A DNA stretch of 64,000 nt from the NCBI GenBank assembly GCA_004764695.1, contig SMSO01000031.1:5624761-5688760 (forward strand). Direction: 5' to 3'. Each line of letters begins with the position of its first letter. Within the stretch, counting starts at the first letter, position 1. Below are positions 1 to 64,000 of the stretch, one piece after another. The DNA is from Schizochytrium sp. TIO01. Its lineage: Eukaryota; Protista; Bigyra: Labyrinthulomycetes. Under the pieces are notes generated by a model that saw only the letters and a program-made list of their open reading frames with translations, was not told the DNA's origin and made no database searches. The translations under genes were made by a program, and so were the position numbers.

Positions 1-324
1 ATCATTGTCCTATGGCTGATTCGAGAACTTAAAATCCTTCGATCCTACATTTCTAATTTGAAAAATATCCCCCGTCGTCGTTATTAAACTAAAGGCACAT
101 ATTCAAACGAATACCAGAGTAAAACAACACCGATTGTGAAACGATGTAAATGATCTTGGGATCACAGCTTTCGATGGGGCAAGAGAAGAGAAGCAAAAAC
201 CGTAATTAAAGTTTAATTTAACATAAGCAGAACACGTTTGGATGCAGGTTTAATAGTCCACCACTTATCTTGTCCCTCAGTGAAACTATAATTAATACTA
301 AGTGTGGACAAGCGTTAGCAGTGA

Positions 325-1839
325 TCAGGTCCAAGGTACCCACCGCGCGTGAACAGATGGGTACTGCGCGGCGAGCAAGGCATTCAGAAGCTCATTGTCA
401 CGCTCAAAGTATGCCGCAATGATTCGACGGTTACAAGTTGTAGCTAGCGGTGAGGTGTGGTGACTGCTACCGCGATGTGTTTCTGAGAAGCGAGCGATCT
501 CACTATCCGAAAAAGGTCGAACGCCCAAGAATGCAGCAACTTCTTGCAAGGTTGTGGGAGTATCTTGATATAGCTTTTCGGCTTGAATGAAAAGGAGCTG
601 ATCAGGCTTGAAGTAGCGGAGCCATCGAACAATCTGATCTACGTAAATGCTTCTAGCGATAGCATTATCAAAATTAGACCAGAGGCAATTGCGGCGAATG
701 CATTCCGAAGATAAAGGGCCTGCGCATGATGCACGCGCCTGCACTGGTGGCCGATGTGGACGTACTGCTGGTCCTAGGTTGGTTTTGCTGCTAAAAATTT
801 TCGAGATCTGTGCAGAGTCCCCAATATAGTATCGTAGGGCATCCCATGGGTCAAGCCCATCCACCTCTGCAGCAGCAGGTGCATCTCCAAAATTCAAAGG
901 TAATGCACCCGAAGAGGTGATTTCGGCTGCACATGAGTCAAGTTCCTCGATGGAACTCCGCCAGAAGGTCTTGCAAGTATGCGTAGTAAGATTGCGTTCA
1001 ACAAATCCTACGTAGTGCGAAACAAACCGCTCTACAGGATTACGCAGAGTGGTGATCACCTTCACCCGCGGAAGAGTATGAGCGATACGCACAGGCGCAA
1101 TCGGATGTCGAATATAACTAGGAGTACCTTCGCCTGTAAGCACCCATGGAGTCTCCGAAGTATCATAAAAATGTCTTCTGTAGTACTTGATGCCTCGTTT
1201 CCACAGTATGTCCAGAGTGAAAAAACGTGTCTCTTTGCACGAACTCGGTCTAACGTGGCCATGCTGCACGAGGTAGCCGTACAATGCAGTGCTTCCAGCC
1301 TTGTGCGCGCCTGCGATGAGGAAATCTGGTAAGGAACCCTTGGTCGCATGAAAATACTTTCTGCACGCGTATGTATCGAAAGGATCATTGTAAAAGTTAG
1401 CTAGCGAATCATCGACATTTGAGGGTGATGATTCTTGCATAATAGGCTTATGATTGCTGAGACCACTATCGTTGATTTCCTCATGCTCGATGACGTTTTG
1501 GCCTCCACCAGGTTTGTCGTCAAAATCACTTTCGTGAGGTTTGATGCCTTGAAAACTCAAACCGTCTCCGGATGTGGTCATGGTTTGTAGCCAGGGAGCC
1601 CCGTCGTGAGATATAGTGTTGCGAGGTCCCATTATTCCTCCTAGCGCTGCTGTCGTCGCGATGGCCGCTGCGGCGATCACGATTAAGCGGAGTCTGGTCC
1701 ACGACGAGGAGCCCAATCTATCCAGTCTGCCTCCATCGTCCATGCCGCCATACCGTCTCACGCTATTTTCGCTCCCAGGGCTCTCACCGAGGTTCCCTGC
1801 GGGCCTGAGCAGCCCATTCTCCTCCCCATCGTCCCCCAT
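325..1839 (-). CDS. Type II membrane (Golgi) sulfotransferase, heparan-sulfate 3-O-/N-sulfotransferase-like (Sulfotransfer_1 family)
   Basis: 5'-PSB loop LPDFLIAGAHKAGSTALYGYL, KETRFF, GEGTPSY and 3'-PB motif TLRNPVERFVSHY. N-terminal hydrophobic anchor LIVIAAAAIATTAALGGI. The first in-frame ATG is at 1839; the ORF-track extension to 2034 starts at a non-ATG codon. Confidence 0.9.
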   Translation of the reverse strand: MGDDGEENGLLRPAGNLGESPGSENSVRRYGGMDDGGRLDRLGSSSWTRLRLIVIAAAAIATTAALGGIMGPRNTISHDGAPWLQTMTTSGDGLSFQGIKPHESDFDDKPGGGQNVIEHEEINDSGLSNHKPIMQESSPSNVDDSLANFYNDPFDTYACRKYFHATKGSLPDFLIAGAHKAGSTALYGYLVQHGHVRPSSCKETRFFTLDILWKRGIKYYRRHFYDTSETPWVLTGEGTPSYIRHPIAPVRIAHTLPRVKVITTLRNPVERFVSHYVGFVERNLTTHTCKTFWRSSIEELDSCAAEITSSGALPLNFGDAPAAAEVDGLDPWDALRYYIGDSAQISKIFSSKTNLGPAVRPHRPPVQARASCAGPLSSECIRRNCLWSNFDNAIARSIYVDQIVRWLRYFKPDQLLFIQAEKLYQDTPTTLQEVAAFLGVRPFSDSEIARFSETHRGSSHHTSPLATTCNRRIIAAYFERDNELLNALLAAQYPSVHARWVPWT

Positions 1840-2736
1840 ATCGCTGCCGGCGGAGTCCGCGCTCCGCCGAGCATTACGATTCTGTGCATGAATGATATTA
1901 TTATGAAGGCAATCGAATGGAACACAATAATGACATAATAACAAAGCCAATGCTACATCTCTAGAGGTATTGTGAATGCACTCTCCTTTTGGCCTAGGCT
2001 CCCTCCAACACCACGAGACATAAAAATGCCCCAAGCTCTGCGAGTGCTTGAGTTTGTCAAAAGCTTCGCATCTAAGACGATCGATTCAAGCAGCATTCAC
2101 TTCAAGTTTGTGTGAAAGAATTTCGAGCGAGCTTAAATCAAACTACGCATACTAATACGCAGATTCTCACGCATCTAAAGTCATCTAAAGTAGCCGTTTG
2201 TGGGAAGGCTTAAACTTCTCTGTCGGTCAAAACAACACTGGCATCGCACGCAAAAGAGGAGACACCGCAGCGTGGCGATCTAATACAAGTACACCTCTCT
2301 TCTTGAATCCTATACACGTCTCTTCGCCAGCTCAATCAGGTAAACTTTGTACCTGAAGAGTTATGTTTCAAGTCGGCCTGCTTGTGAAGGTTGGATCCCT
2401 CATGCATCGATCGCACCGAGAAAGGATACAGAAATAAGAATAAAATAACCATCCGGTCTCCAAGTCTCGGTATCCAGTGGCCTGGTCACCGCACCAGTGT
2501 CTGGGGGCGCCGTTTTGCAAGCGCCTTCCTACTCCAAGTCTTGCTCTGCCCGCTTCGCCCTTTCTTGCGCAACGCACGCCTGTTGATGCCTCATTCCATT
2601 TCGATTTTCGAACTCTATCGATTCTATCCCTCTTTTCCCACTCAGGCAGTCTACTACCCTTCACCTACACTAAACTATATACCCCACCTCATTTACCCCT
2701 TACTATAGCACTACAGCAGCGCCTTAGCCCTGTCTG

Positions 2737-2807
2737 TCGCTCTTTTCCCTCCTCGCTCTTTTCCCTCCTCGCTCTTTTTCCTCCTCGCTCTTTTTCCTCC
2801 TCGCTCT
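2737..2807. repeat. 16-bp tandem repeat (TCGCTCTTTTYCCTCC) x~4.4
   Basis: Read directly from sequence. Confidence 0.9.
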
Positions 2808-3127
2808 AAAGAGCTCTTGACAAACTGCTGGCAAGCCAAGGCTGCTTTCAAGATACAGAAGGCGGCCGCTGCGAAGCCGGGCCGCGAGACCTCTGCGGAT
2901 ACTGGCTGGCGGGCTGGCGGGCTGGCGGGCTGGCTGGCTGGTTGACCGTGTGTCCAGCTGCTCGCTCGACCAGCTGTCTCTTGTCCTTTCCGTGCAGTGA
3001 GCTAAGCATCTGAATCTCTCCTCAATTGGAAACACGCGAAATATGCGAGGTCTCCCTGGAAGAGTGAGTGTGTGTATATATACAAGACACGGTGCACCAA
3101 GCAGCAGGTTTTGAGTCGGCTCGAATC

Positions 3128-3202
3128 TCGAAGTTTGAAAGTTCGAAGTTTGAAATTTCGAAGTTTGAAGTTTGAATTTGAAATTTCGAAGTTTGAAACT
3201 TG
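3128..3202. repeat. Degenerate 7-8-bp GAAGTTT/GAAATTTC tandem array
   Basis: tcgaagtttgaaagttcgaagtttgaaatttcgaagtttgaagtttgaatttgaaatttcgaagtttgaaactt. Confidence 0.8.
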
Positions 3203-3517
3203 AGAGTTCTAACTTCGACTTGCGGAATGGTTTCTCCAACTGAGAGAGATATTAGCATCAAACTCCGAACTGAGAACCGCAATTGGGGGGGGGGAGGGCT
3301 TGGCACTGCTTCCTCCATGAATGGAGGTCTTCGAAGGCGGAGAGGTGAGGCGCTGCGGCTCGGGCGGCCTGCGGAGGCGTCGGAGCCCGCCCTTATGGCA
3401 GCCGGCTAGCCATAGCTTCCTGTTTCCCCATGCGTTCGAAGCCTTCAGATGCCTTGCTTTGACTTTGGCGTCCTCTACAACGAGGTCTTCTCTTCTTCAG
3501 GGGGTTAGGTATCCATC

Positions 3518-3580
3518 CTTCCAGGTCTTGGAGCTCTTCCAGGTCTTGGAGCTCTTCCAGGTCTTGGAGCTCTTCCAGGT
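3518..3580. repeat. 18-bp tandem repeat (CTTCCAGGTCTTGGAGCT) x3.5
   Basis: Three perfect copies plus a half copy. Confidence 0.9.
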
Positions 3581-5376
3581 TAAAGTTCTCCAGCCTTTCC
3601 GAGTCTTCGGGTTGATCTCCCAAGTCCTTGAATCCCGTTGCGGAGTTTTCGATCTGAGTTTGAGCCTGAGGACTTGACTTGCTTGAAGTTGAGAGCAAAG
3701 TTGAGGGTGGGTTTGTTGAGGAGGGTTCGGGTCTCCTAGGCACTCTTCAAGTTTCTTGACCTGCGCTCTTTCCCTCTTTTCCTCCGGAACTTGAACGTGC
3801 ATGCGCGTTTCCTTCCCCACCGCGTTCTTGCAGCCGCCGCGCGTTCCGGCTTGCCTCGTCTCGCCTCCTGAGTACCATGATGACTCAGTGAGGTCATCGC
3901 CTGGTATCCCGTAAATCCACCTTAAACCATCGCGTCGGAAATCTTGAGAAGTGTTCCCTTTTCATTCTTCTATTTTATTATTTCTTAATGATTTTGGTGT
4001 ATAGCGCCATATGAAGCGCTTTTAGCTCAGTGGAGTCTTCGACCGAGTGCATGCTGCAAAGTACAGAGCTCTCTACTCTAAGAGACAAGTTCGCGAAGTT
4101 TCTGGGAAACATTTGACAGAACTTAGTATATGCTGATAGAGAGAGACACACTCAGATATAAATATTCAATTGTCAAAACAGCTTTTTAGGGAAGGGCGAG
4201 AGGGGGCGAGAGGGGGGATATGTCAATCACAAATCTGGAGTCCTTCACGTATAAAACTTGCCCAACCATGGAGTTTCGGAAACATCAACCCTTCTTCGGA
4301 AATGGATGCCAATTACAGGTATACGAGATATGCAGATTTTATGAAGATTTTATGAAGATTTTTATCCCTGTCCGGAATGAATGGAAATATAGTATTTGAG
4401 AAGTCATTTTGTACACACGTTTATGCAAGGCGAATCCTGTAAGAGAAGGCCTTTGTATTCCAGAGAGCACGTCATTTTGTTTCGCAAAAGCTTCGAATAT
4501 GCAAGTCCAAATTAATCTATTCTTTTAAGGCCTCTCGAAATCAATGAGAGAGAACCCGAAGCTCATCAATCTTCTTGAACATTGCATAGCCTTTCGAAAA
4601 TTTGAGAAGGAAATTTCTAAATGGATCTCTGGTACCGTTGGTATCTATGCTGCAGTCCCCCAGATCTGATGCAGAAATACGGAAGAAAAACTAGCATCAA
4701 CTCTCTTCATTGCCAGGCAAACCCGATACCAACACACCGACGAATATCTAGCTAGTGTCCTATTAAGATCGTTATCTTCTCCTGCTGCCCGAAAGTTCAT
4801 GTTTCAATATCTGCTCCAATTTCCATCGTCTCGATTCTTTCTGAAGATAATCATAATAATAGTATTAACACTAATATGAAGTGAGCCTCTGTCCTTCTAA
4901 GTTCTCAAATACCTCAGGCTTGTGCTACCTTAAACATGCAAATGCTTCTGTTTCCCTTTTTTCCCTTTTCTCTCATGTACTAAGTAAGCCACTTTCAGAT
5001 GTGGGTACTGTTGTGGGTACACAGGGAGTATCTGATTTGCTATGGCCATGTTACTTGTTACTGTGGGGGGTAAGTGATCTACTTTTGGTGCGTTTTTAAA
5101 TTTTGAAGGAGTTAAAAAATAATAAAAACAAAAAAAAGGCGCTCCACGGATCATCGTGAAAAGATAGGTGTTCACGGCACCAGTGATCCGCCCGTACGAA
5201 ATGCAACAGCTCCCCCACTCTGCGCTCCAAAGCCAAGCGCAAAACGCACTCAAGCCCCGTTATCACCAAACTCCACCTCCTCCGCTTATCCATCCAACAA
5301 GCCACCACTACTTTTCCCCCTACTAGATCCAAACCCCCCCGCCAAATGCAACGCATTGTTCCAGGAGTTCCATACC

Positions 5377-5438
5377 TCGAACTGGGATTCAAATTGGGTT
5401 TCGAATTGGGTTTCGAATTGGGTTTCGAATTGGGTTTC
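5377..5438. repeat. 12-bp tandem repeat (TCGAATTGGGTT) x~5
   Basis: Read directly; first two copies degenerate. Confidence 0.9.
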
Positions 5439-5779
5439 AAAAGTCCATCTTGGAGCCCAAATTGCGGTTCTGCGCGTGGACCAAGCCCGACTCTCCTGCG
5501 CCGCGAGGGCGGCGTTGACCGGGCCGGGCACGCCGCCAGCTAGCCGCGTGCCTGCGTGCCTGCCTGCCTGAGCCCTGAGTCCGTTTTCAAAAAGGCGCCG
5601 ACCTGGAGCGAGCGAGCTGGGCCGCGCGATGTCCTGGAAGGCGCCTCGCTGGTACGAAGAGCTGGGTGGAACCGGACTCGACCCCAGCTCGAGGCTCGCT
5701 GCAGCAGCAGCGAGAGCGGCATCGCTCTCTCTGCCAAGATCGCCATGATCTTGACCCAGTCCGTCGAGCTAGCTGCGCC

Positions 5780-5841
5780 CGACCTCGAAATCGACCTCGA
5801 AATCGACCTCGAGATCGACCTCGAAACCGACCCCGAAACCG
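5780..5841. repeat. 12-bp tandem repeat (CGACCTCGAAAT) x~5
   Basis: Read directly; copies degenerate toward the 3' end. Confidence 0.85.
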
Positions 5842-7046
5842 GGACCTCCCTCGAGCGAAGCTTGCTTTCTCTGCGGCCGAGCGCTTGGTCAGCGGCGGCG
5901 GCGAGACCAGCGCAGCGAGATTTCTGCCAGACGGACAGCCATGGCTACGCTCAAGCAAACCAGCCAAAGGACGAGGCCTGCGAGATGGGCGCGGGCAGCT
6001 CGACATTTCCACTGACAATCAATCGACCACTCGGTCGGGCATTCATTCGATCGATCGATCGATCGATGGAGGGATTCCTTCGCCCACGCATCCAGAAAGC
6101 TGCGCCGACCGATGTGGAGGGAGATTGACGTATCGGCATCGCCACATCCTCACTCTGCGGTCAAGAGCGGCGACGATTTGGGTGCAGCGAGAGCTTGTCC
6201 TTTGCGGCGAAGGACAGGAGACGAAGGAGAGGAGACGAAGGAGAGGCCAGGCGAGGAGCTCTTGCGGGTGGACATTCACTCTCACTCACTCACTCCCTCC
6301 AGCCAGCCAGCCAGCCGCCTGGAGGGATGGATGGACACCGGCTGGCTGGTGAGGCTGCGCGAACGAGAGCCTCGCGGGCGGCGGTCGCGGAGCCATGCTC
6401 GCTCGAGGCTCTGTGCGGCGTGCTCCACGGCGAAGGGATCGCGAGCAATCGCACGCAGGCTGCAGGCCGCTCGTTCCTTGCCAGGCAGGCCCTCTGCGGC
6501 GGCGCTCTCAGCGCTGAAAGGAGCCGAGCCTGCGTCAAAATTGACGCTGAGGTTGACGTCGAGGTTGAGGTTGCGGCCGGCGCTTCCCAGAAGACGGAGA
6601 CCACGGCGACCTGGAGGACGGAGAAGCTCAAACGAAGTCGCCCTTGTCGCGAGCCACCGCCGTGCTCTGTTTGCGGCGTTCACGGCAGCGGGCCTGCCTT
6701 CGGAGACCCGCGGGAGAGGGAGTTGGAGACCCTGGAGCCCTCGAGACAGCGAGGGACTCGGGCAGCTCGACAGCGCAGCACAGCCCCGGCGCCGCCACTG
6801 TCGAGTCAAGACCAAAGCAGACCAGGCCAGATCAAGACCGGCGACCGGCGGAGGAGGGAGCGTGCGTGCAGCTGGAAAACTGCGAGGAGCTCGTGAATGA
6901 TCTGAGCGAGGCTGGCTCGCCAAGTCACAATTGTAAACCCGGGCAGGCAGGCAGTCAGTCAGTCGATAGGCAGATAGGAACCTTTCATCGCGGCCAACTC
7001 ACTTCCGCTCCTACAGCTGAGGCTGCTACAACTTGAACTCCTTGAG

Positions 7047-7133
7047 CAGAATTTCAGAATGTCAGAATGTCGGAATATCAGAATGTCGGAATATCAGAAT
7101 GTCAGAAGGTCAGAATGTCAGAATGTCAGAATA
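7047..7133. repeat. 8-bp tandem repeat (CAGAATGT) x~11
   Basis: Read directly; variants CGGAATAT and CAGAAGGT. Confidence 0.9.
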
Positions 7134-7224
7134 TGTTTCTGTGTGTGCGCGCGCGTGTGCACAGCAACATCAGTTTCGAGTTTCATCGCCAAATCGCCGA
7201 CAGCCGTTCGGTCTGCGATTCTTG

Positions 7225-7400
7225 ATTCACTCACTCACTCAGTCAGCTCAGAACTCGCGTCTAAGCGACCATTCATCATTCATCCATTCATTCATCGATT
7301 CATCCATCCATCTAAGATACCCACACATTCATCCATCCATTCATTCATCCATTCGCCAACGATGAACTCATCCCATCATCCATCCATCCATCCATTCATT
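7225..7400. repeat. Degenerate (TCAT/CCAT/TCAC)n tetranucleotide tract
   Basis: attcatcattcatccattcattcatc... low-complexity run. Confidence 0.75.
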
Positions 7401-7417
7401 CTGTATGTCAGTATGGT

Positions 7418-7460
7418 ATTTATGCAGCATTTATGCAGAATTTATGCAGTATTTATGCAT
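7418..7460. repeat. 11-bp tandem repeat (ATTTATGCAGN) x4
   Basis: Read directly. Confidence 0.85.
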
Positions 7461-8337
7461 ACCCAAAGAGCTCGCATGCCTGAATACCGAATCGTAGCGC
7501 GAAGTCGGAGTCTGTTTCGGCGGCGCGAGCGCAAAGTTCCTTAGGAGAACTGGGAAGAAGAAGAAGAAGGAGAAGAAGAAGAAGACGTTCACGAAGAAGA
7601 TGCGGGAAAAGAAAGCGAAGGTGCCAATAAAACAAGCAACCTGACGAGCTGGCACCGCCCTCGAAGAGACGGTCGATGGGATCGATCAACGCAGTTGGGC
7701 CAATTCAGAAACAGACACAGTCTCCAACGCAAGGAATGGACGAACTTGGTGGTTGGGTGAACGAGCGAATGGTGAATTCATTTTAATTGACGAAGCGAAT
7801 GGACGATCGAACGAATGATCGCTGAGGCGAGAAACTGCGATGGAAACGGCCTCCTTCCTCGCTCGCACCCGCAGTACTAGCGACTGAGGGGACCCTTAGA
7901 AGAATGTTAAGAACTGCTAAAGAAGTGGGGTGCCAGCCAGACGGCCAGCGACGCGCACGGCAAAAGGCGCTCTCCACACAGCACATGGGGTCTCCAGGAT
8001 CCCGCAGTGCTGTGGTGGAGGAGAAAAAGAACATGCATCGCGAAACAGGTGGGGAAAGGGAACCTACAGGGGCGAGGATAGAGCGAGCCGCAGATTGTGG
8101 AGACGACAGCAAATCCGAATCGAAGGAAATTGAGATTCGAAGAACCACATACTGCATTGCATTGCGCCGTGTTGCGTTGCACTGCGTTGCATTGAATCGA
8201 TTTCAAACAAGAGTTGAGCTGCGGCGTGCGCAGATAGAAGAGCGGGCTAGGAAATTTGTGGCGATAGTGACGTCGTGGTAGTGAAGGACAACTTGCTCGA
8301 AGGTTAGTGCAGCTCATTGGTCCAAGTTCTAGGCCAG

Positions 8338-9096
8338 ATGCTACAGCTCCAACACGGGTGGGCCCGAGCAAAGCACTCTATGCGCAGAAGAAATGGGTCT
8401 GCCAACAGCAGCAGTGAGCTTGAGGCCCTGACCATGCGGGACCATGCATCTGATAGTAGCATGCACATGGAGAACCACCGAGGCGATCTGGAGCTCAATC
8501 TTAACTTTAGTCGTCAGCAACAACAATTCCAGCAAGAAGAGCAAAACTGCCGTGACGCACGGGTCGAGGAAGATGGTGTTAAGCATAAACGATGGACTGC
8601 TTTACGCAAAGGAATGCACTCACGTGGTCAACAACGCAAGCAAAATGAGAATCAGGGCAACCGAAAGCACCAGCTCAAGACAAACTTTGAAGATCTCCCC
8701 ATGTCACCTGTTATGGCTCTCTCGCCAACCCTCGAGCTCTACAAAGCCCAGTTTGAGGCTGCACTTGCGCAAAGCGTTGACCAAGAAAACCAAAGACGTT
8801 TGGCCAACCATATTGTCAAGGAGACAAGTGACGGTGGTATTCGCTGGGAGCAGGACGATGACGAGGATGATGACGCGGAAGACTATGTGCTGGACTTCAC
8901 TGCTTGCGGCGACATCAAGCTTCCTGACGACGACATAGATCTTGCGGCGGAAAAACATTTTAGCCTTGATCTTGCCGACAAATCCTCTGCGCGCCGCGGC
9001 CGGGTGCACGCCATTCGCCCTAGTGTCGTTGCACCCTTGGTCTCCAAAACTCGGCGCTCATCTCCTCGCAGAATCCGCGCCGCTCTTCACCTTTGA
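8338..9096 (+). CDS. Hypothetical protein (~252 aa), largely disordered, with an acidic patch
   Basis: Long ORF with protein-like composition (Q run, DDDEDDDAEDY), followed by an AT-rich 3' region. The first in-frame ATG is at 8338. No domain recognised. Confidence 0.55.
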   Translation: MLQLQHGWARAKHSMRRRNGSANSSSELEALTMRDHASDSSMHMENHRGDLELNLNFSRQQQQFQQEEQNCRDARVEEDGVKHKRWTALRKGMHSRGQQRKQNENQGNRKHQLKTNFEDLPMSPVMALSPTLELYKAQFEAALAQSVDQENQRRLANHIVKETSDGGIRWEQDDDEDDDAEDYVLDFTACGDIKLPDDDIDLAAEKHFSLDLADKSSARRGRVHAIRPSVVAPLVSKTRRSSPRRIRAALHL

Positions 9097-11777
9097 ACAA
9101 AAAAAGTAAATGCCATACAAAGCATAGCCTCAAAGCACCACCGATCTTTTTTATCCGTATCAGATAATTCCGGGCGGTGCTTCTATATGCTTTGAGAAGA
9201 GGCAACTGTCCTTTCATATTAAGCAAGCCTTCTACTTAAAGGTGAATACACAACCCAACAACTTGTTTATTGATCCTCAGTCAACAAGATTTGCTTGCAA
9301 TATCTTGCAAAGTCTCACTGTGACCAGGAGAAAAGCTCATAATATTCAGCTTTGACTGGATACATATTCTGTCGTAAAGGATATGAAATTGATTGACGAA
9401 GAAGATGGAAAACGCTGGTAGAACACCTCCCTGAATTCTGGCAGAAAACCTATAATACCAAATATTGGAACAAGCTTTTCCAGTGACAAACACAGAAACA
9501 AGATCACTTATCTATAAAGGAGCGAAGAGGCATCCTCTTTCGTAGTAGCTTTTGACTTTATAGTCCTCTACACAGCGGCCGTCTCAATATGACTGGCAAG
9601 ATGGTATGATGGAATAAATGAATTGATGCACAAAACACCAGGTCAGCAAGAATAATAATATATTAATGATGATAAAAACCAATGTGCAAGTTGCACAAGA
9701 TGGGAAAGGCCCACGCCTGATTGAAAATTGCCCCTAAAGAATGATTCAAATACCCTACTTCCGCATTTTACACAACTCAAAAGAAGATATAATATAATCT
9801 ATATGTAGTATGATCCAACCTTACATTCTTTTTATGGCTGTAGCTATCATCATTGCGCTATCCTTTTCTCCACTTTATAAAGGTTTAGTTCGTTGTTCTT
9901 ATTGAAAATCAATATTAGTCCAAATCTTGATTAACTAATAGGTCTTCATATACTAGCTCAGTTTTCTATTGGGAAGAGGATTAACCGGCATGCAACAGTT
10001 ATTTTAATCGCTAGCAATGTTAGGATTTCTCTTAAAGGATTCAAACAGAACCTTTTGAGCTTACATGATCGAAATTGTATTTGTCAATTTAGAACGTATG
10101 ATTCCGAAAATTACATAAACCTGTCAATTCAATGCTAGGAACTATCTATACCCTACTTACACCTTATCGTCCCCAAACCCAATTTACTTTCCTGATGTTA
10201 TCACAAGTTGTACGATACTGCACTTTGCCCCAGTCTCTACTGTTCTCTGAATGAGGAGGTAACACTATCATGCAATCAACAAATGATCTCCATGATAGTT
10301 ATTGAAACCTGCGCTGCCCGGCCCGGGCCATTTTCTTGTACTGAGTAAGTCAGTGTCGAGCTCCCGCTGCCTCCCATTTCGTCAGCAAACACTTTTCCAT
10401 TCGCAACGCAGAAGCAGGCACGATGGTAACAAAACTATCACCCAGGCAGTACAGATATGAATGAACTTCTGTCGTGAGCAACAAGGTGGAAGAAACACTC
10501 GAACGAAGTAAATGTCCCACTTCCTGCCCTTATCCCCACTTGCGCTGAGTCCAGCGAATGACGCTTTTTAATTGCCTCAGCACACTAAGATAAGCAGCGG
10601 CTGGCTCGTTGCCTTGACCACTTCTGAGCATTCCTCACCCCAGCCCCGGCCCCGCCCCGCCTCAGTCTCACGCAGCCGAAAGCACTGCAGTCTTCCGTAG
10701 AGACGTCCGTGGAAATCATCCATTCTCAAAATGTGCAAGTATTTATTGACCACCTCCTAGTCTTTCTGCTTGTCAATGTTCTAAAAAATGATAAACCATC
10801 ACATCCTCCACGCTACCCAAGCTGGCAGTCATGTCTTCAAGATCGACACCTTGGGCACCGCAACGCCGAGTTCTCTTCTTTGCAACACGCACGCTCACCG
10901 GTTCTCGAACCCAATTAATCAGCCATCATCATCTCTCTGACGTTCTCTCACGCCATTGCAATAAGAACGATAGTTTTAGTTTTTAGTTTTTTTTTTTAAA
11001 TTAAAAAGTTGTTTTCCCTTTAGTTTGATTTATATCTTCATGGTACTCTAAAATGAGCCCGAGACCCAGCTAAGCGGCACCCGACTTACCTTGACAAAGC
11101 TCAGCGGGCCTTGGCCAAGGCCTGCGCTCTCTTAAGCTTGCCAGAGCTCTCGGAGGCGTGTATATCTTTCATTCAAATAGACGACCTTGGCAATCAATTC
11201 TGTAGCCTTGAAAGACCCATGTTGGCGATCTCGACATGACTAAGAGTCAGTTACGCGCCCATAGCACTCCCAAAAGGTGTGTAACACGACCAATCTTCAA
11301 TTACGATCGCCAAAGTTCAATCTCTTTTCGCAATACTTCTCGAATCAAATGATCTCCTGTCATCTCAAAAAAAAAGGGAGGTCTCACGAATAGATGTCGC
11401 TGGATGGAAGAGGGCTGCGACTGCAACAAGTTCTTGGTGATCAGCAGAAGAAGATGGTGAGAACTCGAAGAAGCTCATCCACAGGAGGATGGACTATTAT
11501 GGAGTGTCCTGAGGGAGCCTGAAAAATGTACCGTTGAGCAAATTCTTCTGAGGCGATTGATTTCTACAGGAGGAGAGAGGCAAAGTAAATTGACTGCCTC
11601 CGGCACCTGGGTGCCCTAGGCGAGAGACTTTGAGGTGTCAGCGCAGCGGGAGATCCTCGCGCTGGAGGACGGTTGCTGCCTGCAAAAACTCTGCACGGCA
11701 GCAGCATTGCAGGCTAGGCTCTTGGGGTCGCAAAGCTTTGGAGCAGAAGACCAACTGCCGCAAAATAAGAAGTCACC

Positions 11778-14700
11778 ATGGCTAGTGCAAGTGTGCCGAG
11801 CGGTACCCTCGTCTTTGTGGCGCACGAAGAGCACAGCTACCTCCCGGCGCAAGTCGTTCGAGCGATTGGAAGCGATGGTGGAGAGGTGGAGCTGCTCCAC
11901 GGGAATGAAGAGGATAGCCTCGTCGGGTCCTCGAGGAACGATGACGTGAAAATAGGTGCCAACAAGCAGAGGTTTTCTGTGCAATCGTGCGATGATGTAT
12001 CTATGATGGACGCTCAGACGGAGCAAGGTGTAGCGAATATGGTGAACCTTCGCGAACTCAATGAGGCATCCATCTTGCATAATTTGCGTGTAAGATTCGC
12101 CAGGGATGAGATATACACGAGCGTTGGCTCCATCCTCGTTGCCGTCAACCCGTTCAAGCTATTACCATTATATACACCAGAAGTGCTTGATGCCTACAGA
12201 ACTGACCGCCACGGTACCAAAGATGCGCCACATGTGTTCCAGGTTGCAGACGCTGCCTACAAAGCTCTCCTCTCTAACAAAGAAGATCAGAGTTGCATTA
12301 TTTCTGGCGAGTCAGGTGCTGGCAAGACAGAAACCACAAAGCTTTTCCTTCAGTTCCTCACAGAGGTCAGCAGCTCTGCTGATGCAGCCGCTTCATTAGC
12401 AGCAGGCAGCACAACTGATGACGATGCAAGAAACGATTTTGACCAGGACTCCACATTTGGGCTTCAAGAGCGGATTCTCCAAGCAAACCCTCTCATGGAG
12501 GCATTCGGTAACGCCAAAACGGTGCGCAACAACAACTCATCTCGTTTTGGTAAATGGATCCAGATCAAGTTTGATACCAAACGAGGATCCATGACAGGTG
12601 GACAAATCACAAGTTATCTTCTTGAAAAATCACGCATTGTGAGTCAAAGTCCGGGCGAGCGTAACTATCATATTTTTTACCAGCTTTGTACTGCTGCCGC
12701 AAATGATGATGAACTGCAAAAGAGGTTGAGACTTGGTGCTGCCGATGAATACCATTATCTCAACCAAAGTGCCACCTACCTTGCAGAGGGGATCAATGAT
12801 GAGCGTGAATGGGAGCGAGTAATGCGTGGACTTGAGGTCATCAAGGTTCCTCGGAGTGACGTTAAGCAATGCCTCAATATTCTTGCCGGAATTCTTCATC
12901 TTGGCAACCTTAGTTTTGATGAACGCGTATCCAGCGGTGATGGCCAAGCAATTCTGAAAAATAGTGTCGTACTAGATGTTTGTGCCAACCTATTTGGTGT
13001 CGAACGCGGTGTTCTTGAACGAGTTCTTACCACGCGTAGTATGGGCGTACGATCGGTCATCTACAAACCATACACTGCGCAAGAAGCTATGAATGCTCGC
13101 GATGCCCTAGCCAAGGCAATATACTCCCAGCTTTTCGATTGGCTTATTGCTCGTATTAATAACTCACTTGCAGAGCATGGCCAGGCTTCCTCCTCCACGG
13201 CATCGCACCAATCCATTGGCGTTCTAGATATCTTCGGATTTGAATGCTTCGTGGAGAACTCCTTTGAGCAACTGTGTATCAACTTTTGCAATGAAAAATT
13301 GCAGCATCATTTCAACGAGCATATCTTCGAACAGGAACAGGCGGAGTACGCCCGCGAAGGTATTGATGCTTGCAGCATCTCATTTATTAACAACCTGCCC
13401 TGTGTAGAGGCCCTCGAGGCCCGCTCATCAGGTGTTTTTGCTATGATTGATGAAGAAATTTCGATTCCTCGAGGCTCCGATAACGGATTGCTCAGTAAGA
13501 TTCTGCAGCAGTCATCCAAATACATCCAAGCAGCCCCTGTTAAAGCGCGAAACAGTCGCACATCATTTGCTGTCAACCACTACGCAGGAAGCGTAATCTA
13601 TGACGTCTCGGGATTCCTCGAGAAAAATAAGGATGCGCTCCACACAGATTTACAGGAATGCATGGCACTATCGAAGAACACTCTTGTAAAGTCCTTTTTT
13701 GACCAGTTTGACAATGGTACCACCATGTCGATGACAAGTTCCCGTGCTAGCTCGAAAGCCAAACGCAAGACTCTTGGATCTAAGTTTAAAGACCAACTTG
13801 GATTCTTGGTGACAACCCTTAATGCAACACAACCACACTTCGTTCGCTGCATTAAGCCTAATGCTGAGAAACAAGGCGACATATTCACTAGCCCTATGGT
13901 TCTAGCCCAATTGCGTTATGCCGGTTTGCTAGAAGTTTGTCGCATCCGGCAACAAGGATTTCCCGTTCGAATTGCGGATGAAGACTTTGTTCATCGCTAT
14001 GGGGCAATCTTATCCACTTCTGCAGCACCGAACGCCAAAGCAGTCTGTGACGGCTTATTGAAGCACAACGGTCTCTTTGACGAAGAAGCCAAGTGCTCAG
14101 TTGATGATTGGCGTATCGGCCGCACCAAAGTCTTTCTGCGTACTCACCTTCATGCTCGTCTCGAACATTTCAGAGAAAAGGCTCTTTTCTCCAAGGCAGT
14201 ATGTATCCAGGCACTGGTGCGTCGCTTTTTACAGCGTCTAGCCTGGCAAAACATTCGTGACTGCTTACAGAATATTGCCGAGGCTCAAACTATCGAAAGT
14301 CTGGAGGCTGCTATCCTCGCTAGTTCTGACCTTCCCCATGGTGGCGAACACATCCCTGCTGTTCAGAACGCCAAGACGCGACTTCACCAACTCGGAGAGC
14401 AACTCCGTGCTGAGAACCTTCTTCGTGATGCACTAGGCTGCATGGAGGAGGCCGCCCTTAAGACTGCCTTAAAAGTTGCCCAGACTGCGGGTCTCGATAA
14501 TAATAACCAAAAGTTCCACGAAGCTCAGAATGCCCTTACCCGGGTGCAAGAAGCACGCGAGGTACATGATGCACTCCTAAAGGCGGTCACAGCTCGCAAT
14601 CTTCCTGAAATTTGCACCCTCTTGGAGAAAGCAACTCAAGAACTTGGGATGACTCCAGAGCAGGACAATGCTGTTCAGCAGGCTACAACTCTGCGGGACC

Positions 14701-17700
14701 GTCTCCAAGGAGAAACTCAGCTCAGTGAAAAGCTTGATCATGTCATCGCCACAGGTCAAACCTCAAAGGAGATTCAGGATGTTCTTACGGAAATTGTGCG
14801 TTGGGGTCTACCCAAGACAGAGAAGATGGCTGCTGCACAGACTATCGCAACCATGCTTTGCACTATCGAAGAGGCAGCTGCTGCTAGAGACTATAAGAAG
14901 CTCCAGGATGCTTTATCGTCTCCTATTCTTCCAGCAGGAAATCGGCCTGCAAAAGCCCAAGCTCTACTTGAAACCTTGGGCTTGGAAAATGCACTGGAGA
15001 TTGCCATGCGTGAAGATAATGTTACTGCGATTGCCGCCGGTCTAGCGAAGCTTGATGCAGATGCACCAGCATCCCTTCGCGCGGCCGCACAGCGTAAACT
15101 GGAGCAAGCCCGTGTTCTTGACCGTTTACGTTCTGATATTTCTCACGAAGACTTAGCGGATGTTGTCACCCAGGCACTTAAGTTGAACATGGATCCTACT
15201 TCAATACCAGAGCTTGCAAAGGCCCAGGCCTCTCTCGATGCAAGTGATAACACCACCACTCAGATGGCTTCTGTGTTGACCCGTTTGACCATTGCAAGGG
15301 ACTTGGAGGGTCTTAAAAGTCTTCCTGGGGCCTCTGATTCACCAGAAATTCAGAGTGCTATTCGCCAGGTGAAACTAGAGCTCGACTTTATTCATAGCCT
15401 CAGTACTTGCAAGACAGTACAGCAGGTAGAGGTTTGTTGCATGAACTCCAAGTGTCATCTCTCAGAGCCTGTATCCAATGCTGCGAAACAGATCAGCTTA
15501 GCCCTCGAGGTCCCAAGAAGCCTTGAGAAACTCGCAGAAGTTGAGGTCTTAGCTGAAGAAAACTTCCTACCTGGTGTAGCTGCGGTTGTCCGCGCTGCCC
15601 AAGCGGGCCGTCGTAACGAAATTGTTCTTGAGAGACGTCTTCGTAGTGCCGTTCAGGAGGAGAACCGTGCCGAGGCGCATGTAATCATGGAACAGCTTGA
15701 TCGTTCGAATCCGGTGTATAAAGAGTGCAAAATTTGGCTTGACCGCGAAAAGGACATTGGCCAGCTAATTCAGGACCTGAAGCACGCTATGCGCGTGTTG
15801 GACCTAGACAAGATCAATATTTTCGTCAACCACTTACTGCAGAGTGGTGCAACGCTTGACAGCGATCTCTTTGAAGAACTGCAGAACCTACTCAAGGAGC
15901 TTAAGGCGCAGCGAAATCAGTGTGCTGAGGTCTATGAGGAGACTAAGGCTTTACAAAGTCGTGCTCAAACGCCCATGTGTATCGCCATGAAGGACCTGGA
16001 ACCTCTGCAAGCTGCATTGGAAACATGTGGTGCAGATCCGAGTGCTCTGGAAATACAGCGAGCGAATGCACTGATTCTGCAACTCGAGGCGCAATATGAA
16101 GCCCAAGAAACTATGGAGGAAGCTTTGAAAGCAGATCGCTTTAAAAAGCTGAAAGAAGCCCTCGAGATTGCTCAAGAGCAAGAGCTGGAGCATCTTGACC
16201 TTGTCGCAAGAGTACGAAAGGCCCTGCGAGTCAGGGATCGAGAACGCCGTGCTAAGCAGCGTGCTGCATTTGAAACTGGCGACAGTGCTCCACGTAATAA
16301 TGCACGACGAAACAGTCGTGCACGCCCCGATGATGATGATGAAGATGACCCTTATGAGTCTGAATGGAAAGAGAGCAGTCCTGAGTCTGGTGATTCTACC
16401 ACACAAGAATCAAGGGCAGAGGCAGTAGCTCGTGAGCGGCAGCTCCGTGAAGAGCGTCGTGACCGTGCTCGGCAAACTCGCTTTGAGTTTATTCACTATC
16501 ATAAAATTCGCTCGGACGAGGATTTTGCACGAGGGGTATTTCTTCATAAATCTCGGACGATTCGTCTAAAGTGCACATTTCAACCCTCAAGTATTTCAAA
16601 GTCTCTCTTGGACCATGGAAGTGACAAAGAGCTTAATAAGGTTGCTGTTCGGATTCACAAGGCCATTCTTGGCTACTGCCGTGACAAAGCAATGTCGTTC
16701 CCCGCCACGATGGCCCAAGACATTCTAATCAAGGGTCTCGACCTTCCTGATATTGTTGATGAGATTTATGTGTTGCTTTGTAAGCATCTCACTCATAATC
16801 CTCGGCCAGAGTCCGTCGGTCGGGGCTGGCAGTTGGTCTGCATGTGTGTCAGTACTTTCCCCCCCTCAGTTGAGTTTGAGCCCTACCTTTTGAACTTTTT
16901 TCTTGCACACTATGAAGTGCCAGGTTTAATTGGTAATTATGCCCGCTTTGCGCTTAGGCGTTTGGAAGGCATGATCCATAGTGGCCCATCGGGATTTGTA
17001 CCTACGGTAGCAGAAATCCAGGCTTACAACGATCGCCCTCCTGTTTTGGCCCGTATTGACCTGATGGATGGCTCAGTGCTTACAGAAGAGCTTCCTGTCA
17101 CTCCTGATCTTGATGTTGGAAAGGTGTCTGAGCTCTGTGCGCACTTCCTTGGCCTACATGATGAACGCAAGTCATTTTTCGGAATTGAACTCAACGGGGA
17201 CATCCCACTGCGTGCAGTAGACTACCTTGGTGACGCCTACATGCGAGCGAACCGCGACAAGACCGATTTCAAGCTTGTTTTTAAGCGTATCGTCGCACTT
17301 CGCTTCTCTGGTTTAGATTTACCCAGTGACTCGGATCCCATGTTCAATCGCTTGGTGTATTTGCAGGTACAGCGTGAATTTATCCAAGGCAAATATGCCT
17401 CTTACATGAACCAGGATATGCTTACAAGATTGGTCGCCTTGTCATACTCAATCGATCGTGGTCAATCAGCATTAAATACTTCTGCCGAAGAGCTTGCTCA
17501 TACACTACCTGGTAGATACGTGTACACAGATGGGTTGACGGACAGTATGCTGATGAGTCTTGCTCATAGAGTTTTGCAGTCCAGTTCAGAATTTGCTCCC
17601 CAGGAGCCAGCAGCTTTGCAGCTCCAGTTTTGGGATATCATTAGACCACTTCCTGGATATGGAGTGTTGTCGTTTGCAACCAATGCCGAGAGGAATGCAA

Positions 17701-17942
17701 TACATATTAGCGATAAAGGCATTGAGTTAGGTGGACAAGCTGTAGGATTTGAGCGAATCCATCGTTGGGGAGGAAATGCGAAAAAATTTACTCTCATCAT
17801 TTGGAATCCGGCGACACAGTCCGAAGAGGAACACGTAACATTAGCTACACCGCATGGTGTCTACATTGGTGGGGCTTTGTTAAACTTCATTTCACACATC
17901 ATGGACTATTCGAAGGACGGTTCTGGCCATGACGAAACCTAA
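11778..17942 (+). CDS. Unconventional myosin: motor domain, IQ-like motif, long helical-repeat region, MyTH4 and divergent FERM-like tail (2054 aa, single exon)
   Basis: P-loop GESGAGKT, switch-1 NNNSSRFG, DALAK, switch-2 DIFGFE, HFVRCIKPN, IQALVRRFLQR, and MyTH4 motif DEIYVLLCKHLTHNP...GWQL...FPPS. Confidence 0.96.
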   Translation: MASASVPSGTLVFVAHEEHSYLPAQVVRAIGSDGGEVELLHGNEEDSLVGSSRNDDVKIGANKQRFSVQSCDDVSMMDAQTEQGVANMVNLRELNEASILHNLRVRFARDEIYTSVGSILVAVNPFKLLPLYTPEVLDAYRTDRHGTKDAPHVFQVADAAYKALLSNKEDQSCIISGESGAGKTETTKLFLQFLTEVSSSADAAASLAAGSTTDDDARNDFDQDSTFGLQERILQANPLMEAFGNAKTVRNNNSSRFGKWIQIKFDTKRGSMTGGQITSYLLEKSRIVSQSPGERNYHIFYQLCTAAANDDELQKRLRLGAADEYHYLNQSATYLAEGINDEREWERVMRGLEVIKVPRSDVKQCLNILAGILHLGNLSFDERVSSGDGQAILKNSVVLDVCANLFGVERGVLERVLTTRSMGVRSVIYKPYTAQEAMNARDALAKAIYSQLFDWLIARINNSLAEHGQASSSTASHQSIGVLDIFGFECFVENSFEQLCINFCNEKLQHHFNEHIFEQEQAEYAREGIDACSISFINNLPCVEALEARSSGVFAMIDEEISIPRGSDNGLLSKILQQSSKYIQAAPVKARNSRTSFAVNHYAGSVIYDVSGFLEKNKDALHTDLQECMALSKNTLVKSFFDQFDNGTTMSMTSSRASSKAKRKTLGSKFKDQLGFLVTTLNATQPHFVRCIKPNAEKQGDIFTSPMVLAQLRYAGLLEVCRIRQQGFPVRIADEDFVHRYGAILSTSAAPNAKAVCDGLLKHNGLFDEEAKCSVDDWRIGRTKVFLRTHLHARLEHFREKALFSKAVCIQALVRRFLQRLAWQNIRDCLQNIAEAQTIESLEAAILASSDLPHGGEHIPAVQNAKTRLHQLGEQLRAENLLRDALGCMEEAALKTALKVAQTAGLDNNNQKFHEAQNALTRVQEAREVHDALLKAVTARNLPEICTLLEKATQELGMTPEQDNAVQQATTLRDRLQGETQLSEKLDHVIATGQTSKEIQDVLTEIVRWGLPKTEKMAAAQTIATMLCTIEEAAAARDYKKLQDALSSPILPAGNRPAKAQALLETLGLENALEIAMREDNVTAIAAGLAKLDADAPASLRAAAQRKLEQARVLDRLRSDISHEDLADVVTQALKLNMDPTSIPELAKAQASLDASDNTTTQMASVLTRLTIARDLEGLKSLPGASDSPEIQSAIRQVKLELDFIHSLSTCKTVQQVEVCCMNSKCHLSEPVSNAAKQISLALEVPRSLEKLAEVEVLAEENFLPGVAAVVRAAQAGRRNEIVLERRLRSAVQEENRAEAHVIMEQLDRSNPVYKECKIWLDREKDIGQLIQDLKHAMRVLDLDKINIFVNHLLQSGATLDSDLFEELQNLLKELKAQRNQCAEVYEETKALQSRAQTPMCIAMKDLEPLQAALETCGADPSALEIQRANALILQLEAQYEAQETMEEALKADRFKKLKEALEIAQEQELEHLDLVARVRKALRVRDRERRAKQRAAFETGDSAPRNNARRNSRARPDDDDEDDPYESEWKESSPESGDSTTQESRAEAVARERQLREERRDRARQTRFEFIHYHKIRSDEDFARGVFLHKSRTIRLKCTFQPSSISKSLLDHGSDKELNKVAVRIHKAILGYCRDKAMSFPATMAQDILIKGLDLPDIVDEIYVLLCKHLTHNPRPESVGRGWQLVCMCVSTFPPSVEFEPYLLNFFLAHYEVPGLIGNYARFALRRLEGMIHSGPSGFVPTVAEIQAYNDRPPVLARIDLMDGSVLTEELPVTPDLDVGKVSELCAHFLGLHDERKSFFGIELNGDIPLRAVDYLGDAYMRANRDKTDFKLVFKRIVALRFSGLDLPSDSDPMFNRLVYLQVQREFIQGKYASYMNQDMLTRLVALSYSIDRGQSALNTSAEELAHTLPGRYVYTDGLTDSMLMSLAHRVLQSSSEFAPQEPAALQLQFWDIIRPLPGYGVLSFATNAERNAIHISDKGIELGGQAVGFERIHRWGGNAKKFTLIIWNPATQSEEEHVTLATPHGVYIGGALLNFISHIMDYSKDGSGHDET

Positions 17943-19208
17943 TGAGAATTCTAAATGATGGTATACTTCATTTTGTTTATTTTTACTTTTTTTGTAATTT
18001 CTTTAATTTTTTTTAATGAAGCGAGAGAGAGAAGGAGGCATTTTTGTACTCCTGTGAAATTCGCTGACACTAAAGTATGGTTGATTTTCCCCACAAAGTT
18101 TCCTGGTTGGTGAACTGTTACACCATACAAGGGACTATAAATACTAGGATGCGATTGTATATTGCATGGTGAAACGTACAACAAAAATGCAAGTTAATAC
18201 TTTATTTAAAAAGATACAAAAAAAAACAATAATGAAGAAAGAACCTGTTACCTTGTTCTTGAACCTTATCTCAGAATATCATGATAAGTCCAAACGATTT
18301 AAAATGCGATTTATCTTCTATATTTAACCTTGAAGCTGACGCTATAGCCCTATACACAAGCAAACGAGAAGCATTATGTCCTCTAAATGTGATAGATCCC
18401 TTTGGATCATATAAAGACAAGACGTCTAACCACCTCTATAATCTTGCCTTCATTTGCGTTGCAGCCTGGATTTAAAGGTGTTCAACCATTGACAAGGGTA
18501 TGTAAACTCGAAGATAAGAGAACAAAAGAAAGAAACCAAATATGAAAGAAAAGAAAATACCTTGGTGGGGGGGTCCTTAATGGCTCCGCAAGTGTTTTAT
18601 GTTGCGTCTTCGGACGTGACTAGAAAAAGGAGACTTCATAGACACTCCTGTTGCATAAAACACTTGTGGAGTGTAAAATTTGCAATAGTAGTAGGAAAGG
18701 AGAGTTTTTATAAAAGTGTAGAAAATCTCGTGAGAGCAGCAGTTTTAACAATCTAAGTATGATTAGACGTGTTGCTAGATGTTGCTGGCTCATAAGAAGT
18801 TCGAGAGTGAAAAAAATACCTGGGTGAGTAGTAAGAAGAGAAAGTACATGGGGACACTAACTGCGCCAGCACGCATATTATGTATGGGGTTAGCAGAAGA
18901 GCGCGCGACAAATAAAGAGTTCGTACAGTGCAACAGCTTTGACCAAATAAAGAAACTTTGGAAAGGCGTGTGAATGTGTGTGTCGAATACGAAAGAGGTT
19001 GCACTAGTGCTCTACTCTGTTGACGGACGGAGTTGCCTGAGCTTTGTTACCTGTAAGGGTTTCATCTGCTTCCGTGGCTTTTTGTTTGTTTGTTAGTACT
19101 AAAGAGGTCCCAATCCTTTCTACCCTTCATTTTGATTCATATACAAAACAAAGGGGTTAGAAAAATGCGAAGAAGAAAGAACAACAAGAGAAAAATGTAA
19201 TGTCCTGC

Positions 19209-20810
19209 TCACACATAGCTTTGGCTGTGTAGATGCGATGTTTGGAACGGAGTGGGGGGGAAACCAAGATTAGCAGAGTAATGATCGCCGCTGCCCCTAA
19301 TGCCATGATGTATGAGGTGCTGGTCGTGCAGCGAGGGGGGAATCCCGCTGTCTTTCATAACCTCAAGAATACGCTCAAGAATGCCCCGCGTGTCATGCAT
19401 GTACTCCAGCGCATCATTGAGTGTACTGGGTACAGGTTTGTGAAGCATGTCTTCGATAGACGAAACAAGAGTATTGCCATTCACATCGACGGGTTCTTCG
19501 AGACGCATTCTCTTGTGGCTGCTTTCAAAACCTTTGCGGTTGAGAGGCGTATCAGAGGAAGAGCGGCAGTGGTCTGGGCTGACTCCCTGGAGGGCACTAC
19601 CAGTAACAGCAACGAGGTGAGGCATCTCTTGGCGGCTGGGGCTTACACGACTTCCATCAACCAACGCGACAGGTCCGTTGGTCTTTGCAAACGGCGAATC
19701 TGGAGATATGATCCATTTGCGATCACGCTGGTCGAAAAGAGCGAAGCTTTCTGCCGGAGGAGGCGGTTCATACTCTGATGAGACGCTAAGCTTTTGCCGC
19801 CCAACAAACCAACGAGGGGTACGGTTCTTGCTTCGTTTATCAAACTCTGCAACCCACATGAAGGAGCTTGGACGCAAATGCCACCAAAGGAATACAAAAT
19901 TGGACCGTGAGGACTTTTCTGGGGTATGAGGCCGCAATGCTTGCAAAACTTCGTGGCGTTGCAGTGGACATTTTGGAGTCGAAAAGTGCTGATACTTCCC
20001 TTGAAGGTCGACTTCGTCCGGGAGTTCATTCTGGCGCCTCTCTGCGCACCATGCGAGCTTGCAGTCACACCGAATCCGCTTGGGTTTATCACGGCGACCT
20101 TCGCTGCTTCTTCGTGAAGCGGTCCCTGATCCACGCGGAGTTGATGGTGATGACGTTGCAGATACATCGTTCCCTCGCGACATATCCAGCAACTGCTGTT
20201 CATTCCCAGCAAACCTACGCTGTGATAAGTCATCCTGAGGAGATAAGTTTATCTCATGCGGATGCTGGTGTCCTTGCTGCAAGATCGTGTGAGGTTGACC
20301 CGATAGAGCCTGCTGTTGCTGTTGAGAGTGGTGCCGCATTTCCATATGGTGGTCTAGCTGTTCTGGCTGATTTTGATGCTGGTGTTGGTTCTGGTTTTGG
20401 TGGTGGATGCCCTGGTGCTGCTGAAGCATCATTTGGGATTTGTTGCTCTGATGGTCATCGAGTTGAGAAATATGAATGTGGTTTTCGCCGCGTTCCAAGC
20501 CGAGCCGCCTCATCTCGGCGTGGTCCCGGTCTCTTCTGTCTTGTTCATCTTCTTCGTCTCCTCGACGTAGAGACCCATGCTGATGGTCCTGTCTCTGCTG
20601 CTGTTGATCGAGCTCCTCCGCAAACTCGTCCAAGCCACGACCCTCAAGCAGGAGCTGCTCGTCGCCGTGATGCTCGTGCCGGGCTCGTCGCCCATCAGCC
20701 ACCAGCATCGGATCATCGCCGCCCAAAACTTCGCCGCTCACCTCGTGCCCCACCTGGTCGGCCCCCTGGGGGCTCTCGGGGACCTCTTCGTCCCGCGGGG
20801 ACTGAGCCAT
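19209..20810 (-). CDS. Q/H-rich putative nuclear protein with a degenerate THAP-like Cys/His motif
   Basis: Long ORF (open to 21047). The start is likely MAQSPR at 20810 or MQGQR at 20861. Poly-Q/H tracts, CDCKLAWC...FSTPK...WWHLRPSSF, basic patch HKRMRLE. Confidence 0.75.
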   Translation of the reverse strand: MAQSPRDEEVPESPQGADQVGHEVSGEVLGGDDPMLVADGRRARHEHHGDEQLLLEGRGLDEFAEELDQQQQRQDHQHGSLRRGDEEDEQDRRDRDHAEMRRLGLERGENHIHISQLDDHQSNKSQMMLQQHQGIHHQNQNQHQHQNQPEQLDHHMEMRHHSQQQQQALSGQPHTILQQGHQHPHEINLSPQDDLSQRRFAGNEQQLLDMSRGNDVSATSSPSTPRGSGTASRRSSEGRRDKPKRIRCDCKLAWCAERRQNELPDEVDLQGKYQHFSTPKCPLQRHEVLQALRPHTPEKSSRSNFVFLWWHLRPSSFMWVAEFDKRSKNRTPRWFVGRQKLSVSSEYEPPPPAESFALFDQRDRKWIISPDSPFAKTNGPVALVDGSRVSPSRQEMPHLVAVTGSALQGVSPDHCRSSSDTPLNRKGFESSHKRMRLEEPVDVNGNTLVSSIEDMLHKPVPSTLNDALEYMHDTRGILERILEVMKDSGIPPSLHDQHLIHHGIRGSGDHYSANLGFPPTPFQTSHLHSQSYV

Positions 20811-21513
20811 TGCGCCGCCGCCGCCACGCGGCTCCTCGCGCAGGCCGCGTTGCCCCTGCATTCGCGCTTTGCCTGCTGCGATGGCGTCGCCGCACAGGCC
20901 GCGCGCGAATCCCACGGGACTCGGATCCACCCTTATCGTGCACGGTAGTATTTCCGTATCCGTCCACAGCTCTATTGCCGTGCACGATAACATTGGTGCC
21001 AGTCTTGTACGAGTCGCACGCTTGACCGCGATCGCGATGAAGGGCACGAATGCACGAGAAACCCAAACTCAGAAGCGGAGGTCACCTCCTTCGAAGGCCT
21101 CCTCGACCGGCCAGGGCTGAGGTCGCCTTCGCGGTCCTCGGCAAGCGCCCAGCCAGCCAGCCAGCCAGCTCTGGACCTGCTGGCGGCGCTTGTGATTCAG
21201 GTTTGTATGTCTTTGGGTGCCAAAACTCAGAACTCGCGATGAAACTCGATCGTTAATAATTTTTTTTAAATTTATTGTAGGTAGGACCTGCCTACGTAAA
21301 ACTATATGTGCAGTGAACGCTGTAAACTCATGAAATGACGAATTCAATGACCAAAGTTGTTTACTTTGGGATCAAAGTTCCCGCAACTTGAAAACTGAAA
21401 GCGTTTCGATCGTGAGCGCAGACGATTGATTAGGTAGATCTGCTTGGAGCGCTCCTGTGGAGCGTCCAACAAAGCACTGTGGTTGGTTGCAGGCCTTTTC
21501 AGGCAGGAGCTGG

Positions 21514-21672
21514 ATTGATTTGTTTATTTGTTTGTTTGTTTGTTTGTTTGTCCAAATTAAGAAATCTAAAGGTGTGCGCATTTTATTGTAATTTGTTATG
21601 TCCGCTTCGTTTTGCTTTGCTTTGCTTTGCTTTGCTTTGCTTTGCTTTGCTTTGCTCTGCTTTGCTCTGCTC
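21514..21672. repeat. (TTTG)n and (GCTTT)n microsatellites
   Basis: tttgtttgtttg... at ~21520-21551; ttttgctttgctttgc... at ~21609-21672. Confidence 0.9.
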
Positions 21673-21896
21673 TGAAGTTCGACCTTCTTCGAGCAGGCCA
21701 CGGTCTCTGTGCAGGTTTGACACGCAGGTGCACAAGTTGAGGGGTCGAGGGCCTGAGGATCGAAGTGCGCAGAAACGATTGATAGATCGACGTTCGAGGT
21801 CGATCGAGATTTTCCTTTTCAGCTCCGCTTCCAAACTTCATTTCGATTTTTCACTTACTTTTCAAAGTTTTTTAGTGTATACTATGATACGATAAT

Positions 21897-21924
<28 letters not shown>
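21897..21924. repeat. (TTGA)n microsatellite
   Basis: Seven copies read directly. Confidence 0.9.
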
Positions 21925-21927
<3 letters not shown>

Positions 21928-23589
21928 TTCATCATATTTTAATTAATTATAAAATTAAGTTTAAAATTAAAGAAACTGTGATAAATTCAACATCCAATTC
22001 AAGTTAAACTTTGAGAGTGCGCGCGCACTCACGGCAGCTGGCCGGGCCGTAGCTAGCTTTGTTGCCAGTTCGCCTCCAGAAACAGAGATCGTGCATGAAC
22101 TTGTTCACGGGCGATCGATCAATCTCTTTCTAGGTTGCCTTGTGTGAGGATTGTGGTACTTGCATGTTTTAGCTTGGAATTAAAGCTTTTTATTGTTACT
22201 TGTTTCCTGTTTATTTAATAGAGTAAATGAATTAGCAGTGAAAGTCGGATGAGACCATGCGCACCTAAAACGGGTTTCGTGGCCTAAATTTTGCAGCAAA
22301 GAAGAACGAAATTGGAGTGCAGGAAGATGGTGGGGATCGTGCGGAATGCGGCGGAAACCGGCACGAGTGGGGCGAAGAACCTAGCTCCGTTTGAGGCACG
22401 TTCTACTCCAAGGTTGCTCATAGTAGTTGTACATAGTCCAGCCGGCGAAGTCTAAAGCAGATCAAAGTCCTGTGCGCGCACGCCATCCATCGGCTTGAAT
22501 GGCGTCAACGAGTGTCCTCGCAATGCCATACCTACTTACAAAGTATGTGTGGCTCTCGTGTGCTGAGACATCTCAGGTGCAGTTAGTTTTGCGTAGTCGG
22601 CGCTGCACCTGATATTCGCGGAATCCAACTGGTCGCTGCGGCTTGGAGCAAAATCTAGGTTTAGAAATGCAAATGGGTGGATGAGGTTGGATTGCGAGTT
22701 TGCAGGAACCGTGACTGATGTCTGTCTACCAACTCTTTGAAAATGCTAAATACCAAAAGCCTTTGCAGGGCCTGAGTGTTCAATTAGAAGACCGGTGAGC
22801 GTGGGGAAACGAAGATTGAATTGCACGCACTTGGCGAAAGCGGTGAGAAGTATGCTCACCGATTCGTTAGTTTGTTTTCATGCTTGCCATCATCCATGTC
22901 GAAGCTATTTAGTGCTCAAGCGCAATTGCACTGACTGTCAGTGCAGGGGCACGTATCTCCAGTAGTTTTGCGTGACTAGTATTTTAGAGCAAAAATGTTT
23001 ATTCTGAACCAACTACTGCAGGGAACTTCAAGTAGTAAAAATTAAAGTAGCCTGTTATGGCTTCTGCACTACACAAGTTGGCAGGGACAGAAGCTGTCTT
23101 TGGAAAGTTCGAATAACATCTACTATGTTTTTTTTTTTTTTTTCTATCGTGACCATGAAGTCGATGCGTTATGCACATGCTGCTCCATGCTGTAGCAGCG
23201 CCACCACCATATCAGAAACAACACAAAAAAAATTAACAAAAACCTAATGTTACTTTAAAAACATCACTACTTCTGCGTATAATGAAGTATATATGAGGCG
23301 CATAGCATATTGCTACTTTTATTAAATGTTCTTGCTTGCATTCTTAAGGAGATTTTGATTGAGAAGATCATCGAATCGATTGATTGGCAACTAGACAAGT
23401 CGACCTGAAAGAATGGCGTTTTCAACTTTGCCGTGGCGAATGAACACAGAAGGGCGCCATATTTTGTGCATGGAAGCTGGGTTCAAAGCATTTGAGTATT
23501 CCAGCATTCGCAACGCCCTAGTTTGTGATGGCTTTGGCACTGAGAAACACCTGAAATTGAGAGCGTAGGTTCAGGGCGGAAGAAGACAT

Positions 23590-24453
23590 TTAAACACGCA
23601 ACTTTACAACTTTGCCTGTATTGGCTTCAAAAACAAGCAGCTCACCGGCTTCAGGATGCAAGCTTAATGCTGAAATCTCCCCGCCTTGAAGTTCTGGGAT
23701 TTCAATGTCTCGGACAAAGCCATTATCCTGCCCTGAAGGGTCCAAAACAGTAATGAGGCCTGAACGTGAGTCAAATTCAGTGCGAGCAACATACAAGTAG
23801 CCGGAGTTTGGATCTACTGCAATGGCAGAAGGTCCGACGCGTCCTGAGAACTGGTGCATGACAGAACATAGAAAGGCTCCATTGGGTCTACGGGTGAAAC
23901 GCAGTACTCGGTTCTGTAAAGTCTCTGCTACGTACAGCACATTGTCGTTATGGGGCGAAACGAAGACGCCACAAGGGTGGGCCAAGCAATTAAGAGCAAG
24001 AGGGCGCAATACTTGACCACTTTCATCTCTTGTGATCGCAAACACACTGCCACAGGCGTTGCCGATACAACTCTCGCCAAGCGGGCCGCTATCTGTAAAG
24101 TACATTGTCCCGTCTCTGCCAAAGGCAATGCTGGAGGGTCCAAGCAAAGGATGGCCTTCGTAGTCTTGAACGATGGCAGTGTATTTGGCGTTCTCAACAT
24201 CGATCTTCAAGATTGCGCCATGCTCTACATCGGCAGCATATACTCGTCCGTCCGCGTCCACGGCAACTCCAGCAGGTGAGCCTCGTGTTGCTACCGTTTC
24301 CGTGGCGCGGGCGTCAAGGGCTTCTGCATCAGCAAACCGCGCAACCTTGCCCCGGCTTGCAGAAACTGCCCAAAAGCTGTTTCCTTCAACATAACAGCCT
24401 CCCGTGAGGAATAGGCCTTCGCCCGAAGCATCACCATCGCGAATCACCTCCAT
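23590..24453 (-). CDS. SMP-30/gluconolactonase/strictosidine-synthase-like six-bladed beta-propeller protein
   Basis: Blade motifs SPAGVAVDADGRVYAAD, GPSSIAFGRDGTMYFTDSG, LAHPCGVFVSP..NVLYVAET and GPSAIAVDP.SGYLYVA. ATG at 24453. Confidence 0.88.
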   Translation of the reverse strand: MEVIRDGDASGEGLFLTGGCYVEGNSFWAVSASRGKVARFADAEALDARATETVATRGSPAGVAVDADGRVYAADVEHGAILKIDVENAKYTAIVQDYEGHPLLGPSSIAFGRDGTMYFTDSGPLGESCIGNACGSVFAITRDESGQVLRPLALNCLAHPCGVFVSPHNDNVLYVAETLQNRVLRFTRRPNGAFLCSVMHQFSGRVGPSAIAVDPNSGYLYVARTEFDSRSGLITVLDPSGQDNGFVRDIEIPELQGGEISALSLHPEAGELLVFEANTGKVVKLRV

Positions 24454-27280
24454 CTTTCGCAAAGAAAGAAGCGTATATGTTTCCTTACACCCCCGTGAAG
24501 AATGCCAATTAGCCCTTCTACATTAACCTCGAGTCGGCGATATATAATTATAGAAGTAGCTGCCTTTGCTCTCAATGAGACGCCTCCATGTATTCTCTTT
24601 GTTCTTACTCCAAATGAGTTGTTGTACATTTTATAGCCGTTATGAATTCGGGGTTGTCCACTTTTGCAATTTATTATTATTATTATTACTATTACTATTA
24701 TTATTCACTCTAGAGGGCTATAGATACACATTTTTAATGTAAAATTACAAAAACTACAATCAAGCGGAATATATGAATGAAGTAATACATGAAGTATTGA
24801 AATTGGGCTTGTTTACTTCAAAGCATCAGGTAACTCTAAATGAGCTTGAAAATTGTTATTCATCACAAGCTCTGAGAAAACAAGATTTCAAGAAGCGGGC
24901 AGGCCTATGTTTCTACTAAGCTGTAGATTTTGGTTTCTAGCTTCCAACCTTCAACACGTTGTAATTGTGATGAATAAATGAAGGCCCCTATTCTTACTTT
25001 CATTTATTACTCGAGTAGCAAATGCAGGTCTGGGAGAGATATTCTGTATTTATAATAGAGAACTGGGTTTTTCTTTTCTATGACAATCATGAAAATCAGA
25101 GGTTACATATGTAACCACGTAAGACTGCAGTGGATGATCAAGTTGTCTGTAGATCAGCCCACCCAAGTCAGCAAACAAATGGTATCAGAGGGGAAATTAT
25201 TGTATTGCTTGAACTACGGTGAAAAAAAAATCTCGTGCGTTCATGAAATCTTCGGAATTTCTTCTTACTTCTTGAGCTATCCTGCCTGTGTCTACAAGCT
25301 GACTTGATCATTACTATCTATAATAATCTGATAGTAATGATACAAACGAAAGGATATCTAGATCAGTGTGTCATCCATATAAGCATTTGAAGCTTAGAGT
25401 GTGTAAAGCGACGCAACAGTAGAGCTGGGAGGTTTGAGATGCGAAGATATTACGTGCCACGGTATGTGTATACGACTAGTGCGACCACCATGACTATCGC
25501 TATGCCGTCTGTATTTCACTTTGAACATGTCTAAGACTATGGTACCTGGTGACCTACTAAGTAGAGTTATTGATTTTTTCTTTTCGTGTACAGATGCAGA
25601 ATGATGTTAGGTCAAATGTATCCGAGTCGTTAAAAAGCGACACGTAGTAGAGTGAGCAAAAGAGACCTTCGGGCCAGAGCTAGTGGAGCTGTGTGGATAT
25701 CATCCGCAATGCTCAGCTCCAGGGTTAAAATTGTATAACCCCCCAAACCATTGAAAGCAAGTGTTGATTATCTGGTAGAACAATTCACAAATATAAAAAA
25801 AAGCAAAACCTCAGCTGAAGGCAGCAAAATACGTGCGGATGCCAAAAAATCGAAGCTAAAACTATACCTCTTGAAAAGTTGAACGACTTAAATCAACGCA
25901 TCTGCTGGCTGGTGTTTGACTATGAGCATGAATGTCTGCATGTATCACTAACAACGTACTCGAGACAACCTGGATGTCTTATCGGAAATAACACGCAAGT
26001 TCAGCAAACGACGCCAGTAAAGCTTTGCCCCATCTCTTCAACTGCAGAAAGTACTCTCCCAAATTCGATGACCAAAATTTGTGACATTTTATGAACGAAT
26101 CTATACATTTACAAATCAGCCCCCAATCCCAATTCGCAGAATCGTTAATAAGGTGAAGACAAGTAAATTGCACAACGTGTTCTGCTTGTATCAAAGGAAC
26201 TATGAAACAAACGTATATTATTGTTGGATGGAAGAAGGTTTACGACATCACCACTGGGCTATTTCAGACATAGAGGCTCCATACATTTCTGCATCTTTTG
26301 GGATTTTCTGTTGTCCAATCATGAGCATGATGCAGTTTAGATGTAGGGTCATCTCTAGCGATCTCTAGCTAGAGAAGAATAAAATCGATCTAATATGTGT
26401 TGACTGAAGCATTTTCCATATCTGTGACTTTAAAGCATGGTAGGATTTTAAAGCAAGTGCATTCTCACAAACGACTCGCCGCGACTCATGTTTTCTATTT
26501 TAATTTTCAAGACACATCATTGAAAAAGGGTTCATGAATGGAGGAGAACAAACCACAGCCTTCACTTGAGTTAGCAAGCGAGGGCAGTTCTGGGAGAGTT
26601 ATGAACCTCGGATCCAACTGAGGATTTGAACCAGTGGCATATTACCATGTTAACTCAATGATGGCGCCTTCCCGAAACTTATTAGTCAGGCATAAGGGTT
26701 TTGAGAGCTCTCACTCTTTAATTCTAAAATAAAAATAATTAAAAATTAAAAAAAAAATTAAAAAGAGAAGAAAAGAAAGAGAATTAAAAAAGCACATATC
26801 CTCCGTGTGAGAGTGAGAGTGGGTTTGAGAGCGACCTTTCATGGTGTATGAATAACTATGTAGGTACGTTATTTGTTTCCTTCTGTTCTTTACACTTTTA
26901 AACCAACTAAAAGCAGTACGTTCAAGAAGTGCTCGTAGCCTTTCAACTGAACTGGGGAGAGTGTTATTTTTCACGAAGAAAAACAACAAAAACACCATCA
27001 ACTCGAAGAACCGCGTTTCTCGAAGTCTTGCTATCGACTACTTAGGTATTACTTACTGCTATCATGTATGTGGAAACATCCAATCATCTAAAAACCTCGA
27101 AATGAAACATTTGTATCAGCACCCATGAGATGATTCGTTCCAGATTTCACGAGGAGGGAACCAAGGTCAAGAGTGGCGCCTTCAGGTATACCTACCTATC
27201 ATGCGGTAATGCAGAATGCAAAGAAAACCACCGCCAGCTCATCAAACTCCAAGTCAAGTTGGTTCCCCCCTCTGATCAGA

Positions 27281-27366
27281 CTAACCAAACCAAACCTAAC
27301 CTAACCTAGCCTAACCTAACCTAACCTAGCCTAACCTAACCTAGCCAAACCTAACCTAACCTAACC
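27281..27366. repeat. Interstitial (CCTAA/TTAGG)n telomere-like array, 17 units
   Basis: 11 exact CTAAC units, 3 CTAGC and 3 CAAAC, all in phase. Confidence 0.85.
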
Positions 27367-27697
27367 GGCACGCGGTCGCACCTTAGCAACCGCGACTGCC
27401 AGCCTGGAATGCTTTGAAGAGGGGTACATCTTCTCCGCGGCACTTCATAGAACGCTCTGCTGCTTGCTTGTTTTTCGCGAGCAGCTCAGCCGTTGACGCT
27501 CTGGCCTTTCCATCTATTTGTGCCGGCGCTGCTCCAATTGCCACACCCAGCCTGGCTATCGAATCGCGATTCTGGAAAAACAAACTAACACCACACGATC
27601 GACAGTTGATTGATAAAAGTGGTTCAACTCATGAAATGAAAATCTTTTGTGATTCTTTTGTCTCTTTCTTTTCTTTTTCTTTTTTAAAAATAATTTT

Positions 27698-27736
27698 TCA
27701 TTCATTCATTCATTCATTCATTCATTCACTCATTCA
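27698..27736. repeat. (TCAT)n microsatellite
   Basis: Read directly. Confidence 0.85.
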
Positions 27737-28391
27737 CATCTTCCCATCTCGGGAGGGAGGGAGTGAGTGATTGACATGGCTGCCTGACCCGAATGGCGGT
27801 GGCGAACAGTTGAATGGACGCGCGTGCGGTTGGGATCGAAATCGCCGCCACCTGAACTGCGCCTCCTCGTGCCTTCGAAGAGCGCTGCTATCGACCATCG
27901 CAATGGGGATTCCGTTCTCCGTGAGATTTGCCACTCCAATGATGATGACGTAACCTCATCGATTACACTTTGGCATTCAGGCCTATTTCCAGGACTACCA
28001 TATACCCTAGTGCCTACATTACTTAAACTATTATTTATTTATTTATTTATTATTGAACATTTAATTTAATGTAGAAAGCAAAAACAAAACCAAAAACGCT
28101 TTTATAATGAGAGATACTTGTCACCATCATAGAACATGATCATTCAAAGCAATAAACAAAAACGTGTCTCTGCTTTGTAACCCACTCATCGGACGGTATC
28201 ATAGGGCCACATAAAAGGTGACATGAATAAAGATGAAGATCAGTTTTCAAGAAAGTTAGCTCCTCATCATGAAGAAGAGGAAAAAGAGAAGGGAACAGGA
28301 ACGAATGGAACGGAGACTACGGCAGTGCCTAACCAGCATCGTAAAGATACCTCTAGAGCAAGAAAAGAACAGAGGCGAACACAAAACAGAG

Positions 28392-28463
28392 GCAAAGCAA
28401 AGCAGAGCAAAGCAAAGCAAAGCGAAGCAAAATAGACAAAGCAGAGCAAAGCAAAGCGAAGCA
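28392..28463. repeat. Degenerate (GCAAA)n pentanucleotide microsatellite
   Basis: gcaaagcaaagcagagcaaagcaaagcaaagcgaagcaaa...; reverse complement of the array at 21609. Confidence 0.85.
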
Positions 28464-28780
28464 GATGACAGAGAAGGGTAGATAGATAGACAGACACCTA
28501 GGCCGCCCAAGTTTAGTGCACAAACCGCCGGCAGCGCCAGCTTGGAGGCCGCCACGCATCAATATAGGCACGCATGATCCGCCTTGCCCGGATCTTCGTG
28601 GTCGTCGTGGCGCATGAAGTACTCGCCGTCGCTAGCACCTCCTACTGTTTCGGATACGAGGGCGGGCTGCCGATTGCATTGCAAACAGACTGACTGTTGC
28701 CAAGGAGGAAACTGAAAAGAACCGAGGCCACCGAGAGCTACAGTTTCGCATAGCTGGGGGCTACCGTCGCCGTTTAATTT

Positions 28781-28811
<31 letters not shown>

Positions 28812-29417
28812 TTGATTTGATTGTTTATAATTGATTATTCTCACTCTTCAAGTTTATTCTTTTTCATGATGAATTAGAATGAAAATCGCGAAAAGCTGAA
28901 AAACACGAAAAGGCTGTTTATTTCACCTTTCGGGATTCTTCGAATGGGCCTCAACGATGGAAAGAAAGAAGCCTTGTTTTCGAGCTGTGTTTGTTTGTCA
29001 CGCATTGATCGTCTGTCTCCGTGTATGCAGACTGTTCTGAGTGCTATAGAAAACCAAAATAACAAACTATTATTCACAGACAGCACGCACCTTGAAAAAG
29101 AAAGAGCGGTGCTTCCTATGCAAATAATAATCGAAATCTCTGAGGGAACAGACAGAAATAAACAGCAAATGAATGAATGAATGAATGAATGCGCCAGCTC
29201 ATCATAAATCGCTCCACAGCTCAGGGTAAACGGAACGATGGATACGGTGGGTTGGCCTTTCCTGTGAAGAGCAAAAGGGCAGAAACGTTTCTTTCAAGAA
29301 ACTAAATACTCTGCAGTCTCATCATGATATGCTTATTCGGCCAATATTTTGAAACTATTTTTCAATAAAATAACTATTAATTATTTTTATTAAAAATATA
29401 TTAATGTATATATATAA

Positions 29418-30042
29418 ATGAATGAATGAATGAATGAATGAATGAATGAATGAAAGAGAAAAAGGGATCACGACTCATGGATCATGAATGATACAGCTCC
29501 AACGCAAAGCTTCACAGTTATTGGGACCAGAGGAGCCGTGACGGACGGGCGGAGACCTGCAGGGTAGGGGGGAAGCCAGGCAGGCACAGGCAGGCAGCCA
29601 CGGGCCTGCCTCTGCCACGGTGTCAAGCGCTGAGACCGCTTGGCTCCTCGAGACGATTGATCGCTCGAGGCGTTGATGAAATCAGTCGCTCTTTCTTTAC
29701 TTTACTTTCCTTTACTTTACTTTCCTTTCCTTTACGTTCCTTTCTTTCTTTCTTTCTTTCTTTCCTCTTTCGTTTATCAGCCGTCGGGCCGCTAGCCAAT
29801 ACTCTAAGGTACCCCTAGAGAAGAGCGATTGATTGCAAAGGAGAAAGAAACGTTGTTTTTCCTTCTTTTATGTATTTGAATATGTATGTATGTGTATGTA
29901 TGTATATATATATATATATATATGAGAGAATGATCATTAAAAGATTAGTCATATGATGGATATGAGAAAGAAAGAGAGAAAGAAAGAAAGAGAGAAAGAG
30001 AGAAATAAAGAAAGAAAGAGAGAAAAGAGAGAAAGAAATAGA
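29418..30042. repeat. Cluster of microsatellites upstream of SERCA: (GAAT)n, (CTTTA/CTTT)n, (TATG)n/(TA)n, (AGAA)n
   Basis: Runs at ~29418-29453, 29690-29770, 29881-29923 and 29964-30042. Confidence 0.85.
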
Positions 30043-30479
30043 AGTCCGTCGGGAGCTAAGCAGACAGGAAATAGAAGCCGCTGCCGCCGTCGCCGCGAGC
30101 GCTGGAGGCGAGCTAGCTAGCTAGCTGGTCGGCGCCTTCGGAAATCACGGGTGGGACAGGGTCCCGCGACTCGACGCCGGTCCGCGTCTGCTCCCAGGCG
30201 GCAGGCCTGAACGCTGACGTGGCGTGGTGCGAGGAGGACTAGATTTCTTTCTCTCCTTCTCGAGCTTAGTCTTTCTTGAATCTTTACATATACTCGTACA
30301 TTCCGTACGCGCATCAGCTCCCGTCGATCGATCTGGCGATCGATCAAAGCAAACACTACACCTGAACTCGGATTGCAGCGTAATACTTTGCTGCTGCTGT
30401 TGGTTCGGAGTCAACTTTTGGGAAAAGCTTAGGACAGACTTGCTGAGATCTTGAGATTTAGCATTACATTCCACTCAAA

Positions 30480-33400
30480 ATGGCTGCAATTCACGCCCCG
30501 TGGGCCAAAAAGGTCACCGAGGTTGAGAAGGAACTCGAAACCTCCATCGAGGATGGTCTTAGCAACGAGGATGCTAGCGACCGCCTGGAAAAGTTCGGCA
30601 AGAACGAGCTCCCCAAGGAGGAGGGAAGCTCATTCTGGGAGCTTGTGCTCGAGCAGTTCGATGATCCCCTTGTAAAGATCTTGCTTGTCGCCGCTCTCGT
30701 ATCTGCTGCCATCGCTGCTTATGAGGCCCACGAGGCCGGTGAGGCTCTCACGCTTGAGAGTCTCGTAGAATCTGGCGTCATCTTGCTCATTCTCATCCTT
30801 AACGCCATCGTTGGCGTTTACCAGGAGTCTAACGCCGAGGCCAGCCTTGAGGCCCTCAAGGCCATGCAAGCTGCCACTGCCCGCGTTCGTCGCGAAGGTA
30901 AGTGGGAGCCTACTCTCCCCGCTGAAGATCTTGTCCCCGGCGACGTCATCGAGCTCAACGTTGGTGACTGCGTTCCTGCAGACTGTCGTGTGGCCGAGCT
31001 TAAGACCACAACTCTTCGTGCCGAGCAATCTGCTTTGACCGGTGAGAGTGTCGCAGTAAGTAAGATCGAAGACCCCATCGACTCTGAAGATTGTGAGATT
31101 CAGTCCAAGACCAACATCCTCTTCTCCGGCACAATGCTCGCCAACGGTCACGCCATTTGCATCGTCACTGGCACCGGCATGAGCACCGAGATGGGCAAGA
31201 TTCAGGAGCAGCTCCAGGCAGCCGCTGCCGAGCGAGCTGAGGAAAAGACCCCGCTCAAGCAGAAGCTCGAAGAGTTCTCCGACATGCTTCAGTGGGTTAT
31301 CTCTGGCATTTGCGTCATGGTCTGGCTCATTAACTACAGAATGTTCGTTGACCTCGAGAATTACACCGTGGACTTCAAGGCCGCCATCTACTACTTCCAG
31401 ATTGCCGTAGCTCTTGCTGTCGCTGCCATTCCTGAAGGTCTCCCGACTGTTATTACCATGTGCCTTGCCCTTGGAACTCGTAAGATGGCTGCTCGCAACT
31501 CAATTGTTCGCAAGCTGCCTGCCGTCGAGACCCTTGGCTGCACCACTGTTATCTGCAGTGACAAGACTGGAACCTTGACCACCAACATGATGTCAGTGCG
31601 TCGTGTAATCGTTGTTTCCGCTGGAGGCAAGGGTTCGGAAGATTGCACCGTCTCCGGTGCCACATACAACCCTGCCGACGGCTCTGCTGACGTGTCCAAC
31701 TTTGGAGCGGCCTTTGAGAAACTCGCCTTGATTGCCAGCGTCTGTAACAGCAGCACTGTTGAGCGTGTTAAGGGTGCATGGAAGCACACTGGTGCACCTA
31801 CGGAGTCTGCTTTGACTGTCTTGGTTGAGAAGCTCATGGGCAAGGACGGCAAAGCTGCCGATGGTGTCGCCGATGGCGAACTCCCTGCCAATGCACGGCT
31901 TCAGGCTAGTTCCCCCGCAATTGCTACTCTCGAGTTCACGCGCGACCGCAAGTCCATGAGTGTCATCGTTAACACTGGCAAGACGCGCTCTAGCACTAAC
32001 GAGCTCCTGGTTAAGGGTGCACCTGAGACCCTTCTCGAGAGATGTACTCACGTACTCACCAACGATGGAAGCCGTGTGGCCATGACCCCTGAGATTAAGA
32101 AGGACATGCAGGACCGCATTGCTTCCATGGCTAGCAAGGCCCTCCGCACGCTTGGTTTTGCAATCAAAACCGAGCTCGGTGAACTTAGTGACTATGATGG
32201 ACCCCACCACGCTGCTGCTGCTGCTCTTCGCGACCCGAGCAAGTTTGTCGAAATCGAGAGTGGCCTCACCTTTGTTGGTCTCGTTGGTATGCAGGACCCG
32301 CCCCGTGCCGAGGTGCGTTCCTCGATGGAGGCCTGCCGTAACGCTGGTATCCGCGTGATTGTCATCACTGGTGATAACCGTATCACTGCCGAGGCTGTGT
32401 GCCGCGAGATTTCTGTTTTTTCGGAGGATGAGGATCTTGAGGACAAATCATTTGTTGGTCATGAATTCAGCAAGTTGAATGTGGACAAGCAGCGTGAGCT
32501 CTTGGCTAAGAACGTCGCTTGTGGCATGGTCTTCTCTCGTGCCGAGCCTGCCTTTAAGCAGCACATCGTCAAGCTTCTCAAGGAGCAGGGCAACGTGGTT
32601 GCTATGACTGGTGATGGTGTAAACGATGCCCCTGCGCTCAAGCTTGCTGATATCGGTGTGGCTATGGGTATTGCCGGCACCGAGGTGGCTCGCGAGGCTG
32701 CTGACATGATCCTTGCCGATGATAACTTCAGCACCATTGTGGCTAGTGTGCAGGAGGGTCGTTCCATCTATGATAACATGCGTGCCTTCATCCGCTACAT
32801 GATTTCATCCAACATTGGTGAGGTCTTTAGCATCTTCTTCGTCGCTGCCCTTGGACTTCCGGAGGGTATGGTCCCCATCCAGCTGCTCTGGGTCAACCTT
32901 GTTACTGACGGCCCCCCGGCCACTGCTCTTGGTTTCAACCCCAGCGACCCGGACATTATGACCAAGCCCCCTCGTGATAAGAGTGAGCCGCTCATTTCCA
33001 CTTGGGTCATGACTCGCTACATTATTGTTGGTCTCTACGTCGGTTTTGCCACTGTGGGCTCCTTTGTGACGTGGTACACGCACGGTGTTGGCTCCGAGCC
33101 CTTCCTCGGTCTTATTGACCTCTCCAAGGATGGCCACTCCTCTGTGACCTTCCACGAGCTCTCGAACTGGGAGAAGTGTGACCCGGCAACCAACCTCTTT
33201 CACCTTGGCGAGAAGGAGTACCCTTTTACCGCCAGTGACTGGACAGCTGGTGGCCTCACATATGAAGTGACTGGCTGCGACTACTTCGGCGAAGTTGGCA
33301 AAAAGAAGGCATCCACCTTGAGTCTCTCTGTTCTTGTGACCATTGAGATGTTCAATGCTCTCAATGCCATTAGCGAGGACGGATCTTTGTTCGCTCGTGG

Positions 33401-33662
33401 AACCCACCCTTTTGTTAACCCGTACTTGCTCATGGCCATGGCCTCAAGTTTTGCCTTGCACTTTATGATTCTCTACGTGCCCTCGTTCGCACCTATGTTT
33501 GATGTTGTCCCCCTGTCAACTGATGAGTGGCTCTTGGTCATTCTCTACTCGGCACCTGTTGTTGTCATCGACGAGATCCTCAAGTTCATTGGCCGTATCT
33601 CCAATGCTGCGGCTCTTAGAAGACGCCGTGCCGCCATTGAGGAGGCCAAGAAGGAGCAGTAG
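30480..33662 (+). CDS. SERCA: P-type IIA Ca2+-ATPase (SERCA/ECA type), 1060 aa
   Basis: LTGES, AAIPEGLP, phosphorylation site CSDKTGT, KGAPE, DPPR, TGDGVNDAPALK, ISSNIGEV, LWVNLVTDG, IEMFNALN. Strongly C/T-ending codon use suggests high expression. Confidence 0.97.
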   Translation: MAAIHAPWAKKVTEVEKELETSIEDGLSNEDASDRLEKFGKNELPKEEGSSFWELVLEQFDDPLVKILLVAALVSAAIAAYEAHEAGEALTLESLVESGVILLILILNAIVGVYQESNAEASLEALKAMQAATARVRREGKWEPTLPAEDLVPGDVIELNVGDCVPADCRVAELKTTTLRAEQSALTGESVAVSKIEDPIDSEDCEIQSKTNILFSGTMLANGHAICIVTGTGMSTEMGKIQEQLQAAAAERAEEKTPLKQKLEEFSDMLQWVISGICVMVWLINYRMFVDLENYTVDFKAAIYYFQIAVALAVAAIPEGLPTVITMCLALGTRKMAARNSIVRKLPAVETLGCTTVICSDKTGTLTTNMMSVRRVIVVSAGGKGSEDCTVSGATYNPADGSADVSNFGAAFEKLALIASVCNSSTVERVKGAWKHTGAPTESALTVLVEKLMGKDGKAADGVADGELPANARLQASSPAIATLEFTRDRKSMSVIVNTGKTRSSTNELLVKGAPETLLERCTHVLTNDGSRVAMTPEIKKDMQDRIASMASKALRTLGFAIKTELGELSDYDGPHHAAAAALRDPSKFVEIESGLTFVGLVGMQDPPRAEVRSSMEACRNAGIRVIVITGDNRITAEAVCREISVFSEDEDLEDKSFVGHEFSKLNVDKQRELLAKNVACGMVFSRAEPAFKQHIVKLLKEQGNVVAMTGDGVNDAPALKLADIGVAMGIAGTEVAREAADMILADDNFSTIVASVQEGRSIYDNMRAFIRYMISSNIGEVFSIFFVAALGLPEGMVPIQLLWVNLVTDGPPATALGFNPSDPDIMTKPPRDKSEPLISTWVMTRYIIVGLYVGFATVGSFVTWYTHGVGSEPFLGLIDLSKDGHSSVTFHELSNWEKCDPATNLFHLGEKEYPFTASDWTAGGLTYEVTGCDYFGEVGKKKASTLSLSVLVTIEMFNALNAISEDGSLFARGTHPFVNPYLLMAMASSFALHFMILYVPSFAPMFDVVPLSTDEWLLVILYSAPVVVIDEILKFIGRISNAAALRRRRAAIEEAKKEQ

Positions 33663-34682
33663 ACTTTTCTTTCTCAAGTAGATGCATATTGTGAATGAAT
33701 ACGGGAGGATATATATGATGACTTTGAGAGCTAGAAAATATTGCATGCATTATCCAATATAGGTGCTTTCTCTCTCTCTCCTACACCCCTTTTCTCCTCC
33801 TTTCTTTAAAACAAAAAAGAAATAAACTATATAAAAAAAAATAAAGAAGAGAAAATTAAATATCCATAATATAATTTTTGATTTTGATAATATTCATCCG
33901 TGTCACGAAGTCTCATGATTGCTTTTCATTTTCTTCTTGCACGTTGAAGCGCAAAGTTATGCTCTGCAGTGCCTTCGTACTTTAATTCTGTATTTTTTTT
34001 ATTTTTATCAAATTTGGAAAGGTCCTATTGATTGTGATGCAACTGTATTTGGGCTTTCTGAAAACGAGACACTTCAACTTATAGCAGGAACAACCAGGTC
34101 TTGGCATTATATTCGTGCTGATTTTGTTCATGTCTGTGTCAAATAGATCTAGTCATCAAGGCTGACAAAGCAACTTTCTCCTTCTGCCCCTATTTCTTCA
34201 TTTATTATTTTCCATTGGAAAGCAAATAAAAAGATAGGGGACTTTCTCTGCAGGGCGAAGTTCCAAGGCAAACTTATAGGCGATGTTCGAAATCCATTCT
34301 GAGTGCATCATGTGCAGGGTCTTGTATTCAGAACGAAAATTGAACCTCTACAGTACTGGAAACGGACAAAGCTGCAAGGCATATCATACATGTACCAAAA
34401 CATTTTTTATATTTAGGCCAAGTTCGTTAAAAGGGGAGGAGGAAACAAGTCATCTCTGATTTCTCAAAAATCAGGTACGGGGCAGAGCAAAGGCAGGGGG
34501 AGTGACGAGAGCTTAGGGCGCAGTAGCAATCACCAATAAGGATAAAATTAATGATGCCGAGCCACCATGGCAGATGGAACTTTGAGGACGATCAAAACAT
34601 GATTGCAATTCAGAGTTCCTTCAAAATGCGCATCTATTTGCTGCATCAAAAAGTGGCGTTGTCTACATTACATGAGAACAAT

Positions 34683-35429
34683 TTAAGCGGTCACAGAAGG
34701 CAAGGCCTTTAGGTTCTCGAGAAGCTCCTCGGCCTTGCCAACGCGAGCGTGTGCGCGTCCAACAGCGAGGACGGCAGCATCGCCCGCAAGAATGCGCTTC
34801 TTCAGGGCGGTCTTGGCCTCGCCCTCGAGGTCTTCGAGGCCAGCAAGTGCTACAAGAAGCTCCTCCATGACCTTGGCATCATCAGGCACTGCGGAGATCA
34901 CAGCGGAAACGTCAAATTTGGCCTTCTTGGCTTCAGGAGCCTCCTCAGTGACAGCTGCAGGGTTTTCGTTAGCACTAACACCAGTGCTGCCAAAGCCACC
35001 TTCCCCGCGAATGGAATCCTCAAGGCTAGAAACCTCCGTGACAGGTGCCATGCTAATTTTTTCAAGAACGAGCTGTGCAATACGGTCTCCGTGCTTAACC
35101 TCGAGGTCCTCAGAGCCGTGGTTGAAGAGAACAACACCGACGTTGCCACGGTAATCACGGTCAATGACGCCGGCACCGACATCAATATGCTTTTTCCAGG
35201 AAAGTCCAGAGCGCGGTGCAACACGACCGTAAGTGCCTTCAGGGCATTGCATGGCCAAATCAGTCTTGACAATGCCCTTGCCAGAGGCAGGGATGACTGT
35301 ATCGTGAGCTGCGTACAAATCAAGACCCGCAGCTTCTGCAGAGCCACGCGTTGGCATAGTTGCCTTGTCAGAAAGTTTGCTCACAAGAAGCTCCGCCATC
35401 TTGCCGGTTCGTATCAAGCTCCGTCGCAT
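34683..35429 (-). CDS. DUT: Trimeric dUTPase with a ~95-aa C-terminal extension
   Basis: All five motifs present: [49 protein letters not shown] second in-frame ATG lies at 35399 (MAELL). Confidence 0.95.
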
Positions 35430-36216
35430 ACACTGCTAGTCAAGATGGGCAAGGTATTGTTGAGTTCGAAAGAACTAGTTTGCCGTTGTTGGTTTGCTTG
35501 GCTTGGTTGCTTGGCCAGGCGCGTCCGACTTTAGGCAAGGAACTCAACTATGTTAGATAATGGTCGTTAGTTTTGCTGACAAATAATAAATAATAATAAT
35601 AATAAATTTTTCGTAGTTAGGCAAATGTGACCAAAGAGTCAAACCAGTCAAACTTCGGGCTGAGGTTGCGCTTGCAAGCAGACGAGCAGAGTAACCCGAT
35701 GCAGTAGCATTGCCGATTTCTAAATCAAATACTGCTTGCTGGAGGCTTGTACATTTGAGCCTAAGCTAAGAGATTTTTGCATCCCTCGTTCCTTCATTTA
35801 GACTTAAATTTACTTTTGGTCAAGCTTTTGGTTTTAAAATGAACTGTTTTACCTTAATCGTTAAGGAACAGAACCAACGCTATAGGCTTGGGGTGAAGAA
35901 GAAGAATAAATTTAGATAGGTTGATGCATCTTTCTGTCTCAATTCATTAAGAGCAAACGGGAGAGAGAAGAGCGCAAGTTTAGTGAACTATTACAATTGT
36001 GGAGCAACAGAAGAAATGTTGTAAAGGTCAACTCTTTACAGAAACTATGGTGAAGGATGAAAATAAAAGAAAAACACAGCGGTAAGTTGTTATAAAGTAG
36101 TATTATTCAAACTACGAAGAAAACAAACAAACAAACAAACAAAATTAACACTATCTATAGTGTTGTCTGATCCTCGACTGAAATAGTTGCTTCGCCAAAG
36201 GAGAACAGATTCCATT

Positions 36217-39090
36217 TTATACTTGCACGTTGATATCATTCACGTTGACACTGTTTCCTGGACGGCAAAGCAGCTTTTTGAGGGTAGACCCAGTGCTCGA
36301 GACAGAAGCGTCAGACTTTGAATGGGTTCTAGGCCACGAACTCGAGCCCTTCGCATTTTTTCCACTTGGGCGACGACGGGACCCATGACCGGCTGAAAAA
36401 TGCTTCCGCACGACATCAAAACGTCCAGATCCACGCTGACGAATTTGTGCCTTGTGATGCGTTTTACCAAAGCCATAGGTGATCATAAACTCGCGAAACT
36501 CGGGTGTCGCCGCAGCAGCGATAGCACTTCCGTCAATGTCGTTCGCACCAAACTGTAGAAGGAACTTTGCAGATTCTATGTCACCTAGTTTCGACGCGAT
36601 TTGCAAAGGGGTCTCTTTGGATTTGTTGAAGGCATCAGGCTCATCTCCACGTTGGAGTAGTGCAAGGACTGCAGCGGGGTCTTTTGCTCGGCAAGCCTCC
36701 CAAAGGTCACCAACATCGATATCGTTATTAGTGCGGGCCTCGATAGGTGCAAGCAAAGGGCTGTCAGGGTCAACTAATTGGATGTCGTTAAGTTCAGTCT
36801 CTTTCTGGATCGTGCCCTTGCTAAAACGCACGGTGAAGAGCTTATCGCCATCATACTGCTTGATTGTGGCCGGGTAGAATTCTTCGTTGTCATGATAGAG
36901 AGCGCGGCATGGTCTACCTGCCCAGGCAAAATAATCTTCAAAATCTTCTGAGGGATCACGCTCCTCCCACTCGAACTGGAATTCGTCTTCGTCCACTTCT
37001 GATGCCGAGGCTTCGCCTTCACTTTCGGCATCCTTACCAGCATCGGAGGTTTCACTATTTTCACTATCCTCCTTATCGTCTTCGTCCTTTTCACTGCATC
37101 TGCTTCGGCGGCTCATGCGTCGGCTCACACTAGATACAAATGAACTACGACCAGACGAGACTGCTGAAGAACGACTCGAATTAGTCGCTGATGGGTGTGC
37201 CTTGCCCTCGTCGGCGGCTGCTACCTCGTTTTCACCTTCATCAGCTCGAGAGCTCTTGGATGCCACGCTCTTGCGCATAGATGACTTGCGTTTAGAGAAA
37301 CGACTTGAAGTGGACTTGCGGGACGAGGAGCTACTACCGTAAGCGTAGACTTCGTCATCATCGTCTTCCTCCTCCTCCTCCTCCTCTTCATGTTGTTTCT
37401 TAGACGAAGCGGATCTCTTTGAGAGGCGGTTTTCAGCTGCATAATAGGGGTTCACAGCACCACCATCGGAGTCCTCTTCTTCCTCCTCCTCGAGTGCCTC
37501 AAGCAGTTGGGGGGAAATCACAAGAGTTGCACTCGATGCATGTTTCATGGATTCGCGGCTAGATTTAGAGTGACGAGAGCGCGAGCTACTACGTTTAGAC
37601 ACGCGTTTATCCTCTTGTTCGGGCTCTTCCACTTCTTCCTCTTCGCCATCGTCCTTGTTCTCGTCCATCTTAAAATGTACGTGTGAGACTCTCTTGGAGG
37701 ATGGACGAGTTGCTCTGGAGCGCCGGGAAGTTCTGCGCAGCAATGATTGTTTCACCATAGGCTCTGTGGCAGCTTCCTCTGACTTCTCTACAGGGGTATC
37801 TACATTGAACTTCTTCGTTTTCGACAAAGATGTGAAGCTTTTTGTGCGCGGGCTTGACTTTGATTTTCCGGATCCAAAGCTGCTAAAGCTGTTCTTGGAG
37901 CTCGTACTTGAGCGCCGCGATTCAGAGTCTAGTACATCATCATCGTCCTCCTGATCAATATTCCATCGGACGGTAGAGAGGCGATGAGAAGGCTTGCTCA
38001 AGCTAGAATATACAGAAGCAGCGTCGTCATCATCATCATCATCCTCGATGTTGTCTTCATTCTCACGAACTACTGAAAGACGTTTCGACGAAACACGCCT
38101 TGAGCGACGAGAACTACTGCGACTTCTCGATTTGCTACGGTGACTGCTGCACCTTTTCGATGCCTCTGCTTCTTCTTCTTCTTCTTCAGCCTCCGCAATG
38201 GCAGTAGGCATATCTCCAACATATGATACACGAGAGCTACGACGCGAGGAATTGGCCACAGGTTGCTTGAGGATTGAGTGTCTTACACTACTCTCTCGCC
38301 TAGACTGTCTAGTGGGATTCGAGATGTGCTTTGTTAGATCTTCCTCCTCCTCCTCTTCTTCAATAACTTCATCTTGCTCTTGTTCATGAGCTTCTTCGAG
38401 TACCTCTGCCACTTCATCCGTTTTTGGTGCTTTCATAGAGCGACGTACAGAAACTCGAGACACCACACTAGCTACACCGGACTTAACACGCTTTAGAAGA
38501 TCTTGATCCCCTTGCTCCATGGGTTCGTTAAGGTCTTCCTCGGAGTCGTTTGTATCGTTATCCTCTTCGCTCTCGCTCAGTGATAGAGATTTACTGTGTC
38601 TGGTGCTTGTTTGGCGCGCACTCTTGCGCACCGATCGGCTGGATTTTCTAGGCTCCTCAGCTACGTCTTCTTCAGAATCGTCGGTGGAAGAGAGCTCCTG
38701 CACGACACGTTCGACGCTAGGCAAGAATGAAGATCCCTGGCTTTCATTTTCATCGTTTTCATAGGTCATACCCTCATCATCCGAAAATTGATACGCTTTG
38801 TTCTTGCGAGCTGCCATGGAGAGCCTTTTTGCAACGCTCATGCGTTGTTTTCTTGGTTTTTTCTTCGAAAGCTCGGACTTGAAGTTTGCATCGCCAGGAT
38901 GCCTTGCCTTGGGATACTTGCACACAGCGCAAATTCCCTGATATCCAAAAACCTCATCGAACTGAAAGCCAGGGCATTCTGCCGCATTCAAATATTTCTT
39001 CATAGTGGGCCTTTTTTCTGTGGCTGCGGCTCCAAAGTATTGATTTGGCACCAAGTTGCGCTCCAGCTGTACCTTAAATCTTTGCGTCAT
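36217..39090 (-). CDS. 957-aa protein: N-terminal CxxF..CxxC..H zinc-like motif, long Ser/Arg/acidic disordered region, Tudor-like domain, ankyrin repeats
   Basis: CPGFQFDEVFGYQGICAVCKYPKARH; Tudor-like GRPCRALYHDNEEFYPATIKQYDGDKLFTVRF; ankyrin ETPLQIASKLGDIESAKFLLQFGAN. Alternative start at 39003. Confidence 0.88.
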   Translation of the reverse strand: MTQRFKVQLERNLVPNQYFGAAATEKRPTMKKYLNAAECPGFQFDEVFGYQGICAVCKYPKARHPGDANFKSELSKKKPRKQRMSVAKRLSMAARKNKAYQFSDDEGMTYENDENESQGSSFLPSVERVVQELSSTDDSEEDVAEEPRKSSRSVRKSARQTSTRHSKSLSLSESEEDNDTNDSEEDLNEPMEQGDQDLLKRVKSGVASVVSRVSVRRSMKAPKTDEVAEVLEEAHEQEQDEVIEEEEEEEDLTKHISNPTRQSRRESSVRHSILKQPVANSSRRSSRVSYVGDMPTAIAEAEEEEEEAEASKRCSSHRSKSRSRSSSRRSRRVSSKRLSVVRENEDNIEDDDDDDDAASVYSSLSKPSHRLSTVRWNIDQEDDDDVLDSESRRSSTSSKNSFSSFGSGKSKSSPRTKSFTSLSKTKKFNVDTPVEKSEEAATEPMVKQSLLRRTSRRSRATRPSSKRVSHVHFKMDENKDDGEEEEVEEPEQEDKRVSKRSSSRSRHSKSSRESMKHASSATLVISPQLLEALEEEEEEDSDGGAVNPYYAAENRLSKRSASSKKQHEEEEEEEEDDDDEVYAYGSSSSSRKSTSSRFSKRKSSMRKSVASKSSRADEGENEVAAADEGKAHPSATNSSRSSAVSSGRSSFVSSVSRRMSRRSRCSEKDEDDKEDSENSETSDAGKDAESEGEASASEVDEDEFQFEWEERDPSEDFEDYFAWAGRPCRALYHDNEEFYPATIKQYDGDKLFTVRFSKGTIQKETELNDIQLVDPDSPLLAPIEARTNNDIDVGDLWEACRAKDPAAVLALLQRGDEPDAFNKSKETPLQIASKLGDIESAKFLLQFGANDIDGSAIAAAATPEFREFMITYGFGKTHHKAQIRQRGSGRFDVVRKHFSAGHGSRRRPSGKNAKGSSSWPRTHSKSDASVSSTGSTLKKLLCRPGNSVNVNDINVQV

Positions 39091-42000
39091 TTCCCACGAA
39101 TCCCGTCCTGCACAAAAGCGCAGGACGTCTCAGAAACCTCCAGCACAGCTACAATACCTTCTAACGATTTAAAATAAAGAATCCACGAGCCTAGTCTAGA
39201 TGCTTAACCAAACGCCTTGGCTGCTGATCTCCAATCTCCACTCAGACGTGGCTATCAATCAACTTCGACGAGAACTATTTCGATATGGAAAAGGATAAAT
39301 ACTGCTATAAATATATAGCAATATGAAGTCCTTATAAATAAGCGCACGCGCCGCGTTCCTTCCAGAGGACCACGCCGTGCCTTACTCACGCGCTCGCTCG
39401 CGGCGTCTACCGAAGCGTCCTGGCGCCTCAGGCCTCTCGCTGTGCCACTTCCTGGGGGTGCTGCGCTGCCGTGAGCGAGGGGCCGGCCAGCGGAGCGAGA
39501 GAGCTGTGCTTGTGTATATATGTATGCTAGATGGATGGACTCTGGCAATGCCGATCGAGCGGGACTCCGGATCCCAGCGCCAGCGACTTCTCAATCTATG
39601 CTTTGAAGCCCGGGCTTCTTTCTGCCTTTCAATGGTGAGTCGCTTTCGTGCCTCCGTGCGCTGCGGCGGCGGAGGTCGAAGGCGCGCTTCAGCTTTGGTG
39701 AAGTACCCGCCCTCGCGCGCGCACGCAGAGACGGAGAGACTTTTAGTTTGAGGTATTTATCTCCAAATTTCTGCAAAGTGGAAAAAGGAATTATAGAGAG
39801 TCAATAATTTCCGATGAAAATAATTTTTAGTTTTCTTTTCTTTCTTACTTTCTGCTAATGATATTAGGTCCTCTACATCACTGTTGTTACGTTTTATAGT
39901 GCCGTCAAAGAATGATCATGTTTATGCTCCCAGAAACCAATGCGATGAATCTATGTGTGCAGTGTTGTAGTGGTGCCTAGGCCTGAGCTACTTTCCTCAA
40001 CTCCAATTGCTCGTGTGCTTACTCTACTTCACAACTTTGAAGGTTAGGTATGCACCTGCCTACGATACGGTTTGTTGATTTTTAAAAAAAATATTTTAAT
40101 TTTTTTAATTTTGAAGTCGTGAATGTAGTCTCAAAAAACTTGACCAGAAACAAATGTAGTATGTGAAATACCTGCAAACTTTGGAGCTCGCACGCTGCTG
40201 AGGTGAGCGAGTACGCCAAGGTGTAGCTTATTGAGGCGTCGAACTTCAATTTGGTGGAGGGCCACACGCAGGGATCGCGAAAGAAAGCAAAACATCTCTA
40301 CTTATTTTAAAGTTAAAAGAATACTTTCAGTAGAACGAGTGCTATAGTTGGTAATAGTTGATGCTACCCCCACCTCCACATGGAAAAAAGGATTGCTCTT
40401 TCACTCGCTCCACACGACGAACTCAACATCAGTTTGACAACAGACACCGCGTATTATCCCACCCTTTCCTCTTTCTTCAAAGACAGCACGTGCGCATAAT
40501 TAATACCTTGTCTGTTAAGCTTATGCCACTTCTTCAAATCAAGTGGTGTGTGTAAACCAATTCACAAAACCACGCGATATCTTCATGTTTATTCCCTTTC
40601 AATGAGAGTAGTCTTGTGGGAGAAGCATCAACATTTGTATATGATAGATCTATTTTGTTTGTTTTCTTCTTTCTGTTGAAGGTACTAGAGAACATGAAGC
40701 CGAAGCGCAGGTGCAAAAGAGGGCAGAAGCTTCATGCTATTTGGCTGTTACCTACGCATATTCTGGATCGAGGAAAGCCGAGTGGCGACATGAGTGGCAA
40801 AATACATCGAACGAGTGCGAGATGAGCCGCTCGCTAAAGGGCGACTACTCCATCTCATTCTGGACGAGGGGCATTACTTTGCAACTTGTTGAATTGAATG
40901 TGAAAGTTTGTAAAGGCCAGCTTTTTTAGTTCTTCATAAGATTATTACCTTTTTTTCTTCTTTCTTTTCTTTTAATATAAAACTTTTTGTTACAAGCTCG
41001 TCCAGGTGTGTGTGAGGGAGGGAATCGAGTGTGCATTTGAGAGGGGGATTGGAAGCCTTAAGAGGGGGGAGCTGCGGAGATACATTGTGAGGGAAGCGTC
41101 CGGAATACTAGAGCAAAGTTTCAAGAACCACTGGAGATGTGGGTGAGGAGAGGCTGCACGTGATGTTGCCAAACACTGCTTTTTCAGCCTGGTCCCTCCT
41201 CCTGCGCGTGCACGTCCACTGTCTCACTAAGACTGGACATTTATGAAGCTATTCATGTGAGGTAAACTCCCGCAGATATATAATCTTTCCTCTTTATAGT
41301 TCCTAGTGGGCCCCTCTGAAGTGGCACCCAAATCCGCACATTCTCTATTTTGACGAAAGAACACAGGGGAGGCGCCGAATGCTGTGGCATTCGCATTTAT
41401 CTCGCACGAGCTGCCGTGCAGTGTCAGCAGGTCATGCATGCATGCATGGATAGCTCATCATGGCCATGCTTTCATGAACTCGAAAAGTCTGGCATCCGGA
41501 AATTTCTCTCTCAAAACCACGCCAAAGTACACGAAATTACAGGCATTTCACTTTGACAAATTGGCCTTAAAATTGTCTGTGCACACCTCGACGCTCGCAA
41601 AGACAGACTCGCGACGTTAGTGTTCTCCTTCTACTTGAGTGCTATAGTTTAAGCTAACTGTCATCATAAATCCTGTTCCACTCACACACTTCTATAGAGA
41701 TGAGGTGCTAGTGTGGAAGAACGCGTTCCGTTCTTAATTGAGCGAAGGTGTTCTTCTGCCAAGGACTCAGCGACGGTTAAGGGACCAAGGAGAGAAACGA
41801 TGGGCTGGATAGCTCCTCGTCGGGTCTAGGAATCTTGAAACGCTGTGAAAGAGGATTTGGTGGTGATGGCTGCCAGGGGTTTAATTGTTCGATAACCCAG
41901 ATATGATACCTCCTGATGCGCGAAGCTGAAAGAATATTTTTTTTGTCGTGTTGAAATACTTCAGGAGGTGATCTATGGTCAGATGAAATTGCACGCGCGA

Positions 42001-43445
42001 TGCTTTAAGCTCCAGACGAAAGTAAGGACTTTATAGCTACTGCAACTGACCTAAGGGTGAAAGGCGTATGTGAAGAGACGAGATCCGGGCCTTTTTAAGT
42101 ATTTCGAGGAGTAGTGCACCCATTTGTCAAAAGAGTGATGATGCAGTATAGCACAGTAGCATTGAACCACGTGGAAAAGCACTCGCTGTCCAGGCTTTGA
42201 ATTAGCAAAATTCGATGAACGTCCCCTTCTTGAACTATGAAGATATTGGGCCTAATTAAAATGCTCCACTTTTCTTATCTATTGCTACTACTTGGTGCAC
42301 CTTGGTGGAAAGGTCATGAAATTTAGTAATAGGCCAACATCAATGAATGCAAAGAAGATCTAAAAATACAGCACGGGTGTATTTAATTTTTGGCGAAGAT
42401 TTCTAGATTCAATTTTGCAAGAGTTTAAGCGAACGGTATCAGCAATAGTACATGTTATGGTTTTGGTTTTTACTAATATACCTAATATAATTTGGTGAAA
42501 CAGACATATAACTAGGAGGACAGCCATTGAGTATAAGCGAATAATCTAAAACACATCCAGAGTATACCTGTTTTTGGCAAAGATTTTTTCGGTGCTTTGG
42601 CTATGCAATTGTAAAGTGAAGAGGGGATACTTCCGTGATACCCAATACAGAGACAAGATACATTAAATGTCATATCCGGTCACATATACACTCTGATTGA
42701 TCCAACAAATTTTCTAGACTCAGGGGATTTCACTTATTAAGTATCATCAACGCGTTCGAAATACAGGTATGGTCATCTGATCTTGAGCAATCCCGTAGCT
42801 ATAGAATAGAAAAAGAGGAACCCGTTGACTTCATCTAAAATGTACGTATCATACAGAGCAAACAACACTGGTGATTCCTTTGTAAAACAAAGAATTGTTG
42901 GTCTGAGACGTTTGTACGCAATTCGTTCGCCACCGTTCACTTACAATGTGTCTAGTAGGTGGGTCGCTTGCAATTTTCATAGCGAAGCGCTTTTGTTGCA
43001 TTAGTTCCACACATTCTTTGCAATAGATCAATATTTATATGTTCCAGTAGTTCTAAGTGATCCATAAGTTCCTCTCCTTCACTCCTTCGGAAAAGGCTGC
43101 TGCGGCAGAGATCCTCTCGCGCAAAGTCCACCTGCCGATCTTGCAAAGCATCCAAGGTGCGTGCCTCGAAAGCCCCCCTCGGACACGCGGAGATTATCCT
43201 ACACTGACACCAGTCAGTTGTGGCAGCAACGCATCCTAAGTTTGGTGACTGAGTTGACACTCATTGGCCAACCTAGAGCGAAAGCAAAACCGTGGTGCTC
43301 TTGAACCCTGAAAACACAACTATACGCCGCATAAACTGCGAGTGTCTACGTCAAAAAGACTTCAACCTTACTGAAGGACGTCGCCTGGCAGGTTTTGAAC
43401 TGATCTAAGTGCAGGTTGTGAAGTTTGGACACATTCGCAGGCACC

Positions 43446-44255
43446 ATGAGCTCGGAAAAGTCCAGGGCGACGGCTTTTCTGGAGAAAATTGGCCTCAAGG
43501 AGCGCGATCCTCGTGAACTAGTAAAGGAATGGACCCGTGAATTGCGTCGGGAGCAACGCATGATGGACCGTGAGCTGCGGCAGATTGAGCGTGAAGAGCT
43601 CAAGATGCAACGCGACATCAAGATGCTTGCAAAGAAGGGTGAAATGAATGCCATTCGTCCTCTTGCACGGTCTATTGCTGAGGCCAAAAAGACCAAGACA
43701 AGGATAAATGTAAGTAAGGCGCACATGAACTCCATCACACTTCAACTGCGGCACCAGGCTGCCCAACTGCGTATGGCCCAGGTATTGCAGAGTTCGACTA
43801 AGGTGATGAGCTCCATGAATGCCCTTATGAAGATCCCGCAGATTAGCAAGAACATGCACGAGATGGCCATGGAAATGGAACGCGCGGGACTTATTGAGGA
43901 GATCATGGATGATGCCATGGACTCCGCTTTCGATACCGAAGGAATGGATGATGAAGTTGATAAGGAAGTTGACAACATCATTAGTGAGCTTACCGCCGGA
44001 ATTCTCGACAAGGCACCCGCTGTACCCCAAAAGGCAGCAACCTCCAGTTTGGCTGAGCAGGGAAAGCAGCTTTACTTGCGGAGTCTTAGCAGCAACAATT
44101 TGGAGGAGACCCATCAGCAGCCTGTGCTATTAGGCATGGACGATATCCCCGTGGCACCAACCACCAAACCAGTTTTAGCCTCCACCTCTGCATCTGCTGA
44201 AGATGGATCGATCTCGGACCTTGATCGTCGCCTTGCTGCACTTCGTGCCGGCTAA
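43446..44255 (+). CDS. VPS24: ESCRT-III subunit VPS24/CHMP3 (Snf7 family)
   Basis: DPRELVKEW..LRRE.R..DR, SKAHMNS, LQSSTKVM..MN.L.KIP, EMERAGLIEEIMDD, and C-terminal MIM1-like DLDRRLAALR. First ATG at 43446. Confidence 0.93.
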   Translation: MSSEKSRATAFLEKIGLKERDPRELVKEWTRELRREQRMMDRELRQIEREELKMQRDIKMLAKKGEMNAIRPLARSIAEAKKTKTRINVSKAHMNSITLQLRHQAAQLRMAQVLQSSTKVMSSMNALMKIPQISKNMHEMAMEMERAGLIEEIMDDAMDSAFDTEGMDDEVDKEVDNIISELTAGILDKAPAVPQKAATSSLAEQGKQLYLRSLSSNNLEETHQQPVLLGMDDIPVAPTTKPVLASTSASAEDGSISDLDRRLAALRAG

Positions 44256-44952
44256 ATCACTTTTCATTGCTACATCAAGTGAGCACAATAGCTATCAAGT
44301 TGTCCTTTTTCCCAGCGTACTTCTGTCCTTTTTCAACCTACAACGCAAGTATAGCAATCGTCAATTGTCACAAGTCTTTTGCTTTTCTTCTGGTAAATAC
44401 GGTAAAGAAGTAGCCCCTAAGTACCAAACTTTGTACAGACAGACCTGAAAATTTTCTCTTTCTTTTGTATCTCGAAATCGTTTCCTTGAATTACTTGCAG
44501 CTTTGCTAGTTTACATTTCAGCTCTGTGCTATTTACAAGATTCATTGTATCTTCACAGAGCAAAGATGAAAAATGACCAACCCCAAGACTACCAAGCAAA
44601 GTGGCTGGGCTACAATAGCGAATCAATTTATGGGGGGATGATAAACATTTTTTGCAACATCAAAAGTGAAAAGACTTTTTTTAATTGAGCAGAACATATG
44701 ACTAACTCCCTACCGACCTATGTACACCACAGAACGAATAAGAAGAATGGTGTTAATTGATGATGTTTCCTTTGGAACCAGACCGGAATAAACCACATTA
44801 TAGAACTAAAGAGATGTGAAATAAGGTGCCATGGTTTACACAGGTAGGGGGTGGAATTGGTTGGCAGATCACCCTGAGGCCATTTTCACTATGTAACAAA
44901 GCATTAAAAAAAATGGCTATCTCTAAGCGACTTCTGTTTTATTTCCTAAAGC

Positions 44953-46617
44953 CTAACCAAGCGGGTCGTGTACCCACTCCCATGCTTCCTTGTATTCGCG
45001 GCCCCAGTACGGATGACCACCACCGTAGGCACCCTTTAGGTGATTCCACTCTGGACCCTTGAAGTAGTCAAAATAGTCATTAGGATATTTGGACTGTGCT
45101 TCTAGGATCACAGTCTGTCCTACATCAGCCATGTAACCACGCAAACGGTGAATATAGCCAGAGAATGTTGACTTGCGAGTGCCGACAAACACACGCGCTC
45201 GCGAGCAAACAATAGACTCAATGCAACCAAACCAAATACTTGGTACATTCGGGCCCAATAGATCGTCATAAAAGTCACTCAGGAACAGCACATTGTTTTC
45301 GCCCCAAGCATCCTTCATTGGCTGAAACCAGGTATGCTTAGCTACTGTCACCATGGCTTTAGGATCACTCCACTTCCGCTTGCGCTCTTTCTCGTCAGAA
45401 AGTTCATCAGTTGAAATATAGATCATCTCATTTGGTTTAAACAGGCGGCGTGTGTTCTCTACAATACCTTCTGCAGGGGTCCATGCCTCCTTGAATTGAA
45501 ATTCATTGCGGCGGATGTGCAAACAACTAAACTCAAAGTCTTCCAGCTTTGTAATGATACGTTCCGCGAGTTCGACAATATCCTCGCGAAAGTGTATATG
45601 GTCACGAATAATTCGCTTGACGCGGCGGCCCATTTGAGGGTCACGAAAGTACACCATCGTATAAAAATGGCCAAGAAGGTTCTCTGGGAAATGCACAATG
45701 CGGGCATTCTCAATCTCTGGTACAGCTACATCGTACTTATGAGGAAGCTTCGCGGAGAATTCATTAAACCAACGAAACTCTTGACGCTCCTCGTGGGTGA
45801 CAGAGCTCTTCGGGCAGTCTGGCACGCAGTAAACAATTTGACTACCAATCACATTGCTAGGCCACACATCTTTAGTGTTGTATACATCTGGCATTTGCGA
45901 AAGGCCGCTGTAGTACCGTTCAGCACCACCGTGGTGATTTGTCGCACCAGGGCGCTCACTCTGATAGCGCCCAAAGTCTACACGCTCAAAAAATTCATCA
46001 TAGGTAATCACAGGCAAGCCCCGGCGTAGATCCTCGTAGTCAAAATAACTCGTGAGAGAGCTCTGGCCCCGCAAGTACATGTTATAGCCTGGTGGCATGA
46101 CCAAAGTGCGATTGGTTGCAATTGCAAAAGCAGCGGCCATCTCCAGACTCATGCGAATGTTGTTGAAGCCTCCACGCCATGGGCTAAATGTGACATAGCG
46201 ATCTGTTGGAGGAATCGGATCTTTGGGCCAAGATTTCTTGCTCTCCAGCCAATACCGAGTGTGACGGCGATGAACAATCGCTCGAAGAAGGTCATCATCC
46301 TGTGCTGAAAGCTTGTCATGCAGGTAGGTCATGTTAAGCTCGCCCCTGCCACTGTTGTGCGCCTCCTTGAACGAAGTTTCCACCCCGGTTTCCACTAGTA
46401 GGTGATCAACCAGCGCATGCTCGCTTTGTGCAAGTCTTTGCTCGAGATGTTCGATGTGCCTTGAGTCGCTCGAGAACACAAACGACCCCATTGCCACGAG
46501 CCAAACCAACACGAGCGCCACCGATCCGGCAATACCCAGTTTCAGGGCCGTCGCAATGCGTTGCCTCCTGGCAGCATTTTTCTGAGCCGATTTCGACTTC
46601 TTTGACGTCGGTAGCAT
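44953..46617 (-). CDS. Type II membrane GDP-fucose O-fucosyltransferase-family protein (O-FucT, POFUT2-like)
   Basis: N-terminal TM anchor; GGFNNIRMSLE..AAFAIATNRTLVMP; CLHIRRNEF; IYISTDE; VCSRARVFVGT..STFSGYI.RLR. Confidence 0.9.
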   Translation of the reverse strand: MLPTSKKSKSAQKNAARRQRIATALKLGIAGSVALVLVWLVAMGSFVFSSDSRHIEHLEQRLAQSEHALVDHLLVETGVETSFKEAHNSGRGELNMTYLHDKLSAQDDDLLRAIVHRRHTRYWLESKKSWPKDPIPPTDRYVTFSPWRGGFNNIRMSLEMAAAFAIATNRTLVMPPGYNMYLRGQSSLTSYFDYEDLRRGLPVITYDEFFERVDFGRYQSERPGATNHHGGAERYYSGLSQMPDVYNTKDVWPSNVIGSQIVYCVPDCPKSSVTHEERQEFRWFNEFSAKLPHKYDVAVPEIENARIVHFPENLLGHFYTMVYFRDPQMGRRVKRIIRDHIHFREDIVELAERIITKLEDFEFSCLHIRRNEFQFKEAWTPAEGIVENTRRLFKPNEMIYISTDELSDEKERKRKWSDPKAMVTVAKHTWFQPMKDAWGENNVLFLSDFYDDLLGPNVPSIWFGCIESIVCSRARVFVGTRKSTFSGYIHRLRGYMADVGQTVILEAQSKYPNDYFDYFKGPEWNHLKGAYGGGHPYWGREYKEAWEWVHDPLG

Positions 46618-47688
46618 CTCGAAAACCTATTTCAGGTGCTCCTTAAGATCCACGCAGCACGTCTACGTTTGAAATACCTCTTTGAGGTTCTTGATGCGTC
46701 CCTTTGAGGTCGTTTCTCTGTCGGTCTCGAGACGACTATACTTTACGAGTCTCTTCGTCAGATAATGACCAACCGCCAGCTGGCCACGGGGCCGCCTCCG
46801 GCGCCGCAGGACCCAAGCCGGGCGCCGTTTGCGGAATTAGACACGCCTTGCACAAGCCTCCAGCTTGTCGGACCCCTCTACCAGGCGCCAAGGCGTCTGC
46901 GTCGCGAGCGGCCTCGAACCGATTGCAATGCCGAGTTTGGGAATTGATCTCATTCTATGACGACAAGTTTTTTACCACAATAGTTCATATTACAAAGAAG
47001 GTTTTCATCAAATAAACCTGTAAAAACTCTTCAATAGTTTTAGTAGAAGAAAAAGAATTGGAAACTAGGAAAGCATAGTAAACTCATAGCATACTTTTTC
47101 TTTTAAAATAATTTTTTATAAAAGTTAAAACTCTAAATACTGCTATAATCGAGATGCAAATGTTCTAAAAGCGAGGATCAAATTTCCTCGATTTGCCTCG
47201 CCCTGCATCAAGAAATGGCATGGTTGAGGGCTGAACGAAAAGTTATCCTTACTACACGCTTTTGCGGTTGGTGATTCCGATGCTGCAGCTGCTGTAAGTG
47301 AGGCTGCTGCTGCGTACTGTTAACTTATCTCGAGGTGCAGCTAACATTTTTTTGTGCGCTTAGAAATATAGTGAAAGACGCGCTTTATCTTCCACGCCAA
47401 CAGGGGCACGGATTCCTAAAGCAGCACCGCTGGCGCTCTCGAGAGCTTTCGAACGCAGCAAACTCGCAATAAAGCTTCTGCCTGAGCCGGCGTCGCTTGC
47501 TCTGACAGTATCTTGCACAGATCCGGGCCCACGCAGCGTCCCCCAGCGGCTTTAGTGAGCCTTACTGGCGGAGGCCGTGGAGATCGGCGGTCGTTGAGAG
47601 ATTGACTCACGGGTCTAACCATCACTCAGACTTGAAAGATCTTACTCGGACACTGCGAGGTTGGAGTTGTTGATCAGGGTCGTGGAAA

Positions 47689-49111
47689 ATGTCGGACGAT
47701 GCAGCCAAGAATTCTGGTACCTCAGAGGCCTTTTATCACAAGAGCTCGTAAGTTTGGGATCCGTCTCGTTGATTTTGCGCTTGGAAAGTTTGAGATTGAT
47801 AAATCATGATGTAGCTTTCAAGACTGACGTATTGCGCTGTTTCTATTCGTGTTTATGTCTCGATTGCTATTGGTGGTTTTCATCGGGGCTGTGGTGGAAA
47901 CGGGACGGCAACGACGTCGGTACAATTTTTTGGCGGTGATTGATACAGGCTACGAAACAGCACTGATGCGCTGCTCTCAGATATTTTAGGTGACAGCGCT
48001 CCCCCAAAAGATCCGGTCGTTGAGACACCAGCAGAGACAAAGTCTATTGTGGTAGAGTCGGCCAAGGCAGAATCGACTACGCCTGCAAAGGTCGAGCCTT
48101 CCCCTCCAAAGGTCGAGGTCGTAACTATTGAAGAAGTTAAATCAGAGCCGAAGTCCGGTCGATGAACAGAAACCTGCGCCATTTTCGTCACCGTTGCCTT
48201 CTGAGGAAGAGGTTATGCAAGCTATTGCAAATCTCCTTACCTCTGGAACCTACCAGGGTAAAGTAAGTGGCAAGGCTGTACGCGAAAAGCTTGAGCAGGA
48301 CTTTAACTGCTCGCTCATGGTTTATATGGGCGCGATTCGACGCGAGGTTGCCGTTGTTGTGGACGTGTTGAGCTCTCAGAAAGGCACGCAACAAACTAAA
48401 AGTACCAATCCTTTAGAAACACCGACTGCTGCTGCCGTGCCACCTAATCTTGCGTCTCAGCGCACAATTTCAGGGCTCTCATCTGGTGTGAAGAGCGAAG
48501 GAGATGACGCCTTGTCCTTACCAGGTGCTTCGCAAGACACCGCAGTCTCCTCGCTTCCCGGTAACTCCCAGGAGCCCGGAGTGTCTGGAAGATTTCCTGT
48601 AGCCGCAGACCTCTTGGATACGCGCCATGATACCACCGAGGACCCCGCAAAGACAGGCCGCCTACCCCTGGTATTTCCAAAGAAACTTCAGTCAATCAAG
48701 CCCACGTCCATGCCCGTTCTCATGGAATTGCATGGTCAAGCTATCAACGTAAGAGGTGATGCTGGAGCAATTGGCCGAGTAGCACTTATTGCGGGCCAAA
48801 ATAACGACCTAGACAACAACGATGCGACGAAACGGCCTCACGGTAACGCGATGAAAAAGGGCAAGGCCTCCAAGAAGGCGAAACTCATGGAAATGGCGCA
48901 AAAGTACCAAGATGGCAGTGTTTTGCGAATCGACCTCAAGGGTCATGTGTACCATGGCACCATGGTACCTTCTTCTGTGACTCTGCTAGGTGTAGCTATG
49001 GCGAGAGACAAGGTAACGGTTCAGGGTGTCTGGAACGAATATATGCAGTGCACATACAAGGGCAACGTCATGGAGGGCATGGACGGCAAGGTCGAAGATG
49101 CGGCAAACTAA
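47689..49111 (+). CDS. BIN4: DEK_C domain + BIN4-like (topoisomerase VI accessory) domain protein; exon 1 47689-47747, exon 2 from 47949, one +1 frame discontinuity within 48125-48162
   Basis: ATG in an AAAATG context and a GTAAGT..TACAG intron join in frame. DEK_C-like PSEEEVMQAIANLL...KAVREKLEQDFNCSL...IRREV. BIN4-like RLPLV..VLMELHG..I...GDAGAIGRV..IDLKG..Y..T.VPS..NEYMQ....NV.E. The 3' ORF 48128-49111 is intact. Confidence 0.8.
47748..47948 (+). other. Spliceosomal intron (201 nt, phase 2)
   Basis: GTAAGT donor and ATACAG acceptor; removal restores a continuous frame (HKS-S-LRNSTD). Confidence 0.75.
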
Positions 49112-50346
49112 AACAGTAAACCAACATCACCTGTACAGAATTTCACTTTTCTGAACTCTATTCAGAGTCCTTGTTAATTTCAAGTTGTCCTAGTTAGCTC
49201 ATAGTTCTGCGATCATAATTCTCCAAATCATGCGTATACCAGTAGCAGCTGTCTGAGAGGACCTGCAATAAGGTTAGACCCAATTCATTACCTAAACCTT
49301 TACCATCTCTTCTTTCCCTTCTCTTCTCTTTGATTCATTTTTTCTTATTAGTAATGGGAAAACACTAAAGTCGTGCTTCAGACCATTGGTGCGGCCACTA
49401 TCTCAATCTTTGTCATTTTAATACTATAGAGTAGGTCTCCTATCTAATCTTGGATTCTGTGCGCCTCGCAAGAAATAAAAATTCAAGAACTGGCGACCAG
49501 CGGTGTCTGTCGGTGGCAGGAGTACCTGCCAGATTATGAAGAATGTCCTGAAGACCGAGATTAACCTGGTCGTCAGCAGCTCTCGTTGCTGTAAGTCATT
49601 GCCTCAATTTCTTAGACTTTCAGCGTACCCAAGTAATTGTTAGCACGTTCTTTTCCGCAAGAAATGCCTTCGGTCAATTAGACCCTCAACCCCCCACAAT
49701 ATAGACAGACTCATATCCCACGGTCGTTCCGGCTTTGATTGCGAAGTTGCCTCTACCGCGCACTGCTCATGCATTGGTTAACGACGATGCTTTCGCCGCC
49801 TTCTTCAAGATCATCAACGTACCTACACAATCGAATATGCCAAATCAAGCAGACAAGGGAAGAAAGATCACATAAATTACAGACGCTCAGACTCAATGCC
49901 ATTAAAAAACGAAACCAATCCCGCGATTGAGCAAGCTTCAAAGAGAGTAAACTTGCGTAAACCTAGTGAAAAAAACGTATACCCAAGCGGGTTTGGTCTG
50001 GTCTTTCGTACTTCGAGGTCTTCGTCTAATTGAAGAACTGCGTTGAGTTTCATCCGTAGAATTTCACTCGTTGACATTAATTTCTCTTGAGGCGATTTCA
50101 TTTCATTTTTTTTTATTTATTTTTTTTAAAGTAATAATTGTTTGTAAAATTGATTGAATTTCATTGATCGATGAACTTCAATCCAAGAAAGCATCAGCGT
50201 GACAGCCTCTCACGCAACAAACTGGCTGCGGATCCACACCGGGACGTGGAGTCTCGGACGGATTCAGATAAATCACTTAGCTCCGTCTTGGGGGCAGCGT
50301 GTAGTTTGCTTGCAACTGTGGCTTTACTAGATCCGAAGTAGACATC

Positions 50347-52341
50347 ATGGCAAGAACAACATCGGCGATTGAGCATGCGAAGCGTGTATTGCGGCATCAA
50401 GATACCTCACGTTGCGCGCAGGGAGCTGTGATGGTTGCGCAGGAGCTCCTCAGGTCCCAGACTAGGGCCTCTGCTACTGGTATTGGGCCATCGCTTCGCT
50501 CTCATGCCGCAGGTCTCGGCCAAGTGGCAGAATTTTTAGTCGCCAGGTTCGCTCCCGGCTTGTCGCCTTCAACATCTGCAGCTGCAGGGTCACCTGACGC
50601 TGCTGGCGCTACAAATGGAAGCGCTTACGCGGATATCGACCTCTCGGCCTTCGACGCAGCAGCCGCAGAGAAGCCTGGTATCTTAGACCACTCTAAAGTG
50701 AACGGTGAAAGCGCATCGTCGCCGTCGTCGATCCCGCCTTTGAGCTCCAAAACAACTATCTCGTCGGTACCTTCTTCAGAGGATTTTTCAAAAGTACCCT
50801 TAGAACCCTCAACAGCCTCTAGCACGCAAACCAAGCTCGAAACCGGTCCTGGTGTTACGAAGATCGAGAACGAGAACGCAAAGATGCCTTTGCAAACAAA
50901 TGCAACGTCGAAGAGTGCCGAATTGAGTGGACTTTATGACGGCGATGGGGATATCCCGGTCACAGCTGGACGTGAGCAAGCGGTGCCATCAGGACCTATT
51001 TCTCGCGTGGTGGGCTTTGGTAGGCTTGCGGCAGGCCTTGCAGCAGGCACAGTTGGTGAGGCTGTACGCCGCGGCGTAAGGGGGCGTCCTCAGCATACAG
51101 GCGATGCAGGGACTCCTGGAACCAGCAGTGGAGGAGGCATGCGTGACGTGGTACTATCGAATGCAAATTCAGAGCGCATTGCAGCAACGCTCTGCCGCAT
51201 GCGTGGGGCAGCACTTAAGCTCGGGCAGATGCTTAGCATCCAGGATGAGACAGTGCTCCCACCGCAACTTAGCCATGCTCTTGAGCGTGTGCGTCAAAGC
51301 GCTGATATTATGCCAGCTAGGCAGCTCGATCAAGTCATGGCAGCTGAGCTGGGCCCTGATTGGCGTATGAACTTCGTCAAGTTTAACGATAAGCCCTTTG
51401 CAGCTGCCTCGCTTGGACAGGTACATCAGGCACTCCTTAAGACGCCCGAAGGACCCATTCCTGTTGCCGTCAAAGTGCAATTTCCGGGAGTCGCAGATAG
51501 CATTGACAGTGATCTTGCTAATCTAAAGCGCCTTGCTGATATTACAGGTATCTTCCCGCGCGGTCTCTTCATCGATCGCATCATTGAGGTCATGAAGGAG
51601 GAGCTTCGTGAGGAATGCGATTATCTCAGCGAGGCCAAGCATCAGAAAAAATTCCGTGAGATTCTCAAGAACGACTCTGAGTCATTCTTTGTCCCTCGCG
51701 TCTTTGACCAAACTACCACCTCTCGCATCCTCACCACAGAGCTGGCACGCGGTGTTGCTATTGACAAGGTTGCCAAAACTCTTTCGCAAGAACAACGCAA
51801 CCGGATCGGCCGTTTGCTCTTGCATCTTTCGCTTAAGGAGCTCTTTGACTTTCGCTACATGCAAACTGACCCCAACTTCAGCAACTATCTATTCGACGAA
51901 AAAACGGGCCGCATTGTTTTGCTTGATTTTGGAGCAACGCGTGCTTATGGTCGCGAGTTTGTTGATGACTACCTCGAACTTGTTTGGGCAGCTAGCAAGA
52001 GCGATCGGGGCGCAATTCTTGATTACTCAATCAAGCTTGGATTTCTTACCGGAGATGAGTCCCAAGCGATGAAAAATGCCCACATTCAGAGCGGCCTTGA
52101 AATTGGTCGTCCGTTTCAGCAAGAGGGGCCCTTCGATTTCCGTGGGTCGCGCATGGTTAGCCAAATGAGTAAGCATGGAGATACCTTCATGAATGAGCGT
52201 CTTACACCCCCTCCTAAGGAAGTATATAGCCTCCACCGTAAACTTTCTGGCGCGTACATGACATGCATCAAGCTCGGCTCCATCTTCCCATGCCGAGACC
52301 TTCTTGTAAAATCTTACGAAAACTACCACAAGCAACAGTAG
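50347..52341 (+). CDS. COQ8: ABC1/UbiB atypical kinase COQ8 (ADCK3/4)
   Basis: MRGAALKLGQMLSIQD (KxGQ motif), FAAASLGQVH, VAVKVQFPGVADSIDSD, MQTDPNFSNY, LLDFGA, RLTPPPKEVYSLHRKLSG. The Arg/Ala-rich N-terminus fits mitochondrial targeting. Confidence 0.95.
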   Translation: MARTTSAIEHAKRVLRHQDTSRCAQGAVMVAQELLRSQTRASATGIGPSLRSHAAGLGQVAEFLVARFAPGLSPSTSAAAGSPDAAGATNGSAYADIDLSAFDAAAAEKPGILDHSKVNGESASSPSSIPPLSSKTTISSVPSSEDFSKVPLEPSTASSTQTKLETGPGVTKIENENAKMPLQTNATSKSAELSGLYDGDGDIPVTAGREQAVPSGPISRVVGFGRLAAGLAAGTVGEAVRRGVRGRPQHTGDAGTPGTSSGGGMRDVVLSNANSERIAATLCRMRGAALKLGQMLSIQDETVLPPQLSHALERVRQSADIMPARQLDQVMAAELGPDWRMNFVKFNDKPFAAASLGQVHQALLKTPEGPIPVAVKVQFPGVADSIDSDLANLKRLADITGIFPRGLFIDRIIEVMKEELREECDYLSEAKHQKKFREILKNDSESFFVPRVFDQTTTSRILTTELARGVAIDKVAKTLSQEQRNRIGRLLLHLSLKELFDFRYMQTDPNFSNYLFDEKTGRIVLLDFGATRAYGREFVDDYLELVWAASKSDRGAILDYSIKLGFLTGDESQAMKNAHIQSGLEIGRPFQQEGPFDFRGSRMVSQMSKHGDTFMNERLTPPPKEVYSLHRKLSGAYMTCIKLGSIFPCRDLLVKSYENYHKQQ

Positions 52342-53509
52342 TGTGCAAGCTAACTTCAATAATAAACCACTCTAACGAGTAGAATAGTACTAACCAGGTA
52401 GTAGAGATAGCAGTATTGTGTCTGGTTTTTCAAAGAAGAAAGTACCACCACACGCGTACCTTCTCCCAATAACCACATCAACAATAAAAACCAATATATC
52501 ACCTATTTAGTATCCACCCATGGTCTGCGAATCTTCCCCGTAATTTGAGTTTCTTTACTTGCTCTAACGTTTTTACTTTGCCTTATTAGTATGGATCTTT
52601 TAATCATCTTGTGATTTTGATGAATCTTGTCCAAAATGAATTGGGAGTAGAGGACACATGTGTGCTCAGCACAGACCCAAACCTCACGTAGGTCAGCATT
52701 ATCTGAAGTGCACATATGTAGCGCTTCGTTGCTGGAGAAAAGCTCTTCCGAGCAATCATCCTACAAACCACGATTTTAACTTTCTTTTCCACCTTCCAAC
52801 TTTGGGATAAGCCACTCTGTCAACCATTTTACATCAAACCCAGGTTATCCATATTTTATGATATAGTTTTTTATGGTTCCAAAGCCATATTAGATATGTA
52901 TTATTGGAGGGTATTCACAAAACTGTGTAGGGAATATGGGATATTAGTTATTACATGTTCAATGTAGCTTCGCTTTTTAAAAGTTCCATTATACTCTGTT
53001 CTTGAATTTTATTTGCTTCTAGATAAAAGAATATGAAACTGTGCACTGCAGATCATGAGATCTCCTCACTCGACCATCTTAAGTCAACAAGCAGTCACGC
53101 AGAATACAGAAAATGCAAGGCAGAGATTAGAGCACAGGAAACGCATCACTATTATAATCATAGGGGCCTGAGGTTTTATTCTTTATGCATGCGCACTCAT
53201 GCTAGCATACTTTTACATAAGAACATAAGAAAACGGTTTAGATTAGCACTCCCCAATCTTCGCAGAGACTAATCAAGATACTCTATCAAGTTGCATGAAT
53301 GGAATGGTTCAAAAATGAATATATGCTAGTCAAATCAAATCCTTCCGAAGAAGGTTTCTATCCTTACAACATTGTGATGACAGCCTCCTAGGCATTATAA
53401 GTGCATTTCATCGCGCTCTGGACATACACAACTACAACCGTGTAAGTTGAAATTATGTTTTCATGTAATAAGTCCCAGGGCGTGATATTATAGATAAGCT
53501 GTCTGTCCC

Positions 53510-54637
53510 CTATTCCTCTAGGTTTGATTGGCTCTCCTCATCATCTGCGTTCATAACTTGGTCTTCTGGAACCATGCCAGGTATTTTGGTTTGTAGAAGG
53601 TCTCCATGCGACGTTGAAGAGCCAAGCTGTGACACCTCCCCAATTTCTGGCATCCTGTTGGTTGTCACCAATGCGGAGGAAGATTGAGATAACTTTGTGC
53701 GAGGCTTTAATCGCATACTTGCAGTACTACTCCGTATGACTGCAGAGTTTGCAAAGGCTACATTCGAGGCTGAGCGCTTGAGAACATCTGAGCAATACTT
53801 GTTGTCGGTCTTTGTCGGTTGTTGCCGACTAGAAGTTCGTGCAATCAGTTTATCCTCAATGTCAACAGATGGCATCGGAAGAACAGCTTCTGTTCGTGAA
53901 ATTCCAGGAGAGCTCTTGTCACTGCCACGTTGATAAAATGTATAATTTGACAGCACAAGATCGCGTTGAACCATAGCTGCTGGGCAAAGTCGAGCCAGTG
54001 CATCATACAACGGAAACGCGATATTATTGATAAATCCAAGTTGCATCTGAGGGTCAAAACTTGCCATAAAACTTGTGACTGGTACCCCTACATGTTTTTC
54101 AAGCTCGGTTTGACTCATGAATTCCTCAGTAATACGTGTTACCCATAGCTTATAAGTTGGGAGGTCACGAGCACAATTAGAAACGTCAGCGCACTTAATC
54201 AGAACTTCCATCATAACCGCTCCTGCTTCATCCGACGTGAGCCTCGCTTTAAATGAGGAAGATGCAGTCAAACTAGATGCACAACTTGCGGTACCATCAT
54301 CGTCTTTCATTGTAGCAAGAGAATCCATATATGTGTTCAATTGTTCCACAAATACGCCATGATTTTCCACACTAGTGGCAAGGACTAATCTTGTGATCAT
54401 AGGCTGCACTCTAAGACGAACTTCCGTCAGTTCACCCTGAAGTAAGGCTTCTATAAGTGGTCTGGCTGTTGCTGCATGGAAGTTCTCCAAAATAGGATCA
54501 CTGAATTGTTTGCAGATTTCATTGTTCGTAGCCTTGAGAAAGCCAGCATTGACACCAGGATGACCAACATCGTGTACAGCTGCTGCAATGAGCATTACAA
54601 GACGATCCACCTTGCTGAAGTCTCCACGGGGGGCCAT
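53510..54637 (-). other. Segment 3: C-terminal half of the PDEase_I domain plus a disordered tail
   Basis: IAAAVHDVGHPGVN..FL, LENFH, IKCADVSN, W..RITEEF..Q..LE, QMQLGFI. Confidence 0.92.
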
Positions 54638-57600
54638 TTCTATCCATATTCATCTTTTCAACAGGAGGAGCAACAGAAGAACTAGAAATATCACTTGTTA
54701 CGTCCACTTCACCTGCTGTTTTACCCATTGATACATAGTTTGATGCATCAGCTCTCTTCATTGACATTGTCATGGCGTTGTTTGGGTTATACAAGACTAA
54801 TTTCTGATGAAGGTGTTGCAATAAAAACACATGACATGCTTGTACTACGTCTGCAGCATGCATGCTATTGTGATAAGGATTAGTTGGATAGAGACGCTCG
54901 ATCTCTTTAGCAAATCGATCAACCATATTAATGTCAAATTCAAACAACTCATAAAACCCGTGCTTTAGAAACAGCAGACGGAGCATGAGATGTAACGGTG
55001 TACCACAAGCCACGCGCTCAAAGGCGAAGATATCAAAACTCCACGAATCAAGCTGAAGGGCTAATGAAGACATTGCATCTCGCTCATGAAAATTCATGCG
55101 CCTAGACCAAGCATCAACTGCCACTGGATGCGCATACATATATAATGCATGCACAGCTTTTAGAGATCCAGTCTGGTACCCATCATTGCTGAAACCTGAG
55201 CTAGAGTACATTGAACTAATGGAAGATCGAACCATGGCAACCCCGTTCCAGTTTCGATTCTTTCCGTCCGATTTACCGGAGTCATGTGCTTTAGATTGTG
55301 AGATTTCGTTTCGTGAACTGCTTGGCTTTGATGTCCAGCGCATTCCTCTCATACGGAAGCCACCCCCTCCCTCAGTAGCAGCAGTAGCAGCTGCTGTAGC
55401 AGCGGTGGAAGCAGCTTCAACAGCTTTTGAAGGTTCAGGGCTGCGCGAGAATCGACGCATAAAAGAGTACAAATTCTCCTTTGTATCGTCAATAGCTTCT
55501 TGTCCCTCTAGAGTATCATCTTCCCAATCTTCGTCAGACGATTTCGATAATCTACGATTCATCGATGGTAGGCGTGCAAGAATTCGCTGCGACGCCCGAA
55601 ACGGTACATGATCTAATGGGGCAGATGCTACCGTGGCCCCAGGTCCCATGCATCTCCAAAACGGGATGCAACAACTTATATGTTTGTCCTGATAATGCTT
55701 CACGAGCTTATCTCCGGACTTGGACTTCATTTTTGCTGCGTCTTGAGAAGAGCTAGCACTTCCAGGTCTGCGCCACTTGTTCAACATCCTTTGTTCATTG
55801 GATGCATTCTTAGATTCCAGATTCCCATCCATTGTAGCACGGATGCTAGGTGCCCGAAGAATGCTTGCACGACGCGTTGATTGACGAATAGAGCGTAATG
55901 TTTCGACGAACTGCGAAGTGGTATCTTCAGCAACAGCTGCAAGAGGGGTCGGAGTGCTTGTCAGATGTCCAGAGCTTCGTCGATTTGAATGAATAAAGCT
56001 TTGAGTCAAATCACCAATCCGAAGCGAAGGTCGTCTCATACTAGCCCAAATCATGGATCGCGACTCATTTGGAGGGGGTTCTTGTTTGAGGCTAATTCTT
56101 GGTGACGACATTTTTTTCCTTGTGTTTCCATCGGAAGAAGTGGCTTCAGCCTGCTCACCGGCTGGTGAATTTGGTTCTACCCTCAAAGCTGGTAAACGCA
56201 TCTCCAAGGTTAATTTTAGGCCGTCGAAGTAGGTATCATGTGCTTGTTGAAGCTGTTTTGCTCCAAGGTGGTGGAACAATAGCATGGCATTGATCTGAAG
56301 CGATAAGGGACTTGTTCGTTCAAGCTTCTCAGGTCCTGTGGAAATGCACTCACTCCAGGACTCTAACACTCCAATTGCTGACTGATGAAATCGAGTGCGG
56401 TGGGCTAACAAAATCTCGCGATATGTCTTGTCTCGCATGATAATGTCACAAAATCGGTAGCATCTATCATTTCCTCGCGAGGCCTCGTATGTGACTCCCG
56501 CAGAGGATACCACCTTCATATATGGACAATATTCCTCGTGCTGTAATGCAAATGAAGCATTGTTGGGAATCTACCTCGGGCCTTGGAACCTCAATAATAA
56601 TACCCATTTGTTGAAGACGCTGCAGGCGAGCTTCTAATTTAAACAGTGCATTGTCTTCTATTTCGACTACAGGTGGATCGTTCGGAGACCCAAATCGGAT
56701 TTCAGGAGGTATTTTGATATCTCGTTCCGCATCTTTAAAAGGAAACACTGCAGCAAGCATGCCTAAATCAAAATAGAGCCCGAAAGCCCCTAACCCTCGT
56801 GCGAGGACGCATGCGCAGCGTAGCACAAATTTCTCTGCAACTTGAAGGTGGTCCAGTACCTGTGCCTCCCAGCGGGTGTTGCAAGCCTTTCCACAAGCTG
56901 TCAACACCTGCAAACGAACGGTATATGACATACTGATGAGACGTGCACGCAATTCAGGCATTATTGAGTTTTGTGATGCGCGCCTTGTTAGATTGATGTT
57001 ATTATTCTTGTCAACCCCTTGAGAAATTGAAGTCTTGGTCTGTACAGGAAGGCCATCCACTACTTTCAATCCTCGCAAGGCATCAATGCACACCATCATG
57101 CGCTGATAATTCCCCCCTGTAATACGATGAAGTGTTCGCACAAGCGGTGCAGACGCCCGAGACACCATGTATCTATTCGAAATGAGTGTATGCGCCTGTA
57201 AGAGATCCAGCGGTTGATCTTCGAGAACTATTGTACGCATGGCCTGCATGAAGCTGACATAGTCATCATTAAGACCAGAAAAGGAGGGGCGACGGGCCAA
57301 AGGGTGCTTGGGAGTCAGTGAAACCACGAAGAAGACACCAGGAAATAGTTTCTTGCCCCTGTTCTCTCGAAGAGAAGCCGCAACTCCGTTTGTGAAAAGG
57401 GATACTGTTGCCTCTGAAAGTGTTGGAGCAGGGTTATGGCTTGCAGCAGCAGCAGCGGCAGCGGCAGCAGCTGATGGTGCCAGTGCATCAAGCTGCACAG
57501 AAAACTCACTTGTAAGATAGCGAATAATCTTCCAGTCCAAGTCTGTGAGAAAGTGTGCGTCTTCTAATGTAAGAATGAGAGGCAATTTGGCATTGGTGAT

Positions 57601-60027
57601 GGCTTGGATCATATTCCGAGCCTCTCTCACCACTGAGTTTATTTCGATTGGCTTAAGACTGAAATACTGGGAAGCCACATCAATATCACGAACAGCTTTC
57701 GGCCAAACTTTGAAACATGGATGGTTTAGAAATTTGGTGTCGACCTCAACGTTGTGCTTTCGCGCAAACGCAAGAATGCCACGCAGCATACGATCTGCGA
57801 CAGGTGCTCCAAACATAAGGGAATCTGACAAAAATGCTTTGGTTCGCAACAAGAGACATGAAGGAGCTGCTGCTTGGGTAGAAGAAGAGGCTGTTGAAGA
57901 AGCATGCGGAAGCCATTTTGACCGCTTGTCTGAAATGTAACCGTGCTTTACCGACTTGGCATTAAGTTTACCCAAGTCTCCATGCAGCTGCTGGACAGAC
58001 ACAATATCATTTTGTAATACATAATGTGGCTCCATGTGCAGTTCTTCCCAAATATGCATGCTAAGCTGATGCATCGTGTCCTCTGCGGCGACAGAGTCTC
58101 GACTAAAAATTGCTACTGTACTTGGATGCCGCCCACGTGAGCAAAAGAAGTTGTCAATTGCAAGCATGGCATCAATATGCCTGTGTCTCCATGTCTCATT
58201 CATCGCCGGTGCTGAGTGACGACGTGTAAAGTTGGCAGAGATCTTCATAACAAGGTTTTTCTCGCTTTCTAGAGCAGCCCATCCAGGTTGATAGCATTGA
58301 ACAGCCTCGTTTTTACCTTTCAACTCAATACCTCCAAGAGAATGAAAAATGAAATCCTGCGCGGACTCTTCACAAGCAACACGCGTTGTTTCATCGCAAA
58401 CGATCCGGCCAATGAAACCATCGCTCATCTTCAGTTTTTCCCCACTTTTATTTGCTGCCTGCATAAAACGAGCACTGACATTTACAGAGTCACCAAGCAA
58501 GGTATATTCCTTACGCGACCCACTACCCACGGGGCCACATAAGGCTGTACCTGTCGTCACACCAATATATCGCTTAGTGGAGGAATCAATATCGCGGAGA
58601 GTTTTGACTGTTCGCAAAGCGAATGCTATTCCACGAGCAGGGTCATTCTCATGGGATAATGGAGGAAGACCAAGAGCAAGTAAAACCGTGGTTCCTTTGT
58701 CGTCCACGAGAAACTTGTTAACGCTCGCTTCCACACGATAAGCCTCGCGCTGGACGCTTCGGAAGACAGCCTGAACACGTTGTAGCTGATTTTGAGATAT
58801 TGACACCAAATCATGTGGGTTGAAGCCAAGATTTAAGAAAATAGTTGTAACCTCGCGGACTTCTGCCATATATGCAAGGTTTGAATAGAGGAATGGTGTA
58901 ATTGCGGCAGGCACATACCGTTGAAGCTGACGAATTTCATGGTTGCTAGTAAGCACAGACCGCTTAATAGAAATATTACGCACGCGTTTCTTGCAAGCAC
59001 TAATAACCGCAGAACCACTTGGAAGGTGTTTTGCATCAAAACGATCTTGGATCAGCGCCCATACCTCAGGAGAAACAATAGTTTGGCCAGGTTCGCTCTG
59101 ATTTTCACCAGCAAATGCTTGCAAAAGTGCTTCACCACATGGCACAATTTCAATACGATTCTGCTCACCACCTACATGAAGAATAGAGGCCTTTCCTACA
59201 CCGATACCTATTTTAATGGAGAATTGCACTCCAGCGGCTAACTCAGCACCATGGAGTTCTTCTTGTAGCTGTAGACCAGCTTGTGTTGCTTTGGACGCCA
59301 TGGTGGCAAGGTCAAGATTATTTTTGTCATCGTACTCAGGCTGCCAAAACACAAGCATTGCATCACCTGCAAACTTCATAATATCACCACCTCCTTTACC
59401 AAGTAACTTATTGATTCGTTCAAAATATCGATTGAGAAAGAAACCAAGTTTCTCAGATCCTGCACTACCCTCTGCGCTGAGTCGTTCTGTTAATTTGGTA
59501 AAGCCACTTACGTCCAGAAAAATAGCAACAGTCTCAAGCTCTTGATTATAAGGAGTGAGGTCCCATACCTCTTCTACCTCACGCAACATTCGTTGCACAA
59601 AATCAACCAAATGCCAAGATGCAAAGTCTTGAACAATTTTGGAACCTGAGTGTCCATCAATATTTTCTGTTGATTGTGTACTCTCCATCAGTGCAGACCT
59701 CCTTCGTGTAAGTGCCCGACTCTTTGAGGCTGGTGTAGGTGCTAATTCGAGTGGAACATCAGTTCCGCTAGATGTGCGTTGTCTTGCAGCCGGTTCTAAA
59801 TCTTCATCGCTACTGATATCATCTTCAGAAGAGGTCACGGAGGATGATCTAGTGTTTGACCTTCTCAAGGATGCGGACGCCGGTAGCTGAAGTACAGAAC
59901 CACTTGCGGTGAAGGTTTGAGTAGAGTCCGTAGCTTGGCTGGAGTATACCCGAGAGTTTGCAAGTGCAACATCCTGTACTCCTTCACCTTCACCTTCATC
60001 TGCTGCATCAACTTTGTGCTCTGACAT
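53510..60027 (-). CDS. Soluble adenylyl cyclase (ADCY10-like) - class I cyclic nucleotide phosphodiesterase fusion gene, ~2170 aa, split into three overlapping ORFs by two +1 discontinuities
   Basis: ORFs 56467-60027, 54519-56519 and 53510-54637 overlap on the same strand. Each break falls inside a domain whose other half continues in the next ORF. Confidence 0.8.
54634..56519 (-). other. Segment 2: end of the sAC-type helical region, disordered linker, N-terminal half of the PDEase_I domain
   Basis: YRFCDIIMRDKTY..ILLAHRTRFH; LDSWSFDIF; NPYHNSMHAADVVQ. Confidence 0.88.
56467..60027 (-). other. Segment 1: tandem class III cyclase domains C1/C2 (sAC/ADCY10 type) plus a degenerate STAND/AAA module
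   Basis: C1: FLDVSGFTKLTE...DIMKFAGDAMLVFW. C2: VNKFLVDDKG...GLPPLSHE...IGVTTG..CG.VGS..RKEYTLLGDSVNVSARFM. Walker-B-like LILTLEDAHFL. Confidence 0.93.
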
Positions 60028-62533
60028 GGCCTAGAATCGTGTAGAAGTTTTTGGCAAAGTTGAGCCAGCACTCCAAGGGGAGTGCTGAGAATTAGGCACG
60101 GATCACCTTGGCTGAGATCCTTGCGCTCCAGAAAGTTGACTCTCGAGCAAAGATGATCGCAGTCCACTACCTGCACGTTTGTAAAAGACGAGCCAGCAGT
60201 ACTCCTCCCCGTATGCGAGCTTCTTTGATGATTTGTATGTTCAAATGATGTGCCTTTTATTAGCAACTATGATGAGAAATTATTTTGTTGCACTGTTTTT
60301 GCGTGAAGCTTCTCAATCGCCGAAGCAGCATGCAATCAATGATCAACGCTTCGGTTACCTGATTACTACAACAACGCCTTATGAACCCGAGATCCTCTGA
60401 CGTCGAGCTCGCGTGGCAGATACAAGGCCTGCTTTTTTCTGCAATGATTCGTCTCAGCACCTAAGTGACGTTATTTCCATGAGGTTTAGTCTCTGACTCG
60501 AATACCTAATGCTCGTGTGTGCACTTATGCACGTATGGAATGTGAACAAACACGTTTGACCGGCCGGTCTTTTTTGAGGAATGCTGTGAATCTATCACAT
60601 CTCTTTCAATCACTTTAGAATATTGTTTCACTATTTATCACTATTTAATATAACTTTCTTCCTTTTCCTCTTCTCCTTCGTCTGAACCTCCTCCTCCGCC
60701 TCCTCCTCATTCTTCGTCATCTTCTTTCACATAGACTCATGTTCTTAAGTCGTGTAAAACTGACTCGAAACAAACTAAAGTTTTAAACTAACAAAAGAGA
60801 AAACAAAACCTTTAGCTCCTGGAAAAATATGTGATGAAAGATTTGAGAAGGTCAAAGTCAATTCATAGTTCGACCTGCAGATTGCTGGGAGAAAGCCGCC
60901 TTTCTTCTCCTACGGTGGTCCTTCCTTCTGCATTCGGTGCTCACTTAGACAAGACTGTATTGGCAAGGTTTTCAATTTGTGTTCAACCGCTCTAAAGGTG
61001 TAGAGAGGTGTCATGTAGCCTGTACTTCTATGACTAATAGTACCGGTTGCCGATAGCACGCACGCATCTCGAACTTAGCTTTTGCGCAACCGTTCAGCTT
61101 CCTTGCGAATTCTTCCCTACTTTGTCATAGTGCACCTGTCACACAACAAGTAGGTATGTATTATCAAATTATAGTACAAAGAAGTAGTAGCGGTACCAGT
61201 CTCGCTACCTGGCTTTTAGATGCCGATATAAGTCACAAGCGAGACCGCACCTAACGATTTCTACAATTCAGTCTCCTTCTGATATAATGTGCCACACTTG
61301 AGAAGAAGGAGAACAGACAAATCACATGAATTGGCCCAAGACAATTCAAGCACATATTCTGCTTTTTTGGTTCCCGCTGTCTGTTTTTCCTGCGCATGCA
61401 GTGCTCTGAATGGCTTTCTAAAGAGCCTCCTTCCGCACAATCTTTACATACTCCCAAATATCATTCAGAGCCACTACCCATCCTAGAATTTATATTGTCA
61501 GTTCAACGGCTCGGTGTGTACCTATGAAAAACCTTTAATTGGTATTTCGTGTTGAAAGTTCCCCGATTGGAAAAGCTTTCAGCCGATTGACTATGTCTTC
61601 TCGGAGAGCTCCAACTAATTGGTTGATGCCATGCAGTTCAATCCAGACTGACAACTAAGGACAGACAGCATCATCTGAACTACGCCAACCAAGAACCCTC
61701 CAATAGGCGTCTCACGACTTTACAAATTGACCCAGCTGTCACAATGACTGTTAAAATTGAAAAAAAACAAAAAAACTTTTAATTTAGAAAAAAAAATAAC
61801 AAATGAAAAATGAAAAATGAAACTAAAATTTATAAATCAATCAAAGGTATGTGTATCGCGATCGAGTGGCGAGCCATATTCGCTACACCGTGTCTACTCT
61901 TTCCAGGTCGTGCGGGGACTTCATAAACTCAGAGCTCGCTGATGTATGAACATCACGAAACCGAACAAAACCAAACGAAACTATATGCGCGAAAACTTCC
62001 TCTCACCACAAGATGTTAGATGGTCAAAAGCGAACGCACATTACTAATGTTTACTCTATGTACATAGTACCTTAACAGCGAGAAAACTTGCGTTACATGC
62101 AATTGATTGCTCCAGCGCAAGTCCTCTGCAGGCCGGTGTATAAAGAAGACAAACGCACAGCTGGAAGTACCAGGTAGACAAACAGGCTGTAGGCCAGCTT
62201 CATGAGAGTTGCAGGCGCCAAAAGTGCCCGCAGAAAGTAATTGCTTTCTTCAAAGTCTTTGGCGGCGTCGATTACAATAGGCCATTACTTCGTCGTTAGC
62301 CCGTTTGAAAGAGGCCTATCGACATTTTTTTTCACGTTGATTTAATCCAACGCTTTTTGGCGAAGCGGGCGTATCCAAATTCGCGTGAAATAATCCAACG
62401 AATACAGAGTTCGTTCGATATTTTCCAACGAAATACCACCTCGCCGCCGCCGGTGCCGCCACGACAAACGCGAGTCGCCGCCGCGCCGCGCCTTCAGACG
62501 CGGAGTCGAGCGCGCGATCTGTAGCCGTCGAGA

Positions 62534-64000
62534 ATGTCTCAGCGGCGGCCCACGGTGCGGCCACGGCCGCTGGACCCCTTCAAGCAGCTCCAGGTCATCC
62601 GCGACGGGTCCCAATTCGACGCCATTAACGAGGACGACGATGCTACCAACGCCAACTCCAACTCCAGCAACACCGCCAGCGCCGCCTCTGGCGCTGCCGA
62701 CGCAGGGATAAAGGCGGAGAAGGACGGATCTTCTGCAGGCAGCCGTAAGGAAACGCCTGCTCAGGGCGAGGCACCAGCAGAAAAATCGGCGTCGTCGTCG
62801 TCGTCGTCGCCGCCTTCTGGGAAAGGTGCGGAAAAGGGAAACGATAAAAATGATAAAGATAATAAAGAAGGTGCCGTAAATGACGACAGCAAGAAGAACG
62901 AAACTCCGGCGCAGCACACACTGTTAGGTACTTTGGTAAGTCACGATATGCTTTGTAAAGATTTGGCAAAAGCTTAGCGAGGGCTTGGGGAGATCTGGGA
63001 AAGATTTGGTGTGAATTTCGCTCATTGTACGCTGGAACCACCAAATAAGCGTATCTTGGGACTAGTTAGAATTGGTTGTACTCTCTGAACCTACGCCTTG
63101 GTGATGTCGATCTTTGCAAGCGGTTTCACTGTTCATCTGGGAAGTGATTTTCATTCCTGATTTGGATTATTGTCAAATGGGAATGTGTGCTGAAGTTCAA
63201 AGTTTGCTCATGTAAAGAAAGAAATTATGAAAACCTGTGCGAAAGATGGGGAAATGGAGTGAAATGTATGTAAATTGATTGCTGACAAATTAAACAAAAA
63301 TCTTCAATGATGCGATTGGGAAATACGTCATGGGTTGCCCCAATCCAACATTCATTTATTGAACTGTCGCGGTTGAAATCTGGATACACAGACGGAGCAG
63401 TTAGCTGAGAAAGGGCAAAGTAAGTCCCACCAGACCAAGTTCAACTTGCCCGTGCCAGAGAGCCAGCGGGTATCTACCTTTGATCAAACAGTGCCTAGCA
63501 CATTCAAGCCAAACAACGCCTACGTGCGCTACCGACCCAAGCACATTGATGACCACAACTTTTCCGGCGAAACCGAATACGAGCTGTCCGTGGAAGACGA
63601 GCAATGGCTCCGCCAACATCCCAAATATAACCCCAAAGGCCCATATCCGCTCTCTGAGGAAAACTTTGAACGCATGATAGACCTCATGGAGCGGCGCACG
63701 GGGCGGGAATTTCCTATCAATCTTGATATTGCTACGCAACTTGTGAAAAAAATTATGAATCTTGACCTGCGAAGCAAGGAGAATACAGTTGTTCACGATG
63801 TGTATGCATGGTGGTTCCAGAAACGCCAAAAACTGCGTAAACCGCTCTTACGTCGATTCTGGCCGGCCACTGCGGCAGATGACTCAAGTCCCAACTTGAC
63901 CTTTCGACCTCTGGAAAAGGAGCGCTATCGTTTACGCAAGAAGCGACAAAACAACACTGATTCATACGAGAAGATGCTGCAGCTAAAATCCGATTTTGAG
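62534..64000 (+). CDS. EPL1: Enhancer of polycomb-like (EPC/Epl1, NuA4 subunit), 5' part; exon 1 62534-62935, exon 2 from 63392 running off the window end
   Basis: N-terminal RPRPLD motif. Exon 2 (absent from the ORF track because it has no stop) reads ..LPVPES..YVRY..EYELSVEDEQWL..FERMIDLME..VYAWWFQKRQKLRKPLLRRFWP..DSSPNLTFRP.EKE..RLRKKRQNNTDSYEKMLQLK. Confidence 0.92.
62936..63391 (+). other. Spliceosomal intron (456 nt, phase 0)
   Basis: TTG|GTAAGT donor and ACACAG|ACG acceptor; joins the two EPC exons in frame. Confidence 0.8.

What the first reader, a model, noticed from the sequence alone, without database searches (positions are those of the whole stretch)
53510..60027. One gene that both makes and destroys cAMP: soluble ADCY10-type cyclase fused to a C-terminal class I PDE
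Seen: three overlapping minus-strand ORFs whose domain halves interlock, giving C1-C2 cyclase / decayed STAND / linker / PDE with no obvious TM helix. The cyclase keeps both metal aspartates (LDVSGF, KFAGDA), the adenine-selecting Lys (VNKF), the sAC-type Thr (EYTLLG) and N...R (VNVSAR). The PDE keeps YHN..H, HD..H, E..H, CADVSN and the invariant Gln (QLGFI); the usual LATD reads LATS. Established: the best-known AC/PDE fusion, CAPE of Marchantia and other streptophytes with flagellated sperm, has the opposite order (PDE then AC) with membrane segments, and animal ADCY10 has no PDE. Inference: an independently evolved, self-terminating cAMP pulse or nanodomain generator, possibly for zoospore flagella. 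I cannot tell whether it has already been described in stramenopiles.
Basis: partly seen in the sequence, partly recalled or inferred. Interest (0 to 1): 0.85.

Follow-up and report, generated by a model that had tools for sequence, protein, structure and literature searches.

The report
Soluble cyclase fused to phosphodiesterase
A marine protist (thraustochytrid) gene joins a cAMP-making enzyme of the 'soluble adenylyl cyclase' type to a cAMP-destroying phosphodiesterase in one 2,171-residue protein. The fusion is real and belongs to a wider, apparently undescribed family, but in this assembly two single extra bases break the gene into three reading frames.

Summary
Three overlapping minus-strand ORFs (60027-53510) carry a tandem sAC-type cyclase, a STAND-like module without a P-loop, a disordered linker and a class I PDE.

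The frame changes are not introns. A public 2,171-aa protein (P0001) reads straight through. The window has one extra base at each of two short homopolymers. The two sequences otherwise differ by five residues, all in the linker. An assembly error is the likelier cause (about 0.75); a strain-specific lesion is possible.

The fusion is conserved. Orthologues include Hondaea fermentalgiana GBG28547.1 (1,915 aa), a Cercozoa MAG protein and environmental ORFs. All 32 cyclase+PDE proteins found have the cyclase first. They fall into three PDE clades spread over stramenopiles, Cercozoa and dinoflagellates.

New here: the window's clade has replaced the near-invariant Asp of the PDE 'LATD' motif in 10 of 10 members. 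The clade of the same-genome paralogue has replaced the invariant Gln instead. The cyclase lacks sAC's bicarbonate arginine.

Activity, expression and any zoospore role are untested. The scan already reported the paralogue (s1-839227) on other DNA of this genome. No paper in the held library describes this architecture.

The parts
59551..60027 (-). Start codon and Ser/acidic-rich N-terminal region (residues 1-159). It includes an RRxS site (R-R-R-S at residue 108) that is conserved in Hondaea.
   Evidence: P0001 starts at the same Met. No Pfam domain even at E<=5. RRxS sites listed.
58165..59577 (-). Tandem C1-C2 class III cyclase of sAC (ADCY10) type, residues about 151-621. Catalytic residues are D172, D222 (C1) and K438, T509, N516, R520 (C2). 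The equivalent of sAC R176 is F305.
   Evidence: Pfam Guanylate_cyc x2. ADCY10 structures match at E 4.6e-32, with alignment. Columns across the fusions; coordinates. 71% identity to Hondaea.
56382..58164 (-). STAND-like module without a P-loop, residues about 622-1215. It spans the first frame change. A Walker-B-like L-T-L-E-D is kept; Walker A is replaced.
   Evidence: BLASTP E 9e-19 to the P0003 region that carries AAA_16 and an intact Walker A. Walker A column. 45% identity to Hondaea.
56565..56567 (-). Frame break 1: a run of three C (minus strand) where the intact public protein requires two. Reading passes from the ORF1 frame to the ORF2 frame.
   Evidence: P0001 reads ...E-V-D-S-N-N-A-S-F... 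across this point. The frame switch is confined to 56470-56570.
55050..56381 (-). Poorly conserved, probably disordered linker (residues about 1216-1655), rich in Ser/Arg and RRxS sites. It holds all five residue differences from P0001.
   Evidence: No Pfam domain at E<=5. Only 37% is alignable to Hondaea. Differences; RRxS count.
54638..55049 (-). First part of the class I PDE catalytic domain (residues 1656-1740, with Y-H-N-x-x-H) followed by a 60-residue non-conserved insert.
   Evidence: Pfam PDEase_I positions 1-26. PDE7A structure matches at E 7e-15. 86% identity to Hondaea before the insert, 21% in the insert.
54634..54635 (-). Frame break 2: GG next to a run of six C, where the intact public protein requires a single G. 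Reading passes from the ORF2 frame to the ORF3 frame.
   Evidence: P0001 reads ...M-D-R-N-A-P-R-G-D-F... across this point. The frame switch is confined to 54522-54649.
53918..54633 (-). Main part of the PDE catalytic domain (residues 1798-2036): HD..H, E..H, L-A-T-S, C-A-D-V-S-N and the invariant Gln.
   Evidence: Pfam PDEase_I positions 27-231, E 2.4e-43. PDE4C/4B/4D/8A structures match at E 1e-23 to 1e-19. Catalytic columns. 70% identity to Hondaea.
53510..53917 (-). Ser-rich C-terminal tail and stop codon.
   Evidence: Identical to the end of P0001. No Pfam domain.

Best explanation
The locus is one intron-less gene for a soluble protein of about 2,171 residues. From N to C it carries a sAC-type pseudo-heterodimeric C1-C2 adenylyl cyclase, a STAND-derived scaffold that has lost its nucleotide-binding P-loop, a 440-residue disordered linker rich in RRxS sites, and a class I cyclic-nucleotide phosphodiesterase. 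In this assembly the frame is broken twice by one extra base at a short homopolymer. This is most probably a consensus error of the long-read assembly, so the organism most likely makes the full-length protein.

Shown: the architecture, the continuity of the ORF in a near-identical public sequence and in diverged orthologues, retention of the catalytic residues, and equal sequence constraint on both catalytic domains.

Inferred: the cyclase makes cAMP (Lys/Thr pair as in sAC) without sAC-style bicarbonate control (Arg176 is Phe). The tethered PDE hydrolyses it, so the protein sets a local, self-limited cAMP signal. The clade-wide loss of the LATD Asp has retuned the PDE, probably making it slower or weaker, so that synthesis is not simply cancelled. 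The RRxS sites may allow feedback from a cAMP-dependent kinase.
For: The domains and motifs are confirmed.

P0001 is a 2,171-aa protein from public run assemblies (longest contig 38 kb). It is identical to the window over residues 1-1154 and 1798-2171. It differs only by five linker residues and the two one-base length differences.

Orthologues have the same order of domains: Hondaea GBG28547.1 (1,915 aa, 57% identity over the ORF1 query), P0003 (1,691 aa), Cercozoa MAG MES1910297.1 and others. All 32 cyclase+PDE proteins found are cyclase-first. The window's clade is recovered in both the cyclase tree and the PDE tree, so the two domains have been inherited together.

Identity to Hondaea is 71% for the cyclase and 70-86% for the PDE core, against 36% for the alignable part of the linker. 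All metal-binding and acid residues of the PDE are kept in 10 of 10 clade members.

Assembly indels occur elsewhere. Two of 18 dynein heavy-chain genes have a frame change inside the contiguous DHC_N2 domain with no room for an intron, one of them at a two-base homopolymer. The 0 changes in 1,528 domain residues against 5 in 643 linker residues argues against pseudogene drift.

There are nine RRxS sites against 2.5 expected (3 of 2000 shuffles reach nine).
Against: No RNA or read evidence could be obtained. Transcription as one unit and the true homopolymer lengths in this strain are therefore untested.

Two indels in one 6.5-kb gene is more than the rough genome-wide rate suggests. That rate is about one per 30-100 kb of dynein coding sequence, which predicts two hits in about 1-3% of genes this size.

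The LATD Asp is Asp in 22 of 23 free PDEs sampled and absent here, so the PDE could be slow or inactive. No enzyme activity has been measured for any member of the family. The substrate (cAMP or cGMP) is inferred only from the Lys/Thr pair and from the best structure matches being cAMP-specific PDE4, PDE7 and PDE8.
Confidence: 0.6

Rival explanations
1. The two frameshifts are real in this strain or haplotype. The gene is a recently inactivated pseudogene here, or yields only a truncated cyclase-STAND product of about 1,186 residues, while close relatives keep it intact.
For: There are two independent one-base insertions in one gene, while three other long ORFs in the window (2054, 1060 and 957 aa) are unbroken. 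P0001 comes from a different strain or haplotype, with five residue differences, so a real polymorphism is possible.
Against: There is no substitution in 1,528 residues of the cyclase, STAND and PDE regions against five in 643 linker residues, and there are no premature stops within the frames. This pattern fits continuing purifying selection plus indel-only errors. Frame changes with no room for an intron also occur inside conserved dynein domains of the same assembly. Other first-stage notes report many +1 shifts at short homopolymers in this genome (unchecked).
Confidence: 0.2
2. The gene is intact, but the PDE domain of this clade is catalytically crippled and acts mainly as a tethered cAMP-binding or regulatory module. 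It would be a product sensor or buffer for the cyclase rather than a true terminator.
For: The Asp of the LATD motif is replaced in 10 of 10 clade members (S, A, N or C), whereas 22 of 23 free PDEs keep Asp. The Pfam score is lower than for the paralogue PDE (150-160 against 270 bits). From memory, not checked here: alanine substitution of this Asp lowered kcat in PDE5 mutagenesis.
Against: Every direct metal ligand, the general-acid His and the purine-clamping Gln are kept in all ten diverged members. The PDE core is as conserved as the cyclase. That is what one expects if hydrolysis is still selected for.
Confidence: 0.25
3. The two domains act on different nucleotides, for example the cyclase makes cAMP and the PDE removes cGMP, or the reverse. 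The fusion would then be a cross-talk node rather than a make-and-destroy pair.
For: Substrate choice was not measured. sAC relatives in Dictyostelium are guanylyl cyclases (own knowledge), and some hits are named SgcA. PDE9, which is cGMP-specific, is also among the structure matches.
Against: The Lys/Thr pair matches human sAC, an adenylyl cyclase. The best PDE structure matches for both halves are the cAMP-specific PDE4, PDE7 and PDE8.
Confidence: 0.1
4. Programmed +1 ribosomal frameshifting or RNA-level correction restores the frame, so the extra bases are real and regulatory.
For: Both shifts go in the same (+1) direction. Other first-stage notes in this genome propose programmed +1 shifts (unchecked).
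Against: A near-identical sequence encodes the same protein in a single frame with no shift, and so do all orthologues. A dynein gene in the same assembly needs a shift in the opposite direction. That fits random indels, not a mechanism.
Confidence: 0.03

Closest known systems
CAPE (COMBINED AC with PDE) of Marchantia and other streptophytes with motile sperm; CAPE-like proteins of Saprolegniales (PMC5159850, PMC8115329)
   Same: One polypeptide with a class III cyclase and a class I PDE. The proposed role is confining cAMP in space and time.
   Different: Per PMC8115329, CAPE-like proteins in Saprolegniales have the same organisation as CAPE. The protein here has the cyclase first, a tandem C1-C2 cyclase of sAC type, a STAND-derived module between the two enzymes and no TM helix. 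I did not place CAPE sequences in my trees.
Mammalian soluble adenylyl cyclase ADCY10 (structures 4clf, 4oya)
   Same: Tandem C1-C2 in one chain, with the same catalytic residues including the Lys/Thr pair, followed by a STAND-type region (E 4.6e-32).
   Different: ADCY10 has no PDE. Its bicarbonate-binding Arg176 is Phe here. Own knowledge: the ADCY10 STAND region keeps a P-loop; here it is lost.
Same-genome paralogue (L016:876-8789:-, 2,638 aa) and its clade, e.g. Hondaea GBG26248.1 and Cafeteria KAA0162236.1 (scan finding s1-839227)
   Same: Cyclase first, then STAND, then a C-terminal PDE. The cyclases are about 40% identical.
   Different: The paralogue clade keeps the P-loop and has PH (and often C2, GYF or WW) domains. 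It keeps the LATD Asp but has replaced the invariant Gln. The PDE domains are only 25% identical.
Oomycete FYVE/PH-bearing sAC-like cyclases (e.g. Phytophthora and Pythium 'Adenylate cyclase', about 1,500 aa)
   Same: These are the closest named relatives of the cyclase domain outside the fusions (40-43% identity), with an AAA_16 STAND module.
   Different: They have no PDE domain. They carry FYVE and PH domains instead.
Bacterial GGDEF-EAL proteins (own knowledge; analogy only)
   Same: Synthesis and breakdown domains for one cyclic-nucleotide messenger sit on one polypeptide, and one of the two domains is often degenerate or retuned.
   Different: The folds are unrelated, the messenger is different (c-di-GMP) and they are bacterial.

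Membership tests
Class III nucleotidyl cyclase, sAC (ADCY10) type | Two catalytic domains (C1, C2) in tandem on one chain | tested here: met
   Pfam Guanylate_cyc has two stretches. Two aligned domains to ADCY10 chains cover residues 35-211 and 265-420.
Class III nucleotidyl cyclase, sAC (ADCY10) type | Two metal-binding Asp in C1; Lys plus Thr (base recognition) and Asn/Arg (ribose and transition state) in C2 | tested here: met
   D172, D222, K438, T509, N516 and R520 align to sAC D47, D99, K334, T405, N412 and R416 (the sAC numbering is my own count of the aligned chain).
Class III nucleotidyl cyclase, sAC (ADCY10) type | Bicarbonate site Lys95 + Arg176 | tested here: not met
   The Lys is kept (K218). 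Arg176 aligns to F305, and to Phe in all 11 fusion-clade sequences aligned. It is therefore sAC-like in fold and chemistry, but sAC-type bicarbonate activation is not expected.
Class III nucleotidyl cyclase, sAC (ADCY10) type | Cyclase activity and ATP preference | not testable with these tools
   Needs an enzyme assay or cya complementation.
Class I cyclic-nucleotide phosphodiesterase (PDEase_I) | HD-type catalytic domain with H-N-x-x-H, H-D-x-x-H, E-x-x-H, the second metal Asp and the invariant Gln | tested here: met
   Pfam 159.6 bits for the intact P0001. H1719, H1723, H1818, D1819, H1822, E1847, H1850, D1947 and Q1995 are present.
Class I cyclic-nucleotide phosphodiesterase (PDEase_I) | Conserved Thr-Asp of the L-A-T-D motif | tested here: not met
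   Thr is kept and Asp is replaced by Ser (S1885). It is non-Asp in 10 of 10 members of the clade, against Asp in 22 of 23 free PDEs. The consequence for catalysis is unknown.
Class I cyclic-nucleotide phosphodiesterase (PDEase_I) | Hydrolysis of cAMP and/or cGMP | not testable with these tools
   Needs an enzyme assay.
CAPE | PDE N-terminal to the cyclase | tested here: not met
   The cyclase is N-terminal and the PDE C-terminal here and in all 32 fusions found.
CAPE | Membrane segments | tested here: not met
   The maximum 19-residue Kyte-Doolittle mean is 1.59, so no window reaches 1.6. This is a crude test.
CAPE | Common descent of the AC and PDE domains with plant CAPE | not tested
   No CAPE sequence was obtained. 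PMC8115329 reports that even the CAPE-like proteins of Saprolegniales arose independently of plant CAPE.
STAND NTPase (AAA_16-type, as in sAC relatives) | Walker A GxxGxGK[ST] | tested here: not met
   The window has S-R-D-S-V-A-A-E-D and Hondaea has C-T-N-A-A-E-A-R-E where P0003, P0008, P0070, P0007, the paralogue and P0010 have intact Walker A.
STAND NTPase (AAA_16-type, as in sAC relatives) | Homology of the whole module to P-loop-bearing relatives | tested here: met
   BLASTP E 9e-19 over 535 residues to the P0003 region with AAA_16. A Walker-B-like L-T-L-E-D aligns to V-L-D-K. The module is a derived, non-NTPase descendant of a STAND module.

The most novel reading that the evidence does not exclude
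Heterotrophic SAR protists (labyrinthulomycetes, bicosoecids, cercozoans, dinoflagellates) share an undescribed family of soluble 'make-and-break' cAMP enzymes with the order sAC-type cyclase, STAND, PDE. In each clade the tethered PDE has been deliberately retuned by replacing a different near-invariant active-site residue: the LATD Asp in the window's clade and the purine-clamping Gln in the paralogue's clade. The fused enzyme would then give a timed or spatially confined cAMP signal rather than a futile cycle. The window's lineage has in addition turned its NTP-driven STAND switch into a passive scaffold.
Probability: 0.35. Interest if true: 0.75.

Novelty: new variant of a known kind. Interest (0 to 1): 0.6.

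Why it matters
Cyclase and phosphodiesterase on one chain is the simplest possible device for confining a cAMP signal. The only described eukaryotic example, CAPE, has the opposite layout and a membrane anchor.

This work shows a second, soluble and probably independent solution. It is spread over several protist lineages and has clade-specific changes at PDE residues usually treated as invariant. That gives two directly testable questions. What do the LATD Asp and the clamp Gln contribute to PDE kinetics? How does a fused synthase/hydrolase avoid a futile cycle?

Thraustochytrids are culturable, and transformation has been attempted in Aurantiochytrium (PMC8534400). The natural variants could also serve as compact parts for engineered cAMP pulse generators.

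For the scan, the locus is also a worked example that frame breaks in this assembly are often single-base homopolymer discrepancies rather than biology.

Tried and rejected
- **Intron models.** I listed all GT/GC..AG introns of length 3k+1 that could join the frames. None is needed, because P0001 reads through both junctions with a one-base difference, and the paralogues and orthologues are single ORFs.
- **Joined protein.** I did not build or submit a joined or read-through version of the window's gene. The three pieces were searched apart, and the natural intact protein P0001 was used for full-length analyses.
- **Hidden domains.** Pfam at E<=5 on the N-terminus, the STAND-like region, the linker and the tail gave only sub-threshold noise. 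There is no relic of the PH or C2 domains seen in the paralogue clade.
- **Antisense ORFs.** The ORFs inside the gene on the other strand and the short upstream ORF have no Pfam match.
- **Structure of the STAND-like region.** Alignment A1 of the segment against full-length relatives misplaced the segment onto cyclase columns. I therefore dropped the planned structure prediction and fold search.
- **Literature.** Searches for the role of the LATD Asp by mutant names returned nothing relevant. The Aurantiochytrium zoospore proteome paper and its held supplements mention no adenylyl or guanylyl cyclase and no phosphodiesterase. Searches for a description of this architecture found only the CAPE papers.
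- **Single or multiple origin of the fusions.** The PDE tree separates the clades, but an AU test does not reject all fusion PDEs forming one clade (p 0.28). This stays open.
- **Other frame-change candidates in the window** (5100-9100, + strand). No Pfam hits, so uninformative.
Full report
**What is in the sequence**

Pfam finds two Guanylate_cyc stretches in the first. It finds the first 26 positions of PDEase_I at the end of the second and positions 27-231 at the start of the third. One PDE domain is therefore cut by the second frame change.

The conserved region that follows the STAND-like module in relatives lies just after the first frame change. Both junctions thus interrupt continuous protein modules.

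The gene is flanked by AT-richer DNA (37-43% GC against 41-50% inside). A convergent ABC1-kinase gene lies downstream. ORFs on the other strand inside the gene have no family match.

**Why there are three frames**

A search of 1.8 billion representative proteins with ORF1 returned P0001, a 2,171-residue protein assembled from public sequencing runs, with a longest contig of 38 kb. It equals the window's translation over residues 1-1154 (ORF1 frame), 1155-1797 (ORF2 frame) and 1798-2171 (ORF3 frame). The exceptions are five linker residues.

At the first junction P0001 reads E-V-D-S-N-N-A-S. This needs CC where the window has CCC (56565-56567). At the second it reads D-R-N-A-P-R-G-D. This needs a single G where the window has GG (54634-54635), beside a run of six C. 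The frame changes are therefore two one-base insertions, not introns. The intron candidates listed are unnecessary. Paralogues in the same genome are single long ORFs.

**Error or real lesion?**

- *Substitution pattern.* There are no differences in 1,528 residues of the cyclase, STAND-like and PDE regions, and five in 643 linker residues. This is what purifying selection gives, not drift after inactivation.
- *Indels elsewhere in the assembly.* Of 18 dynein heavy-chain loci, 11 have N-terminal and C-terminal domains in one open frame of 3,867-5,003 residues, and 7 are split. In two of the split genes the frame changes inside the contiguous DHC_N2 domain with no room for an intron. One of these is at a two-base homopolymer and shifts in the opposite direction.

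The assembly therefore carries single-base indels in conserved genes. The rate is perhaps one per 30-100 kb of coding sequence, so two in one 6.5-kb gene is unusual. I put assembly error at about 0.75, a real strain or haplotype lesion at about 0.2, and anything else, such as programmed frameshifting, at a few per cent. Unchecked first-stage notes on this genome report many +1 shifts at short homopolymers.

**The protein**

*Cyclase.* Residues about 151-621 align to human ADCY10 structures (E 4.6e-32). Both C1 metal Asp, the C2 Lys, the sAC-type Thr and the Asn/Arg pair are in place. The residue aligned to sAC's bicarbonate-binding Arg176 is Phe here and in every fusion aligned. sAC-style bicarbonate activation is therefore not expected.

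*STAND-like module.* Residues about 622-1215 are homologous to the AAA_16-bearing region of relatives (E 9e-19). Walker A has been lost in the window and in Hondaea, while it is intact in P0003, P0008, P0070 and the paralogue.

*Linker.* The next 440 or so residues have no detectable domain even at lenient thresholds. They align poorly between species. Over the whole protein there are nine RRxS sites against 2.5 expected.

*PDE.* Residues about 1656-2036 match cAMP-specific PDE4, PDE7 and PDE8 structures best. The domain keeps every metal ligand, the acid His and the clamp Gln. It has a 60-residue non-conserved insert after the first His motif, and this insert is where the second frame break lies. 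No transmembrane helix is detectable.

**Relatives**

Orthologues with the same layout include:

- Hondaea fermentalgiana GBG28547.1 (1,915 aa), auto-named 'cAMP-specific phosphodiesterase'
- environmental P0003/P0151 (about 1,700 aa)
- a Cercozoa MAG protein, MES1910297.1
- several unnamed ORFs

Identity to Hondaea is 71% in the cyclase and 70-86% in the PDE core, but only 36% in the alignable third of the linker. Both catalytic domains are therefore equally constrained.

Among the proteins collected, 32 carry both domains, and in all of them the cyclase comes first. The PDE tree gives three fusion clades:

- **Clade A** (the window's clade): cyclase-STAND-PDE.
- **Clade B**: adds PH and often C2, GYF or WW domains. 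It includes the second fusion gene of this genome (2,638 aa), Hondaea GBG26248.1, Cafeteria roenbergensis KAA0162236.1, a complete MMETSP transcript and a protein labelled Durusdinium.
- **Clade C**: adds ankyrin repeats. It is represented by a Gymnodinium smaydae transcript.

Clade A is also recovered in the cyclase tree, so its two domains have travelled together. An AU test does not reject a single origin of all fusion PDEs (p 0.28).

In this genome only two of about eleven PDE loci and about fourteen cyclase genes are fused.

**A new point about the PDE active site**

| Group | LATD position | Clamp Gln position |
|---|---|---|
| Clade A fusions | non-Asp in 10 of 10 (S5, A2, N2, C1) | Gln in 10 of 10 |
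| Clade B fusions | Asp in all but one | replaced in every member with a residue there (S, T, G or A) |
| Clade C fusions | Asp | Gln |
| Free PDEs | Asp in 22 of 23 | Gln in 22 of 23 |

The pattern was first seen on 41 sequences. It held for the 11 fusion sequences added afterwards. Each fusion clade has therefore changed a different near-invariant residue.

I read this as retuning of a tethered PDE. Loss of activity cannot be excluded without an assay.

**Comparison with what is known**

CAPE and the CAPE-like proteins of Saprolegniales have the PDE first (PMC5159850, PMC8115329). ADCY10 has no PDE. Oomycete relatives of this cyclase carry FYVE and PH domains but no PDE.

Full-text searches found no paper describing a sAC-type cyclase fused to a PDE, or cAMP enzymes of thraustochytrids. 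The proteins do sit in public databases under automatic names.

The scan has already reported the clade B paralogue of this genome (s1-839227), with the same conclusion that the combination is real and undescribed.

**Verdict**

The fusion is real, conserved and distinct from CAPE. It is, however, a member of a wider family, it is frame-broken in this assembly, and it is probably not bicarbonate-regulated. Its function as a pulse generator or in zoospores is untested.

I rate it a new variant of a known kind, with interest 0.6.

Noticed in passing
L016:876-8789:- (G000:C30:3209875-3217815), and clade B relatives P0010, P0028, P0044, P0198, P0207, P0210 and others: In the paralogous cyclase-STAND-PH-PDE clade the 'invariant' purine-clamping Gln of the PDE is replaced (S, T, G or A) in every member that has a residue at that column. 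The LATD Asp is kept.
   Followed up: partly
G000:C4:1605681-1605684 (L017) and G000:C35 about 1224770-1224825 (L018): Two dynein heavy-chain genes change reading frame inside the contiguous DHC_N2 domain with no room for an intron. The C4 case needs one more base at a CC/GG run. In all, 7 of 18 dynein heavy-chain loci are split into two or more open frames.
   Followed up: partly
G000:C30:3629169-3630240 (-): Another PDEase_I locus is split between two open frames (504 aa and 267 aa), with about 430 nt between the matched halves. This may be an intron, an insert or another frame break.
   Followed up: no
P0044 (CAK9060722.1, labelled Durusdinium trenchii): This 2,642-aa fusion protein groups with the thraustochytrid paralogue, Hondaea GBG26248.1 and the unnamed P0094 in the PDE tree (SH-aLRT 97). 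Its length is almost the same as the thraustochytrid and Hondaea proteins. This could be thraustochytrid contamination of the dinoflagellate assembly, or gene transfer.
   Followed up: no
window 5100-9100 (+): A chain of overlapping open frames of 150-290 aa runs in all three frames on one strand, with no Pfam match. It could be a low-complexity gene, a multi-exon gene or another frame-broken gene.
   Followed up: partly
window 50347-52341 (+): The downstream, convergent neighbour is an ABC1/ADCK-type atypical kinase (Pfam ABC1, E 2e-65).
   Followed up: yes
P0156 (Corallochytrium limacisporum Clim_evm147s210): This protein is listed with HNOBA (PF07701) plus PDEase_I. A haem-NO-associated domain on a PDE is an unusual pairing.
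   Followed up: no
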